Position numbers and translations under genes: made by a program. The notes under the pieces were generated by a model, which was not told where the DNA came from, ran no database searches, and worked only from the letters and a program-made list of their open reading frames with translations. A DNA stretch of 64,000 nt from Vermamoeba vermiformis (taxonomy: Eukaryota). Below, one piece after another: positions 1 through 64,000 of the stretch. The stretch spans positions 1 through 64,000 of the forward strand of contig JBEWZL010000276.1 of NCBI GenBank assembly GCA_045837725.1. Direction: 5' to 3'. Positions within the stretch are counted from its first letter, which is position 1. Each line of letters starts with the position of its first letter.

Positions 1-16
1 ATTGAAACAGTTTGGT

Positions 17-2082
17 TTATTCGTTTAACATTCGATGAAATTTGACTGACACTAAATGCTCTTCACCCCCATTCAAGTCATTTGATATTCCGCACACTTT
101 AAAACTTTTTGCAACGATGTCGGCTGGGACACGATTCCACGCAGATACTATCCAGTTGACAACAAGTTGCTTGGTGGGGCTCTGAAACACTGTTTGGTTA
201 GCTCTCCAGCGATCATGCATAGCCCTGTAATGATGCTTGAATGACTTGTTAATTGACACGTCAAGAGGCTGGACAATTGGGGTGCAAGCAGGAGGTATCA
301 AAACAATGTGTGTGTTAGCAAATTGGCGTTGTTTTGAGGCTTGAAATTTCTTATGTCCTCCAAATTCATCCCAAACTAGCAAGTTCACATTAGTCCCAAC
401 ATGGTGATGCCAAACTTTATCAAACCACAGCCGTGTCAAAGAGTGATCGTTCCAAGCGTTTTCTTGAAAGGCAATGTGTGCCACTTTAGGGGATACTACT
501 ACACCTTTGACGCAGGCAGTAGTTTTACCTTTGAATATAATCATGGGTGGTAACTTGGTGCCGTCAGCCATAACAGCTAATATCACAGTGACGCGACTGC
601 GTGATGCCCCAGATGTTTTGACAACGACCGTCTTTGATCCTCGTTTTTGAACAACCTTTCGAGCAGGAACCTCATAGTAAATGGCTACTTCATCCATATT
701 TCCAATGAAGTTGACTGGAATGCAGTGGTTTTGACGATTGGTGTTGATTGATGTCCAGAATTTGTCCAGTTCCTCGGCGAGTGCCTCGCGTGTGTACAGT
801 TTTGAGGTTGACACAGTTGGAGTGCGTAACGAAAGGTTGTGCCTGCGAAAGAAGCCGTGCAACCATTTATCAGATGCCGCAAAATTAGGGTGGATCAACT
901 TTGCTTTGTCTTTGATGTTTTGCGGTGTCACTGATAGTTTGCGGTCACGACGGGCTAATATCCATGAACACAATTGAATCTCTTCAGCCTCTGTCAACAG
1001 TGGTTTGCGTCCACCACCATGTTGACGCAGCCTTCCAAATTGCAATGTTTTTTGTCGCCAAGAATACAAAGTTGATTTTGGAATTTTGAAAAGACGCGAC
1101 ACCTCAGCAACTCCAAGACGTTTAATTTGATCCAAAATGTAAATAAACTGGCGACGATTTCGCTTTAAAGAATTATACGAGTTAAGTCGCCGCTTAACGT
1201 TAAAGGGTTGGGAGGTAACTGGTCGCGGACACACATCAGGCTTTGAAGCTTGTTTTACTTGCAGACGATGTTTTAAGAAGTCAAATTTATCTAAATTATA
1301 GTAAGATATATGTATTATAAGTCTCTGCCCATCGTAAGTAAGCCAATGAATGAGCCACCAGGTGACCGGTAACAAATCCATTAACAGACCACAGATGAAC
1401 AAAGAGCATCAGTAAAGCATACCTGAGAATGGAACAACTGGAAAATCACAGGAATTCACTTTAGTGAGTGTCTGCTTGTGTTGTACTGGAGACTGTTGCA
1501 GTTGAGGAGGCTGATCTAGTGCCTGAATGTCAGGATCTAGTTCTGTTAGTAATTGATCAAATTCGATGGGATTTTTTTTGTTTATAGTCAATTAGACTGT
1601 GCGCGTTCCAAATATGCAAACAGAATTGAATTCTGTTGCATAGTAACCCGTCGAGACCCGCGACAAGACCCGCGAAAAATTTGGTTCCTTGCAATGCTAT
1701 TCAGCTCAATGAACACAGAATTTAAAGTGTCTTATATGTCGAAGTAGGTTATTTGAGGTGTAGAATTCGAATTTGATGTCAAAATAAGGTTCTGAGCTCA
1801 TGCGATCCCAGGCGTGGATTTACGATTTGGATTAAAATTTTGTACTGACTTGTACTCCACTCAAAAATTCTATCTATTGAATAGATATATATAACAATAT
1901 TTTACAATACCTCTTGTGATAGTTTTGGATGCTTTGGCTGCAGGTCGATTTTGCTGGCTAGATCTAACTTGTACCTCTGCTTGCTCATCTGCAAACCATT
2001 TCCTATGGCGACCCCTTCTTCTGTCACTCCTGCGCAATGACCCAGGCTTGAGTTGCTTATAATATCTCTCTACTGTGGTCAT
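17..2082 (-). CDS. pogo-superfamily (Passer/POGK-like) DD35D transposase; predicted exons 2082-1911, 1542-1423, 1290-17 (521 aa)
   Basis: N-terminal HTH (GVAEVSRLFKIPKSTLYSW), CENP-B-type HTH (FAASDKWLHGFFRRHNLSLR), catalytic NMDE / LVWDEFGGH / QPLD with 35 residues between D2 and D3, and C-terminal SFKVCGISNDLNGGEE. The upstream exons join in frame through GT-AG introns 1910-1543 and 1422-1291. Confidence 0.9.
1541..1856. repeat. 316-bp inverted repeat, left copy (inside intron 1 of the transposase gene)
   Basis: Its reverse complement matches 2394-2709 with 5 mismatches and no gaps by manual alignment. Confidence 0.97.
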
Positions 2083-2216
2083 ATTGGTTCGATTGGAATA
2101 AAATTAATAAAATTATTCACCAATGGCCTTATTTTGGAAATTTTTGAATTCAGTCTCTTTGCTACCAGTTTTATTTGCCAGAATAGCACCAAAGGGTTTT
2201 ATTTTAGATATTTATC
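2083..2216. promoter_or_regulatory. Putative bidirectional promoter between the two divergent ATGs
   Basis: 134-bp AT-rich gap between ATG 2082 (-) and ATG 2217 (+); inferred from position only. Confidence 0.55.
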
Positions 2217-4181
2217 ATGTATCAAGACCTCGAATTGACCTCATTACAATCTCTGCTTGAGCACTGGCAACATCCAGGGCCAGTAACAGTGATTCTCCAA
2301 GGAATCCAACGCAGCACTGGAAAAGACAATCAAAAGAAGATGTACAGGTATTATATATACTCTAGATACCCTTAGTATCTAATTTATAACTTCAGTACAA
2401 GTCAGTACAAAATTTTAATCCAAATCGTAAATCCACGCCTGGGATCGCATGAGCTTGGAACCTTATTTTGACATCAAATTCGAATTCTACACCTCAAATA
2501 ACCTACTTCGACATATAAGACACTTTAAATTCTGTGTTCATTGAGCTGAATAGCATTGCAAGGAACCAAATTTTTCGCGGGTCTTGTTGCGGGTCTCGAC
2601 GGGTTACTATGCAACAGAATTCAATTCTGTTTGCATATTTGGAACGCACACAGTCTAATTGACTATAAACAAAAAAAATCCCATCGAATTTGGTCAATTA
2701 CTAACAGAATTGGATTTTACAGAATTCTGGTCACAGATGGTGAACTGCAGACTAACTTTGTTCACAACTCGACTCTAGCTGCCTGGGTTAGTCAAAATCT
2801 GAGTTCTGGTCGCCTACTGAAGCTTCCTGCAAGCAGTTGGGCATTTGTAAATGTTGACGAGTAAGTGCGAACTTATTTATTGCGGCGCCGCTAACATTGA
2901 TTAGGACAAAGACACTGTGCATTACAGACACAAGCAATATTCAATATTCAGAAAAAACACCTCATGTGAAGCCCCTATACCACATTGGCTTGGGTCCTAA
3001 TGTTAGCGAGTTGCCGGCGCCACCGCCAATCAAGTCAAAAAGCGACCAAATTGTCGACTCCACTGGCATATCAGATCAAGCACCAGACAACAACATAGGA
3101 CCCGATTCAAATGCAGAATTAATCACAAGTGATGTTCCAGCAGTAGACAACCAAAGCGAGAGTGCCGATGATGAAATTGATGACTTTGTAAGTTTTCAAC
3201 TAATTGCCGAACGTTTAATAACTCATTCTGTAGTATCAAACCATGAAGCAAGACAATGATAAACTCTACTCTTTCTATTACAAGAAGCATCCGATCCAGT
3301 ATCCAAACAATTCGCGCGCTTACTCTGCATTGCTGGTTCGAAAGTCGAAAAAGCGAGTGCGGGTTGGATATGATTATGACACAAAAGATTATGGGGTTGT
3401 CAGCGTTATTGCAGTTCTCAAAGTGCGAAATGGAAAGGCTTCTTTATTAGTTTTGGATGCCGAGGACGAAGTCCAGCGTGTGTCACCATCTTCGGTCAAA
3501 AATGAAGTTGGACAATCCAGTGCAACAGTAGTCAAGTCATCAGAGAAAAGAGTACATCAGTATTTGGAGCAATCTGAAGATACGGAGCCAATTTATTCAC
3601 CACAAACACCTCGCCAAAGAACTGTTGTCACGCGCACTTCCACTTCTGCGATCAACTCGAAGCAAACTCCCAATACTAACTCCATGCAACTTGTGATATC
3701 TCGTATTGAAGCACTTGAAAAGGAAGCCAGAGAGACCAAAGAGAGCATTCAGAAGCTGTCGAAACTACTGGAGGCACAATCTGCTAATTTGGCTAAAAAT
3801 TCTAACTCTGCTCCTCAATATCCTATGTTTGTTCCCTACCCTCAACTTAAAGGATATTTTGAACCAGCCCAGCAGTCTCCCAATAATGAAAATCGAAAAC
3901 GAACACACCGCTCTCGCTCTCGCTCCCGCTCACCATCTCCCAAGTCTTCGCGTCACAAACGGCACCCTTGGCAACTGAAATACTACAGTGACTCCAGATC
4001 ATCTTCATCCCGCTCTAGATCTGCCTCAAACTCACCTGAGAGGAGTTTTGAAAAGCACTACAAGAGGCGAAGATCCAGATCTCCAGATCGCCGACACCGA
4101 TTGACTCACCAATCCCCACGCTCACCCACTAGGTATGATTCATATGCACACAAGAGTTATAAGAAACAAAGATTTTATTAA
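2217..4181 (+). CDS. Unknown protein of about 499 aa: RPA70N/TPP1-like OB fold at the N terminus, acidic linker, beta-rich domain, coiled coil, Arg/Ser-rich tail; predicted exons 2217-2347, 2723(or 2708)-2860, 2905-3187, 3234-4181
   Basis: Four exons splice in frame with canonical GT-AG and join ORFs 2556..2864, 2897..3259 and 3243..4181. The spliced motif KMYRILVTDG resembles RYRLLMSDG of RPA70N. The tail contains RSRSRSRSPSP. Confidence 0.75.
2394..2709. repeat. 316-bp inverted repeat, right copy (inside intron 1 of the OB/RS gene)
   Basis: See the left copy. It ends in ...TACTAACAGAA, the branch point/acceptor region. Confidence 0.97.
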
Positions 4182-4605
4182 ATAATAAACACCATTCCAA
4201 ATTTCTTCAACTTGTTTTGCTTTACGACTTATTTGGCAGTTTACAGTACACCAATTTTAATGCTGCGATCGAGAAATGTCGTTCCTGAAACCACATCGGT
4301 TTGACAATTTTGTGTTAATTCAATTTAATTACGCATAAATTTTTTGAATGCAACGGTTGCGTTAGTATCTGCTTCAGATTTTGAAAGAAATCTTGTTTTG
4401 CTTTTAACTTACATCCACTTCCCTTCGCTGGCAAACGCGGTAAAACAATTGACAATCACAATAACGTGCTAAAATAGTATGATTAAACATCTCAATTATT
4501 TCTGTTATCTGTTCGCTGATCTGTTTCAGTTGTGAAAAATAAAAGTTGAAGAGTTTGAGACCGAACATTCCAAACACTGGATCAACACAGCTAATATCTT
4601 TAATT

Positions 4606-6253
4606 ATGGCTACAGAGTATACGGAACGAGTCAAGTAAGAGAATGGTGCTTTAGCAAGAAAAATATCGGATCTGATCTTATTGTTTTATTCATAAACAAC
4701 TTAAAAATTGACAACTAACAGGAATTTATAATTATTTAATATATTGTTGATTTTAATACAATTTTAAACGGTATAATCGCTCAATAACTAATTTAGAAAG
4801 TCAGATCCATTTTTTGAAAATTTTTGTAAGCTAACGTAGTGGTTGTAGGCGTCGCTTGAACAATATTCTCGAATCGACTGACTTAAATATCGGCAAAAAA
4901 TTTGCCGGCAAAGTCCGCGACGTTTATGAATTGCCGAATGAGATCGTGATCGTCACTACAGATCGACTCAGCGCCTTTGACAGAAAATTAACAAGCATTC
5001 CTTTTAAAGGGTACATATAAATACAATATTACTACCATAAAGATGCTAATTATTACATTAGACAAGTGTTAAACCAAACAGCAGCGTTTTGGTTCGAACA
5101 AACCAAGCACATCTGTCCAAACCACATTATTGCCATCCCCGATCCTAATGTTATCGTGTGCAAGAAATGCACCGTATTTCCCGTAGAGGTAAAATGCATT
5201 CCTTTAATCTCGAACCATCTACATCCGATCTGCAAATTCAATTCCTGCCACAAGAGCTTTTATGACCTGGTTATACTTACTAATTGTATCAAATAGGTTG
5301 TTGTTCGAGGTTATGCTACTGGAAGCACTGCTACCTCATTGTGGACTCATTACAGGTAAGATCCGTCTTTTCATTTAACTTTGAAACTGCTCATTTCTTC
5401 GCCACATCCGAGATACTTATAGTTTTATATATTATAGTAAAGGAGAACGTAAATATTGCGGTCACGTCTTGCCTGATGGCCTGAAAAAAGATCAAAAATT
5501 ACCACAAGCTATTGTGACTCCTACAAGTACGTTCCACGAGTCCTAATTGTTGTCTTATAAGACTATTTTATTTATTATAAGTATTATAATATTAATTCAA
5601 TGCTATTTTAGCTAAGAGTGACGAGCACGACGAATTGATTTCAGGCGAAGAAATTATTGCTAAAGGATTAATGAGCGAGGTAATAATAGCACTAAGGCAT
5701 TATAACAGGTAATATTGGGGCTAATGTTCATTATAATAGGCTGATTGGAAAGTTGTGCACGACATGGCATTGAAATTGTTTGCTTTTGGTCAAGATCTAG
5801 CCGCCAAGAATGGAATGATCCTCGTTGATACTAAATACGAGTTTGGCAAGGACGTACAAGGCAACATTTTATTAATTGATGAGAGTAAGCAGATCCACAA
5901 CACTTCCTAAAAAGGAAATATTTTGTACTGACAAATACTTCTCAGTTCATACACCTGATAGCTCGCGTTATTGGATTGCATCGAGTTACGAAGAAAGATT
6001 CAATGCAGGACAAGCACCTGAAAGCGTTGATAAGGATATTGTAAGAAATTGGTACCGACAGCACTGCGATCCGTACAAGGATGAAGTATTGCCGAAAGCA
6101 CCCGAAGACTTAATTGTGTTGCTCGCTGAACGATATATTAACCTTTATGAGCGTATTACTGGCCAGAAATTTGAGTTCCCTTCCGAGCAAGACGAAAATA
6201 TTCCTGTCGGATCCCGCGTGGAAACCAACTTGAAAAAATACTACAACAAATAA
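4606..6253 (+). CDS. ADE1: SAICAR synthetase (phosphoribosylaminoimidazole-succinocarboxamide synthase), multi-exon
   Basis: Motifs [45 protein letters not shown] and DKDIVRNWY across exons; first exon MATEYTERV at 4606. Confidence 0.95.
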
Positions 6254-6301
6254 AACTACAGTAAATCAATTTTAAATTTATTAAATCTAAAGTTTATGCT
6301 A

Positions 6302-9300
6302 TTACTTCTTTTTCTTCTTGGTAGTAGTAACGACAAAAGCAGACAGATCCATTGTGTTTTCTTCCTCGTCTGGCTGTCGTTCTGATCCAAAAAAAATTAG
6401 CTCGGTGATGCTATTTAATTAAATTATGCACTTACCATATTGGTCATAATCTTCTTCCTCATTATAATACTCCTCTGAGTCATAATCGTCGTACTCGTGA
6501 ATAGCGTGGGCAATGCGGTCGTCGGTGGATCCCAACAAGGCGACAACACTGTTCGGATCTAAAAATAGGATTAGTTACCATTTATGGTAATATCAATAAT
6601 AGCCGACAGGAACTTACTAATCTTTTCTTGCTTATTGTAAACAGGTTTGCAGGTTCGATGCACTTCTTTCTGGATCAGCTCGGGCAACTCAGCAAATTCT
6701 TCGCTGTAAACAATATCTTCGTAGTGCTTCTTAATGATGTCCAAGCAATGGTTCTTAAGGACTTTAGAGTTGTACACGGATGCAATTTGGAGCACAGGCA
6801 ACACCGTGTCTTCGTCCAAATGTTCGCTAATGTAATGCTCGCACTTGTACTTCAACGAGTTGATTCTGTATTGGTGACTCAACATGAACAATTCCAAGAT
6901 GTAATTGGCTGATAATATCGCCTTGCTGGAGTACAAATACTCCAAAACTGAATACAAGACCTGAGAAAAAAAAATGACACGTGTCAAATTCAAAATTTCC
7001 ATATTAAGTCATAAAAAAATGGTCAGGACGTACCATGTAATCAGCCTCAACAGGAATGGCCGCGTATTTTGTAGCCTCAGCCATGCCACTGTCAAACATT
7101 GCCCTGAAGTACGAGTTGCGGCAGTACAACAGTGCCTTGTGCGCGTACAATTCTTCTCCGCTGTTGTCAATAGCAAATTTAATGTCGTGATATTCTTTTG
7201 AGTTCAACATGGTGCTCAAATCAGTTTCAAGCGTTGAACGAGGAATCCACTTGATTTGCTTCGAGTGAGGGCTGTTTTCAATTGTAATCTTGCAAATAGC
7301 CACAAGACGAGGCAATTCATATCTTCAAATAATTATTAATAAAATAATATTAATAAAAATAGAATGGTTTGTACCTTGTTGCTACGGGCAAAAGTTTCTC
7401 GGCGACTTCAACAGTCAATCCGTCGACAAAATCAGTGTACAAAAATTCAATCAGGGCCAAGAAACTCTCGTAAGTGAAGTCAGAGTCGGTGATCTTGATT
7501 TCTTTTTTAGCAGCGTTCGAGTTGTTTTTGTCCATATCCGCAAACAACTTTTTAAATTCTTTTGATCGTGCTGCTAAAATGAACTGATGCGCATTGATAT
7601 TATGATCTACATTAATAATAGTATATGTTAGCCTATCATAGCGTGTAATTACAAGTGCAAGTTCGCTTACCTTCAACGACAAATGTTACGTCAGAAAATT
7701 TGTCGCTGTTGACTAATGCCTTCAAGTTAAGGCTGATCAATGGCTTTTTAGCTACACGGCACATTTGTTAGTTCATTATTGACGAGACATTTTTTTCTAC
7801 GGTTAAACTTACAGACTAACACGGCACAAGTGTCAGCACTGAGACCAATGTGCAAGACTTGTTTGGTGTGCACGCCCTCAATGACACTAGGAGGGCTCGG
7901 TTGGTTCACTTTGAACTGATCGCCGTGGCCCAACACAGCGGCACCACGTCCCCAACTGTACAAATCTCCGTTCTCTGTCGCAAGTGTTAGTTAACCAGCG
8001 AAATTTCTGTGAGATTTTTAACGTACTTGACAAAGCAACAGTGACTTGATTGCCGCATCGGACCAGTTCCCAGCCTCGGTCCAAAGCGTCAATGTCAATC
8101 GCTACGGGCAACAACGAGTAACTTTGAGAGGGTCTGTCGGCCAATGGTGGTCTGCCGCATTGACCCATCGTGTTGTCTCCCCACGTCCACATGACACCAT
8201 CCTCTACACGCAGAGATTAGCCGCTGGTCGAATGTTTTCATTGTACAAAATTCTACGTACCAGCAATAGCGCAAGTATGATCCCAACCACATTGCACGCT
8301 CTTGAACTTCTTGTCTTCGAAGAATTCAACACGACGAGGATAACCGCTCAATGTCACCGTCTCCGTGCCATGACCAAGTTTACCGCGAGCTGGTCCACCC
8401 CACGTGTACACAAAGCCATCTATAATATCAACAGTAAACATCTACTTAAGTAATACTGAGCGTTGTTCTACGTACCAGCAATGCAGGCAGTGTGCGTCTG
8501 ACCACAAGACACGTGCGTGACGTTCTTCAAAGTAATAGCTGTGGGATGTCCTTTGACCAGTTGAGGCGTGTCAATGGAGCCGAATTTAGATTCGAGACCA
8601 AGTTGGTGCGTTTCATTTCTTCGCATTAACGTTAGTGCCAGTACATTGACGCATTCGAGTGTATTGACGTACCTGCCCCAAGTGTACAAAGTGCCGCTCT
8701 CAGTGATGCAAGCAGTGTGATGGACACCAGCGCTAATGTAAACAATCTTGAGCGCGTCGATTGATTTGATGAGCTCAGGGAACTGTAATTGAACGACGTC
8801 TTTGTGACCTAATTGACCGAATTCACCTTCACCCCACGAGTACACGCGACCAGTATCTGAACCACAAGAATTACTATACTATCTTAACATAGGCTGCTAT
8901 AATAATACTTACCAGTCAGTGCCAAGGTGTGGTTTTGACCGCAAGAAATTTGTCGAACATTAATGCCCTTGATGCCATCGATGATGCGTGGAATAGGTTG
9001 ATAAGCCAATGAATTGTGGCCCGTTTGACCGTACGACGATGTGCCCCACGAGTACACATCACCAGTGTCTATAAATAGATCACGTTAGTAACTAAAAATA
9101 GATTTTTCTAAGAGTGGCACGTACGTGTCAAAGCGACGGTGTGCGCGACACCACACTCAATAGACACAATGTCCTTGTGAATGAGAGCGGTCACAGTGAC
9201 GGGCACATTGCTGTCCTCGGTCTTCTTGCTGCCCAATTGACCGTCAATGCCTCGGCCCCAAATTAAGATATCACCTGCTGCACCGGCAAAGTACGGGGAC

Positions 9301-10148
9301 TCCTCTGACAAAAGAAAAAATATTAATTTATATTTGAATTTGGACTTCTTATTTGTATTGTTAATATTAGTATTTACCTAGATGAGTGGCTCGCATTAAC
9401 TTTGCGATTTGTTTTGCTTCGTCATCGTCTTCAGAGATCGGCTTGTGGTTAACAAGACTATCGCCATCATCGTTGTTATGGTTGTTAATTATTGTTGTTA
9501 TGATCGTTAAATTCCAAAAAGTTATCTTCTAACTCGTTCCATTCAGCCTCATCCAGATCCAAACCGTTTCTACGTTCCGCGTCCTCGAGTTCGGCGATGC
9601 TCGGAGTATAGCCAGATCGAAACTTCTTGCCGCCAACTTGCATAATAGAATTCGACCTCACCTGTACTACCTTAGGCTGGCCAATTAACACGGGGTATCC
9701 GAGCGGTGAAGGCATGTAACGGGCATTGCGATCGGCAGCTGTCTCGTAAATATTTCCACGGTGTTTCTAAAATAGATATTAACGTCACACAAAGAAATTT
9801 GTGGGTAGAGTACGAATTATGAACGATTTGTATGCTAATCTTAATTATTTGAATTTAAGTTGTTTTGGAGAAGGAATTCAGAATTGATCGCTCAAATTTA
9901 ATTTAAGAAAATTGATAGAACACGATCACCTCCACTAATAATTATAATTAAGTACATACATGTAATACGCGCATTCGGGCAAACACTGCATCCACTCGTT
10001 GCCGCTCATCTTGCGTTAACGTTGCTTTCAGTGCAACTCGTCCGTCCTTGTCCAAACCAACTAGCATTCTACAAACCTCTTGCAAGTTTGCTGGCGTGCT
10101 CAATTGGGTGAACGCACGGGTCATATAAATGGTCTTAGCGTTTGACAT
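6302..10148 (-). CDS. RCC1-repeat plus tandem BTB/POZ domain protein, multi-exon; apparent +1 frameshift near 9487
   Basis: Repeated YSWGxGxxGQLGH...SCGxxHT motifs (7750-9310), BTB motifs HQFILAARS and YAHKALLYCRNSYFRAMF, and a BACK-like tail. Exon 10148-9960 splices in frame to 9766. The 5' part could alternatively be a separate small gene ending at 9485. Confidence 0.85.
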
Positions 10149-10228
10149 CTTAGATGTGTTCGTCAGGCCAAAAATTAAAAAATAAATCTCTTGTAACCCG
10201 CCAAGGAAGCAACACACCTTATCACAAT

Positions 10229-10612
10229 ATGTCATCATCATCAGGCTCCGCTACAACTTCCGCCGCACCTGTGACTGGATCACACAGAGCTGGATTGCAG
10301 TTCCCTGTTGGCAGAATTTCCCGCATGCTAAGAGAAGGAAAATACGCAAACCGTATAGGTGTTGGTGCTCCTGTATATTTAGCAGCAGTATTAGAATATC
10401 TAGCAGCTGAAATCCTCGAATTATCTGGAAATTCTGCCCTTGATCAAAAAAGACTACGGATTGTGCCGAGAGACATTCAATTAGCCATCAGAAACGATGA
10501 AGAATTAAATAAGCTACTTTCTGAAGTTACTATTGCATCTGGAGCAGTTCTGCCTAATATTCACAGCGTCCTGTTGCCCAAAACTGACTCCAATCCCGAT
10601 CCACAACAATAA
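10229..10612 (+). CDS. Histone H2A, divergent variant, intronless
   Basis: [54 protein letters not shown]. Confidence 0.95.
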
Positions 10613-10940
10613 GAACTGTCAATAGTAATTTTCTGTAATATTTACCGAATATTAGGGCTAATATTAATTTATTAGCTAATTTATTATTGCAATAAAAATC
10701 TAATTTAATTTCTTCGAATTAGACACGATGTGATCGCAATTAGAAACGATTTCATTCCCTGGCAAGTGGTAATATAATACTAGCGCTGCATTTGTTAGCT
10801 TTTATGCAAGGCGCGGATTGGCGTTAGACAGAGCGCACTTTTAGTGCGCTGCAATTACAGTGAGATTTCATTTTTTACTCTAATGAAATAACGTTAACGT
10901 GCAAGATGGAGAAACAACAAGAGACAAAACCCGCGATACA

Positions 10941-12708
10941 ATGGACGTAGAAAATACCAATAACAATGATGAGAACTCATCTGATAGCAGCAAAAACAGC
11001 GAGACGGATCCAGCGTTACTTCAAAAACGAGCACTCAAAAAGAAGAAGCTGCGTGGCTTGGCTAAAACCGAAGCAGAATTAGTTCCTAATAATACTGGAA
11101 AGAAACAAGGATTCGTTACTTATGCTGTTACGTATGGTAAGCCCGGATTCGATTTTGAGAATTTTATCAAAATTAATTTGGTCTATAACTTCATTTACCG
11201 TAATGTATCATCGATAATTAAATATTGTCATTTTTTTTATCCATTAATTAATAGAAAATAATTTTTTTGAATAAATGGTCCGTTCGAACCAGATCCGATC
11301 GGAGTTTTAAAATGCTATTTACTAATTAATGCTTCAAATATGTAGAAGATGAAGACGACATATTTAAGAAAATGAAAATATCGAGCCACAAGCCACTCGA
11401 AGACGCATCAGGCCGATCGAAATGTCCAAAATGCCAAGGCAACCGCAAATACTTCTGCTACACGTGTTTCTGCATTGTAGGCATGCCCGACGATCAAGTG
11501 CCGAGATTGCAATTGCCCGTGCACGTCGATATGTAAGTAGCACCAACCCGAATTTATTCATTTCAAAACGCACGCAGAAATGTTGTTCCGAGATCAATTT
11601 GCAAGAATAAGATTTACCTTAATATGCTTATTAGTATGTTAATATGTGTAAGGATAAATTAATGGAATTTATGGATCTGACCCGAAACGAATTGGCGAGC
11701 AGGAGCAAGATCCACTTTTGCTTTTATCCAAATTTAATATGTTTGTTAGTATTAATACTAATACGACTAAATTATGCAGTTTACACTGGCCCACTGAATT
11801 GACAAGCAAAGCTACAGGCATTCACGCCAAAATTTTAGCACCGGATCACGTGCAGTTCTGGGAGTACCCCAACATGCCTGAATTCAACTACGATGAAACC
11901 CTTATATTATACCCAACAGAGGTACCGTGTATATAACATAACCACATATATCAATACTATCTAAGCGCTGGTTATCAATAACAAGTTGCGCGGATCACGC
12001 GATCGGATCTGACCTTTTTTCTTCACTAGGACGCCGTTACTATGAAAGATATGGATATAGAAGAGGCTAAAAAGGTTAAGCACGTGGTGTTTGTCGATTC
12101 GCAGTGGCACTCAGCGCACAGAATTTTGAAAGACGATCGATTGATGAAAGTGAAGTGCGTCAAAATCACCAAGCAAAAAACACGCTTTTGGCGCTATCAA
12201 ATGTGCGGCGAAGAATGTTTGGCCACTATTGAAGGTAAAGAATCATACTTTATCAACCACATCTGCTTAACACGAATTATTTTCTCGCGGATCTAACACC
12301 CTTTAGCATTAAATCAATAATACTACGCATCATATAATAACGTTGAGATAATTATACCCGTTATTTTGATGGTTTGGTGTGCGGATCTAGCATAAAAATA
12401 TATTTTCGCGCCGTGTACTTTCGCTGACTTTTTCTGTCTTAGCAATATACTACTTCTTCAAAGAATATCAGCAATGTATCTCTGGCGGCAGCTACAATGG
12501 AGAATACGACAATTTGTTATACTACTACGCTTTCTTTTATAATATGATTCAAGATAAGTACCGCAAGAGCAACAAAAGTTTCCCTCGCATCCAAAATTAC
12601 ATTAAGAAAAACGAGAACAATAACAATGCCGATGATAATACTGAAGCCAATAATAATGTAGATAACAATAAGGACAATAACATTAGTGAAGAGCATAAGA
12701 ACAGTTAA
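10941..12708 (+). CDS. DTWD1: DTW-domain tRNA-uridine aminocarboxypropyltransferase 1-like, multi-exon
   Basis: RSKCPKC...KYFCYTC, KATGIHAKILAP, VFVDSQW, TRFWRYQ, LATIEAIYYF and YDNLLYYY across exons. Confidence 0.88.
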
Positions 12709-13866
12709 TAAAATTGTCAATTTTTTTGTGTTTTCCTAACTTTGCTCGTCAAATAATTCCTGCGCAATCGCAATATACTATACTTATACTTTTGATACAT
12801 CCCATAACTCTAACGCCAAGGCGAGTACTTAAATGTAGGCCACCAGCAGGCGCACTTTTTCTGGAGGACTAGATCAAACACTACAACAAGCAGAATCGAC
12901 CAGTAGCTTGCAACTAAACTTGATCAGACCCGTACTAAGAGACTTGCTTATTCAATTTGGTTCGAAACACGATTGCTTTACCAGGACATGCCTTGGTATG
13001 TAGAGGCACGATCAATCCTGAAAAGAAATATCGTTGCCAAACAAGGCGATTTGCGTGGCGTAGTAAATCAGAGAATTGAGTTTCAGTTTTTCTACCCGAG
13101 GGCAACATGGCAATGAGAAGCTCGATTCCTCGTGTCACAGCGCTGACGTTCCTACCTTTGGGAACGTAGAGGACAAATTAGCACGCTCAAATCTCCGAAT
13201 TCAGCGGTTGGATACTTTGCAGTCTCGGAATATGACTGCATTACAATGTTAGTCGAGCTCGTTCGGCGGCATCTTAAGGGTTGGCAACGAACGCGCGAGT
13301 CACGGGCGTGAATATTTAATGGGTCGTTGGTAAACTATGGGATATGGACTATCTCGATTTCGATTGGAGATTTTTTCTATAAAAGGAGCATGAAGGTACA
13401 GGAAATCCAAGTGATTGCATGTTAATTAACAGCGTAAAACGCCGAGTTCCGAGATACGCATTGGAAAGTATACATGAAAATTGAAAAGAAAATCAACGTA
13501 TAGTTGTTTCAACAGTAGATAAGTGAACGATAATTACAACTCCGAACATTGCCAGGTAACCGAACCAATGGAGCTATTGATTCAGCGTTTATTATGAGAC
13601 GACTAATTACTGGAGGCAATCTTGAAGAATCTTTTGGCCAATTGCATGCGCTTGGACCTTGCTCACTAAAGAAAAAATTTTCCGTTCGAGTTTTCAATCG
13701 AAAATTGACGGGAATTTCGAGCTTTGGACCGACAAAACACGCTCACGAGGCATTGTTTAAAGCGTGCACTGTGGATAACCACAGACGAAAAAAAATTTGT
13801 AACAAACTTCGTTTATTAGTTTCTCGAAGTTGATCTGCAACAAGCATCTGGATTGGAAAATAAATC

Positions 13867-16748
13867 ATGATTAATGCAGCGAATATCAAATCAGACGATC
13901 AAAAAACCGTAGAAGAATTGTTAGCCGAGCTTGAGCAAGAAAGGAAGAAGAATACTAAAGCTCAAGCAAGAACGGCAGCAAGAAAAATTATCAACTGTAG
14001 TTTTAGATCACATGGTTCAAATGGTTATTCTTCTAGATAAACAAGGAAAATGTATGGAGGCAAATAGAATAGCTATCAATACAGCTGGATCAACTCGAGA
14101 CAGAATTCAGGGGATGCATTTTTGGTAATTTAATCGTTAATTTAGTTGGTTTTCAGATGGACCTTGCTGCCACTACGATAAATAACGGCAAAGATACTCT
14201 AATATAATAATTACTAATATATATACCATATAGGAACGCTTTATCGTTCAAGCCATTTCCTGAAACAATTGAAAAAGTCAGAAACGCAGTCGAGACAGTT
14301 AAGCAAGAAAAGCGCTCTGTTCGAGAGGAATTTGCTATGATGAAACGCAAATATAATCTACAAATACAAGCAGATTTTACTTTTCATCCGCTGTTAGGTA
14401 AGCGCCAGTTTTCTAAAATTGAGAAAAATTGATCGGATGGCGTTCCGTAGCGAACTCGGAACCTCCGGCATTCTGGTACTTGATATTATGCCAATATCTT
14501 AATGTCATTTTGCCTATTACTAAGAGTTTTCGAACGATAAACTTCTGCTTTTGCTTTTTAAAACTTTGCTCGCTTTTTAGTTCGCCGGATCGTTAACAGG
14601 ACACGAGCAAGGCTTAAAACGGCCCTCCAAAGCAAATTTAACGTACCCTCTTATCATATTTTCCTTATTTTTCGTCATACAAATCTTTTTGTTGTGATAC
14701 AAATATTTTGGTGGCTAAATCCGGTTTTAATTAACAGATGCTGATGGCAACGTCGAGTACATACTGGCAGAAGGTCGTGATATTACTGATAAAAAGCATG
14801 CCGAGCTTGAAGTCGAGAAGAAAAATCAAGAACTGAAAGAGCTTTATGAGCGGCTACGAGAGATAGATCTGACCAAATCTCATTTTATTGCAACGGTCAG
14901 TCACGAGCTAAGAACACCCTTAGCATTAATATTAGGCACTACTCAATGGCTGGAACACGAAGAAGTCATCACATCCGATAAGCGACAACAAGCTTTTACT
15001 ACTATCAACTCTAACGCCTATATTTTATTAAAAGTAAGTACCGTATAACGTTACAATATCACCACTAAAGCTTAGAAGTCGGCGGTTGTGAACTGGATCG
15101 CCGGGTCGCACGAGTGTCACTGACACTTTGACACTTTATTAACGAGTTTTGTATTGTTAGAGAGTCAATGATTTGCTCGAGATTTCAAAGTTAGAATCAG
15201 GAAAGATAGAGCTGCATACGGTGGATATAGATCTGGCAATGTTTTTGGATCAGATCTGCTCTCACTTTGAAGTACTCGCCAAAGAGCGAAACATCGACTT
15301 TAGGAAGCTCTTTAATAGAAATATAGTCGCACATCTCGATGTCGAAAAAATCGAACGAATTGTCTTCAATTTACTGTCCAACGCGTTCAAGTTCACCCCC
15401 GAAAAAGGCGTCATCGCGATCAGTTCTAAATTAGGAAATGACGGAACAAAGTTCACAATTGTCGTCGAGGACTCGGGCCCTGGTATTCCTGAACAAATGT
15501 GGCCTAAAATCTTCCAAAGATTCTTAACTTTGGGTGATAATGAAGGCGGTGCAGGCTTAGGTACGAACAATTTTTCGAACGAAAATTCCTGCAATGCCTA
15601 ACTTTCCTTTTTTGTTTAGGCCTTGCTATTGTTAAAGAATTGACCGAAGCACACGGTGGAGGTGCTCGAATTAACAAATCTGTTCACGGTGGAGTTTTAA
15701 TGGAGATCACTTTACCCGTGACTTTGCTCGGCCACTCGCCAGCTGTAAAAAGAGTGGTGAACTCCTCGAGTGGAACATCGCTAGGAGCCCCCGTTGCCAA
15801 CACTGCCGCGCAAATGATGGCCGAATTACGTAGTCACTTGCAGCGTGACAATGCGCAACAACAGTACGGTCAAAAACCTGCCACGTCGAAAGTAGTACCA
15901 CATTTGCCTCTTCAACATCAATTCAACAACTCAGCCCAACACACCAACGCGCGACAAAACAATGGCCCTGGTGAAGATTCGCCGCTGATTCTCGTGGTCG
16001 AGGACAATGTGGCCATGAACTCGTTCTTGAAGGAGACTCTGGGCCGTGAATACCGAGTACTGACTGCTGTTAATGGCCAAGTAAGTCAATCATGCGTATA
16101 TAATTTGGCGAAGAAATTGTTGTTGCAATTTCATTGAGCTGAGATCCAATTTGAATTTACGTGCGTTTTATTAACCAAATCTTCCCTTTTTAGGAAGGCG
16201 TCAAACTCGCATTGAAATTCATTCCTGACTGTATTGTTAGCGACGTTATGATGCCCGTCATGTCCGGTGAAGAAATGGTGCATATTATCCGAGATCACAG
16301 AGAACTCGAGACAGTGCCTATTCTTTTATTGACCGCCAAAGCCGATGATGAGCTTAAAGTCCGATTATTGCGTAGTGGCGTGCAAGATTTTCTGCAAAAG
16401 CCGTTCAAATTGGACGATTTATTGGCACGTGTCAGAAATTTAGTGACCATGCGACAAACGTGGGACTCGTTGCAACGTGCCTTGCTCGCGCAAAGCAAAA
16501 ATTTGCGAGAATTAGTCGATGATATTACTACACTATTTGGACAAGACAAATTATACACACTGCCGCACACGATCACGCAACAATTTGGAGATCTCATTTT
16601 AGACGACCCAGAAGGCCAACAAGAAAACAATAATAATAGCAATAATGTCAGCCTTGATGCCACTAATGACTTTGACGATGAATCGTCCTCCGAAGATGAA
16701 GACGAGGAAAGTTCGGATGCCGAATCCAACGAGAGCGCTGAAAATTAA
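13867..16748 (+). CDS. Hybrid sensor histidine kinase (PAS-HisKA-HATPase-receiver), multi-exon; apparent frameshift near 13950
   Basis: PAS/PAC (LAEGRDITDKK), H-box VSHELRTPL, N-box NLLSNAFKFTP, DSGPGIP, GAGLGL, and receiver VVEDN / SDVMMP / LLTAK / QKPF. Confidence 0.93.
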
Positions 16749-17125
16749 GCTTCTCGAACCGTGGACTATCTGTCCGTACATTTGTAAAAACACTTGACTG
16801 TAAATAGCTCAATAAATTGCGAAAAGATTCAAACTGACAGACAGAAAAAAAAAATAACTAATTAGCTATTGAAAAAAACTAAGCGATCAACACAACAAGC
16901 TATGTGAATATTAAGTGCAGTCTTTTGAATGATCCAGATTTATTTAATTAAGTCTGACAGAGGTGTGTGAATCATAAAGGACACGTGCCCTGACATCCGT
17001 GGACCTTGACAAGCCGCCAAAGAAACAAAAAATCATTAGAATTTTTGCCCTCAATAGTTGCACCGTACATTTATGATTAAATGCGAAATCAACTGCAATT
17101 AGCTTGGATAGGTGAGACAAATTAG

Positions 17126-20100
17126 ATGGATCAAATAATATTGCAGTTTGTGTTGTAATCTAAGGAGCAAATTAGGTCTCAATAATATTATATTATAATA
17201 TTACATATATTAATATTAATTTTAGGAGTAGTAATTTTCGTTGGTGGATGCCACGGATTTTTTTCTGCGCCTCGATCTGCCAGTGAATTTGGCTCAAAAC
17301 GATTACTGAATAGCTACTCGAGACTAGATATACACCTTAAAATAATAGAATACAACGAAGATTTGTCGATAAACACGACACACGAGATTCAAAGATCTGA
17401 CAACTTCGGTTGGTCAAGTGTGAAGTCCTGTGATCAGTATTATTTAGCATTATCAACCTCACTTAATTGGGACGGGTTAGCCAATTTATTTATTTTCTAC
17501 CTGCCTAATAATTCTGCATCGGATCTAAACCAAATTAAAATTCCAATCAACGTTACCCAAGAAACACCGTAAGAGCAATATAGTAGCGTCAACTCAAAAA
17601 TTATATATCATTGTACTAATAGCCTATTTCAGACTTGCAATTGCCGTGGCGCCATCTGGAAGAAATTTTGTGTTTTTAAATGGATCGCACTTGCTCGTAT
17701 TCGAAGTTGAGCCACAACTATTTAACTGGACAATAATTGCGGTAATATATTCATATTTTATAGCTTATAATAGTATCTTGTGGCTCATTTCTTTCTAGGC
17801 AGAGCCGATCTCGGCTTACTTTACCAAGTTCAGAGGATACTTGGCAATGTCTGACTCTAAAATCAGATTCATATATAACTATACAAGCCAATACACCTAT
17901 AACTACAAAACAAAGACAATTTCAGTGCGAGATCTACCAACCGGTGCACAGTTTGTTGGCCAAATAGACACTTACAACGATTATTGGCTCTATACCTCGC
18001 AAAAGGACGCAATTCTCGAAGATCCCAACGGGGATATGCAAGTCTTTAATTATAGCGTTATGGAACGGGTATGTGCTTTACCTGATGCGGATGTGGTTTC
18101 AAAAACCAGAATGTATGAGACGATCGTTCAATTTTTGCAATAAGAAATACAATAGGCTATGAAATTTCTTATTAAATATTCGAGACGATCTTATTAAAGA
18201 TTTACAAACGTTTTATTATTTTTACAAAATTTTTACAAAAACCTTGTCTTGTTAGATCTGGCTAAAATTAACAAAATTCTAATTATTATAATAGCTTTTC
18301 GATGTCGGACAAGCCTTTATACTCCCACCACAACTAAGCGCTACAAAAGAGTTCATCGATATTGCAGTTTATCAGCTCTCGAATTCCATATTCTTTGGAA
18401 CGCTCAACTCCAAGACGCATCTCTTTGAGCAATATAATACTCTTCCGAGCAAGTCTTTAGGCCTGTTGGCCACTGAGAGCGCAGATCCAAGAAAAATAAG
18501 CAAGTTTTTTGTTTGAAACCACTTTAATTCTATTTAACAGACTTTGGCTTTGTTATTGATGCTTAACCATATCAATTATTTATTAAATATATTTTTATCA
18601 ATATTAACGATTTTCTTTTCCAAAATGAATTTCCAGTACGCGGATGCCGATTTTTTTTCAATTTATAATCCTGCTGCTCTGTTATATGAATTTTTAATAT
18701 CATTATAACTAATATCAAACCTAATTGCATAGACGTGCTGTATTTTGCTGTTGGACACAGCGTTGTGATGTACCAAGTGCCAGATCAGTACGAATCTGTC
18801 GCGCTAGCTGTGCCTTCCTTGCCTGGAAATCATTCCTGCAGTATGAACGGGCAAACAAGACTTCCAACGTATTGGTGCGGTGGGTTTGGCAGATCCGGTC
18901 CAACGAATCCGTGTCCAAGTGGAACGTACCAGCCATCAAGTGGATACACTACGTGCTCGTTATGTCCTGAAGGCACCTATCAGCCTCAAGAAGGTTCAAT
19001 CAATTGCTTGCCTTGCAAAGAAGACGAGTATTGTCCGCTTGGATCAAGCCAACCCGAAATTATTTCCAAGAATTCTTCGAGTCACGTGACATGGGACTTT
19101 CCGATCTCCGAAACAACGACCTCATTCGAAGAGATCCTATTAATGCTGTTATTTGCTTCTTCAATTACAAACACTTCAATTTCGGTCGTTCTATTGGGGT
19201 GCATCATTATTACTGCTGGTAAGCTTTGCGCTAATAATTATATGATACTAAAAAATATTACCATAATAACATAATAATATAACTCTATTTTTGATTAATT
19301 ATAGTTTAAACTAACCAGTTTTTTTTGTAGCGATGTTAATTTCATTGCTCGTCAAACATTGCTGCGGCGTCAATTTGCATCAATGGCTCGCAAAGATTGA
19401 TATTCATAAGAAGACTAAATATAAGACTATAGTCAAACCAAGCGGAACTTTCAAAACTGATGCGATCAAAGTCGAATCCGTTTTTGGCGGATATTTGACA
19501 CTTCTTGCAGCTTACATTTTATTGACCGGATTAATTACTACTATCATCTACGTGAATGATTATCACCCTTTATTAGTTGGACAATACAATAGTACACAAA
19601 AAAGTCCGTCTCAAAATTCGGTTCGGATGGCGTCACTGCAAGATTATAACACCCAATCAAAAGCATCAGAATTGGCTAATATCATCAAAGATAATTTATC
19701 ACTTAATATCAGCATCATAGCGTATAATTTTCAAACGACGGACGGAGATCTAGTGGATAAAGTAATTATTACGGACTGTGACGATCAATACGGTGATGCC
19801 TGCGAGTTTTCGTTTGGCACGGCACAATTTCTAGACCAAAAGACTGCAATTTTCGAACTACAAACGAAGGGATCCATACGATTCACAGAAGCCGCGGCCA
19901 CTATAACACTCGGCCAACAAGCATTTTTCACTTTTGCGACAGTTGAAATTTCCACCTCGTCTGGCGACAAAGATAATTTTCAAACGTCAACGGCAAAATA
20001 TCTCGTGCTTCCGGGAGATAACAAAATACTCACAGGTACGAACAAAAAATTTCTTACCTTACCATTTTTTTTTTGAAAATCATCTCGTTATGAATTTATC

Positions 20101-20664
20101 GGCCTTCTCATAACATTATACAATGATATATTAATAATTAAGTAAATTCCTGTTGTTTGAAATGGATCCACTCAGTTTTGTTTTTCAGGACTCTTATTGA
20201 TTCCCGTTACAATGACGGTCGTAGTTCGAGAGACAGAACTGGACACTGAAGAATTCAATCGTGACGCGTACATGTCATTTGTCAGCGACGAATCGAAGCT
20301 CCAAAATATGGGCCACTCGAATGAAACATTTGCTTTGACAAACGATGGAATTACTTTGCAGTTCTTATTGCAGCTCGATAATAACTGGCGATTAGAATCT
20401 GAACAGCGAAGAGTAAGCCCTGACTACGACTTACAGACTAATTGTTTTCTTGTGGAGTGTCTGACACGGTTTTATTTTTAGTTCAGTGGCATTGGAGCCT
20501 TCTTTGCGGCACTTTTGGCAATTCTAGGTCTCTATGAAGTCACGTTACTCGCTTCAGAACTCGCTCATCGAGTGTTTCACTCAATTGAGAAACGACGTAA
20601 GAAGCGAAGTAAATACCAAGCATTGGAAGATCCACCTTTAATCGTAAATGAAAAATTTGAATAA
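17126..20664 (+). CDS. Multi-pass membrane protein with a Cys-rich GCC2/GCC3 (ephrin-receptor-like) region, multi-exon
   Basis: CPSGTYQ...CSLCPEGTYQPQEGSINCLPC...YCPLGS followed by several hydrophobic segments; the 5' exons are approximate. Confidence 0.65.
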
Positions 20665-20727
20665 AGATCTACCACCTTTTTTATAACCACTGGTTGCGCC
20701 AGGTTAACATGAACTCTATTTACTTAT

Positions 20728-23700
20728 TTACAGATCTGAACTTTTATCTTCTGCGCTGTTGTCTTCAAACCGTTCGTAAAATAACATGTAGGCTTCCTTG
20801 CGCAATACTTCTTCAAATCGGAGCTCGTGGAACTGAGTGTCGGAAAAGTAATGCCATCCCGCGTTGACTGAAAAAAAGGTTAGATGCGCATCCAAACAAA
20901 ATGCACAAAACGGCAGCACGAAAAGGGGTGACGAGCCAAAAAAGCAAAAAGTAAAGAGCACAACACCTCCGATTCCCAGGTAGTCTCCTACCCCAGTACT
21001 AAGAAGGCCTGAACAAGCTTAACTTCGCTGATCGGACGGGAAGCGGTGCATTCTTGTTAGTGTGGTCGTGCCCGAGACGCTTTGCAACATCGTGTTCGGG
21101 TCACTACTTGCCATACCACCAACAAATCGAACGCACCGAGCTTGTCCGTCAGCTTTGTCGTTGCAAAAAACTAGTTTGTGCCAACCAGCCAAAAAATTAC
21201 AGACAAAAAGCAAAAAAGAAAGAGGCCCCGCCCGGAATTGAACCGGGATCCTTGGAGTCAGAATCCAATATAATAGCCATTATACTACGGAGCCGTTGTT
21301 GAACGCCGCCTTAGAGGTTTTGGCGTCCCCTCAGTTCCGAGGGGGAAAAACTTCGAAATTTTTCTTTCTGGTGAGCGGATGTACTTACTTGCGTCCTCCA
21401 ATGTCTCGTTGACTCTTCTATTTCTAACATAGGCTACGTAATGACCACTGTTCAAGCCACCACTATGTGAGACGATGCCATAGAGCTTGTACTTGTATCT
21501 TTTTTCTTGTTCGTCGGAGGTCTCGCTCAGGTACGGAGTCAGATCCAAGATTGCTGGGAATTCTACGAAGGTGCTAATCTTTTGAAAGCCGTTATGAGTT
21601 TGCATAAATCGCTTGATATGCAAGGTTAAAATCTCCGGTTGCTTCTTAAACAAGAACTGTTTAGTTGCAGTCCTTCGTAGTAGTGGGATCTTCGGTTTAG
21701 GAGCTGGCTTGACTTCTTTCTGGAGCTTTTCTTCTTTCTTTTCTTCTTCTTTCTTTTCCTCCTCATCGGTATCCATCTTATTCTCGCTGTCGGTTGTCAA
21801 AGCATTGTACGGATTTGACTTCACATCATCTGAGCCCTCAACGGCCTCTTCTTCTTTCATATGCGGCTTTGCTCGGCGTTATTTTCTTCCTCTTTGTTTT
21901 CGTTAGTTTGTTCGAGCTTCTTTTTGATTTCTTCGATTTCTGGCGGATCTCCGTGAGCCAAAATAAGTGGTGTTAAGTCCTTGTTGTGCTTCATCTAACA
22001 ACGCGATCGGGTTAGATATCAATACGTTACTACACTAATGTAAAGACTTACCCAATGGAGCTTTGTGCAATTGTAACACGAGAACGCGTTGTCACGGTCT
22101 AACAACTCTGGAGCAGTGAACGCGTAAATGGTTGATTGAATTGAACAGCCACTAGGCACTTCTTTGACGCGTCGTCCATCGACTTGACTCATCATTGGCG
22201 GCACGGTGTCTTCAGGCAAATCGTCCCAATCATTCTTAGGGGCCACTGCTTCAACTTTGGTGTTATTATTCTTGCCCTTTTCTTTAGTCTCTTTGGCACT
22301 AGCCTCGTTCTTTTCATTCTTCTCTTCGGGCTGTTCTTTTGCCGGCGCTACTTCCTCGGTCTTAGTCTCGCCATCCTTGGTCTGGCCCGATGCTGCAGTT
22401 GACTCTTCTTTCTTTTCCTCGCTTGTCGCAGCCTCGGCATTGGTGGAAGTCGTATCAGGAGTTGGCTGTTGTTCGCTCGTAGCTTCGTTTTTGGGAGCAT
22501 CGGAAGTTTCAGATCTTCGGTGTTTCTTCCATTTTAACGTCGGTAGTACTGCTGCTAGCTTCAGATTGGGTCGAGTTCTCTTCAGCAGGCTTGTTCTCGC
22601 CATCCACTTTCGGTGCCTCATCCGTAGTCGCACTGCCTTCGGAGTTTGGATTGTTTTGGGCCTCTTCTTGCTTTTTCTTCGCTTCTTCCTCTTTCTTCTT
22701 CTGTTCCTCGGCTTGTTTGTCTTTCAACTGCTTTTCACGAAGTAATCTTTGCCGTTGTTTCTTGTTCAATTTAACCTCTTCTTGAACCGCTGCTGCTTTC
22801 TTCGAAGAAGGTGATTCTAACGACAAAGACAAGTCCAAAATAGGCTCTATGACACGAGACTTGTGTCCACAATGGTGGCACGTGATCGTGCTCTACAATA
22901 GCTTTGTTATTAAACTATAAACAATAGATTGGCTAATTATGACATACCTCTAATTGACCTTCAAACAGCTGTTCAATTAATGATGGCGGAGGCTTTGCCT
23001 TGACTTTCGCAAGGACTTTCTTCAGTTCTAATTGCTGTTCTTTAGTTAACTTGTCCAAGCTCGGGAAATTAGCCATTTCTCGTTTTGCAGCTTCAACTTG
23101 GAATACAATTCTTTCTTCGCTGCTAATACCGTCTAACAAGTACCGCAAAAGTTCTTGCGCGTCTTGTTGTCTCATAGTTGAAAACCTCGGTGCCCTAATG
23201 ACATTAAGGTTAAGATAATTGATTCGGTATTATCTATTACACGTACTTTTTCTTGATTTGAAGGAAGAGCGATTGCGGCGAAAAGACGTTGCCTTTGCCG
23301 TGCCACATATTGACCATAAAATCTTTGAATGACTTCGTTAACGGTCCTTCTAACGGTGCCGCAGGGACGTTGTTGTTGTTATTTACACTGGGCTTCGGTT
23401 CATTCTCTGGTCTTCTTTTCTTCGCTAGCCTTCACTTCTTCAGTCTTATTTTGTTCACTCGCGGTGTCTTTTTGTTCCGGGGCTACGCTTGGATTATCAT
23501 TCGAAGTTGGCGCACTCGTCTCATTAGTGTTATTATTGCTCGCAGACTCGCTACTGCTAGTGTTAGCAGTTTCTGACTCGCTCGATGATTTCTCTTCCTT
23601 CTTCGTGTTGTCGTTATTTTGGGCTGGCTTCTCGATCGTTTTCATCTCTTCTCTAATAGGCCCCATGATTTGAAACAACTTTCTCGCGGAGAGGAATTGT

Positions 23701-24925
23701 GTGAGCCAAATTCTTCGAAAAATTTAGCGATTTTCGTTGCACGGATAACAGTTTAAACTACGTACCTGCATAATGGAATTGAAAAAGCACGTGTTTCCAA
23801 GATTTTTCAATCCTTTAATGCCGCTGGTCATATCGTTAGAAATATCCAAGTGAGCGACTTCATTGGCCAAAGTCAGCTCGATATCGTCGTTAACGCCTTG
23901 CTTTCCTTTCCTCGATTGTTGCTGCTGTTGCTGTCTGCCCTTCTTGCCTTGATTTTTCTGATTTTGTTTGTTATTTTTACCGCGTTGCTCTTCGTGACTT
24001 TCTTCTTCGTCTACAACGTCTTGTCAATCAATGTCTGGAGTGCATTTACGGACAATAAATTAGACTTACTTTTACTCTCTTTCGCGTCATCTTCTGCATC
24101 ATCGTCTACCTCGAGACCTTTTACTTTTTTAATAACATTAAGGCATTGGCGAAGCTCTTTGTATTTATCTGAATCATCGACTTTGATGTTCAACGCGCAT
24201 TCAAAACATCTAAAAAAGACCTTCGGTTAGCTCGTATTAAATATAAATGTTGTTATAATACTTACCGCACTTCGAGGGTCTTTAAATTAGCAATAACGAA
24301 ATGTTTGTTGTAATAGGCGTAGTGTTGTCGTGCATGAAATTGTGGAGTGGATGTGCCACAACTGATAGCACCGCACGTTAAACAAACCCATAAATCATCT
24401 GTTCGTGCCTTAAATAAATATTAGCATTTTAAACGTTGAGAATAGGCAAAGAACGACATGCAGCTTTGCTAAAATTTTTTCAATAATTTTCTCAATTATT
24501 TCAGATTAGAATGTTACTTGTAAGTATTTAAATAAATTAATTCGCCACTTACTGATTTGTTTGCATGCTGTTTGCCTTTTTTTCTTCCAGATTGACAGTC
24601 CTAAATAAAAAATAATTCTTAAATTACTGCAGAATTAAAGTTTTTACCACAATATTACGTAAATTATTTTTTCAATTAGTATTACAAAACAACAATACTA
24701 AACTTCATCATGCAGTATTCAATTTAGATTTACCTCGCAACCTTTCAAATTTTTCGTTTCAAGCATCTTTTCGAGATGATTAGCTGGCAATTTAATATGT
24801 TTACAGCCATCGCTGTCGTCGCCATCATCCCCTAAGAGAAAGACTGTCAGATCGCACATCTATCAAGATGTCCCTTTACTGTACGCACCGTGCTGCTTGT
24901 TTTGCTTCCTCTTTCCTTTTGGCAT
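20728..24925 (-). CDS. Ubiquitin-specific protease with zf-UBP (USP16/USP45-like), multi-exon; several apparent frameshifts
   Basis: LWVCLTCGAISCG...HARQHY, Cys box GLKNLGNTCFFNSIMQ, QQDAQELLRYLLDG, LTLHIKRF, His box LYGIVSHSGGLNSGHYVAYV, and AYMLFYER. Confidence 0.93.
20954..21073 (-). rRNA. 5S rRNA, nested in the last USP intron
   Basis: The minus strand reads GGGCACGACCACAC...GCACCGCTTCCCGTCCGATCAGCGAAGTTAAGC...TTAGTACTGGGGTAGGAGACTACCTGGGAA...GGTGTTGTGCTCTTT. It is about 120 nt, its 5' and 3' ends pair, and T-runs follow. Confidence 0.95.
21223..21294 (-). tRNA. tRNA-Gln (anticodon CTG), nested in the last USP intron
   Basis: GGCTCCGTAGTATAATGGCTATTATATTGGATTCTGACTCCAAGGATCCCGGTTCAATTCCGGGCGGGGCCT forms a 72-nt cloverleaf with anticodon arm TTGGA-TTCTGAC-TCCAA and is followed by an oligo-T terminator. 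Confidence 0.96.
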
Positions 24926-25410
24926 AGTGTATTTAATATTATTTACAGGTGTATTGTGTCAAAGTTTGTTGTAACAATTAAAAATGGAATTGAACGTTCA
25001 ACATTTGATTTATTCCTAATGAACCGGATCGGGAGAAGATGATTCAGTATCTATCATCATGACGTACATGATTCCATGGTATCATTCGGAAACGAAGAAT
25101 TTCGGAAGGTGCGGATGCACTTTTTTACGCAACGGCGAAACTCGAATGACTTACGGACGGCGGTCCGAGGACTTCTGGCACTCCGGAACGGAACGTACGT
25201 TAATAAATTATAAAAGTTTATATTTGACTATTTATGGCATAAGTATTCAATCTCGTTGTATCTCGTTTCACTTGTCAGCTCATTTAAGGAAAAGCGTAGG
25301 GCCAAAACATTTTTTTGCAAACGTTCACGAAGAGACGACCACAACTGACTATATTTAAGTCGTTCTTACTATTGTAAATATATTAAGAGTGAAGCGAGTT
25401 ACATAAGAAA

Positions 25411-28400
25411 ATGAGCTTCACTCGATCACAAAGCTCGATCACAGCTGGAACTAGCGCTGCGGCCGGTCGACCTCAATTAGTTCAACAGAAAGCATATTAC
25501 GGCGAATCATTCACATTTTGGAAGCAAAAAGAAGAAGGTAAAGACTAATTCGAATAATTTTCTTAGAGATGCAGCTGCTGACGATAGAATTATAGCCGCC
25601 ATGAATAATAAGAGCAAAACTTCTCCTCGAACTGCTAAGATTAGTAGAAGTGCTTCATCAACAAACAACGCATTAAAATTATCATTACCCACCACAAGCG
25701 AACCGAAAAGTGCGCCAGAGATCAAGGTTCTAGAGTCGCCCAAATCCGAAACAATTCAGTCACCAAAGTCTGAAGGAAATACTGGATTTTATCGCGCTCA
25801 ATCAATGCCAAGACAAGTTCGTTCAAAAAGTAAGTTCAATGAATACAATAATATTTTCGAATATTTGGATCCCTTCAGCCGGAATAGAATCATTTCGTTA
25901 TACCTCGAAAAATGCATCAAAAATTGGCCCGATAATATGATTACGATTTTACATATCTCACCGCCAATCACGAGTGAATTGTGGATCAAATCTCGAAACA
26001 ATTGCTGACGTTTAACTTTAGGTATGCACTCGGATGGCGATATCCCCGCTAAAAGATATAGCCTAAGTGCGCCCTCGCCACGCAAAGAAGGAATTGAAGT
26101 AATGGTGCAATACATTATCCAATCTGGTACGTTACGCGGGATCAAATCCGAAAGTCGAGCGGAAATTAATATCGACTTGCAATCATAGGAGAAACCCCGC
26201 AGAACATACTTAACCATTTATTGGAACCAAGACAAGAGCTATCATCCTCTTCTTCGAATTTACGAGCCAAGAAGTCCCGATCAACCTCATCTCTTTCAGA
26301 CATCGATAGACTTCGAGGAACAATTCATCAGAAGCTAGTATTAAGCGAAGATCAGAAGGAATACTTAATGCAGTTATTAGGTACGGTTTAATTTTCATTC
26401 GTTACACAACCTTAAAAAATTTAAATTTCCAAATTACGTAAAGGCAAATATATTCTACTGCCGTTCCTCTTACCTTATTATGGAATACTTAATTAAGGTT
26501 CAATAATGCAATTTATACTCGGTAAATTGCTGTCGGTTATTAATGGCGTAAACTTACATTTTACTTTTTTAGAATTGGGAAATCAGGAACTCCAACTGCT
26601 ATTTATCAAAACCTTCTTGAGCACGTTGCCTGTCGAGCCACAAGCCTGCATCAAGGCTATGATCACGTTGACGTCATATTTGATCCACGAATCCGCTCAA
26701 CCCGCCAACGAAACCTTGAGCCTGTTTTTCGGCTTTTTTGGAGACGTCCTATTTTCGAATATGGACAAACAGAAGTCACCGTATCTTAGCCTTACCATAC
26801 AGTTCTTTGATTTGGCCTCCCGATATGAAGCTCTAATTTTGGTACGTGCATTTTGAAACTGAAACTGAATTTTTAGGTCCCGTTTCAATTTCCTAACTTG
26901 GTCAATTCTATTTATAGGGTGAGGATCCGGAAGTTCGCTTCAGCCCTCGCAGCGTAGAGGACAAAAGCAATGTCTTATATAGTGCCTCTCCCGAGACCCT
27001 TCTGCGAGTTTTGTTGGATTCGAACTACAGTACGTGTCTTTAATTTATCCGTATTGAAACTAACTTGCCGCTCTAGTCTTCCACGACAGAAAATTTGCCC
27101 GCGTGTTTCTCTTAACGCACAAGTACTTCATCTCTAACGAAGATTTGGCGATTTCGTTTGTGGATTTGTAAGTACACGCGGTTAATTAATTGTTTTATAA
27201 TTAGTGCCCGACCACTTTATAGCTTTAATAACTTGGATTCGAATCTCGCTATGGAAGCGCAATTAAGATTGAAGATCTTACGTACTATGCACCAATGGCT
27301 TGATATTTGCGAGAACGCGATCCGAAGAGATGCATCTGCCGTGAAGGTGATTCAGGACTTTATCTCCGCCACGGAGACACGCATCCAGGCTGAAAAGACT
27401 CTCATTAAAGAATTGGAAGTTGTTCTGGACCGCCCGATGGTAAGTTGTCATATTCACGAAGTTTGCGGGATCCAATTCCAGCGGCTAAATCAGCACGCTA
27501 ATAATCTCTCCGTAGAACGTTCACTCTAAACGTCGCGCCACTATTTCAATGTCACAAGAGCGAATTGACTTAAGCCAATTTACTCCGCGTGAGTTCGCTG
27601 AACAATTGACACTGTTAGCTGTGGCAATGTAAGTTGTAGCTTAATATAGAGCTATCGCAAAATTAATACTAACCTTCGATACTAGGGTACGACACGTGCG
27701 CACAGAAGAGTTGTTGAGCGCCACGGACAGAGCTTTGTCGCCGAACTTTGATTGCCTTGTCACCAGATTCAACAACGTATGTATAATACCCTACAACGAT
27801 AATATGAGTTCTAACACACGCGCAGATTACCACTTGGATCGCCAAGGAGATCCTGATTAAATTCGGCCCTTCTGACCGAGTCAACATGCTGAGCTACTTC
27901 ATTCAAGCAGCTGAAGTACGTATTGAATGTCATTGACACTTACCAACTTGATATTAACAACGCGCTCATAGGTGTGCCGCAATAACCGCGACTACTTTAG
28001 CGCATATTCGATCTACTGTGCTTTGAACATGTTCTGCATCAGCCGATTAACTCAGACTTGGGATGTAAGTTCGCTCGTGTTTTCTTCGCTTTCTATTAGG
28101 TACTAACTAGCCATACAGAAACTGCCGAAGAAGGATGCCTCTCGCTTCAAGAAACTCGAGACTTTGTTCAATATGGACTTCAACTTCGCTGAATACCGCA
28201 AGACGGTCTCATCGACACGCTCCACTTCCATTCCCGTCATGGCAATTTTGACTAAGGACGTGATCAGGTTCGAAACTGATCCGACTACTGACGCCGTCGG
28301 TCACGTGGACGTGGACAAGCTGCGAAGAATCTACGACCTTGCTGAGAGCTTTGAAATGTGCAAGGAGTACAGCGTTAGCGAGTTGAAGAAGAACGACGAA

Positions 28401-28496
28401 CTCTACAGCTTCTTGAACGAATTGATTGTTTTCAACACTACTGAAGAATTGGAAACCATGTCGTTCTCTTTGCAAGCCCCTGCCGCTAAGAAGTAA
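25411..28496 (+). CDS. RasGEF (REM + CDC25 domain) protein, multi-exon; apparent frameshift near 25480
   Basis: VFLLTHKYF, LKILRTMHQWL, EFAEQLTL, ISRLTQTW, FNFAEYR and IPVMAILTKDV..VDVDKLR. Confidence 0.88.
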
Positions 28497-29036
28497 CGAG
28501 ATCTTGCTCGTATTGCGTTAGCGAAACTATTTATTTATTTAACCTTGTGAATACCGGTTCTTAATTTATTTGATTGTAGATACTATTGCTTTAAAACTTA
28601 CTTGTAAAATAAAATTTTGATTGTAAAGCAGATGGCGCCAAAAATTGTGTGACACGTTAACTGAAAGCTTACGTTGCTTCGTGAAGAGGATACAAAACCT
28701 GAAATTATTAGCACATGTTGCGAGTAAAATGATCAAGCTTTGATGGCGGCCCGACGGTTGCATCTAATGCACATCCGAAGCGTTTGCTCTTTTTTCAAAT
28801 AAGAATTCCCAGGCTGGAGTTCCGCATAGTGCCGCATAGTTCCATTGAATTGTATTGCATAACGGTTGTCGGGTTTGATTATTACGTCGGGTGGATGAAT
28901 GCGGGAATGATTCTGTTGGTCAGACCCTGACCACGATTCGGGCAGCAAAAACGGAAACAATGCCCGATTTCAGTTTGCGCTTCAGCTCTGCTGGACAATA
29001 CCTCTAACCTTTTTAAACTTTTTCTAGCTATCTACA

Positions 29037-30328
29037 ATGTCGTTGATTTCGGTCCCGAAAAGCTACGGTAACCAACAAAGCCACAAGGACGTTGAATCCC
29101 ACGTCGCCAAGTACAGAGATCTTCATGACGATAGCAAGCTCACCACCGAAGAGCGTAACAAGAACTACCAAGACGTCGTTGTTAACTACTACGACTTGGC
29201 CACCGACTTCTACGAGAAGGGTTGGGGTGAGCACTTCCCACTTCGCCAAGCAATTCAAGGGCGAGCCCTACACTGAAGCTCTTAAGCGTCAAGAGTTCTA
29301 CTTGGCCCTCCGAGCTCATATGAAGGAAGGCTCCAAGGTCCTCGATATTGGATGCGGTATTGGTGGTCCCATGAGAAATATTGCTAGATTCACTGGTAAA
29401 CGAGTCTAAAAATATTACAAAAATTATTGGGACAATTGATACTAACGTATAATATTTTAAAATAATATAGGCGCTCATATCACTGGTCTCAACTTGAACG
29501 CTTACCAAGTCAAGCGCGCTACTGAATTGAACGCCAAGGCTGGCTTGTCTCATTTGCTCACCGTCGTCCAAGTACGCATAATAATTCTAATTTTGATTCG
29601 TAAAAACAATGATCCCAGCGTTATTTTTGATTCGGATTAACTTGATCGCGATCTAATTTACGCAAATTAAGCTCAGATTTATTAACCGTTTGCCATTATT
29701 AGGGTGATTTCATGAAGATGCCCTTCGAGGACAACACCTTCGATATTTGCTACGAGATCGAAGCTACTGCCCACGCTCCCAGCAAGGTTGGCGTCTACTC
29801 TGAAGCCTACCGTGTGTTGAAACCTGGAGGTATCTTCGTTGGCTACGAGTGGGTCTTCACCAAGAACGTAAGTATTGAATTTCCGAATCGTAATCTGCTC
29901 AAGTAACTAACGATCAAATCTGATTCATGAAGTACGATCCCAACTCTGAGCAACACAAGTACATCAAGAAGGCTATCGAAGAAGGTGATGGCTTGCCCGA
30001 TATTGCTCACATTAACGATATTCCTGTTGCTTTGAAGGAATCTGGATTTGTTGATGTCGAAGTTCGCGATGTTGCCGAAGAGGCTCAAGTTCCTTGGGAG
30101 GATCCTCTTACTCCTAAGTACACTTTGAGCAACTGGCAATTGACTCCTGTTGGCAAGAAGCTCATCGAATTGGCTTTGATCGCCGCCGAAAAGGTCAAGT
30201 TGGCTCCCAAGGGTACTTTGGGCGTTCAAAACATGCTTTTGCGTGCCCAAGAAGGTCTTTACTTGGGTGGCAAGCTCAAGGTGTTCACTCCTATGGCCTT
30301 CCACTATGGCAAGAAGCCCGAAGCTTAA
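29037..30328 (+). CDS. ERG6: Sterol 24-C-methyltransferase; apparent +1 frameshift near 29237
   Basis: [17 protein letters not shown](H)[45 protein letters not shown]. Confidence 0.96.
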
Positions 30329-30730
30329 ATAACGACGATGTAACATAGCAGCGAAAAATTAATAAAAAATTTTGCACTCTAATTAGCGGTACTGCCATCA
30401 ACAATGAATTTGTTTAAATCATGTTGCGAATTCGAGCGGACGTCGAGACTGGGCGGTTGGAAATCTGGAAAATTTTCGATCAAGATCGGTATAAATGTGG
30501 TGGGGCAACGTTAATTGTAACGCGTAGGTAGATTTCTTAATGTCTGATAGTAATGTTCAAAAGTACGATCCTCGCGAAAGTTCATTGCTTTCGGTCCGCG
30601 ACCACATCCGTACTTTGAAAAATGAATGCTCTTTGACCTCAAGCCACAACACGAAGTCAATAAGCGTTAACATAGTGCCCTATACAACCTTGTCGAAACG
30701 TGTTTTATTCGGCCAAATGCAGCAGTCTCA

Positions 30731-33410
30731 CTATTGCTTTTCTATTTGGTTACAAATGTCCAGCGCTTCTTCGTACGTTATTTTATGCTTTGGTTTGATG
30801 TTTTGCATGAATTCTTCTCTGCTAGGCATGTTCAACGCCCTAAAGGCACTTAAAAATTTCAGCGCGACAACATTTCTGGTCTTCAATGCCTCAATTGTCA
30901 AGGTTGGTCCGAGTCGCACTAGGCCGTCACAGTCCATTGCTAGCACTTTCAGTTTCGCCAAGTTTGTTTCGTATTTCATCAAAAACTTGAAAAATTTGTC
31001 CATTTCCAGCGAATTTGGTATTGACTTGCCAATTATGTCTATTATCCAATCCTTTGTACGACGGAAATATTTGTAGTCGAATGTTGCCGAAGCTTGTCGC
31101 GCAATGGATGTAAGGCACCTAGGGTTCAATATGTTGAAATCGCTAGCTGCAAATTGCAAGATCCATGGCTGAGCTCGGAGAATTTTTTTGTCAAAGTAAT
31201 GATCGATACGTATCGGATAAAGTGTAGCAAATAAATTGGCTAAGGTTAACGCACTAGGTTCGTCAAGGTATCCAACGATCAATTGGATCAATTCTTTTGG
31301 GAGATTTCGCAATCCGATCGATTCACCGTCCGCTTTCTTCCAGGCCAATAAAACTGCCATTTTTGTATCTGAGATGTATCTTTGCTGCCTGCAAATATCA
31401 CCGAACTTTTCAAAAATGAATATCCACACTTTGTAAATATCAAAATTGCTGTTCGGTAACACGCTAAACGCTGCTTTCCTATTGGTCAGTATTGCTCTTG
31501 TCGCGAATTGTTCCAATAAATTAATGGAAATTGTGGCACGTTTTTCAATGACTCTTCGAACTACTTCAAAGTGCTTTTCGGGCAGATCTGTCCTCTCCCA
31601 GTCAAAATACACACTACAAATAATATTAATAAGACACAATACATACATAATAGACTTATTTTACTTCTGCGATTGGAATTTTCGCAAAGAAAAAAAAATC
31701 GTTTTGGATCCGCTACTATCCGTCACTTTTTCTTATGATAGCCGACATCAAAAGTATAAATAATTAATGTAATAAAGTTTTAACCGACACCTATAATACG
31801 ATTATACTATATTTGTCGGGTAATATTAATCAGGTGCATTAAATAGTCGACCAAAAGTTAGCGGATTGAATTTTAGATAGTTTTTGAAACAACGAAGAAA
31901 ATTCAAAGTACTTACAACTCATATGTCGTCAATTCGAATAACCATTCTACGATATCATCGAGTATGTCATCAACAACGGTCAAATACTCCAGTAGCGGGT
32001 TGGGCTGGTTGATGGTTGATTGCGAATGTGCAAAACTTCTTCGATACCTCGTAATTTCTCTCCAATTATATTCTTCGAAAGTATTAGCGGATTAACTAAG
32101 TATTTTTAGGTCTCTTACTGTGAATTCTTTGCAATTCTTTCATAGCCTCGAGATCTTGTTTGGCCAAGCGGAGATAAAATTCATAAAGTTCTAGGCGTTG
32201 AATAGGCTTATTGTTCTCTAATCCGTATCTCGGCAATCGAGATTTAGTCGATTCAGTGAACGGCTTTCTTCCACCTGGATTTTGATGGTAAAATAACCGC
32301 GAGCCGTAAAATATGACAATAAAACAGTCTGTTGCCTCTGTCCCTATAAAAACCATTGTTAGTTACATATTATACTTATATTGCTATATTTGGTCCCTAC
32401 TTCGGAACTCTTGGGTAATTTGAGTTCGATCCAAACCGCCGTAGAACCAAGGTTGTCGTTCAATAGGCAATTGCAACAATTCTTTTGTGACAAGTATGCC
32501 ATTTTCAGGCACAATGTTTCGTGGCGCTAATATTTCATGAATGGGTGTTTCACTGAATTCAGCACAAACGATACGTACCTCGGTTAAGCAGGCTTTCCAA
32601 AGCAATTTCAGCTGTATATCTCATTGGTTCATATACTCGTCTATATAGGTCATTCAAGAAACTGTGGATTCGAATAAAATTTAACTTCGTTTCTGGATCC
32701 GATATCGCTTGACTGACGGATGTGGCATCAGTTGGTTCTAGCTCGACATAAACAAACAAACGATTGTATAATATGACTTGTTTGTCTATCCATCTGTTCG
32801 TGTGCGCTATTTTCATAGCGTTAATGTATTGTCTTGGTCGAAAAAAAGGAAATGAAAATCTATAGATTTCTTCGTGATCTGATCCTTTTGGACAGTTGGT
32901 TGCTTGAACATAATCCAAATACGATCTAAGAAATTCTACAGGTGCATGTTGAGTAACATATTCAATTAAACTATTGAGAAGCCTGGCGCTTTCGCACTTC
33001 GAGAAATATTTGACGAGCAGATCGGCAACTAAAAATTAAATTGGTATTATTGTCAATTTTATCTTCCAATTATTAAATAAAATTACTTACATTGCCTAAA
33101 ATTGTCGAATTTATTCTTTAAAATGAAGTAGCGTAGCGTGTTGCTGACAAATCGAATTCTTTCTAATATTGAATAAAAAATTAAATCACAGAAAAATACG
33201 AGAATGATTTGATTTACCTCTAACATATCTATTACACAGTTTAACTAATATTTCGTCGCTTAAATAATTTTTGCAAGCCTTTGAAGCGAGAGACAAATTC
33301 GAAATTGCTTTGAAGACTTCATAACTTCCTTTTGCTCGCTTTAATCGTGAACAAACGATCGTAATTACATTTAATATTTGTGTTTCTGCCATGAAGCGCT
33401 GTTCACTCAT
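30731..33410 (-). CDS. Orphan protein, tandem paralog A (SH2-like and F-box-like motifs)
   Basis: Spliceable ORFs collinear with paralog B; LPIERQPWFYGGLDR, LRNLPKELIQLIVGYLD and KPKHKITYEEAL. Confidence 0.7.
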
Positions 33411-33600
33411 TCGCAACTCAAAACTGAATAAATATTTAGCTAGCTGAAAAAAATACTTGGACCGACGAACCCAAATTAGTATTTATTCGGCTTTTACGGT
33501 ATAAAATTCAAAATTGGAGGCATTTTATTAGATAAGAACTTGATTATTCTAACAGATCCAACAGAATCAAGGTGTTTTTTAGGCTTTCTTGGCGTTGTTC

Positions 33601-35965
33601 TCACTCAGTCGATTTAGCTGCAGTTTCTCGACTCCGTTTAATATCATCAACCAGTTCTAAGGCCTCTTCATACGTAATATTATGCTTCGGTTTGATATTC
33701 GCTGCAAAATATTCACGTGATGGCATTACAAATCTGCCTAAGCCAATCAAAAACTCTAGAGCTGGTCTATTCCTGGTCTTAAATGCTTCAATAGCTAAAA
33801 TATCTGGCCGCGTCATAATAACTGGACCTTTTTCTAGGCTTGGTGTGCCGTATTTGAAAGTTGCTTTCACTAGCTTCCCTATAATAGTATTCGGGAAATC
33901 ATTCAAGTGCTTTCGGTAAAATTTCATGGTTTGGGTTGCTAAGTTAGTTCTGGCGTAGTGTTGAACGTCCCAACATATCTTGTCCGTGTGATCGTAGTAA
34001 AATTTCACGCTCCAATCGTTGTTTTCAAACCATTCTTTTGTCATTTTGTAGTTAATTACTCGTGAGGGACTCTTTTTCGCCAAAATATTCGCAAAAGTGC
34101 AAACTAACGGAGGTTCGTTCATAAACTCGACGATTGTTTTCACAATCTCCTTTGGGAGATTTCTAAATCCTATAGAGTCTCCTTCCGCATGTCTCCAAGC
34201 CAATAAAGTCATGATTTTTTGTTCGGAGATGATTCGTTGTTCTTTGCAAAGTTTTTGATAATGGTCAAAAACAAAGTTCCAAATCATGCTACTGCTTGAA
34301 TCATCCCAGCAGTCCGCTAACTGTTCCATTTGCAATTTCGAACTCGGGACATCGGATTCGATGATTTGAGTTATTAGATTTCCGCTCATTCTCGGTTTCA
34401 ACGGAATTAATCTCCGAATGAATCTCAAATGGCCTTTCGGAATTGAGGTTCTCTCCCAATATAGTTTGATACTATGAAAATAATGTTATTAGTAAAAGAA
34501 CCAAAAGAATATTGATTAAATGAAACGTACTTGGATGGACCGAACTTTTCTAGCAGCCAATCAAAAACATCTTCGCGGATGTGATCAACTTTGTTCAAAT
34601 ATTCCGTTATCGGATGCGGCTGCCGCATTGTCAATTCCCAATCCAAGACTAGAATAAACATTATTAAACAAACGATAAAAAAATTAGTATGCATACCATT
34701 GTTCGCTGCAATTGTTTTCATCTTCTCAAAGTCATTGGCCACAAGACTACGATAGAATTCATACAGATGAAGATCGATCGGACCGTTCTTGCTCTTCAAA
34801 CCATAGTTCGGCAGGAATTTCTTGATCGAATCTTCGTACACTCCTTCTTTTTTCAATTGGAATTGGTCGCTAATAAGCGATGCGCCGTAGAATGTCACAA
34901 CGAAACAATTTTGTGATGCCGGATCTGCAAAAAAAGAAAATTTTGAGCCGATTGCGGGATAATAGAAGGCCTAACTGACCTTCAAACATTTTTCGAATAT
35001 CAGCTCTCGACAAATTTCCGTGAAACCAGGGCTGTTGTTCGATGGGCAATGCAAATAGCTCTTTTGTCGTTTTAACGGCGTTCTTTGGCAACACTATAAT
35101 ATTCCATTATTACCAAATAAGGAATAAAATCTTTATCTTACCGTGAGTTAAACTTTCAAAGACGAACAACGCGCCTCTGCCATCAACGAGCCTTCTCTTG
35201 TACAAGTTCATAAAATGATGCATTAACCATTCAAAGTTGAGCTTAGTCTTGTTCGCAATAGCCGATTTAACTTTAGCAATCATATCTTGAACTTTATCCG
35301 TGTTGTTCAAGCCTGCCACAATACGCAGTCAAATGGAACAGAAAATCAGTTTTCTCGACCCATTTGTTGTCATTGGCCAGTTTAAAGGCTTTGATTAATA
35401 TCTTTGGATGAAATCCTTTGAATCTATCATTAACATTTCCGTGCGTGAAGTAATTCGCTAAAGTAGTCGTATGAAGTTGACGAGTGTAAAAATAATCGAC
35501 ATAGTCTTTCAAGAATTGAAGTGAGGCGTGCTGTGTGACATACGGAAGCAAACTATTTATAGTAAATAGGGCCTCATTGCGGGGCAGGTGAAAGACAATC
35601 AGATCCGCAACTAAACTAAAATTAGTTTTCGTGAACATTCATGAATTGACTACTTACGTATTTCAAAATTACCAAAATCATTATTACGAATGAAATATTT
35701 GAGTCTGTTGGTCGCAAATAGGGTTCGTGCTGCAATAAAAAATAAATTAAATATTTAATTATTTTAACTCATTATGCGTACCTCTCAGGAACTTAAAACA
35801 CATTTGAATAATTATTTCGTCGGTAAGACATGATTTTAAGGTTTTTGAAGCGATTGACAAGCTGATCAGACCTTTGAGAACATCCAAACTGTCTTTCGGT
35901 TGTCGAGACAGCTTTACTGCCAGAAATACCGCGTCCAATAGGTTCAAATATTGTTTTTGTTCCAT
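33601..35965 (-). CDS. Orphan protein, tandem paralog B; apparent frameshift near 34428
   Basis: LPIEQQPWFHGNLSR, FRNLPKEIVKTIVEFMN and KPKHNITYEEAL; similar exon order to paralog A. Confidence 0.7.
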
Positions 35966-36214
35966 TGTTACTCGATCACGATAACATAAAATAAACGGAG
36001 ATAACGCGGTGGGTAAATTTAGATGATTTTGATTATTGGAATTTCTACGAATTTCCTAACGTTGTAACGCTACATTTATTTGACTACAATACAGGTGCTA
36101 CAATCGTTAATGTTATGCGCTGTTGATTAACTTACAAGAAATACATTTATAAAAATAACAACTGGTGCTGATCGATAATAAATAAGAGGAGCTAGTTAGT
36201 TGTATTCAGGCAAT

Positions 36215-39200
36215 CTATAGCTTCTTTGAGTCTCGCTTCTCCTTCTTGTCCTTGTCCTTATTCTTATCCTTCTTATCTTTATCAGTTTTGTTCGAGTTGC
36301 TCGACAATTTCAAATTCGGGGTGGATGGCGTTCGATCGGTTGGGCCAACTCCAACAGGAAGTGTTGATTTGCGGCCTTGAGCGCGTCCAATGCTCACAGG
36401 CTCATCGTGGTGAATAATAACCGAGCCGTTGCTCATATCACGACGATGATCCGCTGAATCTTCTCGCAGATGCGAACTCGAGTTGTTGTTAACACCAGTT
36501 CTGTGGCCTTCAAATAGACCTTGCAAAGTTCCTCGTTTGTTGGACTGTTGCTCGTAGCGTTTGAACGTCCAGCCAACGAAAGGCAAGTGCTTATCGTCAA
36601 TATTCTTCAACAGCTGCTTGAACTCGCCTTGGCAGAACTGATCCCAAATCACCGGATCGTCATCAAGTTCCTATAATCGTACATTAGTAACCTGTATATA
36701 CGATATTATATATTAAGTGTAAGCAAAGCCAAATTAGGTTTCTCGTAAAGATCCAGTACGGTTCGATCGAACATCACTTTTGTACTAATGAGACTGTACA
36801 ATTCTTATTATCATATAGCTCGATACTTACATCAAAGTTGCGGCAGTCAGTAGGACCATCGAGTTCGGGGACCCAAGGTGCTTTCATCTTACGCAAGTTC
36901 TTCCAATCAATTCCTCTGAAGAACGGATGTGTAATGATTTTGTCGTACGACCATCGTCTCTCTGGCTCGCACATCAACCTATTTAATATAACAGTATTGG
37001 TATGGCGATAAGACTCGAGCTTAGTAGATTTTCAATGTCTGATCCAAACGAATCTGTCGTTACACGAGTAATGTGTGCAATCAAAAATGATATTCTCACT
37101 AAATTATTTTGGAACATTGTATATAGTGCCATTATAGACGTAGGTTAGCGCAAAATATAGATTTAAAAACGAGATCGTTCGCGGATCGAATTTTAAATTG
37201 ACTACTGGTGGCTTAGTACTTACTTTTTCAACAAATCAATGGCTTCAGGCGACAAGTTAGCGTCTTTAGGGAACTCGAGCGTGTTCTTCCAATCGAGAAT
37301 CATCAAACAAGTCTCAGTCGTATCTTCACAACTGAATGGCGCGTAACCGACGAGACACTCGTACATGATCACACCGACTGACCACCAGTCAACTTCTTTG
37401 CCGTAGCCGCGCTCCATCAAGATCTCTGGCGCCATGTAGTTAGAAGTACCGACTGTGGAGTACGCCTGCATTGTAATGAATTAAAATCGGATCACACGTG
37501 ACATTAGCATAGTTAAGAAACTTTAACACTATCTGTAAGCACTAGTGCGCTAGTTAGATTTAATAGCAACGATTTCTGATTAATTAATTCGCTAAAAATT
37601 CAACAACCAAAAAAAAACATGTTTTTGCAGCTGAAACGTAAGTCGAACATTAAAAAATTGAGATTAATTGGATTTGAGCCAATATAGTTCCTTGGGTATA
37701 TATAATAAATTTTGGTATATTTTCCGTAATAATAAATGAATTAAATTCAATCGCACGTCAGTTACGTACCACAGTTCTGCGCATCTTTTTCCACGAGCTG
37801 ACACGATTCAAATGACCGCGCACGGAAGTTCTGTGCTCGAGCATGCGTTCTTGTTGCTGCTTTGAGGCCTGCGAGAGATCTTTGGGCACTGTGGTCTGAT
37901 AGAACGAACTCAAATGTGACTCGTGGCCACTGGTACACAAACCAAAGTCTGACAACTTCAAGTGACCGTCTGTCGCAATCAACATGTTGTCTGGCTTCAA
38001 ATCTCTGCAAAGTAACGAAATTAGCATTAGTTAGAACAATACTACTGAGAATTAATAACCATCTGCAGATTTCAAGACGACAAGTTTATAATTAGTATTT
38101 GCAGTAATGTATTGTAGCGAGAATATTAACATAAGTAAATTAATTAATATATTGCACCCGTTTCTCCTCTCAAATTAAGCTTTGCAAAAATTCTAGTGTG
38201 TGCTTATTTTTCGTTAATGATCGTCAAATTGATAATCATAGCAAAAAATTAATAATAAATATTATATGGATGCCTAATATCATAAAATTCGCTAAAATTA
38301 CTTCAACAGCTATTTTTCTCCGTCAAAAAACGAATTAAGTAACGCGACTAAATTAGAACACGAGCAAATAAGCTAATATGGTATTAAATAGCGTACCTAT
38401 GAATATAGCCCTTAGAGTGCACATGCTGCACGGCTTGAATCACTTCGGCCATATAAAATCGAGTCTCATCTTCGGTCAAAATATCTTTTTTGATCAGTAA
38501 GCTCATAAAATCGCCGCCGTTAAGGAATTCCATCACGAAATATAAGAAAAGTTCGTCCTATATTAATATTGAGCCATTAATTCGCTATTTAAAAAATTCA
38601 GATCCGATCTTTAACGTACCTGGAAGGAAAAATATAAGGCCACGATTCCTGGATCATTATGCTCGACCATAGCATCACGTTCGGCTCTGGCATGACCAAG
38701 CTAATTTTAAAATCGTTAATAAATGCAATTTGGCGTTAAAAACACAAATTGACATCCCGATCGGCAAAATCAATTTACATTACCTGATTTTTCTCGATCA
38801 TAAAATCCTTATTCATAATCTTCATAGCATAATATTCTCCTGTTTCTTTCAAGCGAACCAAGCGGACCTATAATTAGATTATTAAATAAGTTAATTTTTA
38901 TATTGTTGGATTCCGTGTTGTCGATTAAATCTTCCTACCTCACCAAAAGCACCGCGTCCTACTAATTTAACATTCTCGAAATCTTTCACTGCGATCTTCT
39001 TTCTCGCAAGACGTGAGTTTTCAACAGATATCTTTTGGATTTCTTTTTCTTTTTCTTTTCGTGCTTTAGCATCTAATCCCTTTAAATCTGTATCGATTTC
39101 TTTTTTTCTAAATAATATTTGCAAATGTTAGAATAATATTCGAATTTGATAATTTTCAATCTGGGTCAAAAATTAAATTCGCTTAGAAATAAAGACTTAA

Positions 39201-39309
39201 CGTACCTTTCCTGTCTTTCACGTGTTTTCTCTAATAAATTAGAATAATATTGATCAATATACAGCTTGGCAGCTTTAGATCGGTCAATTCCGACTGTGGT
39301 TTCCGACAT
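36215..39309 (-). CDS. NDR/LATS-family AGC Ser/Thr kinase, multi-exon
   Basis: [55 protein letters not shown], and hydrophobic motif FVGWTFKR. Confidence 0.95.
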
Positions 39310-39685
39310 CGTTTAAAAGTTGCAGTTGGATCTTGCTAAAAACAATACGACGAGTTACAACGGTGAATAAACCGAGTGAGCTAACTGTTGTGTTGCTTAC
39401 AGCTTCGATCGTTAAAAAAATTGCATCAATATTTTGTCCGCATTTTGGATGCGTAAAAAAATCTCTTGTGGAACTCGGTTTGACAGCTTTGCAAAGTCAT
39501 GATACTAGCAATACATTAATATACAAGAATGCTACTATTCTTATGGTTATAATCAAGCGCCCATTGCAGCAAAATTGATTTTCCGTTCACAGATCTGCAT
39601 CTCGCATGACGAGATTGAAGAAGATTCGCAAAGTGATTCAATTGCGTTGTTATTTACACGAGATTTATGTTATAATACTACACGT

Positions 39686-40250
39686 CTATTTAGCCGTATA
39701 AAAAGCTTCCGACTTGAAATTGGGCAGATTTGAAATAAAACCTTCGACGGCGCCTTGGAATAACGAGCATTTAATCTCTTCTTGCAGCTGATATAGCGGA
39801 TTCTTAATGACATATTCCACATAAAACTCGCAATATATTTTTGAAAGCTCTCGTTGCATATTTCCGACGTTGGGATCTGTTGTCATAACAAAACGGATGC
39901 CGGTGCCAGATTCGAAGTAATGAAGCTTATATGTGTTTGTAGTATACGAATAGAACGTATCGCTCCTATATTTAATATTATTAGCACGTTTCTAATTTTC
40001 CTAATTAATTTGCAAATTTGATATTAATTTTAGAAAATTACAGACGGATCCTGCCCGATTATTTTCGTCAAATATATGCTGTATTTACTTACGGCGTTGG
40101 TGATGTGTTAATAACAAATTGTTTTAAAGCCTTCAACAAACCATTCATTAATTGTTGATCTTCTTTTGGCTTCTCAGAAGGAGGTCGATGCCATTCTTGA
40201 TAGAATAAGCATTTACCTATTCTATTGTAAATATATATACCGTAAATCAT
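39686..40250 (-). CDS. BET5: TRAPP complex subunit Bet5/TRAPPC1, two exons
   Basis: MIYGIYIYNRIGKCLFYQEW, YTTNTYKLHYFESGTGIRFVMTTDP, YVEYVIKNPL. Confidence 0.92.
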
Positions 40251-40746
40251 GGTTACTGGTCGATAGTGAAAATAAAAATGAAAATCCGGAAAAAAAACAT
40301 TTTGTTTTGTCTGACACGTACGTAAGCACACGTAACATAAGGAAAAATATTGCTACGTAGACAATCGCTCAGACCACAACTGCATTATGCTACGGCTAGC
40401 ATTTACTAGAGCCTTGTCACAACAGCTTTGCAAAGCGCTTTTTTCTCAACCACCTTCCGATCAGGGATGCGCAAATCGAAACTGTAAGCCAACGGGCCTT
40501 TATGTGGCGTAGTTTAAAAATACTAACTTCGCTTAATTTAATTAAACGTTAGAAGCTCTCGTTCTATTGAAAGACACAGCGTAGTACCATGATCGGATTT
40601 TTAGGCAAGTTTTTAAATTAAAATAACAAATAATTTGAAATTAAGTTTCAAGCATTGCTTTACCATCAAATCTTATATTCATTTTAGACGATCTTTTTCT
40701 TATTCATTTCGGTCATTTGCATCACGCTCCTCGAACTTCGCTCTCG

Positions 40747-41843
40747 ATGCCAAAGACTGCTTTCTTACGCAATAAAAGTAAGTAGCTATGTGTAGGTGGT
40801 ATTAGTCTAATATTTTGGCATTAGTTGAAGAGTGGAATACAACGGTCCTTGTGGCGTGGATACGAGACAACACCAGTCTTCCCGAAGAGGACATTCAATT
40901 TGTGCAAACAAACAACATTACCGGCCACGATGTTTTAAACACTGCGTTATCTTCTTTTGATAAACTTCGTGAGCAGTTTCCTGGCTCTCCTCCGCAATTG
41001 TGGAAAATATTTTTGCAGCTGCGCTTAGGTAACAATTTGCAGTGTAGACAAGCAAAGTATTGACTAGTTGTATTAGCTACTTGTATTCCAACTTCCCTGG
41101 TGGCAGAAACACCTTGTGCTAGTGAAAATTTAGAAGACCTTCATCTTGCTGGCTATCAAGCTGCAATCAAAGAGGCAGTACCTCACATTGAAGCTCATGA
41201 GCATGACAGCTCTAAACCAAAGAGGCATGGCCCCTTGTCAAAAGGAACAAATGCACGTCTGTTTGCTACTGGGGCACCTGGAATCAGGAAACGTTTTGGC
41301 TGCAAATTTCCACAATTACTGAAAGCACATGTATCAGAACCTGTCAAGGTGAAGTTAGAGAAGGTTCATACAGTGTGTATCACCTTCAAGAGTGACATGG
41401 CTATACAACCAAAAGTAGATTTGAAGTGGAGGACCCCATTGGAACAAGTGAATTGGATTCTAACCTCAAGAGCCATCTTTAATACATACATCATCGATGA
41501 GCAATATTCAACATGGGCTTCACATCTTGCTACATTAATTGGTGATGAACTTCCAGAAGACTTCAATATGGAGACCTTCACAACAGAACTTATTGAAATA
41601 GCAAAACCTAAGACTCTCTATTACCATGTGGATGAGGTGCATGCTGTACTGCAGGTGCCAAATATTGGAGCAGATTTAATCCACCAAATGTCATACCTCT
41701 ATGCTAGATTCAATGGCCCAAACTTATTTACATTGCTGCTCTACACTGGCACTCATCTATCTGATGTCAAAAAAATGGTGAGACCTATGTCCATTCGACA
41801 ATCAGCAGATCTTCCAATCATCATCCTCCCAGACCTTAACTAG
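40747..41843 (+). pseudogene. SAM-like header plus P-loop NTPase (Crinkler/CR-effector-like), truncated or decayed
   Basis: EEWNTTVLVAWI...NNITGHDVL (SAM-like), degenerate Walker A GAPGIRKR, Walker B YYHVDEVH and LLYTGT; the ORF stops before any effector domain and is CpG-depleted. Confidence 0.6.
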
Positions 41844-42371
41844 CAAAATGAAGTGCATTTGACCTCTCATACCCTTATACCAGTGAGGGTAAAGAGGTGC
41901 AACAATGTGTCTGGTTATGCCAGTGAGAGCAAAAAGGAGGCCTCTTAGGGGCCGAAAGGAACATGTCACCATGTAATCATTCAACCACCAACACTTGCTT
42001 GGAGTGTGGTTCCATCACTACTGATTAAATGTGGGCTCAATGAGCAATCCTGGCAATACCCCAAACACCCTGACTACTTTCCACAGCCACATAGGCAATT
42101 CAGTCACTGGTGTCATTGTTGCAACAGGATTTAGTTGGCATTTCTAGAGCTTGTAAAATGAATTTCAAAACATAGAGATGAAAAGTTGCATTTGATAGGG
42201 TTCTGCATGTAAAAGCAATGAACAGTTCTCAGCACTACCTGGTTAATTCAGCTGTGGCTTGGTTGTGGATTCAGAACTGGTTAATTATTCTGCAGTAGTG
42301 GAGGCCACCGATCAATGAGAATGCTTTTCCTTATTTACACGGCTTGAAAGTTCAGTTTATTAATAGCACAG

Positions 42372-42435
42372 TTAATTTGCAAAAGCTACAAGCACTGAGA
42401 GTACTGCATAAATTGTATGAATGAAGATCAGTAGA
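42372..42435 (-). repeat. Decayed direct copy of the 3' end of the LRR gene (42824-42890)
   Basis: TAATTTGCAAAAGCTACAAG is identical in both places and is followed by about 40 bp of diverged match. Confidence 0.85.
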
Positions 42436-42823
42436 TGGTTTGTTTAAAACAAAAAGGCAATAGAAGAAAACATCCGACCAAAGCGAAAAGCGCGACGCGC
42501 GAGAGGGGGCGAGTCGGTGCACGCACACATTTCCGAGCTTCCGGCAGTTTGGCGCCAGTACAGAACACAGTTGAAAGCGCGAGCATGCCGACGAGAAGCC
42601 CCGCGTCCCCAAAATTAAAAAAGAGAGACGGGACTACGAGAAAAAACAAAAGCGGCCCCCCTGCATTAGCAAGCTACATCACACGGGTGGAGCCCAAGGA
42701 ACGCCAAATCTGGGACGCAGACGGGCGAGCCACAGAGAGAAAAGCGATATTTTTGCTTGAGTTAATTAAGGGTTAGAAAGGCAAGCGAGAACAGAAGCAG
42801 GAAAAAGCTCATTTATTAAGCAT

Positions 42824-44989
42824 CTAATTTGCAAAAGCTACAAGTACCGAGAGTACCGCATACATTGCGTGAAGTGAAGGTGCAGCTGATAGCATCGGTA
42901 CTGTGCTTTGTGGGGACGCATCCGGATTCGTGGGACTGCTTGGAGTGTTGGTGCTCGATGGTGAGTTTGAATCAATAGGCTGATTTGATGATGAGTTGGG
43001 ATTAGTGGGACATTCAACATTGATGTCAGCATTCACTGTTCGTGTTTGTCCAACAACCTTCTCGCGGATCTGGTACGACCATTGACACTCACTTGGTGTG
43101 ATGATTTCCATCACCACTGATGACATGTTGGTCGATGAGCATGCAAACTTGAATAGATCAACGTCAGTGAGGTGTGTGGAGGTGTCAACGAGTGACATGT
43201 TGACGCGAATAGTGCCATTCAGCGTCAAGCACTCCGCTGTGATCAGTTCCTTTTGGTTTGTCAAGTCGATCACGCCGTTGTACTCGACACTCAGAGCAGT
43301 GTAGTACGTGCTTTCAGGAGATTTAACGCTTCCAGAAGCAACCGCAAGCATCGTAGATGACTCACCTGAAACGCAAAAAAGTCAGTTTTTTTCGTTCAAT
43401 CAACTGTAACGATAAGAAATGCACGCACAAGGATAGAATATGGTGTCAATAGGAGCGTAGCGAGGGTCGTAACAACAGAACTTATTGCCTGCGTAATTGC
43501 CGTTCGGGTTGTTTTCAATCGACAAACAGCCCACAAACTGGTTGTTTTGAAGTTCTCTATAATACCTAGTCTTAGTATCGATGGTCTAGCGATACAAAAA
43601 ACACGCATGCTACGTACAAAACGTTCAGTGGTAGTCTTCCTAGTGCGGATGGAACTGTCCCCGAAAATTGATTGTCGGAGATTTGTCTGTTCGAGTAACC
43701 ATTAGCGAATACTCTGATATTAATATAATTATGTTGCTTACATTTGCGATAATAGAGTTAAGTTTTCAATCGAATCGGGGATCGTTCCGTTAAATTGATT
43801 GTTGCTCAGTGACCTAATCAAAGCAAAGACGAGTTATTTAGCTTAATTTTGTATCTAAATGCACGTGACTTACAAGTATTGCAACGTTTGAATATTTGTG
43901 ATCGCGCTTGGAAATGTGCCGGTCAAATCATTTTTCGAAACGCCCCTGAAAAAGTAACCAAAGTTTAGGTTCCGTATAGGCGTATTTCCTAATTACGTAC
44001 AAATAAACTAGGGAAGGCATAGTGCCGATAGTGTCGGGAATAGTGCCATATAAATGATTATGGTCTAAGGCCCTGAACAAATTCGTTAGTTTTGGTTGAA
44101 ATGAAATGATATTCAGCCGTACAATGTTTGCAAGCTGGTAAGATTTGCGATTGACGCAGGAATAGTGCCCGTTAAATTGCTGAAAACTAGCCACCTATAA
44201 TTGGTTCGTTAATTTTTGAAAGGGAGAGAACGAAATAAAGTTGACTTACAGCCGTGTGAGTTTGGTAAGTTTGCCAATTGTTTCGGGTATACCTCCCGAG
44301 AAAGAATTACTCGTAGTTTCTCTGTTTAATATGGATTAATAATACGTTCAGAGAATTGAATGTTTAACTGACAAATTCTGCAGTTGAGAGAGATCGCCAA
44401 TGGACGCAGGGATGGTTCCGCTGAAATAATTGGCCGATGTATAACTTTATAATATAATTAGTAACGTCGTTATTGGAAGCAAATTGAACTTACAGCTTCT
44501 GCAACGCGCTGATGTCTCCAAGTGAATCCGGCAAAGATCCTGTCATTTGCATTCCTCGGAAGTCGATGCTGTAATCAAATTAATATAATGCCTGCAGCGC
44601 TTTATAGGAAGAAATTGAATCATTTTCTAATGTCACCTTGTCAACTGAAAATCATAAATTACGACGTCGTAAAGTTGTAAATTTATGATTTTTAACATGC
44701 ACGTGTCGCGACAAATGCAATCCGTATTTGCGGACAGTAGGTAATAATACGTGTAAATATATATAGCGTATATAATAGCTTACGTGGTTACACGGCCGCC
44801 AGTGCAAGTAATTCCTTGCCATTCACCACCGCAAGGGCCGGTGTCGTTGGCACCCCAGTAGACAGCCAACGAAGGCACGGTGACTTTAAAGTCCTCCAAG
44901 GCCTTGCGCTCGGCGAAGGTCATTTGGCACCATATTACTGGCACAATGAATAGCATTAGTGTTGAGAAAAAGTTAACGAAACGTGTCAT
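42824..44989 (-). CDS. Secreted, probably GPI-anchored leucine-rich-repeat protein, multi-exon
   Basis: Signal peptide, LRRNT-like PCGGEWQGITC, LDHNHLYGTIPDTIG-type repeats on short exons, Ser/Pro/Thr stalk and hydrophobic C terminus. Confidence 0.88.
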
Positions 44990-45554
44990 GTTGCACGATT
45001 AAATAATTAAAAATAATAAAGCCCAAGTATCAATTCGCTTTCTAATTTTAACCGAGCCCTGATCGAAATTAAAACCGCAACGCGTAAAATGCTGCTTTCG
45101 TGTTGTGGATGGTTTTTGATATTTGAAGATCCTGAGTGCCTCCCGCCCAAAAAAAAATTAGGTATTGTTAGATTAATATTAACATTGAAATTAATTATTA
45201 ATTTGATTTTACAACATTACATACGAACTTGCTGGCTAAATTTTTAAATAAAATTAAATTTTATTGGGTTGGTTCCTGAGGTATTTTACGCTTTAATAAA
45301 TTAAAATTTAGCAATCGGTTACAAGGTATTAATATTTCGAGCAGCAGGCTTTGCGTGGGAGCAAAGATCTTACCTGCCTCGTGGCTCGACCACTAGACAA
45401 ATCGACGTATTAATGTATTATTAACTCTGCGTATGAAGAGTGGGGCATAAATATATTGCTATGTTGCTTGCAATGCTCTTGGTAATTGTAATAAATGTCG
45501 GTCGTGGTTTATTGAGAGCAATTTTGTGTACGCGTACTACAAATTTCAAAATGT

Positions 45555-48500
45555 TCAAAGTACGTACGCAATGACAAAAGGCAATATCAACGCAACGATA
45601 TGTCCCGACAGTGACGTGCTATCAGAGATCTGACCTTGTGCCACTTCAACCTTGGGTGCACTGTTCGGGCCTAGATTGTCATTCGAAGTAGGGGGCACTT
45701 GCACGGTGGGCACGTTGTTGTCCATCGGAATAGGTGCACTAACGGGTGATTGAACAGGAGGATTGGTTACTGGAACAGGAGGAGTGACAGGCTGATTGCT
45801 ACTACTAGGAACGGACACGCTAGTTGGTGCGTTAATTGGCCTGGGCTCGTTGGTCGTCGAAGGAGCAGCGATGGGCGGCTCTTCAACAGCTATTGGAGAG
45901 TCAACAGGTGCGCTCACTGGGGTATCAACAGGAGGGTCTACAGCGGGCACAGTGCTAGGAGCATTAGGACTAGCTGGAGGCTCTTGTTGAACCGGCGAGG
46001 CGATGGGTGTCACATCATTCGGAGCATTGATAGGAGCAGCAATAGGCGTGTCGGATGTTGGTGGTACTGTCGGAGGGTCATAGCCGACAGGCGGTTCTTG
46101 AATCGGTGTCGGAGTACTAATTGGCGGCTCCACGACTGGAACAGGAGAACTGATTGGCGGCACATTTACTGGTGTTTCAGTCACAGGTGGTTGAATGGGT
46201 GTGTCAATTACTGGCGGAATGACAGAAACTGGTGCAGCGGGTTGGATCAAGTATGGACTGACATACGACTCTGTAGCGTCAAACAATCTGCTGTTGTCAT
46301 TTGAAATTTCGTTCGTGATCTCGCTGACGATTTGTTCGATGGTCAAACCGTTCATTTCGATAACTAAGAAGCAAATTTCCGTTGTTGAAACATCGACATC
46401 AAAGCTGAGTTTGAAGAATTGGTCCGTTGTCATGCGAGAATCAACTCCGGCTATGAGATCTCTGACGAACAGGAGAACAAACGACTCTTGGCCTAGGCCT
46501 TATTTGCGCTAGGGACCTTGCTCGAAGTCAAAGCACATCTATATTAACAATTTATTGGACGTAACAAAAGAAATACGTTTACTTACTATTATCAAATCGA
46601 TAAAGTTGCAGTAGACAACCGCTGATGAACGGAAAAGGAGTCATAGCAGTGGTAAATCGTCTTGTCTAAATTTGCTTTGACAACGCTTAAATAATGAATT
46701 CAATGACATCAAACCCGACATCTATCTGGCGTTGAGGCGTTAGTTTCAAGGAAGTAGTTGTTAGCATTGGAGCACGTACTTCATATTCCACTAAGTGACG
46801 AACCGTGCAATCTCCAACATGATAGGTAGAATTAACGATATAGCCAGGAGGAGCTAAGGCGGGAAAAGGAGGCACTTGGAATTTTCCGTCAAGAGTTGTG
46901 TACGGAATAAATCGGCCAGTGAACTCGATGATTTGGAACGCACTTAAAATGAGCTCAAAGACCAATTCCGCTCTACCACTGTTATGTTGCAGATGTTACT
47001 GAGTAATTTTAATAAAAATAATTAAGGACGTACTTCCTTCGACTCTGATTTCAGGACCATGTCGGTTGAAGTTCAAATCAGGATTAAAATCGGAAGTACC
47101 AGTCGTGTTAATCAGCAAGTGCACAGGCAATGAGATATCAAAGCCCATTGAAACTGTTCCCGTAGCCTCGACTAAGTAATCGTACTTGATGTAGCAGTTG
47201 CCAACAAGTCCTACGAAAAAATTCTTAGCGAAGTCGGAAGCATTGATCTTCTTACCAATTCTGGCAGTAAATAAGTACAGATTGACTTCAAAGCCAAAGA
47301 TACTAATGGCTTGCGGATTTAACTTGATGGTGCCTTGTTGTTGGTATCTTCCTTGCACCGTGAGTAAGAAGTCAAGGTTCAAATCGAACTCAGAGTCAAA
47401 CTCTACGGTGACACTGGTCAAAGAGAACGTTATGACAGAGAGCGTCACTTCTGTTTTCACCCAACAATTGTCACAATCCAAATTGATGTCGAGCTCTCCA
47501 CCAGCGGAACAAAATTCACATACTGGCGTGTAGAAACTTTGGTCGGGGCATGTAGTATTATGCGTGTAGCCTAATGTCGTGCAGTTCTCGTGAAAAATGT
47601 TGTAGATCGCATCTGCTTTGTTAGAAATCGGGTTGTAGTTGAAGTCCATTCCGAATGTTTCAGTGATGAAGAATTGCGGGCCACGTTCAACGACGCAAAA
47701 GTAGTCGTCGTATAGACAATCATAAGAGACCTCAACGTGCACAGGGAACGATGTCGTGAGGCCAGAGGTTACTGTAATACTGCGAGTTTGTTGTAGATTC
47801 ATCTGCGCTTCCCATAACGGAGAAAGAAAAGGTATGTAGATCGGGTAGTCAACTACAATCGACACGCGAGCGTCAGTTTTGGTCGTGTCCCAGTCCAACA
47901 GTATTTCATCGCCAATGGAATATCTTCTGTTGGCAGGTGGTGAAACAAATGTTACTTTTCTAGCAAAAGCAATCTAAACCAAAGTCAGATTTAGGACTTT
48001 CACTTGCATAAATTTAACTTACCGAGAATCGAGCGAGTTTGCACGATGTTGCAAAAGTCCGTCAGATTTGCAATTGTATCGCATCTACAATAAGCAAGGT
48101 TAGAATGGTAGCGCGAGAAGGTCGACAAGGATCTTACTTCAATGAAGTAGTTTGAGGACGCTTGCCAAGAAGAATCGATTGGAATATTAAAGTATCTGCT
48201 TCCGTTTGGAAATGGCGCTAATTCAACTGACAATCTCGTCGGATCAGGTCCAACTCGCTCTTGTTTGACGTACACCGTGCAATCTGTAACTGCAACATCG
48301 GAATACCAGGCCAAACGAATGATTTGCCCGTTTAAATACACATCCGTACTCACTAACGAGATGTATTAGAGCAAATACAAGATATTATTATCGAACGTAC
48401 GAGGCGATGAGAAAGTTATAGAAGACTTGGTATGATTCTTTCGGATGGTGAAATACTCTGATGAAGCGGAGTCGCAAAAGAAGACGTACGAACTGAATGA

Positions 48501-50005
48501 AAGGATAAGGTTGGTTGCAAATGAATTATTGAAACTTACCAACTCCATTCTAAATATATGTAATAGCTGTTACTTTCGGCCCAGGTACTGCCAACGGGAA
48601 TGGTTATGTTATTCATCTGTCCGGAGACTACGGAGATTGTTTGCTCAAAGTAGAGTACGTCGGAGCCAGCGTTGACATTGCGGTAGAGCTGTACGGTAAC
48701 TTCGCTGCATTCATTATCAGCAACGAGGAGTATGAAGCGAGGCAAAAACTGACCTGACGGAAGTAGGAAACTTGAATGCCACACTAATGTTGTCACCAGA
48801 GGCATATCTGCTGACATTAGTAACACGCTTATAGAAATTCAATAGTTGGTTCTTACTCGCTCGTAGGCGCAGGGCTAGAGAAATAACCATTTTCCATGTA
48901 ATTAACGGAAAAGTGGTCCGAGTTAAAAATATTCGAGTACTGAAAAAAAGTCACGAAAAGTCAACATCAATCAATTACAAACTTACACCTTGGTAGAATG
49001 ACAGGTAGTAGTACGTGCTACTCGCGAAGGTGCTAATGTTGACCTTGAAATCAGCAACTTGCCCAGCAATTACTGAAAGGGGGGGTACAGTGTGCCTAAC
49101 GAACAAGATTTAGTTGTGATTCGCAAGTCGGAGTCTTACACTAAAGTATCAACGTAATCGTCTATATAGATGTAAACATCGACGGATCCCGTAAATGTTG
49201 CCGTGAAGCTGACCGGCAATAAGTCAGGTGCAATGTAACTCTCCCGCTTTGCTGGGCTAATCACAGTAATAACATCATTTGTCGCTCGTTTACGTCGAGT
49301 AGAGTTGGATGCTGGCAAAGCGAACACTTCTTGTGCATTTGACATGTCGCGTGACGGGAACATCAAAGGGTCCTAAATTAGCAATTAAATCACCGAGAAG
49401 CGGAGATCTCGCGGGAGGTTCCCGCTGTCTAGTACCTGTCGAGTGATCTCGGTTCGAATCACTTCAAGTGTCCCATTCAACTCTGAAAAGACGTCCTTCA
49501 GATCCACGGTGACTGTTTGCAGTACATAGCGAGAGTTGAATCTTGCCAGTCGAGTTATTCTGCGCATTAAATCGTGCGGAGCATTGTCAATTGCACACCC
49601 ATATTCGGAGCCACCAACGATAATATCTCCGGCAGTCCAATTCAACGGAGATTTCGTTTCGTTGACGTCCCGAAAAGAATTGCTGACGGATGCTTCGGTA
49701 AATGCTACAACCACACTGCTGCTGTAGCATTCAACTGAAGCGGGACGAATGTCATCTAAATTAATGACGTCGTCAGGATTAACTTTGAGCGTTGCGTTAT
49801 AGTTCAAATCAACGGATCTGCTGCCTTCAGATTGACGGCCATGAAAATGGACTCGACCGTTTCTGTCAGCTTTCTTATGGCGTCCTTTACATAATAGGTG
49901 TCAGTAACAGTTAATTATTGCACTATACTAACCAAACTTCGCATCAGTAAGCACGAGTAAGCAGAGTACAAGTAACCACAAACAGCGGATCTTAAAGCAA
50001 GCCAT
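45555..50005 (-). CDS. Large secreted surface protein with a Pro/Thr/Ser-rich stalk and putative GPI signal, multi-exon
   Basis: Signal peptide MACFKIRCLWLLVLCLLVL, beta-rich repeats with ITFSSP/VTFVSPP motifs, Pro-rich ORF 45555..46433 and a hydrophobic tail. Confidence 0.75.
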
Positions 50006-50516
50006 TTGTGTGCTTGATTGCTTCAAACTCTTATTCAAGTGATGAAAAAGAAGAATTTGAACGACTAATAAACTTATTTGGGCCACAAAGTATTTACAGG
50101 TCGAAAAACATTGGAGGAGATCTCCTTACCAAACTTGTAAAGTTGGCGCTAAAAAAGCGCTCTGTAAAGGAGTAATAATTACTTGCGTGAAAATAATTAT
50201 CTCGAGTTCAGTTACTTAGTAACGGTGGGTCATTCCAAGATCCAGTTCAAAAAATTGGAAAATTTAATGCTAACCTAGACACCAGAAATGAATTGCTATA
50301 ATTTGCCAATAATCTCCTTACCGCATTTAAATATTATTTGTGCGAGCTTTTGTATTTTTTCGAGGACGTTAGAACAAACTCGATCTTATCTGGATCTGAA
50401 CTCTATTTGCCAGCATCTTTGCATCTTCACAAGTGAACCTGAATGAATACACAGCATCAAGATTGAGTCATATTGCAATTGTGTTTGTTTATGAAATAAT
50501 AATACATAATTTGAAT

Positions 50517-53500
50517 TTAGCTTTTTACATTTTTCTCGTCTGTTGATGAAGTACCACTGCCGGCATTATTGTTATTGCTACCACTATTGCTTCCACTTGA
50601 GTCAAGCACTTTCTTATAAGTGCCAGGCATGGCACTCGGAGGCATGCTAGTACTACCTCGTTCCACGAGATTGCGTAACTGGAACAGCTCGTTCTTCAGC
50701 AGCTGATTCTCGTGGTACAAAGTCTCGTACTTGCTCTGGTAATAACTACCGTCATTACCCTTCTTCAGCGCCTCAATTTCTTTTTCTTTGGCATCAAGAC
50801 GCGTTTGAAGTTCAACGGCACGTTGTGGATCGCCGGATGCGTAGCTAGTGTTGTTCTTAGGATAACTGCCGGAAGAGCTGAACGTCGCAGCTGATTTGAA
50901 GCTTGATGAATGTTTCTGGCGGTCCATTGTCAACTTGCTCACGAACAAAGTCAACACGCTGATGCCTGTATAAAAAGAAGTCAGATCTTGACGCGCACGC
51001 GTCAAAATATTACTTTTGAGTTACGTACAAGTGCCCAGCATGATGCCAGCACTACGCAAGGCATACAGAAGTTCTCTATCCGTCGCCTTAGTGAATTGGA
51101 GCACGCTGATAAGAATCGCAAAGAATGCAGCGTTGTACATCTGCAACCGCAAGTTAATCTTTAGCTCTAAAGTCTGTATGCACAACGTACTGAAAAAGCG
51201 ATGATTTTGGACTCGTTGTACAACGAATATCGCAACTTTCTAATCTTCCAAGCGATAATCAAGCCGCCAACGCCCAATACACCCTATATATTATTATTAA
51301 TCCCATTAGTTTGAGTTGATTGTATATGCTGTGCACGTACGTTATAAGCTATCAAAGCACCAGCAATGCCAACATTATTGCTCGTTGGACATTCTTCGTA
51401 ATCGTGAACGGGTCGGTACGGATCCACAACTACGCGAATGGGAGTCATATCAACGACACCAACTTGAACGGCACAAATAACCTACGGACAGGTCAGCGTA
51501 CGGCTAAAGTGATATTTGATTGGCTTACAATGTTGCCGACAAGAAGACCAAGAATGATCAACACGAGTTGCGTGTCAGTGATCTTGAAAATCTTTAGCGA
51601 CGTGTTGCTGCTCAGTTTGTAAATTCTCCATGACTTAGCGAACAAAGCACTGTGCAGTTGTTAGTAACGATTGTTGACAAACGGAGACTCGGATCTTACC
51701 CAAACATAATAGTCCAGCCAAATGATAACAGCCATGACTGAAGATAGCACGATGGTGCACTAACAGCAGACAAGCCCCAAGTAATGACGCTCGAGTAAAT
51801 GAACATGGATCCGATCAAGAACACAATCAACAAGTTCGGTGAGCTTGCTCTAAAAGATTTAAACCGTTAGTGAGATGCAACCTCGACGTTATATATTAAT
51901 ATATTTACTTTATGATAGGCGACTCGCGTGTGACAGCAACGTAGATCAGTAAACTTAGCGAGAACAAAATGCCCAAAACAGCAAGCGAGAAGAACACCCA
52001 CTCGGCAGTATAAGCTAAAGAGTTAATCAGTACTTATGCATATTTAAAATAGTGGTCGAACTTGCAATTAAAGTTATCCAAGAACTGACGCTCGTTCCAT
52101 CCAGGGAAAGGATCGATTACATCGAACGATTCAATTTGGGCCAATGGAGGTCCAACGACTTTGTGTGTGCCATTGACGATTTGTACGAACAAGCACGAGA
52201 GTTGATTGCTGTGGTCGACACCGTAGAAGAACTGACCCATAAACGTGTCACGGTTGAATCGTTCCACCGCATCCCGAACGTCTTGTTGTGAAAAGGAGGG
52301 TGCATTCTATAAATCGTACACAATTAGTATAAATTAACTAAGATTATCTGTGACCTGAGATTGTCAAATTTTATCAATAAAACAGGTAAATGTCCAAATT
52401 TGGAAATTTAGAAAACAGTTTGAATTTTTCGAAGCACTGACGCACTTGATCGTGTATAGTTATTACTCAGGCTATACTTACTTCAATTGATAATTGTAAC
52501 AGCATACCAGCCATAGAGCCGAAGGCAGAGTAATCATCGGGAGTCACACCGTACTTGGCTACGTACTCTTTGACGTATTGTTGAGTACCGCTAAAGACAG
52601 GATCGTTCAAGAAATTAGCAGTCGCTTCAAACTGCGGACAAAAGGGGTCAGATCGAGTCCACAACTTCGATGCAGTATAATTTTCTTACGCGAGAGCAGC
52701 CGGTGATGAACTCGTTGACTTCTTTGGAAGAGTTATACAAATCGTTAAATGGCAAGAAAGTGACAAAGTTAGGAGCATATTCTTGACGCTGAAACTCTTC
52801 CATAATCAGTTGCCCAGTATCACCAAAAGCACATCCGATTACGGTGTGGATGTCTTGTTGTTTAAGATCCTAATCGATAGTTAGTTTACGTTCTATCACA
52901 TCAGTGAATTAACAAACTGTCGCACATAAGCACAAATCACAAGAAGATTGAATTTAATCGCGATCCGAATCTACTTACTGCGACTGCATTGCGAATTTGT
53001 TCTTCAGCATAGTCGCTAATGCTTCCAAGACTAGAATTGATCGAATAGGATGCTACGATCTCAAGTCCATTGGCACTGGCCTGTGAGATCACGTGGTTAA
53101 TAAAAAATATTTTTGTGAACGGTTACCAACAATCCATCGCTGAGCGATTTTTCCAATCTCTACCAACTTACCAAACCTAACTATAAATAAATTTAAGTAT
53201 AATTTAACTACATGTCGGATCTGTCCGTAAAAGTGTTGTGCCGTTTATGATTTTCCGGTGACATAATGTCAAAATTGTAAATTTAAATCCCCAAACACGC
53301 GTTTAGATAAGAATCTTCGATTATACTTACTTCGCGACTAGTCATTCCTTCACAAGCTTCTTTAGGGCTCGTAGCTTCTGAGATCAGCAATCCCAAACGC
53401 GGCGCATGGCGAAGGCGATAATAAGGAAAAGCAACCGTTGGGCAGCGAGTAGAGGCCGTGACGACGCTGAATGAGTATTGTTTGTTCAAGTAGAAGCTCG

Positions 53501-53903
53501 TTGAAGACACTGCAGTGCCGATCAATAGGCGTTGATAACTTTCAGTCAGATCTGAGACCGGATTGCTCGTTTCAGAACCAACAGGACCAAGCAGATAATC
53601 CACTGTACTGTCGTTCAAAAGTTTTCTATAATTTTCCAAGGTGACAGCGGCGCTTCCATCGTCCTCTAAAACTTTCAGTTCAAATTTATAAGTTTGTCCT
53701 CTGATCTCTTTGCTCGTCGCTGCAATCTTGTCCAGCCAGAAATTTAAGCCGTTTAAGATTTTAGCACCTTGTAGAGCTCGACTGCTTCCTGTGGGAGTTG
53801 TAGTCAACGAGATACCAAGTGTTATAGTGCCGCTGGAGACGTCGCAAAGTGTAGATCCGATCGCAACCAACAACAAGCACGACACAATGAGTAAAGTGCG
53901 CAT
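50517..53903 (-). CDS. Class C (GABA-B-like/Grl-type) GPCR with a periplasmic-binding-protein-type ectodomain, multi-exon
   Basis: Signal peptide, VLEDDGS...VDYLLGPVGS, 7TM motifs PIIKASSPNLL, LFAKSWRIYKL and FNESKIIAFS, and a C-terminal coiled coil. Confidence 0.87.
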
Positions 53904-54697
53904 TGTTGATCGTATTCGTGTGTGGTGCAATGTTCAATTGACGAATTAGATCTGACGATTGGCATCTTCACTTGTTCATTGTATCACCACGTGATCATGT
54001 GTCGTTCATGACGTATACCATTATTTCCATTTTTAGACGTCCAAAAGAATACAATCTGGCTCAGAGATAATCGTACATGTCGTTTGCACGAGAAATGACC
54101 GTTATTTAAGCTTCGCATCATTGGCACGAAAGTCGATACATAACTGTTTTGGTTAGCGAAGGATCAAGGCTTTGCGCAAGAAATTATCTTCACTAAATCC
54201 AACGGCAAGAATTCTTGATTCGCAGTGTATCTTTGCCTGTCAAGCTCGCAAGTATGTAAACTAAACAACAAACGAAGTTAGATTGTTTCAAGATCATAAA
54301 TCCGTAAAAAAAATTATTTAAATTTTAATGCAATGGAACACAAAAGGTTTTTACGGCCTTACATCTTATACACTACAAAAAATTAACTAATATTTTCCTG
54401 ATATCCCTTGCAGTTTCCTTCATAGCCAGATCATGTTTGATTTTTCGCAAGCGCCGTTTGCGGCATTATATCGGCTGCTATAATTCGGCCTAATACATGA
54501 TTATCTGGCTATAGTTGCACTTCGCCTAAGCAAGCAAAAAAAGGCGGGCTCGAGAAATTTCTCTGCTTCGTTCGCCTAACAAAAAATTTTGCTGTTCCTA
54601 ATTATCTGCGTTCGGCTCAGGAGCACAACACAAATACAAGAATAAAGATGGAGTCTTATTATCAACAAAGAAATATAGCGAAACACCGCGAAGCAAG

Positions 54698-55492
54698 ATG
54701 CAAAACGTGAAGTGCGTAGTTGTCGGTGACGGAGCTGTTGGCAAAACTTGCCTATTGATTTCATACACATCCAATGCATTCCCCAATGAATATATTCCCA
54801 CTGTATTTGAAAACTATTGTAAGTAGTAGCAGCAAAAAATTGTTTCTAACCCAAAAGAAATATTCTAATGCTTATTAATGTAGGTGCAAGCGTATTAATT
54901 GATGGAAAGCCTTATTATTTGGGTTTATGGGATACTGCTGGACAAGAAGATTACGACAGGTACGCGATCTGGTTAGGCTTATTCCAAGCTTGCGTGTTAG
55001 TGACCATCTTTTCTTGCATTAGGACATTATAGATTAAAGTACAATATTTCTAATATTTTTATAATTTTTAGATTGAGACCTTTGTCCTACCCGAACTCGG
55101 ATGTGTTCTTGGTCTGCTTCTCTGTAATTAACCCGAACTCCTTCGAAAACGTTCGTGCAAAATGGTACCCTGAAGTATCACATCATTGCCCGAATGCTCC
55201 TATTATTCTCGTTGGCACAAAGGCGGATTTGCGAGAAGATCCCGAAGCCCTCGAGCGACTTGCCTCCAAACGCCAAGTTCCCGTTACTTTTGAGCAAGGA
55301 CTTCAAATGAGCAAAGAGATTGAGGCTTACAAATACATGGAATGCTCAGCATTGACTCAGAAAGGTTTGAAACAAGTGTTTGAAGAGGCAGTTCGATCTG
55401 TTGGCGAGTCACAGCGAAAACAAAATTTGAAGGCGAAGAAGAGCGGTAAAAAATCTGCGCGAAGCGGACGTGGCCAATGTATTGTATTGTAA
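54698..55492 (+). CDS. Rac/Rho-family small GTPase, three exons
   Basis: [50 protein letters not shown] and CAAX box CIVL. Confidence 0.96.
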
Positions 55493-55681
55493 AATAGAAG
55501 CGAACGACATAATGTAAATAGTTTTAAGGTACTTGTTTGGATTTTTAAATTTCGGATCGGCCAGCCAATTATATTACGTTAAACCCTATTATATTGGTGG
55601 TAATTTAGCAGCTATTAAGGTTTGTGTTCGTTTTTGGGCTGCGCCGAAAACGACGAAGCGAATGGCATTATTTTTCTTTTC

Positions 55682-56822
55682 ATGCAACGAGCAGCCACAA
55701 TTATCAAACACCTCATGAAGCCACGATTCTTGCACACTAAGGCTAGAGTCCTCGAATATCAAGGCGGTGCTAAGCGCACTGAAGTTCCTGACGACAAAGT
55801 AGATTGGAACGTTGAATTCCCAGACTACAAGCCGGTTGATTATACCGCGCCCGTAGTGTTATCCAAGCCTGTTTGGGCCGATCCTGATTTCAGAACCGAA
55901 AAAGACCTTAAGCCTCAATACAATGCTGTGGATGGCAAAGTTGATCGAAGAAGCTTTGAAGGCGCTTATCAAATCGAAAATAATGTGCCTAAAAATCCTT
56001 TCGGTAGAACAGGTAATTAGACCACGTTTAAAATAATTATTGGAATTAGTTTACGATATTTTTGGAATTTTAAATTTATTTGTGGATGTTAGGTATGGCC
56101 GGTAGAGGTCTGTTAGGTCGCTGGGGTCCTAACCACGCAGCCGATCCCGTAGTTACGAGGTAAAATTTACAATTTAATTGAAAATTGAAGACTAATTTCT
56201 AGGCTCTCAGATGGAAGCGAGATGACAAAGGCCAAGTACTTTCTAAAGACGGCAAGAAGGTCCTCGAGTTTGTTGCTATTAAGAGAAAAGATAACGGCAA
56301 TTGGGCTATTCCTGGAGGTAATTTCAAGCCAGATTTACCACGCGCCTTTCGAATCTCCTTTCAAAAAATATCAGCGAAGCCTATCAGCATTATTAGCACT
56401 TGCAAATATTATTCGAAGCATCACTTACCAATAATCGTTATTTTTCAGGCATGGTTGATCCTGGTGAGAACATCTCCGTTACATTGAAGCGCGAGTTCGG
56501 TGAGGAAGCTTTGAACAGCGAAGAACTGAGCCCTGAAGAGCGCAAAGAGACTGAAAAACAGTTGCACGAGCTGTTTGCCCACGGCGTTGAAGTCTACAAG
56601 GGCTACGTGGACGATCCTCGTAACACTGACAACGCCTGGATGGAGACTGTTGCAGTCAACTTCCACGACGACGATGGTTCCGTATTCTCCAAGTTTAAGC
56701 TGCACGCTGGTGACGATGCAGGAGCAGTGCAATGGTTAGAATTGACTGGCAGCTTGGACTTGTACGCGAGTCACATCCAGTTCTTGAAGAAGGCTGCTGA
56801 GATGCACAGCGCTCATTTCTAA
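55682..56822 (+). CDS. NUDT9: ADP-ribose pyrophosphatase, multi-exon
   Basis: [73 protein letters not shown]. Confidence 0.95.
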
Positions 56823-58689
56823 GTTGGTCAGCTACGTACAAACGATATTAAATGTAAGGATATTAACTAAACAACTTTGCAAAAGCAATCACAAGATTTA
56901 ACCCCTTCCTCTCCTACGCCCTCACAAGAGCGGGCCAAGTAAGTGCCGGCAGCGATATTCTTTGTTCTTATTTGCATTATCGGCTGTGTATATATTCGCT
57001 GAAGCTTAATTTTAACCAACAAATAAGATGCGTAACTTTAGCGGCCTATAGCGTTTGTGTATTTTAGCGTACACAACCACAAATGAATCGATTGTGTATA
57101 TTTTTGCTATTGGTTAGCGTTGGAATCGTATTTGGCCCTAGAGCAGGCAACCAGTAGTAAAAACTCTGATTTTTTTAATTAACATATTATTAATTTATTA
57201 AATCAGCGAATGCCCACCATCCCTTTAACACGCGCCACTACCGCCTCGGGTAGTGTTGCACCTCCGAGGAAAACCCAGTGCCTCCAGCTTTTATATAATC
57301 ACGGAAACGATCTCTTTATCCACTCCCCGACACAAAAGCACAATTCCCGCAAACCCTTCAACTGCCGACACCCACTGAAGTCAAAAATGAAACATGCCAT
57401 GTACCAATAGAGAAGCCACTACGCCGACAAATCCGGGAGACAAGATATCCCGCGAGGGAGAGGGGGGCCCACCCAAAGCGCGCCCGCTAGCGCCAAGAGA
57501 GGGACGGAAGCGGGGGAGCGGCCGAGACTACCCCTCCAAAATCACCAAGCCGCGAAAGAAAACCGGACCACCGGGCCCGCAAGGAAAAAATAAGGGAGGA
57601 AAATGACAAGAACAACGCAAAAACCGCGAGAAAAAAATATGGCGCTCAAGCCGCGTGCACAAAGAAAGAGAGAAGCCCCCACCGAAAAATAGCTATCCAG
57701 GGGAAGATCTGAGAAATACGCCCAGGATCGTCAGTTTCGTTGCTACGCGACCATAGAAAATTAATGTATTTTCCTTTGCATCACCAAGATGACGCCCCTC
57801 AAACTGTGTGAGATTACTTCAAGGCACTATTCACAATGAGAAGACAACTGCCTCGCTACACGACTAAAGGGAAAGGAAAAAGCACTACGATTAGATCAGC
57901 ACCTGAAACGTCCGAAAGAAAGAAAAAAAACACCCCCAAACAACACGGAGAACTGAACGGCCTATTTCCAAGAGATTTTCTCGAACACCTCCGTCGCAAA
58001 TATGTTTGCACCTCGCAGCCAAAAGTGGTGAGACGTGGAGGGAAGTTGGGAAGAAAACGGAGGAGGAATGCCGTCATTAAGGCCATCTAATCTATACAGC
58101 ATTGCCGCCTGTCGTGCCTCTACCCCCGGCAACAGAAAAAAAAAAGAAATAGTAAAAAAAAAATAGTATAGGTGGAAGTTAACTATGAAGAGGAGCCGGC
58201 CGACTCTACTTCGCCCAGGCTACCCAACATTCGAATTTTTTCCGGAGATCCTCAACCATCGCTTCGTCGAGCTTCACTAAGCCATCTCTCCTATGAGGAA
58301 GTCCACGACCAGGCAGACTCAAAGGAAAGACGAATTGATAATAGAGAGACGTCGGACCGCCAAGATGCCTGACATATGGCTACCAGCTATATTTGATGTT
58401 TTTCTGTCCTACACAAATTGATCTGCCTCCCACGACTGCTAACCAGACTTTTGCTCCGGGTACGAGGGCGTGATTTGTGACATACGACTATGTATACTCG
58501 CAAAAAGCCGACAAGAGTGAACACTGGCACCACTATAGCGTGAAGACAAAACGAATTGTCACGAACTCGAAAATAACGAATGTAGAATTTAGAGAGACCC
58601 ACATTATGTGTTCTCGGAGATGTGTTCGTATCACGGGCCGATTTTTGCCAAAAGATTCATCAAAGCGCACCCACGCATAATAGCATCTT

Positions 58690-58935
58690 TTGTTGTTAAT
58701 CCTCCGTTCAAGCACCATCTCAAGCACGCCTGTATCCAGCGATACTCCGCTCTCGACGAATCCGGATGGGCCAACCTCATCTGCTCCTCTCTCGACAAAT
58801 CCTGACAGTCCAACCTCGTCTGCTCCTTTGCAAATCCCCGTAACAAACTCTCAAACGCCAAGAGCCCAAGTTAGCGCTGGCACATCTACGGTCAACGTGA
58901 TGTTTGGAATCGCGTGGATTTTGTTAGCTCTTTAA
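58690..58935 (+). CDS. C-terminal fragment of a probable GPI-anchored protein; upstream part unreadable
   Basis: Two 39-bp repeats (PLSTNPDGPTSSA / PLSTNPDSPTSSA), then a hydrophobic tail VMFGIAWILLAL and a stop. Confidence 0.55.
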   Translation: MLLILRSSTISSTPVSSDTPLSTNPDGPTSSAPLSTNPDSPTSSAPLQIPVTNSQTPRAQVSAGTSTVNVMFGIAWILLAL

Positions 58936-59089
58936 GAGCCTGTGATATTATAAATAATAGGATGGCAAGTTTGTGAACGGTATGACATGTAAAAGATTTT
59001 TTGCAATTCCAGCGAGATTGATCACAAAGCATAAAAATAACAATAAAATCAATTCAATAATGTGACGAACGTAAAGAAGAACAACACAA

Positions 59090-60470
59090 ATGAATCAAGC
59101 ATACAGCATAGCATTTGTTATCTTGATTGCATTAAGCATTAACATTAATGCCTCTCCCTTAACGTCCGGCAATATTTTAGCCACCGAAAATAGTGAGTAG
59201 ATCTGCTTCGGTTTGATCCAAAATTTGCTAATCGCTACTTCAGTATTCGCAGATATCTCTACGGTTGATGGATCATGCTCAGGCAACGGCACTTTATTGG
59301 AATTGACACCCGAAGGTCAACTTGTTCAACAGATCAAACTTCCAGCTGAATGCCTCTTTTTCACTAATGTATATGCCGGATATATCACCTTATCTAGAGA
59401 CAGAATGAGCGCAGTCGTGCCATGTTGCATCGATCCAAACGTCACTCCTCAAACTGTCGGATTTGTCCAAATCTATTTTGATGGAACAACTTCATCAATG
59501 AAAACAGTGAAACTTCCTGTCAACGCAACAGAGCCTCATAATATCGTACTTGATGGCAACGACTTGTGGTTTGTCGGACGGAACTATCAGACCATGGCTC
59601 CTGGTTACGCGCAACTCTATTACGCCAACCTGACATCAGACACTGCCGAAGCTGTGCCTCTGGGAAATCAAGATTTATTCTTTGTGGATATTGTTAATAA
59701 CGAGTTATTGGTATCAAACTTCTTTCAAGAAGCGGATGGTCTTTTCCAAGTTGGATCCGAGCTTCCAAAGACCGAAAATCAAACACTCACTCCTTTGCTT
59801 AACCTCTCAAACGTTTTGGATGGCTTTGTACACGCTGATACATACGCCTACTATTCACAATATAGTCCTGAAATGGCTTTGGTCAGATGTGATCCCAACA
59901 CTTGGCAACCACTCTACTCTCTCAACTTTACTGACGAATTTGTTCAGTTTGCTGTCGTACATAACAACGACACTGACATTATCATTGTTGGTTCTATGTT
60001 TAACGCCCAGCAAAGCATGCACATGGTTGGCTATTTCCACGACGACGGCAAACAGATCACGCTCGTGAACGTCACCGACACAGGCGATTACTTCATTAAG
60101 ATCGGTTCATTGACTCCAAACAGTCATTGCACGAACAACAAGACTGATTTTGACGAGACTGACGTTGACTGTGGTGGTTCATTGTGTGACACGTGTCAAG
60201 TTGGCAAGAAATGCTCATCGAACAGCGACTGCGCTTCGAACAGCTGTGGCGCGAACAATACTTGCGTTGGTAAATTCAATAATATTCCGATCTAATTAAA
60301 AATAGTACCAAACTAACCGTTCTTATGTAGAACCGGAACCCGTTGCTAGCCCGAAGTCATCATCAACCACACCCACATCCACACCAACTCAACAAGGCAA
60401 GACGAGCAACGGCGCTTCAATTTTAGCGCACTTGAGTTTAGCAACAGCGTTACTCGTATTCGCAGCATGA
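59090..60470 (+). CDS. Secreted/GPI-anchored protein with a beta-rich N-terminal region and Cys-rich ETDVDCGG module, three exons
   Basis: Signal peptide at 59090, introns near 59193 and 60270, CTNNKTDFDETDVDCGGSLCDTC...C and a hydrophobic tail. Confidence 0.8.
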
Positions 60471-60618
60471 AAATAATAAATTAAGACTTGATGTTGCATC
60501 ACGAATTTATTCGACAACTATCTCCTGCAAAATTTATTAACGGATTAATAGACTGCCTTTAACGCACTGCTTTTTGGTTCCGGATCTTTTGTTTTAAAAT
60601 TATTTCGCAATTATTTAT

Positions 60619-62182
60619 TTATACTAACAACAAAGCATTGATACAACCATCATTTTCAGGGTTATTAGTCACTTGGGCGTATTTACCCCAAACAACTTTA
60701 CCAGTCTGTGTAACCAAACCGAGATCCGCTACATTGACTTCGATAACAGTACCCTTTGTAATAACGCCTAATTGTGTATATAGAGGACTTTGAGGGTTCT
60801 TCTTAACGCCCAAAATGTCCAATTGGAAAGTGCTCTTCAATTCCGGATGTGTTACGTTGGCTATTTGAAATTAAAAGTATTGATTAGCAACTAAATTGAC
60901 TATATTAGGAAAATTCCTTACCTTTCTTGAAACGCAATGCCATTGGTCGAACAAATCGTTCGTACTTTGGCGGTTTTCGAGTAAATCCGTCACCGACGTA
61001 GGTAACTTTAGTGACCATACGTTTCCACGCCTTTTTCTGTCGTTTACCAGTCTTGATCACGCGGAACATTTCGTCTTCACTGATTGGCTTGACTTTAGGC
61101 AAAGGTACGTCCCATTTTCCGGCTTTTTCTTTGCGCTTCTGTTTGATCATGTTGGTGAGCACTTTGGCACGTGACACGTTCTGTCTGTCCAAGAGATAAG
61201 GCGGCACGGCTCCGTCCTTAACAACGTCGCTGTCGGCGTGCTTGTTATTGCGCTCTTCGTGCATGTTGATACTATATTAGGAAATAACGCCGTTAGTGAA
61301 AAGTTCGGTACTCGCGACAAAAAAAATAGCCAAAAAAAATGCCAAAAAATAACAGATTTAACGTGATTATGCAATTACATCGTTCTATATAATATTGACG
61401 TATATGATTATTATTGAAAAATTACAAACGATTCGTTTGTAGGAAGAAAATCATTCTTAAATGTAAAATGTCCGATCTGTAGAATAATCGCAAGGGACAG
61501 TTCAAAAATTATTGTCGTACTCGAAAATAAACGATAAATTCGAAGAAAAGAAAATATAACAAGGCTTTGGATCTTTAGCGAAAAATTCTCGGTCGGACAT
61601 TCAACTTCGTTATTAATTCAAATAATATCAAGTGCTCGTTATAAAGTCAATATATAATTCGTCAAAATAATAACTTACGTTTTCTTCATCTCGATCTTCT
61701 CGGCATGGCGTTTCTGATTGTACAATTTAGCCTTCAGACCGTGGACATTTTGAGCGAACTGAGATCGTTTCTTAGCACTACGTGCTTCTTTTTTACGCCT
61801 ATTATAATTTCCTCGTTAATAAATAATTCGTGTGAAGAAAGTGAGATCTGATTTGATCGCGATCTTCGTAATAAAATAAAATCCACTGCAAGAATCTTTC
61901 TAAAATCTTCCTAATGCTGCATATTATAATTTTATAATTTTAGTCGGTCGGCAGCTGAATTCTGGCTGAGTTTCAAAATAACGCATCGACGATCCAGATT
62001 CACTTACTCTCGTTCTTCTTGATCTAAACGATGACCGTGTCGTTTCTGATGTAATTCAATATAATCTCCTTGAGGCTAAATATTTAACAACGTTAGTGAA
62101 AGTAAATCCATGGCGCATCACAAATCCGATCTTCGATCAAGACTTTGAATAAGCATTGGCTTTTGCTCTAAAGACTTACCAT
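60619..62182 (-). CDS. NSA2: Ribosome biogenesis protein NSA2, multi-exon (first exon is the ATG only)
   Basis: [60 protein letters not shown]. Confidence 0.96.
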
Positions 62183-62348
62183 GTTGAGCTATATATACAA
62201 ATGTTATATGTGGTTCTCGGGGCAATATGAGAAAAGAACTGACCGTTTTTTGTTCGTGGACAATTTTTGACAGATGCGAAAATTTGTTTTGAATTAAAAC
62301 AGGTCAATATGACCTCATATCATATATACTTGATGTAATATAGCTATA

Positions 62349-64000
62349 ATGGGCTCGTTTATAAGCGCAGTCATAACAGATATTGGAGATCTGTTAATGC
62401 AGGTCGTGAAAATTGTTTTACGCTTTGTAGCGAAAGAAAAAATTGCTAGACTGCTGTATATTGTTTTGTATATTCTTAGTATTGTATTTTTGTATAACCT
62501 TCCGAATAATGGTACGTTCTAGATTTTTTAATTGATTTTTGGTAATTTTTTCTTGATCTAACGACATCTAACAGCCTCAAAAACACGTGTCTCAGAAATG
62601 AACCTCAAGTGTGATATACACGCATTTTTTAACGATACTCACGTCAACACGACGTTTTATTACAGCGATCGGCTCGAAAAGGTTTGCAATTTGTACAATT
62701 CCTTAGCTTTTCAATTATATTACATTAAAATATCATATATAGATATACTATACACTGCTATACAAAAAAATCGTGAGCAGAAATGGAAAATCATTTGATT
62801 AATTTTGTATCGATACAGACTTACCTCTTAAGAAGCAAATACGAGCAAGAAAATGCCCTGCGTGAATGGGACATTAAATTAACCACGCAAATTCAGTATT
62901 TTATGAACAAATTAGGCTTTGAGACGCAACTGCACCGCGTATACTTAAATGGTAAGTCTAGTTAATTTATAAACTTTAAATATGGCTTCAGACCATCGTA
63001 ATAATATCACTGATTATGAAATTACCGGCCACAAAGTAATTAGATTAAAAATAAATGTGGTTGTGGTCATTTTCCTAAAAAGGAAAAAACGCGTACTGGA
63101 TCTCCGCACTCGCGAACAGAAGCAGATGCAGCAAGCTAATTATTAGTGAGGTCTTGTTAATCCATTATTATTTGATAGACACTACGGACGAGTATCTCAT
63201 CAACGTCATTGGAATTCTTCGCGCAGAACGAGCGATGGACAACGAAGGATTTGTATTGACTTCTAGATACGATACGAGGTATGAAATATTATAATTATAC
63301 TACCATATGCATACTTAGTTCCCATAACGAAGTTAGAGTTTTCTACAGTTATCTTTTAGGATCTGCTACGTTTGTTTTCACAGATCTGATAGTTTTGAAG
63401 TTAACCTTATACTTAGATATTGACCCTTTATTATAGTGATGCATTTAAGACAGTCGGATTGCAGCTTGGCCTTGCCAGTTACTTTTCCAGTACGAAGTGG
63501 CAAGGTCGCGATCTGATTTGGGTATTTACCGACGAGTCGCGTGCAGTGTCGGGCATTGAAAATTGGCTCGAAGAATATCAAGATGTATATAATAATAACG
63601 AATATCACAACGATCTTCGACAAAATAAGCGGCAGATCTCGTCAGACAGATTTATTCGCGCTGGAAGATTATTTGGCGCCATTTCAATGCATCAAACGGA
63701 CTTTGATTTTCCTATAAAACGATTCATAATATACCCAGAGGTAATTATAATATTCTTAATTTGATCCGGATCTAAATCAATTTTATTTATTTTTACCATA
63801 TTTTTACCATATTTAGGGTCTTGGAGGAGTACTTCCTAATTTGGATATTGTCAATACTGTCACTACGACAGCATATTTGCACGACACCACGAACTTTTCA
63901 TCAGCTGGATTGAATCCTTATCAAGAGGACGAGCCCATCCACGGCACTGCAAACGAAATGTTTTCTTTTCTGTGGCACACCGCTCTATCTTTCCCGCGCA
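62349..64000 (+). CDS. GAA1: GPI transamidase component Gaa1, 3'-truncated by the window edge
   Basis: NVIGILRAERAMDNEGFVL, LASYFSSTKWQGRDLIWV, GIENWLEEY, RAGRLFGAI and EGLGGVLPNLDIVN. Confidence 0.88.

What the first reader, a model, noticed from the sequence alone, without database searches (positions are those of the whole stretch)
17..4181. Two-gene pogo module: divergent transposase and OB/RS-protein genes share one near-identical first intron, forming an inverted repeat around their promoter
Seen: 1541-1856 and 2394-2709 are 316-bp inverted repeats with 5 mismatches. The 537-bp spacer holds two back-to-back first exons (ATG 2082 minus, ATG 2217 plus), each ending in a GTATT donor. Each repeat fills most of the first intron and ends at the TACTAAC branch/acceptor region, and both splices are in frame. 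Both pre-mRNAs therefore carry the same sense 316-nt sequence. Known: pogo elements normally encode only a transposase and have short terminal repeats, not long internal ones. Inference: this is a two-component element or domesticated module in which the shared intron co-regulates both genes, for example through splicing control by the RS-rich partner or a structured intronic RNA.
Basis: partly seen in the sequence, partly recalled or inferred. Interest (0 to 1): 0.9.

Follow-up and report, generated by a model that had tools for sequence, protein, structure and literature searches.

The report
Shared intron repeat flanking divergent promoter
Two back-to-back genes, a pogo-type transposase gene and a lineage-specific gene with an arginine/serine-rich tail, each carry the same 316-base sequence in what looks like their first intron; the repeat is real, but it looks more like a recently copied intron insert than a proven regulatory device.

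Summary
A 316-nt inverted repeat with 5 mismatches (335 nt at 96% when extended) lies at 1541-1856 and 2394-2709. It has only two copies in the 64-kb window. Contigs of a run that differs from the window by 1-2% bridge 3 of its 4 borders, so it is not an assembly artefact. The minus-strand gene is a pogo/Tc5-type transposase with an intact DDD triad. It is low-copy and under purifying selection. The plus-strand gene is lineage-restricted, with one 33% relative of the same layout, and is also constrained. Neither gene has a start codon without an exon in the spacer, so both repeat copies are very probably intronic, in sense orientation. Each supplies a TACTAAC branch site.

Several claims are not supported. 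Two RNA runs gave no reads, so splicing is unverified. The OB fold could not be tested. The intron RNA is not unusually structured. No termini, no second copy of the module and no partner gene near 41 distant relatives were found. My best reading (about 0.5) is a recently copied intron insert whose palindromic layout is a by-product. A functional two-gene module remains possible (about 0.12).

The parts
1541..1856 (-). Left copy of the 316-nt repeat core (extended arm 1535-1869). Read on the minus strand it is in sense with gene T.
2394..2709 (+). Right copy of the 316-nt repeat core (extended arm 2381-2715), in sense with gene G.
1857..2393 (.). 537-nt spacer holding the presumed bidirectional promoter, both candidate first exons and the unshared 5' parts of both first introns.
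1911..2082 (-). An alternative exon 1 is 1911-1988 (ATG 1988, 26 codons, phase 0) with the same GTATTG donor.
   Evidence: In X1, 1947 G>A gives a stop in the first frame and is synonymous in the second.
1523..1910 (-). T intron 1, 368 nt if the acceptor is AG 1544-1543 (reader) and 388 nt if it is AG 1524-1523. TACTAAC lies at 1545-1551.
   Evidence: not verified by RNA
1423..1542 (-). T exon 2 (Q/P-rich). It starts at 1542, 1536 or 1522 depending on the acceptor used.
   Evidence: 2 of 3 X1 differences fall at third codon positions. X1 also holds a variant of 1451-1520 (loose ends).
1291..1422 (-). T intron 2 (132 nt, GTATGC...TTTAG).
   Evidence: Relatives P0003 and P0004 become alignable exactly at the exon 3 start, DKFDFL.
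17..1290 (-). T exon 3 with its stop: helix-turn-helix domains plus the DDE_1 catalytic domain of a pogo/Tc5-type transposase.
2217..2347 (+). G exon 1 candidate (ATG 2217, 43 codons plus 2 nt, GTATTA donor).
   Evidence: not verified by RNA
2348..2722 (+). G intron 1 (375 nt). TACTAAC lies at 2699-2705. The AG at 2706-2707 is also in frame and would add 5 residues.
2723..2860 (+). G exon 2.
2905..3187 (+). G exon 3 (acidic, Ser/Pro-rich linker), after a 44-nt intron at 2861-2904.
   Evidence: 5 of 6 X1 differences fall at third codon positions
3234..4181 (+). G exon 4 with its stop, after a 46-nt intron at 3188-3233: a conserved all-beta region, a predicted helix, and a C-terminal 100 residues with 19 RS/SR dipeptides.

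Best explanation
Two real, separately constrained genes diverge from a short shared promoter region. T is a low-copy pogo/Tc5-type transposase gene that looks catalytically intact. G is a lineage-specific gene for a protein with an RS-rich tail. Each gene began with an ordinary short first intron. Removing the repeat leaves 59 nt in G and 72 nt in T, close to the 44-132-nt introns elsewhere in these genes. One 316-nt sequence was then copied recently into both introns, so that it is in sense in both genes. It may have moved from one intron to the other, 0.85 kb away, by templated repair, local duplication or a local hop of a low-copy intron-resident element. The insert carries a consensus TACTAAC branch site at its 3' end, 18 nt (G) and 23 nt (T) upstream of acceptors that lie just outside it. 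Only sense-oriented copies would therefore be tolerated, and in divergent genes sense orientation automatically produces an inverted repeat around the promoter. On this reading the palindrome is a by-product, and the insert's only demonstrable role is to be spliced out using its own branch site. Shown here: the repeat, its borders, the gene families, constraint on both genes, low copy number. Inferred: use of the first exons, the insertion history, and the lack of a regulatory role.
For: The core has sharp borders and 5 differences in 316 nt, all transitions, four of them at CpG-type sites. That is about the divergence between the window and run X1, so the copy is recent. The first introns are 368-388 and 375 nt, while the other introns of T and G are 132, 44 and 46 nt. 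The residual introns keep branch-like motifs (CTGAC in T, CTAAT in G, read). The 46-54 nt behind each donor are unrelated, so what was copied is not a whole intron. There are no terminal inverted repeats or target duplications at the core borders. The intron RNA folds no better than 9 and 14 of 100 shuffles, and Rfam finds nothing at gathering score or at E<0.01. There are only two copies in 64 kb. X1 k-mer depth over the arms is 154-1045, against 343-402 over the gene bodies and 196-351 over the SAICAR-synthase side, which fits two or three copies and not a high-copy family. Both genes are real. T differences run 4/2/11 by codon position in exons 2-3, with 11 synonymous and 6 not. G differences run 2/2/12, with 12 synonymous and 4 not. 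T exons 2-3 and G exons 2-3 have no usable ATG, so start exons in the spacer are needed. 41 distant T relatives (108,967 bp) show no G and no arm.
Against: No RNA supports any junction. Two copies sitting in the first introns of adjacent genes, both ending at the branch/acceptor region, is a lot of coincidence for a neutral event. The parts of 1473-3015 covered by listed X1 contigs (831 nt) show 1 difference, against 17 in 1-1472 and 25 in 2782-4178. This could mean constraint on the promoter/first-exon/arm-end cassette rather than neutrality, or it could be coalescent patchiness. A low-depth X6 contig carries 65 nt of the arm's 5' end (2392-2457) between unrelated flanks. That may point to a dispersed element, or to a diverged T-like locus that keeps this piece. 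I could not see any relative's locus, so I cannot say whether the arrangement is young or conserved.
Confidence: 0.5

Rival explanations
1. T and G form one co-evolved two-gene pogo-derived module, mobile or domesticated, and the shared intron sequence is a functional element that couples their expression, for example through splicing control by the RS-tailed partner or through transposase binding sites.
For: The two genes are divergent neighbours 134-228 bp apart, with similar k-mer depth in X1 (402 and 343) and zero reads in both RNA runs. Both are under purifying selection. T keeps all three catalytic aspartates in 8 of 8 aligned relatives. G has a 33% relative with the same layout, including the RS tail, so it is a real conserved gene of unknown role. 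The central cassette is about 10 times less diverged between the window and X1 than the gene bodies. My three full-text searches and the passages I read of PMC7386202 and PMC7325037 turned up no pogo element with a non-transposase partner gene, so it would be new.
Against: No termini or target duplication could be seen: the left end lies outside the window, and nothing was found right of G. There is only one T locus in the window. 41 distant T loci lack G, though most of those contigs are short. G has no RRM or any Pfam domain. The intron RNA is not specially structured. Co-occurrence of T and G in any other genome could not be checked.
Confidence: 0.12
2. The 316-mer is a member of an intron-resident mobile family (an introner-like element or other non-autonomous element) that landed independently in both introns.
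For: Near-identical sequence makes up most of two introns of unrelated genes. It is in sense in both and carries its own branch site and an AG. X6 holds a 65-nt piece that starts at the same 5' border in another context. X1 has excess depth over the arms and a variant 3' end.
Against: There are two copies in 64 kb and about two or three by depth, whereas introner-like elements are described in hundreds of copies with stable predicted structures (PMC3609843, abstract only). The donors and the first 46-54 nt are not shared. No TIR or TSD is present, and fold z-scores are only -1.3 and -1.6. The X6 piece ends exactly at the two adjacent arm mismatches (2456/2457), and its left flank resembles T's intron 5' part, so it may be a diverged T-like locus or an assembly-graph artefact. 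The 23-mer from the arm's 5' end has 0 exact hits in the metagenome, prokaryote-genome and viral contig collections.
Confidence: 0.2
3. The arms are long terminal repeats of pogo-type elements lying head to head, and the spacer 'first exons' are spurious.
For: Very long TIRs (392-856 bp) exist in some pogo elements (PMC7386202, section 8, passages read). The arm's inner end reads (C/G)AGTAC..., which from my recall resembles Tc1/pogo termini.
Against: T would have no start codon: there is no in-frame ATG in exon 2 or in the first ~197 codons of exon 3, and all three sense frames of the arm hold 4-5 stops. No TA duplication is seen at the inner ends. The G side has no transposase and no matching second arm in the 61 kb to the right. 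The only look-alike, 5917-5939, is the branch-site region of an intron of the SAICAR synthase gene.
Confidence: 0.08
4. The repeat is an assembly fold-back or chimera artefact.
For: Inverted repeats around a short spacer are a known artefact shape.
Against: Independently built contigs of a run that differs from the window by 1-2% bridge three of the four arm borders with at least 31 nt on each side. X6 contigs match inner parts with 0 other letters (2 gaps in the arm piece). The arms differ at 5 places, which a fold-back would not produce.
Confidence: 0.02

Closest known systems
pogo/Tc5-type (DDE_1) transposases and their domesticated derivatives (CENP-B, Jerky/TIGD, POGK; fission-yeast Abp1/Cbh)
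   Same: T has the HTH_Tnp_Tc5 and DDE_1 domains and a DDD triad with 35 residues between the last two aspartates. It is low-copy, intron-bearing and under purifying selection, with single-contig relatives at 87, 64, 62 and 48% identity. That resembles a host gene more than a swarm of transposon copies. The named hits are Paraglomus occultum proteins and vertebrate POGK at 33-36%.
   Different: The catalytic triad is fully retained. No terminal repeats could be assessed. None of the passages or abstracts I read describes a divergent partner gene or a repeat shared between first introns (PMC7386202 and PMC7325037 passages; PMC4231638 abstract only). The supplementary tables of PMC7386202, which list element structures, were not available.
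Introner-like elements of fungi and Introners of algae and other eukaryotes
   Same: Near-identical sequence forms most of the introns of unrelated genes, in sense, with its own branch and acceptor signals. These introns are longer than the neighbouring ordinary ones.
   Different: Only 2-3 copies are seen, not hundreds. The donor and the 5' 46-54 nt are not part of the repeat. There is no stable predicted structure and no TIR or TSD. The family description comes from the abstracts of PMC3609843 and PMC9860276 only.
Two-gene DNA transposons (PIF/Harbinger with a Myb-like partner; MuDR mudrA/mudrB with promoters in long TIRs)
   Same: A transposase gene is paired with a second gene of another kind, and long inverted repeats are associated with the 5' ends of both genes. 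This comparison is recalled; MudrA/MudrB of Mutyl is mentioned in PMC5014426, passage read.
   Different: The transposase superfamily differs. Here the repeats are internal and intronic around a central promoter, not terminal. No mobility evidence exists.
SR and SR-like proteins
   Same: The C-terminal 100 residues of G hold 19 RS/SR dipeptides, with 22 R and 24 S. The relative P0125 has 13 in its last 84 residues.
   Different: G has no RRM or any other Pfam domain. RS-like tails occur in many nuclear proteins, so a splicing role is only a guess.

Membership tests
pogo/Tc5-type transposase (Pfam DDE_1) | DDE_1 catalytic domain | tested here: met
   PF03184, E 1.4e-27, 96.9 bits against a cutoff of 22, covering profile positions 3-177 of 177
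pogo/Tc5-type transposase (Pfam DDE_1) | CENP-B/Tc5-type helix-turn-helix DNA-binding domain | tested here: met
   PF03221, E 9.5e-12, 45.2 bits against a cutoff of 22.2
pogo/Tc5-type transposase (Pfam DDE_1) | Acidic catalytic triad present | tested here: met
   D199 (NMDE), D307 (WDEF) and D343 (QPLD) are invariant in 8 of 8 aligned sequences. Assigning these three as the triad is from recall of the family motifs.
pogo transposon (mobile element) | Terminal inverted repeats and a TA-type target duplication around the gene(s) | tested here: inconclusive
   Only 16 nt lie beyond the T stop inside the window. No inverted partner was found right of G.
pogo transposon (mobile element) | Several copies in the genome | tested here: inconclusive
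   There is one T locus in 64 kb. X1 depth of T (402) is in the range of the neighbours (196-351). X1 loose ends at 1450 and 1521 hint at a second allele or copy. No whole genome is held.
Introner / introner-like element | Near-identical introns in unrelated genes, in sense orientation | tested here: met
   311 of 316 positions are identical in the putative first introns of T and G. The intron status itself is inferred.
Introner / introner-like element | Many copies | tested here: not met
   Two copies in the window and about 2-3 by depth in X1. The genome-wide count is not available.
Introner / introner-like element | The element spans the whole intron, including the donor | tested here: not met
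   The first 46 (G) and 54 (T) intron bases are unrelated apart from GTATT.
Introner / introner-like element | Unusually stable predicted secondary structure | tested here: not met
   z -1.62 and -1.26; 9 and 14 of 100 shuffles fold at least as well
MITE | Terminal inverted repeats, target duplication, high copy number | tested here: not met
   The two ends of the core are not inverted copies of each other, and the flanks show no direct repeat. Copy number is low.
OB fold (RPA70N-like) for the G N-terminus | Recognisable OB domain across exons 1-3 | not tested
   Single exons gave no Pfam family at E<=10 and only chance-level PDB sequence hits (E 0.27 and 1.3). The spliced protein could not be handed to the search or folding tools. 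The resemblance to RPA70N is my recollection only.
SR protein | RRM plus RS domain | tested here: not met
   The RS-rich tail is present, but no RRM or other Pfam domain is found.

The most novel reading that the evidence does not exclude
T and G are a conserved, pogo-derived two-gene unit. It consists of a catalytically intact transposase and a lineage-specific partner with an RS tail, both driven from one bidirectional promoter. The 316-nt sequence kept nearly identical in both first introns would be a functional cis element, such as a shared branch-site/splicing-control module or a transposase binding platform, that couples their expression. The near-invariance of the promoter/first-exon/arm-end cassette between two strains whose gene bodies differ by 1-2% would then reflect constraint.
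Probability: 0.12. Interest if true: 0.75.

Novelty: new variant of a known kind. Interest (0 to 1): 0.4.

Why it matters
If the repeat is only a recently copied intron insert, the locus is a neat but minor example of two things: how introns grow, and how sense-only tolerance in divergent genes creates a palindrome around a promoter. If the pairing and the shared intron are conserved in relatives, it would be the first pogo-type transposase with a dedicated non-transposase partner and a shared intronic control element. That would bear on how transposases are domesticated and regulated. Either way the locus is a compact test case: one RNA-seq data set from a strain that holds it, plus one whole-genome search for the 316-mer, would settle most of the question.

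Tried and rejected
- Own genome: none is held.
- Phage collection search with the arm: no match and irrelevant.
- Earlier findings of this scan: nothing by place, sequence or words.
- RNA evidence: no RNA holder was listed by the index. Two raw-read RNA runs with the same species label as X1 gave 7 and 16 laid reads, all right of 4509. So there is no test of splicing, and silence cannot be told from absence of the locus in that strain.
- Rfam: only 5S rRNA and a tRNA elsewhere in the window. On 1400-2900 the best hit is Afu_264 at 24.4 bits against a gathering score of 40, E 0.042.
- G protein, sequence searches: no Pfam family for any exon. The word-index search found only the 99% copy. The full HMMER scan found the 99% copy plus one 32% relative. 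The Atlas gave no usable hit. PDB sequence searches gave nothing.
- G protein, structure: the AlphaFold model of the conserved exon-4 region had mean pLDDT 40.7, so no fold search was made.
- Complex prediction, T exon 3 with the G exon-4 domain: no answer.
- T exon 1 peptide search: no candidates. Exact look-ups of five ATG-started short ORFs of the spacer and arms: none is in the collection.
- Arm 23-mer: 0 exact hits in the metagenome, prokaryote-genome and viral contigs.
- T profile searches: 41 distant loci in metagenomes, at 22-53% identity in the best segment, with no G or arm. None in genome contigs or viral contigs.
- A candidate TIR partner at 5917-5939 (I2) was rejected. It is the branch-site stretch of a SAICAR synthase intron.
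- A look-alike at 4244-4261 was rejected as chance: score 24, within the shuffled maxima of 23-29.
- Promoter inversion between the arms as an exon-swapping switch was rejected.
- Helitron and SINE readings of the 316-mer were rejected on inspection of its ends.
- The sigma-70 promoter scan is not meaningful for a eukaryote.
Full report
OBSERVATION

The inverted repeat is real. The repeat finder gives arms 1535-1869 and 2381-2715: 335 nt, 96% complementary, 511 nt apart. Aligning the two strands in transcript sense shows a sharply bounded 316-nt core, 1541-1856 and 2394-2709, with 5 mismatches. All five are transitions, four of them at CpG-type sites. The 12 nt after the core still resemble each other (CTAGATCC against TTGGATTT, four transitions). 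The sequence 5' of the core is unrelated.

A 27-mer of the arm occurs twice in the window and in none of 100 shuffles. blastn and a Smith-Waterman scan find no third copy in 64 kb.

The repeat is not an assembly artefact. Logan contigs of run X1 differ from the window by 1-2%. They bridge the left outer, left inner and right outer arm borders (records 1-3). X6 contigs match inner pieces with 0 other letters, with 2 gaps in the arm piece. No listed record bridges the right inner border.

THE TWO GENES

T (minus strand) matches DDE_1 (E 1.4e-27) and HTH_Tnp_Tc5 (E 9.5e-12). The three aspartates (NMDE, WDEF, QPLD) are invariant in 8 of 8 aligned relatives. Relatives at 99, 87, 64, 62, 48, 39 and 42% identity each sit on one or two contigs. 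They become alignable exactly at DKFDFL, the predicted start of exon 3, which supports the position of intron 2.

G (plus strand) has no Pfam domain. Its 315-residue last exon has just two hits among 1.84 billion representatives: a 99% copy, and one 32-33% relative with the same layout and an RS-rich tail. The tail holds 19 RS/SR dipeptides in 100 residues.

I placed the listed differences between X1 and the window on the gene models:
- G has 16 differences at codon positions 2/2/12, of which 12 are synonymous.
- Exon 3 of G alone has 5 of 6 at third positions.
- T exons 2-3 have 17 differences at positions 4/2/11, of which 11 are synonymous.

Both genes are therefore coding and constrained. 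X1 k-mer depth is 402 over T and 343 over G, against 196-351 over the adjoining SAICAR synthase side. The pair is low-copy. Only one T locus exists in the window.

ARE THE ARMS INTRONIC?

No RNA evidence could be obtained. Two raw-read RNA runs with the same species label as X1 laid 7 and 16 reads, all right of 4509, on the SAICAR synthase gene.

The indirect case is reasonable:
- T exons 2 and 3 have no in-frame ATG before about codon 198 of exon 3.
- G exons 2 and 3 have none, yet exon 3 shows coding-type polymorphism.
- The arm has 4-5 stops in every sense frame.

The details are less secure. The introns I could read at this locus have 10-15 nt between branch A and AG.

An AG at +23 requires a phase-0 first exon, which exists: ATG 1988, 26 codons, the same donor, giving 483 residues in frame.

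For G, the AG at +3 is also in frame and would add 5 residues.

WHAT THE REPEAT IS

- It is not a structured RNA by the tests available: fold z-scores are -1.6 and -1.3 and Rfam finds nothing.
- It has no terminal inverted repeats and no target duplication.
- It does not include the donors.
- Removing it leaves introns of 59 nt (G) and 72 nt (T, to the +23 AG), within the 44-132-nt range of the other introns of these two genes. Both residual introns keep branch-like motifs.
- It ends with a perfect TACTAAC placed 18 and 23 nt before acceptors that lie outside it.

The simplest reading is that one sequence was recently copied into two ordinary short introns 0.85 kb apart. Its divergence of 1.6% is about the same as the divergence between the window and X1. 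Only sense copies, which bring their own branch site, are tolerated. The inverted repeat is then the geometric consequence of divergent transcription.

I cannot tell whether the copying was templated repair, local duplication or a hop of a low-copy intron-resident element. One X6 contig carries 65 nt of the arm's 5' end in another context. However, it stops exactly at the two adjacent arm mismatches, and its flank resembles T's intron. It is therefore not clean evidence of dispersal.

The parts of 1473-3015 covered by listed X1 contigs (831 nt) show 1 difference. By contrast, 1-1472 shows 17 and 2782-4178 shows 25. This may be constraint on the promoter, first exons and arm ends. It may also be homogenisation, or ordinary patchiness of coalescence times.

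T keeps its catalytic residues. G is a conserved gene of unknown function. In what I searched and read I found no description of a pogo element with a non-transposase partner: the searches, passages of PMC7386202 and PMC7325037, and abstracts of the others.

Against the idea:
- No element termini are visible.
- 41 distant T loci (108,967 bp, mostly short contigs) carry neither G nor the arm.
- G has no RRM.
- Co-occurrence of T and G in any relative could not be examined.

COMPARISON WITH KNOWN KINDS

T is a member of the pogo/Tc5 transposase family by domains and triad. Whether it is mobile or domesticated is open. Its single-contig relatives, introns and purifying selection lean towards a host-like gene.

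The 316-mer fails three of the four features I took for introner-like elements from the abstract of PMC3609843 and from recall: copy number, whole-intron extent and stable structure. It also fails the MITE criteria.

A head-to-head terminal-repeat reading still fails here, because it leaves T without a start codon and G's side without a transposase or a second arm.

VERDICT

I put about 0.5 on a recently copied intron insert whose palindromic layout is a by-product, 0.2 on an intron-resident mobile family, 0.12 on a functional two-gene module, 0.08 on terminal-repeat remnants and 0.02 on artefact. Interest is moderate (0.4).

Noticed in passing
window 1473-3015: Between the window and run X1, the listed contigs show 1 difference in 831 covered bases here, against 17 in 1-1472 and 25 in 2782-4178. 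The promoter, first exons and arm ends are therefore about ten times less diverged than the coding bodies.
   Followed up: partly
window 1451-1520: X1 holds, besides a colinear contig, contigs that match up to 1450 and from 1521 onward but carry other sequence in between (loose ends of 123 and 255 nt). This suggests a second allele or copy of T with a different Q/P-rich exon 2.
   Followed up: no
window 4111-4253: An X1 contig matches only 4111-4248 (the end of the G coding region plus its 3' flank) between unrelated sequence, and an X6 contig matches only 4221-4253. Depth rises to 533 in this bin. A short repeated piece or a structural break point lies just after G.
   Followed up: no
window 4850-6253 (+): A multi-intron SAICAR synthase gene (Pfam SAICAR_synt, E 1.2e-08, on its last exon). 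It is the only part of 1-5000 with RNA reads in the two RNA runs.
   Followed up: partly
window 20955-21294 (-): A 5S rRNA gene (104.7 bits) lies 150 nt from a tRNA-Gln(CTG) gene.
   Followed up: no
window 15544-16134 (+) and 53286-53933 (-): ORF pieces with HATPase_c (histidine-kinase type, E 1e-4) and Peripla_BP_6/ANF_receptor (E 6e-11) matches. Eight other long ORFs in the window have no Pfam family, so much of the gene content is lineage-specific.
   Followed up: no
window 1602, 1662, 1793-1794 / 2456-2457, 2588, 2648, and 1947: Four of the five differences between the arms, and the X1 change at 1947, are CpG to TpG/CpA changes. This would fit cytosine methylation of the region or ordinary CpG hypermutability.
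   Followed up: no

Follow-up and report, generated by a model that had tools for sequence, protein, structure and literature searches.

Pogo elements are described as carrying one or two ORFs that encode transposases, within a length range of 1.2 to 5.2 kb (PMC7386202). Among them, the Passer-like DD35D elements combine HTH_Tnp_Tc5 and DDE_1 domains with a DD35D triad and a TA target, and the description of their ORFs in that survey names neither an accessory gene nor long internal inverted repeats (PMC7386202). The element presented here, located at the edge of a 64,000-nucleotide stretch of Vermamoeba vermiformis DNA (the window), shares these domains, this triad, this target and a length within the range, but possesses both an accessory gene and long internal inverted repeats. 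The Tec and TBE elements of ciliates are likewise Tc1/mariner-group DNA transposons with extra ORFs, characterised by a DD34E triad and three ORFs and, in Tec, by terminal repeats of about 700 bp and a site-specific recombinase (PMC7325037). In the present element, by contrast, the triad is DD35D, the long repeats lie internally, within predicted introns, and its ORFs gave no recombinase match.

Other described systems bear on the possible behaviour of these repeats. At the MAT locus of Sclerotinia sclerotiorum, a segment lying between inverted repeats of about 250–300 bp flips and truncates a gene, no invertase being known; both orientations are shown, the event is linked to meiosis, the repeats are identical and the affected gene belongs to the host (PMC3574095). 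The present element shares the layout, but a single orientation is known, the repeats differ at five sites and they lie inside a transposon. In Hansenula (Ogataea) polymorpha, inversion at MAT is also a eukaryotic expression switch, which is demonstrated and differs in being about 18 kb long, starvation-induced and position-based (PMC4238957). Bacterial invertons, finally, hold a promoter or part of a gene between inverted repeats, but they are flipped by invertases, and long reads across the repeats have confirmed the flips (PMC10028968); neither point applies to the present element so far. By analogy, flipping would work here like the Sclerotinia and Hansenula MAT inversions, and not like the invertase-driven bacterial ones. 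No published account of this architecture was found in a search whose scope lay short of supplements (Table S1 of PMC7386202 could include one), repeat databases and most subscription papers, and the novelty of a two-gene pogo element with mirrored first introns is provisional.

The element is a pogo-superfamily DNA transposon made of a transposase gene and a divergent second gene (the partner), with the invertible-looking cassette at its centre. Transposase exon 3 (17–1290, minus strand, stop codon at 17–19) harbours the HTH_Tnp_Tc5 and DDE_1 domains (Pfam E 9.5e-12 and 1.4e-27, respectively) and a D-107-D-35-D triad. Upstream of it, predicted exon 1 (1911–2082, minus strand, ATG at 2082, donor GTATTG, phase 1) and predicted exon 2 (1423–1536, minus strand, phase 1 to phase 1) would be joined by predicted splicing (2082–1911, 1536–1423, 1290–17) into an open model of 519 residues. 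Exon 1 DNA was found in the public run X1 with one difference, and the frame of exon 2 stays open, by eye, in the loose end of a diverged relative. The matches of the relatives P0006 and P0007 likewise start at DKFD, in exon 3. Intron 2 (1291–1422) is itself open in frame and contains an ATG, so that the gene predictions P0004 and P0125 run on across it, and its retention could yield a shorter transposase lacking exon 1.

With regard to classification, the features seen comprise a DDE_1 domain with an N-terminal HTH_Tnp_Tc5-type domain, a DDxD triad and TA insertion at several loci. The DD35D spacing is found in the window transposase and in P0005, while P0006–P0010, that is five of the six close relatives, have DD33D, unlike the DD35D Passer. 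In a midpoint-rooted tree of 28 rows, in which four POGK rows represent other pogo elements, a branch with 100/100 support separates the transposase and its six relatives, as a clade of their own, from POGK; membership in the Passer family is possible.

The partner is read from the plus strand. Its predicted exon 1 (2217–2347, ATG at 2217, donor GTATTA, phase 2) and predicted exon 2 (2723–2860) are followed by a predicted exon 3 (2905–3187), flanked by introns of 44 and 46 nt, and by exon 4 (3234–4181); predicted splicing of the four gives an open model of 499 residues. Exon 4 encodes a conserved domain of about 95 residues that belongs to none of the known families, as well as a tail rich in Arg and Ser. 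Both features are common to the partner and its one relative, P0128 (E 2.4e-17, 36% identity over 227 columns), with 19 and 13 RS/SR dipeptides, respectively, in the last 100 residues. The loose end of the diverged relative also preserves, by eye, the L...WVS of partner exon 2 in frame. Neither gene was found in a spliced form among the protein matches, and the partner ORFs matched no known family; structural modelling of the exon-4 domain gave a pLDDT of 34. By eye, the peptides of exons 1 and 2 may resemble the N-terminal OB fold of RPA70, a likeness for which Pfam and PDB offered no support when each exon peptide was submitted separately.

The comparison between the window and X1 bears on both genes. 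Among 40 listed of 58 differences, 14 of the 20 changed codons of the partner and 10 of the 16 of the transposase are synonymous, against 25–33% expected (P ≤0.0007 and ≤0.013, respectively), which demonstrates selection on the two coding regions. By its relative P0128 and this pattern of substitutions, the partner is a genuine gene whose coding region is under purifying selection.

The right end of the element, a presumed TIR (4225–4246, minus strand), precedes a TA target dinucleotide at 4247–4248. After 4248 the flanks of the window, X1 and X3 are three different sequences, the contigs of both runs diverging from the window at that position, and X1 moreover contains an empty site, in the form of a contig that begins at 4247 with other upstream sequence. 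The element thus ends at 4246, before the TA, with the partner inside it, and it has been mobile. On the other side, an X1 contig continues 22 nt beyond base 1 of the window, placing the left end outside the window and the length of the element at 4.27 kb at least. These comparisons cover four of the 18 public runs listed. In the material compared, neither a second full-length copy nor a relative with both arms was recovered. None of the 41 related metagenome loci carries the partner or an arm by BLAST, and an inverted-repeat scan of ten of them found no long pair, the longest being 67 nt; the viral and prokaryote genome collections returned no matches.

The long inverted repeats consist of a left arm (1541–1856), within predicted transposase intron 1 (1910–1537), and a right arm (2394–2709), within predicted partner intron 1 (2348–2722). 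The first-pass annotation had described repeats of about 98% identity around 1857–2393, and recomputation gives 311 identical positions out of 316 (98.4%), the mismatches falling at 1557, 1602, 1662, 1793 and 1794 of the left arm, with a spacer of 537 bp. Within 1–5000, the longest exact inverted match is 130 nt, compared with at most 20 nt in 100 shuffles. Contigs from X1 and X3 read through both outer arm junctions and the left inner one, so that at these three of the four junctions the repeat is no assembly artefact; the region 2188–2395, with partner exon 1 and the inner junction of the right arm, is represented by the window sequence and lies outside the contigs of these two runs. The arm-specific base nearest the outer end (1557/2693) is identical in the window, X1 and X3. 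Divergence between the arms (1.6%) is on a par with that between copies (1.2% and 1.8%). Symmetry beyond the arms is not significant, since 67, 78 and 187 of 1000 shuffles score equally well, and an older, larger duplication is therefore unsupported. A TIR-like site in the arm is no more than chance would give, as 86 of 150 random stretches do as well, Rfam returned two weak matches, both under threshold, and folding of the partner intron is not unusual (z −1.62).

Taken together, we regard it as slightly more probable than not that the arms represent a duplicated module of intronic sequence placed around a bidirectional promoter, on which recombination acts incidentally and for which a flip would be a rare knock-out. 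Both genes would start in the 537-bp centre from one common promoter; the gap between the two ATGs (2083–2216) measures 134 bp and is AT-rich, and its position suggests this role. Each first intron would extend outward through one arm, so that an identical 316-nt segment, containing the branch point, would be present in one and the same orientation in both pre-mRNAs. The module may have arisen by an inverted duplication that is either recent or homogenised by gene conversion. Acting incidentally on the arms, fold-back and recombination by the host would then leave deletions at their boundaries, and occasional inversion would be expected as a knock-out of both genes, not as a programmed switch. 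In yeast, inverted repeats give rise to conversion and inversion through the host Rad51, Rad52 and Rad59 proteins (PMC8748988), which makes occasional flipped copies plausible, as knock-outs. Pairing of the two pre-mRNAs into double-stranded RNA was considered and ruled out, both transcripts carrying the arm in the same sense. An X3 contig covering 1664–2040 bears two differences whose positions are not given; if they fall at 1793–1794, they would indicate conversion or exchange between the arms. What the locus firmly provides is a pogo element with two genes that has moved, whose accessory gene is under selection and whose predicted first introns mirror each other. The mirrored module offers a testable design for co-regulating two transposon genes, through either DNA inversion or shared splicing control.

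The splice signals were read against the host, a gene-dense eukaryote with short introns. All exon junctions discussed here are predicted ones, the RNA runs X15 and X17 yielding zero and one read of this stretch, respectively. In the neighbouring SAICAR synthetase gene, mapped with P0130 (the first three computed introns being excluded and the acceptor at 4848 retained), introns measure 51–108 nt. A branch motif stands 12–16 nt before the end of six of the seven introns, the other lacking a clear one, and in intron 1 splicing skips an AG located 5 nt past the branch. Each arm of the element terminates outward in ACTAAC-AG and starts inward exactly at an AG. Given the branch-to-acceptor pattern of the host gene, the arm AG, 3 nt past the branch, is probably skipped in favour of acceptors just outside the arms, at 1537 and 2722. 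The inner AG of the right arm, for its part, closes a possible intron of 48 nt (2348–2395, plus strand), host-like in length and with a branch motif 13 nt from its end, the use of which would leave a truncated partner of 68 residues. This option fits the host pattern better than the long first intron does, and the productive splice may consequently be wrong or regulated.

A shared splicing control would exploit this arrangement: the inner AG would be the default, non-productive acceptor, full-length proteins would need the outer branch point, and the Arg/Ser-rich partner or a host factor would act on the identical module in both pre-mRNAs. Several observations are in keeping with such a control, namely that the arms open exactly at an AG and close just beyond a branch motif, that the 48-nt intron obeys host rules, that use of the inner AG would cut the products to 68 and 64 residues, and that P0128 retains the RS-rich tail. 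On the transposase side, however, the equivalent short intron of 56 nt is weak, with a GAG acceptor and no clear branch motif, the SR-25 Pfam match of P0128 reaches just E 0.18, and RS-rich tails are also found in proteins unrelated to splicing. We consider this control possible, if rather unlikely. It is compatible with the duplicated-module reading, to which it would add the selection that keeps the arms alike.

The first-pass annotation had proposed that recombination between the repeats swaps the first exons and silences both genes. Recomputed on the predicted exons, the end phases are indeed 1 for transposase exon 1 (2082–1911) and 2 for partner exon 1 (2217–2347). After a swap, transposase exon 1 joined to the acceptors at 2708 and 2723 meets a stop after 80 and 75 residues, respectively, and partner exon 1 meets one within 61 residues at all 12 listed transposase-side AGs. 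The geometry and frames were thus correctly described, and a crossover between the arms would exchange the first exons and, in all likelihood, abolish both proteins. The suggested rescue of a transposase-exon-1/partner fusion by a distal AG at 2735–2736 holds as to frame, joining to 2737 giving an open product of 508 residues, but not as to likelihood: two other AGs precede this one, which lies at 32 nt from the branch motif, and the 12–16 nt seen in six of the seven host introns make such a fusion unlikely. Unequal intron phases are usual in two unrelated genes, so the stops met after a swap are no sign of design. Nor is the proposed likeness to bacterial invertons more than weak, as the arm contains no recombinase-type dyad site and Pfam gave no recombinase match in the element ORFs or in 23 of the 86 long ORFs of the window.

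It has to be weighed, nonetheless, whether the element flips its own bidirectional promoter/first-exon cassette often or on cue, turning both genes off and on reversibly by host recombination, without an invertase; repair of the excision gap would perhaps be the occasion for it. The geometry and the reading-frame logic suit such a switch, the near-identity of the arms implies recent duplication or exchange, and in Sclerotinia an inverted repeat of 250 bp suffices for a regulated inversion of 3.6 kb (PMC3574095). The same report gives the Sclerotinia repeats as identical in 36 of 36 isolates (PMC3574095), whereas the arms differ at five positions here, the outermost difference being shared by the window, X1 and X3. 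Besides the missing recombinase match and dyad site, the phase mismatch corresponds to the default, and the contig variants indicate deletions. Short-read contigs collapse the 316-bp repeat, and orientation is invisible to them, no listed piece spanning an arm. We hold a switch of this kind to be unlikely, a regulated flip being less likely than incidental recombination. Were flipping frequent or regulated, this transposon would join the few known eukaryotic inversion switches, without an invertase; were it neither, the locus would still stand out among pogo elements for its architecture and would clearly illustrate how internal repeats produce deletion derivatives.

Public contigs do suggest rearrangements, in the form of deletions. 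In an X3 contig, position 1556 is followed by 2732, the cassette being absent; the flanks are diverged but homologous by eye, and a loose end at 1556 in X1 matches this joint. Present in two unrelated runs, this cassette-less, diverged subfamily (1521–1556/2732–2767) has probably been amplified as a non-autonomous derivative and may be related to P0005, whose transposase is 87% identical. In X1, a spacer contig of 393 nt matches 1825–2187 over 363 nt and leaves exactly 30 nt unplaced; bin depths agree (181.8 predicted and seen, 13 being accounted for by a contig of depth about 416 that starts at 2396). From this arithmetic of length and depth, the coverage hole alone being no proof, the main copies of X1 probably lack partner exon 1 through a 2187|2396 junction. 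The breakpoints of both apparent deletions sit at arm boundaries or close to them, where fold-back deletion would be expected to place them. A further X1 loose end, at 4111, attaches other sequence to the last 135 bp or so of the element and is possibly a short derivative retaining the right end.

The presence of the cassette-less relative in two runs, together with the sharp arm boundaries, could also be read the other way round, with this relative as the ancestral form and the arms as the ends of a nested element or as two copies of a small element. No target-site duplication was found at the outer or inner boundaries, however, and an arm motif has no match in viral contigs. The arms, moreover, supply both introns with their branch motif, and the sole suitable start codons lie in the spacer. 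At its joint, the relative retains 16 nt of one arm while the partner acceptor is gone, as in a deletion. An origin by nested insertion thus appears very unlikely, and the duplicated module remains our preferred account of the arms.

The loss of partner exon 1 that the main copies of X1 seem to display raises a different doubt, namely that the first-exon models are wrong, the arms being outward duplicated promoter or 5′ regions, or partly coding, and the spacer inert. Within the right arm (2550–2707), the partner frame continues for 52 codons free of stops, and the three arm differences located there all fall at third positions. That frame, however, lacks a Met and meets a stop in the left arm, three of three differences on one codon position have a chance of about 1 in 9 for any frame, and both spacer exons give complete open models. 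The third-position pattern is probably due to chance, and we find wrong first exons hardly likely at all.

Some additional features of the arms and their surroundings deserve mention. A tandem AGACCCGCG motif pair plus a TTTTTCGCGGG run occurs at 1654–1675 and at its mirror in the right arm; the run resembles an E2F site, and these motifs are candidates for a regulatory motif common to both genes. At 2685, an X1 loose end displays a variant arm end that differs over 8 nt and retains the branch motif TCAATTACTAACA, which suggests from its sequence that the arm is present in another subfamily too. The SAICAR synthetase gene (4607–6253) begins 360 bp from the insertion, and its closest matches include many bacterial-type proteins. 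Other genes of the window are ordinary host genes and encode a histone H2A (10154–10612), a hybrid histidine kinase with a receiver domain (15544–16748), a periplasmic-binding receptor domain (53283–53933) and a Ras-family GTPase (55004–55492), and a 68-nt direct repeat (42354–42421 and 42806–42873, 452 nt apart) is 78% identical between its two copies.

Follow-up and report, generated by a model that had tools for sequence, protein, structure and literature searches.

A putative accessory gene for an RS-tailed protein beside the DD35D transposase of a pogo-superfamily element

The gene at positions 2217–4181 of the window (the whole 64-kb stretch of DNA that was analysed) is probably a functional accessory gene carried by a low-copy cut-and-paste transposon of the pogo superfamily, of the DD35D, TA-inserting type. 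The element would be at least 4.25 kb long and would comprise two divergent, intron-containing genes, one for the transposase and one for a lineage-restricted accessory protein of 499 aa. The window consists of eukaryotic DNA, has a G+C content of about 40% and contains short spliceosomal introns. The first-pass annotation had linked the gene to a transposon, and this linkage was borne out by a divergent pogo-type transposase gene 134 bp away and by a 316-nt intron repeat common to both genes. Such a two-gene pogo design with a shared intron is unusual.

Gene models of the accessory protein and the transposase

The accessory gene was modelled in silico on the forward strand from an ATG at 2217, with four exons and three GT..AG introns of compatible phases, and the joined reading frame is open over 1500 nt (499 aa plus stop). 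Exon 1 (2217–2347) is an open frame of 43 codons plus 2 nt with a GT donor at 2348. It is followed by the GT..AG intron 1 (2348–2722), which holds one arm of an inverted repeat, and by the phase-compatible exon 2 (2723–2860). Exon 3 (2905–3187), bounded by GT-AG introns on both sides, encodes the end of the N-terminal domain and an acidic, proline-rich linker. Exon 4 (3234–4181, stop at 4179–4181) encodes a basic beta-rich domain, a predicted helix and an RS tail. An alternative in-frame acceptor in intron 1, at 2707, would add five residues. The spliced gene, the length of 499 aa and all peptides quoted in the first-pass annotation were recovered in this model. Neither exon 2 nor exon 3 has a methionine in its open frame, so both exons are translatable only if they are spliced to an upstream ATG exon, which for exon 2 is exon 1.

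We trained a codon-usage score on 19 host ORFs from the window. In all four accessory exons it ranked the proposed frame first of six, a weak indication because the frames had been preselected as open, and it was negative for the intron repeat and the downstream spacer in all frames. In two RNA runs labelled as the same species, 4.5 kb that included a purine-synthesis gene drew 0 and 4 reads, too few to bear on expression or splicing either way. The predicted RNA fold of intron 1 had a z-score of −1.62, which is not significant, and the sole Rfam match was a sub-threshold, snoRNA-like one at 1870–1982 (E 0.14).

For comparison between strains, contigs from two further DNA data sets (X1 and X3) were compared with positions 1870–6400 of the window. 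One contig of X1, a data set with the same species label, spans 2782–4178 and differs from the window at 25 positions. Twenty-four of these are exonic, 17 being synonymous and 7 non-synonymous, while random placement of the same types of change would give 7.9 synonymous differences (P 1.35e-4). Five of the six differences in exon 3 are third-position synonymous changes, and exon 4 contributes 12 synonymous and 6 non-synonymous ones. Exons 3 and 4 of the accessory gene thus evolve under purifying selection. The coding constraint on exon 3, which has no methionine of its own, means that upstream exons are required.

These data also bear on the alternative that the 5' end of the model is wrong, with translation starting at Met 3243 (312 aa) or from another first exon, and with an N-terminal domain that consists of chance frames joined together. 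In its favour, the 312-aa form is the only one that gene callers reported, X1 has no exon 1, positions 2188–2393 have no coverage in X1 or X3 (at identities of at least 95% in X1), and exons 1 and 2 have no family match. On the other side stand the third-position bias of the methionine-free exon 3 in the proposed frame, the canonical splice sites with compatible phases, and, for exons 1 and 2, the top rank of the proposed frame among the six. We therefore consider a wrong 5' end improbable and retain the four-exon model.

On the reverse strand, the main transposase exon (17–1290, stop at 17–19) matched the Pfam families DDE_1 (E 1.4e-27) and HTH_Tnp_Tc5 (E 9.5e-12). Two putative upstream exons were placed on the same strand. 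Exon 2 (1423–1542) has an AG acceptor, a GT donor and a compatible phase, and its codon score ranks first of six. Exon 1 (1911–2082) starts with an ATG at 2082 and has a GT donor and a compatible phase; its codon score is ambiguous and it has no Pfam match. The three exons join in frame to a protein of 521 aa, and an alternative, unspliced reading from an internal methionine gives 454 aa, a length equal to that of the database protein P0004. We aligned the transposase of the window with 59 relatives. D199, D307 and D343 (numbered in the main exon) are invariant in all 60 sequences, and the spacing between D307 and D343 is 35, which identifies a DD35D enzyme with an intact catalytic triad. At E ≤ 1e-5 the transposase had 323 homologues.

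The start codons of the two genes are separated by a spacer of 134 bp (2083–2216), presumed from its position to be a bidirectional promoter. The two arms of the inverted repeat lie on either side of it, arm 1 (1541–1856) in the first intron of the transposase gene (1543–1910) and arm 2 (2394–2709) in intron 1 of the accessory gene. They are 316 nt long and 98.4% identical by BLAST, and ungapped extension lengthens the repeat to 335 nt at 96% identity. Both arms finish in a ttactaacag acceptor. As the genes point away from each other, the repeat would lie in the same sense in both pre-mRNAs.

Within the window the repeat is confined to these two introns. A candidate third copy at 4244 (CAGTACA..AATTTTAAT) was rejected, its local alignment score of 24 lying below those of shuffled sequences (up to 34). 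We also rejected a foldback or MITE insertion at 1541–2709 as the simplest reading of the repeat. The edges of this segment show neither a TA nor any other direct duplication, and its excision would bring the two gene bodies face to face with no promoter between them.

Domain architecture and homologues of the accessory protein

The accessory protein was divided into an N-terminal domain (residues 1–105, pI 6.2), an acidic and proline-rich linker (residues 106–184, pI 4.1) with DDEIDDF at its C-terminal end, a conserved basic beta-rich domain (residues 185–290, pI 9.8), a short amphipathic helix (residues 333–365) and an RS tail (residues 404–499). The helix, predicted by AlphaFold with pLDDT 64–78, is the sole part modelled with moderate confidence. 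AlphaFold2 models of the C-terminal exon built from four-sequence alignments had pLDDT values of 39.8 (182 aa) and 42.9 (92 aa), and in these low-confidence models the conserved domain was predicted to be all-beta.

Pfam scans returned no family at the cut-off for any part of the accessory protein or of its homologues. For residues 185–290, no Tudor, royal-family or SH3-like profile was matched in Pfam, the best hit being CSD_RNase_II at E 0.1, below the cut-off. A profile search of the PDB with the family alignment gave a best E of 1.8, and the Atlas contained no usable neighbour for the beta-rich domain.

The RS tail proposed in the first-pass annotation is plainly present, since arginine and serine make up 48% of the last 96 aa, with 19 RS/SR dipeptides. 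SR proteins in the strict sense have at least one N-terminal RRM and a C-terminal RS domain of at least 50 aa that is rich in RS/SR dipeptides. The C-terminal tail is an RS domain of this kind, but Pfam scans of every exon and of the homologues found no RRM, and this excludes the accessory protein from the SR proteins so defined.

The N-terminal domain is a candidate OB fold with a possible likeness to those of RPA70N, TPP1 and Est3. Its coding sequence comprises exons 1 and 2 and about 15 codons at the start of exon 3. In residues 20–100 the hydrophobic stretches can be read as a strand-strand-strand-helix-strand-strand order that would suit an OB barrel. An RPA70N-type OB barrel would have five strands and a basic peptide-binding cleft, and the domain as a whole, at pI 6.2, is not basic. 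With the domain split over three exons, the peptides of exons 1, 2 and 3 were scanned singly and matched no Pfam family at E ≤ 1. Searches of PDB sequences with exons 1 and 2 singly gave chance matches only (E 1.3 and 0.33), and exon 2 alone found only anonymous short clusters in the Atlas. In the collections searched, no homologue had a contiguous N-terminal domain.

An exhaustive HMMER search with residues 185–406 as the query matched only two of 1.84 billion cluster representatives, in agreement with the orphan status that had been claimed for the protein. Both matches, P0001 (99% identity) and P0002, have the same architecture as the accessory protein. P0002 is 32–33% identical to it (E 5e-28, and E 2.4e-19 in the HMMER search), and a word-indexed search from P0002 brought in P0003, with 62% identity between the two. 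The three proteins are ORF calls of 309–328 aa on contigs of 1.2–1.7 kb, and P0001 is the 312-aa form that corresponds to a start at Met 3243. The homologues share the stretch DK.Y.FY..PI.YP..R.Y..LL ... R.GYDY.TK ... NG...LLV. P0002 and P0003 (33–38% identity to the accessory protein) have kept the RVGYDY-type beta-rich domain, the short helix and the RS-rich tail, with 47–50% arginine and serine in the last 100 aa. Metagenome scans with the accessory protein and with the transposase yielded no relative, nor did a prokaryote-genome scan and a viral scan.

The N-termini of P0002 and P0003 are mutually unrelated and pyrimidine-rich, and they end in ..CQ and ..TQ directly before a conserved FGQ. 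This pattern resembles read-through of an intron acceptor near the position of intron 3. Judging from these N-termini, P0002 and P0003 probably need upstream exons as well.

Transposase relatives, on short contigs, fall in steps of 99, 87, 64 and 62% identity, and those of the accessory protein at 99% and 33–38%, possibly in the same organisms. Homologues of both proteins were found only on contigs of 1.2–2.6 kb.

DNA transposons are known to capture host fragments, and the gene might accordingly be a chimeric piece of captured host DNA (transduplication), at most accidentally transcribed and without function. The X1 copy does without exon 1 and no known domain was detected, and both points would fit such an origin. 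Against it stand the excess of synonymous differences, a domain order kept at 33–38% identity in two other lineages, and the exhaustive HMMER search, which returned no host parent gene, its two matches having the same architecture. We assign transduplication a very low probability and continue to read the gene as functional.

Ends, junctions and copies of the mobile unit

The right-hand end of the mobile unit was tentatively placed from junctions. A contig of X1 and a contig of X3 match the window through position 4248 and then diverge, each into a sequence of its own. A second X1 contig begins to match at 4247 and runs into the spacer upstream of the SAICAR synthetase gene; to the left of 4247 it has a third sequence. 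The TA at 4247–4248 is present on both sides of the break. This is the pattern expected of a TA-duplicating element that ends at 4246 and sits at different loci, with the site of the window empty in X1. The 3' untranslated end of the mobile unit on the forward strand would thus be 4182–4248, consisting of the sequence up to the element end at 4246 and the TA at 4247–4248. The different partners at this TA place the accessory gene most likely within the mobile unit, and we regard it as fairly likely that the gene is cargo of that unit. The junctions could also stem from two independent insertions of other elements at this TA in X1 and X3.

Since the transposase stop codon lies at 17–19, the left end of the element is beyond position 1, and the terminal inverted repeats and the second TA are out of view. 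No inverted copy of the last 100 nt of the element was found within the window.

To the right of the element lies a host gene for a stand-alone SAICAR synthetase (4835–6253, forward strand), followed by a host gene for an RCC1-BTB protein (about 6300–9400, reverse strand). Farther right, the window encodes histone H2A, a response-regulator receiver, ephrin-receptor-like repeats, a UCH protease, a periplasmic-binding-protein-type domain and a Ras GTPase. Together with the stand-alone SAICAR synthetase, these genes point to a protist or an early-diverging fungus as the probable source, and away from an animal.

The only copy seen in X1 carries an internal deletion. Position 2187 is joined to 2565 across the 6-nt repeat ACCAAA, a microhomology, and positions 2188–2564 are deleted, with the loss of exon 1 and of half of repeat arm 2. 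Because exon 1 is deleted, the X1 copy cannot make the same protein. Internal-deletion derivatives are known among the copies of DNA transposons. Additional breakpoints were seen at 2114 (X1) and 2849 (X3). Read depth in X1 was 343 over the accessory gene vs ~300 for homozygous single-copy flanks. This near single-copy depth indicates about one copy per haploid genome and not a repeat family.

Alternatively, the accessory gene could be a host gene, or one half of a domesticated pair of transposase and partner on a bidirectional promoter, situated beside or within rearranging DNA and not the cargo of an active element. A single copy in the 64-kb window, the near single-copy depth in X1 and the tiny protein clusters, with one or two contigs each, all speak for a host gene. 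So do the spliceosomal introns of both genes and codon scores like those of host ORFs, and the purifying selection is equally compatible with it. Against it, there are three continuations at TA 4247–4248, and the host flank is joined to other DNA in X1. It would be strange for a gene that is needed to occur in X1 as a full-depth derivative without exon 1, the catalytic triad of the transposase is intact, and the restriction of homologues to contigs of 1.2–2.6 kb is typical of assemblies that break at repeats. Weighing both sides, we hold a host gene or domesticated pair to be unlikely, though deserving of appreciable weight, and prefer an accessory gene carried by a pogo-superfamily transposon.

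Comparison with known systems and possible functions

Descriptions of pogo and Tc1/mariner elements place a transposase gene between inverted repeats (PMC7386202, PMC7325037). In the description of pogo elements in PMC7386202, they are 1.2–5.2 kb long with TA duplications, the DD35D signature is typical of Passer and Fot, and the one or two ORFs encode the transposase. The element of the window is like Passer and Fot/Fot-like elements in its combination of HTH_Tnp_Tc5 and DDE_1, its DDD spacing of 35, its size range and its inferred insertion at TA. It differs from them by a separate, divergent gene for an unrelated protein and by the presence of the same 316-nt intron sequence in both genes. 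Among the publications listed by the literature search, none reported a pogo element with an accessory gene for an unrelated protein, and none an RS protein encoded by a transposon.

Three other groups of transposons offer partial parallels. PIF/Harbinger elements likewise have a two-gene cut-and-paste design with a non-nuclease second protein, which is described as importing the transposase into the nucleus and binding the element ends (PMC9392472). Their transposase belongs to another superfamily, however, and their second protein is Myb-like, whereas Pfam found no Myb, SANT or trihelix domain here. The likeness of the two accessory proteins is a functional analogy only. Plant Helitrons are reported to carry an RPA-like gene (PMC4683698) and provide a precedent for an OB-fold, RPA-related gene on a eukaryotic DNA transposon. 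The Helitron proteins are ssDNA-binding RPA homologues of rolling-circle elements, in contrast to the cut-and-paste element described here, for which the RPA70N likeness is tentative and has no Pfam match. Finally, the ciliate TBE/Tec elements, relatives of Tc1/mariner, are described as having three ORFs and thus carrying extra genes (PMC7325037), so that members of the wider IS630-Tc1-mariner group with extra ORFs do exist. The additional ORFs of TBE/Tec encode a zinc-finger protein, a small ORF product and a recombinase, none of which resembles the accessory protein, and the host biology differs.

Among cellular proteins, the RS-rich tail downstream of a small beta-rich domain is comparable to the arrangement in SR and SR-related proteins and in the lamin B receptor, whose N-terminus combines a Tudor domain with an RS region. 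The accessory protein differs from these by having no RRM and no Pfam match to Tudor.

The accessory protein may work in the nucleus as a helper of the element. Nuclear import and targeting to speckles are known functions of RS tails, and the tail would direct the protein to the nucleus or localise it to speckles or chromatin. Binding of nucleic acid or chromatin would fall to the basic beta-rich domain, and the N-terminal domain or the helix would make contact with the transposase or with host factors. Co-folding of the main transposase exon with accessory residues 185–366 gave a score of 0.00, which is not evidence either way. By analogy with the second protein of PIF/Harbinger, the helper might import the transposase and deliver it to the element ends, a role that we consider doubtful. 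Other accessory functions may be those of a repair-factor recruiter, a decoy or a splicing regulator.

A bolder reading would combine two of these functions. The RS protein would control the removal of the 316-nt intron from its own pre-mRNA and from that of the transposase, forming a self-contained splicing switch over transposase output, and a true RPA70N-like OB fold together with the DDEIDDF-type acidic stretch would link the element to host replication and repair proteins. We give this combination of SR-like self-regulation and repair coupling a very slim chance.

A pogo element with a second gene that is under selection and encodes a multi-domain protein would bring a Harbinger-like two-component design to this superfamily. 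It would also offer a compact system for asking what an element needs beyond its transposase, such as entry into the nucleus, a choice of target or regulation of its own splicing. An RPA70N-type recruitment module in the N-terminal domain, if confirmed, would mean that the transposon has borrowed a docking domain of the checkpoint or repair machinery.

Inferred right end of the element and its host flank

In contigs of X1 and X3, two DNA data sets matched to positions 1870–6400 of the window, the TA dinucleotide at 4247–4248 had three different junction partners. We read this site as the right end of the putative pogo transposon plus the target TA, while separate insertions at the same dinucleotide could also lie behind the X1 and X3 junctions. 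The host gene directly right of the element (4835–6253, plus strand) is interrupted by several short introns and encodes a SAICAR synthetase of the stand-alone type; the inferred insertion site lies approximately 590 bp upstream of its coding start. Another host gene, for an RCC1-repeat protein with BTB/BACK domains, occupies the right flank at about 6300–9400 on the minus strand. Over the spacer at 4704–4865, two X1 contigs were found with depths of 177 and 150 and with 5 and 1 differences, respectively, suggesting two haplotypes, i.e., a diploid or mixed population in the X1 sample.

The RNA-seq runs X16 and X18, which bear the species label of the best-matching DNA data set, placed 0 and 4 reads, respectively, on 1870–6400, including the purine-synthesis gene. 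These low counts may mean that the run label and the window organism differ, or that the reads are more than 5% divergent.

Loss of exon 1 and other breakpoints

Positions 2188–2564 were absent from X1, removing exon 1 of the accessory gene (2217–2347) together with 171 nt of repeat arm 2 (2394–2709). The joint is flanked by ACCAAA hexamers at 2188–2193 and 2565–2570, indicating that this segment was lost by a microhomology deletion. In addition, one X1 contig breaks after 2114, its next 255 letters being unlike the window, and one X3 contig breaks before 2849, where the preceding 38 letters are likewise dissimilar. Both breakpoints may reflect additional copies that are rearranged or truncated.

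Further features of the window

An Rfam match to the fungal C/D-box snoRNA model Afu_264 at 1870–1982 (plus strand) scored 24.4 bits (gathering score, 40; E 0.14) and overlaps the putative transposase exon 1 on the opposite strand. This sub-threshold match is probably due to chance. Separately, the AT skew of 22001–24000 (−0.30) was strong relative to the remaining window. The region showed no tandem repeat but has a long open frame on each strand, 22019–22723 (minus) overlapping 22188–22745 (plus); a Pfam scan, run on the minus-strand frame only, gave no match for it.

Intron repeat shared by the divergent genes

The transposase and accessory genes each hold, in their first intron, one arm of a 316-nt inverted repeat, the arms (1541–1856 and 2394–2709) being 98.4% identical. 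No further copy was found in the 64-kb window, and repeat depth in X1 was approximately twice the single-copy level. Given this arrangement, both pre-mRNAs would share intron sequence and the ttactaacag acceptor.
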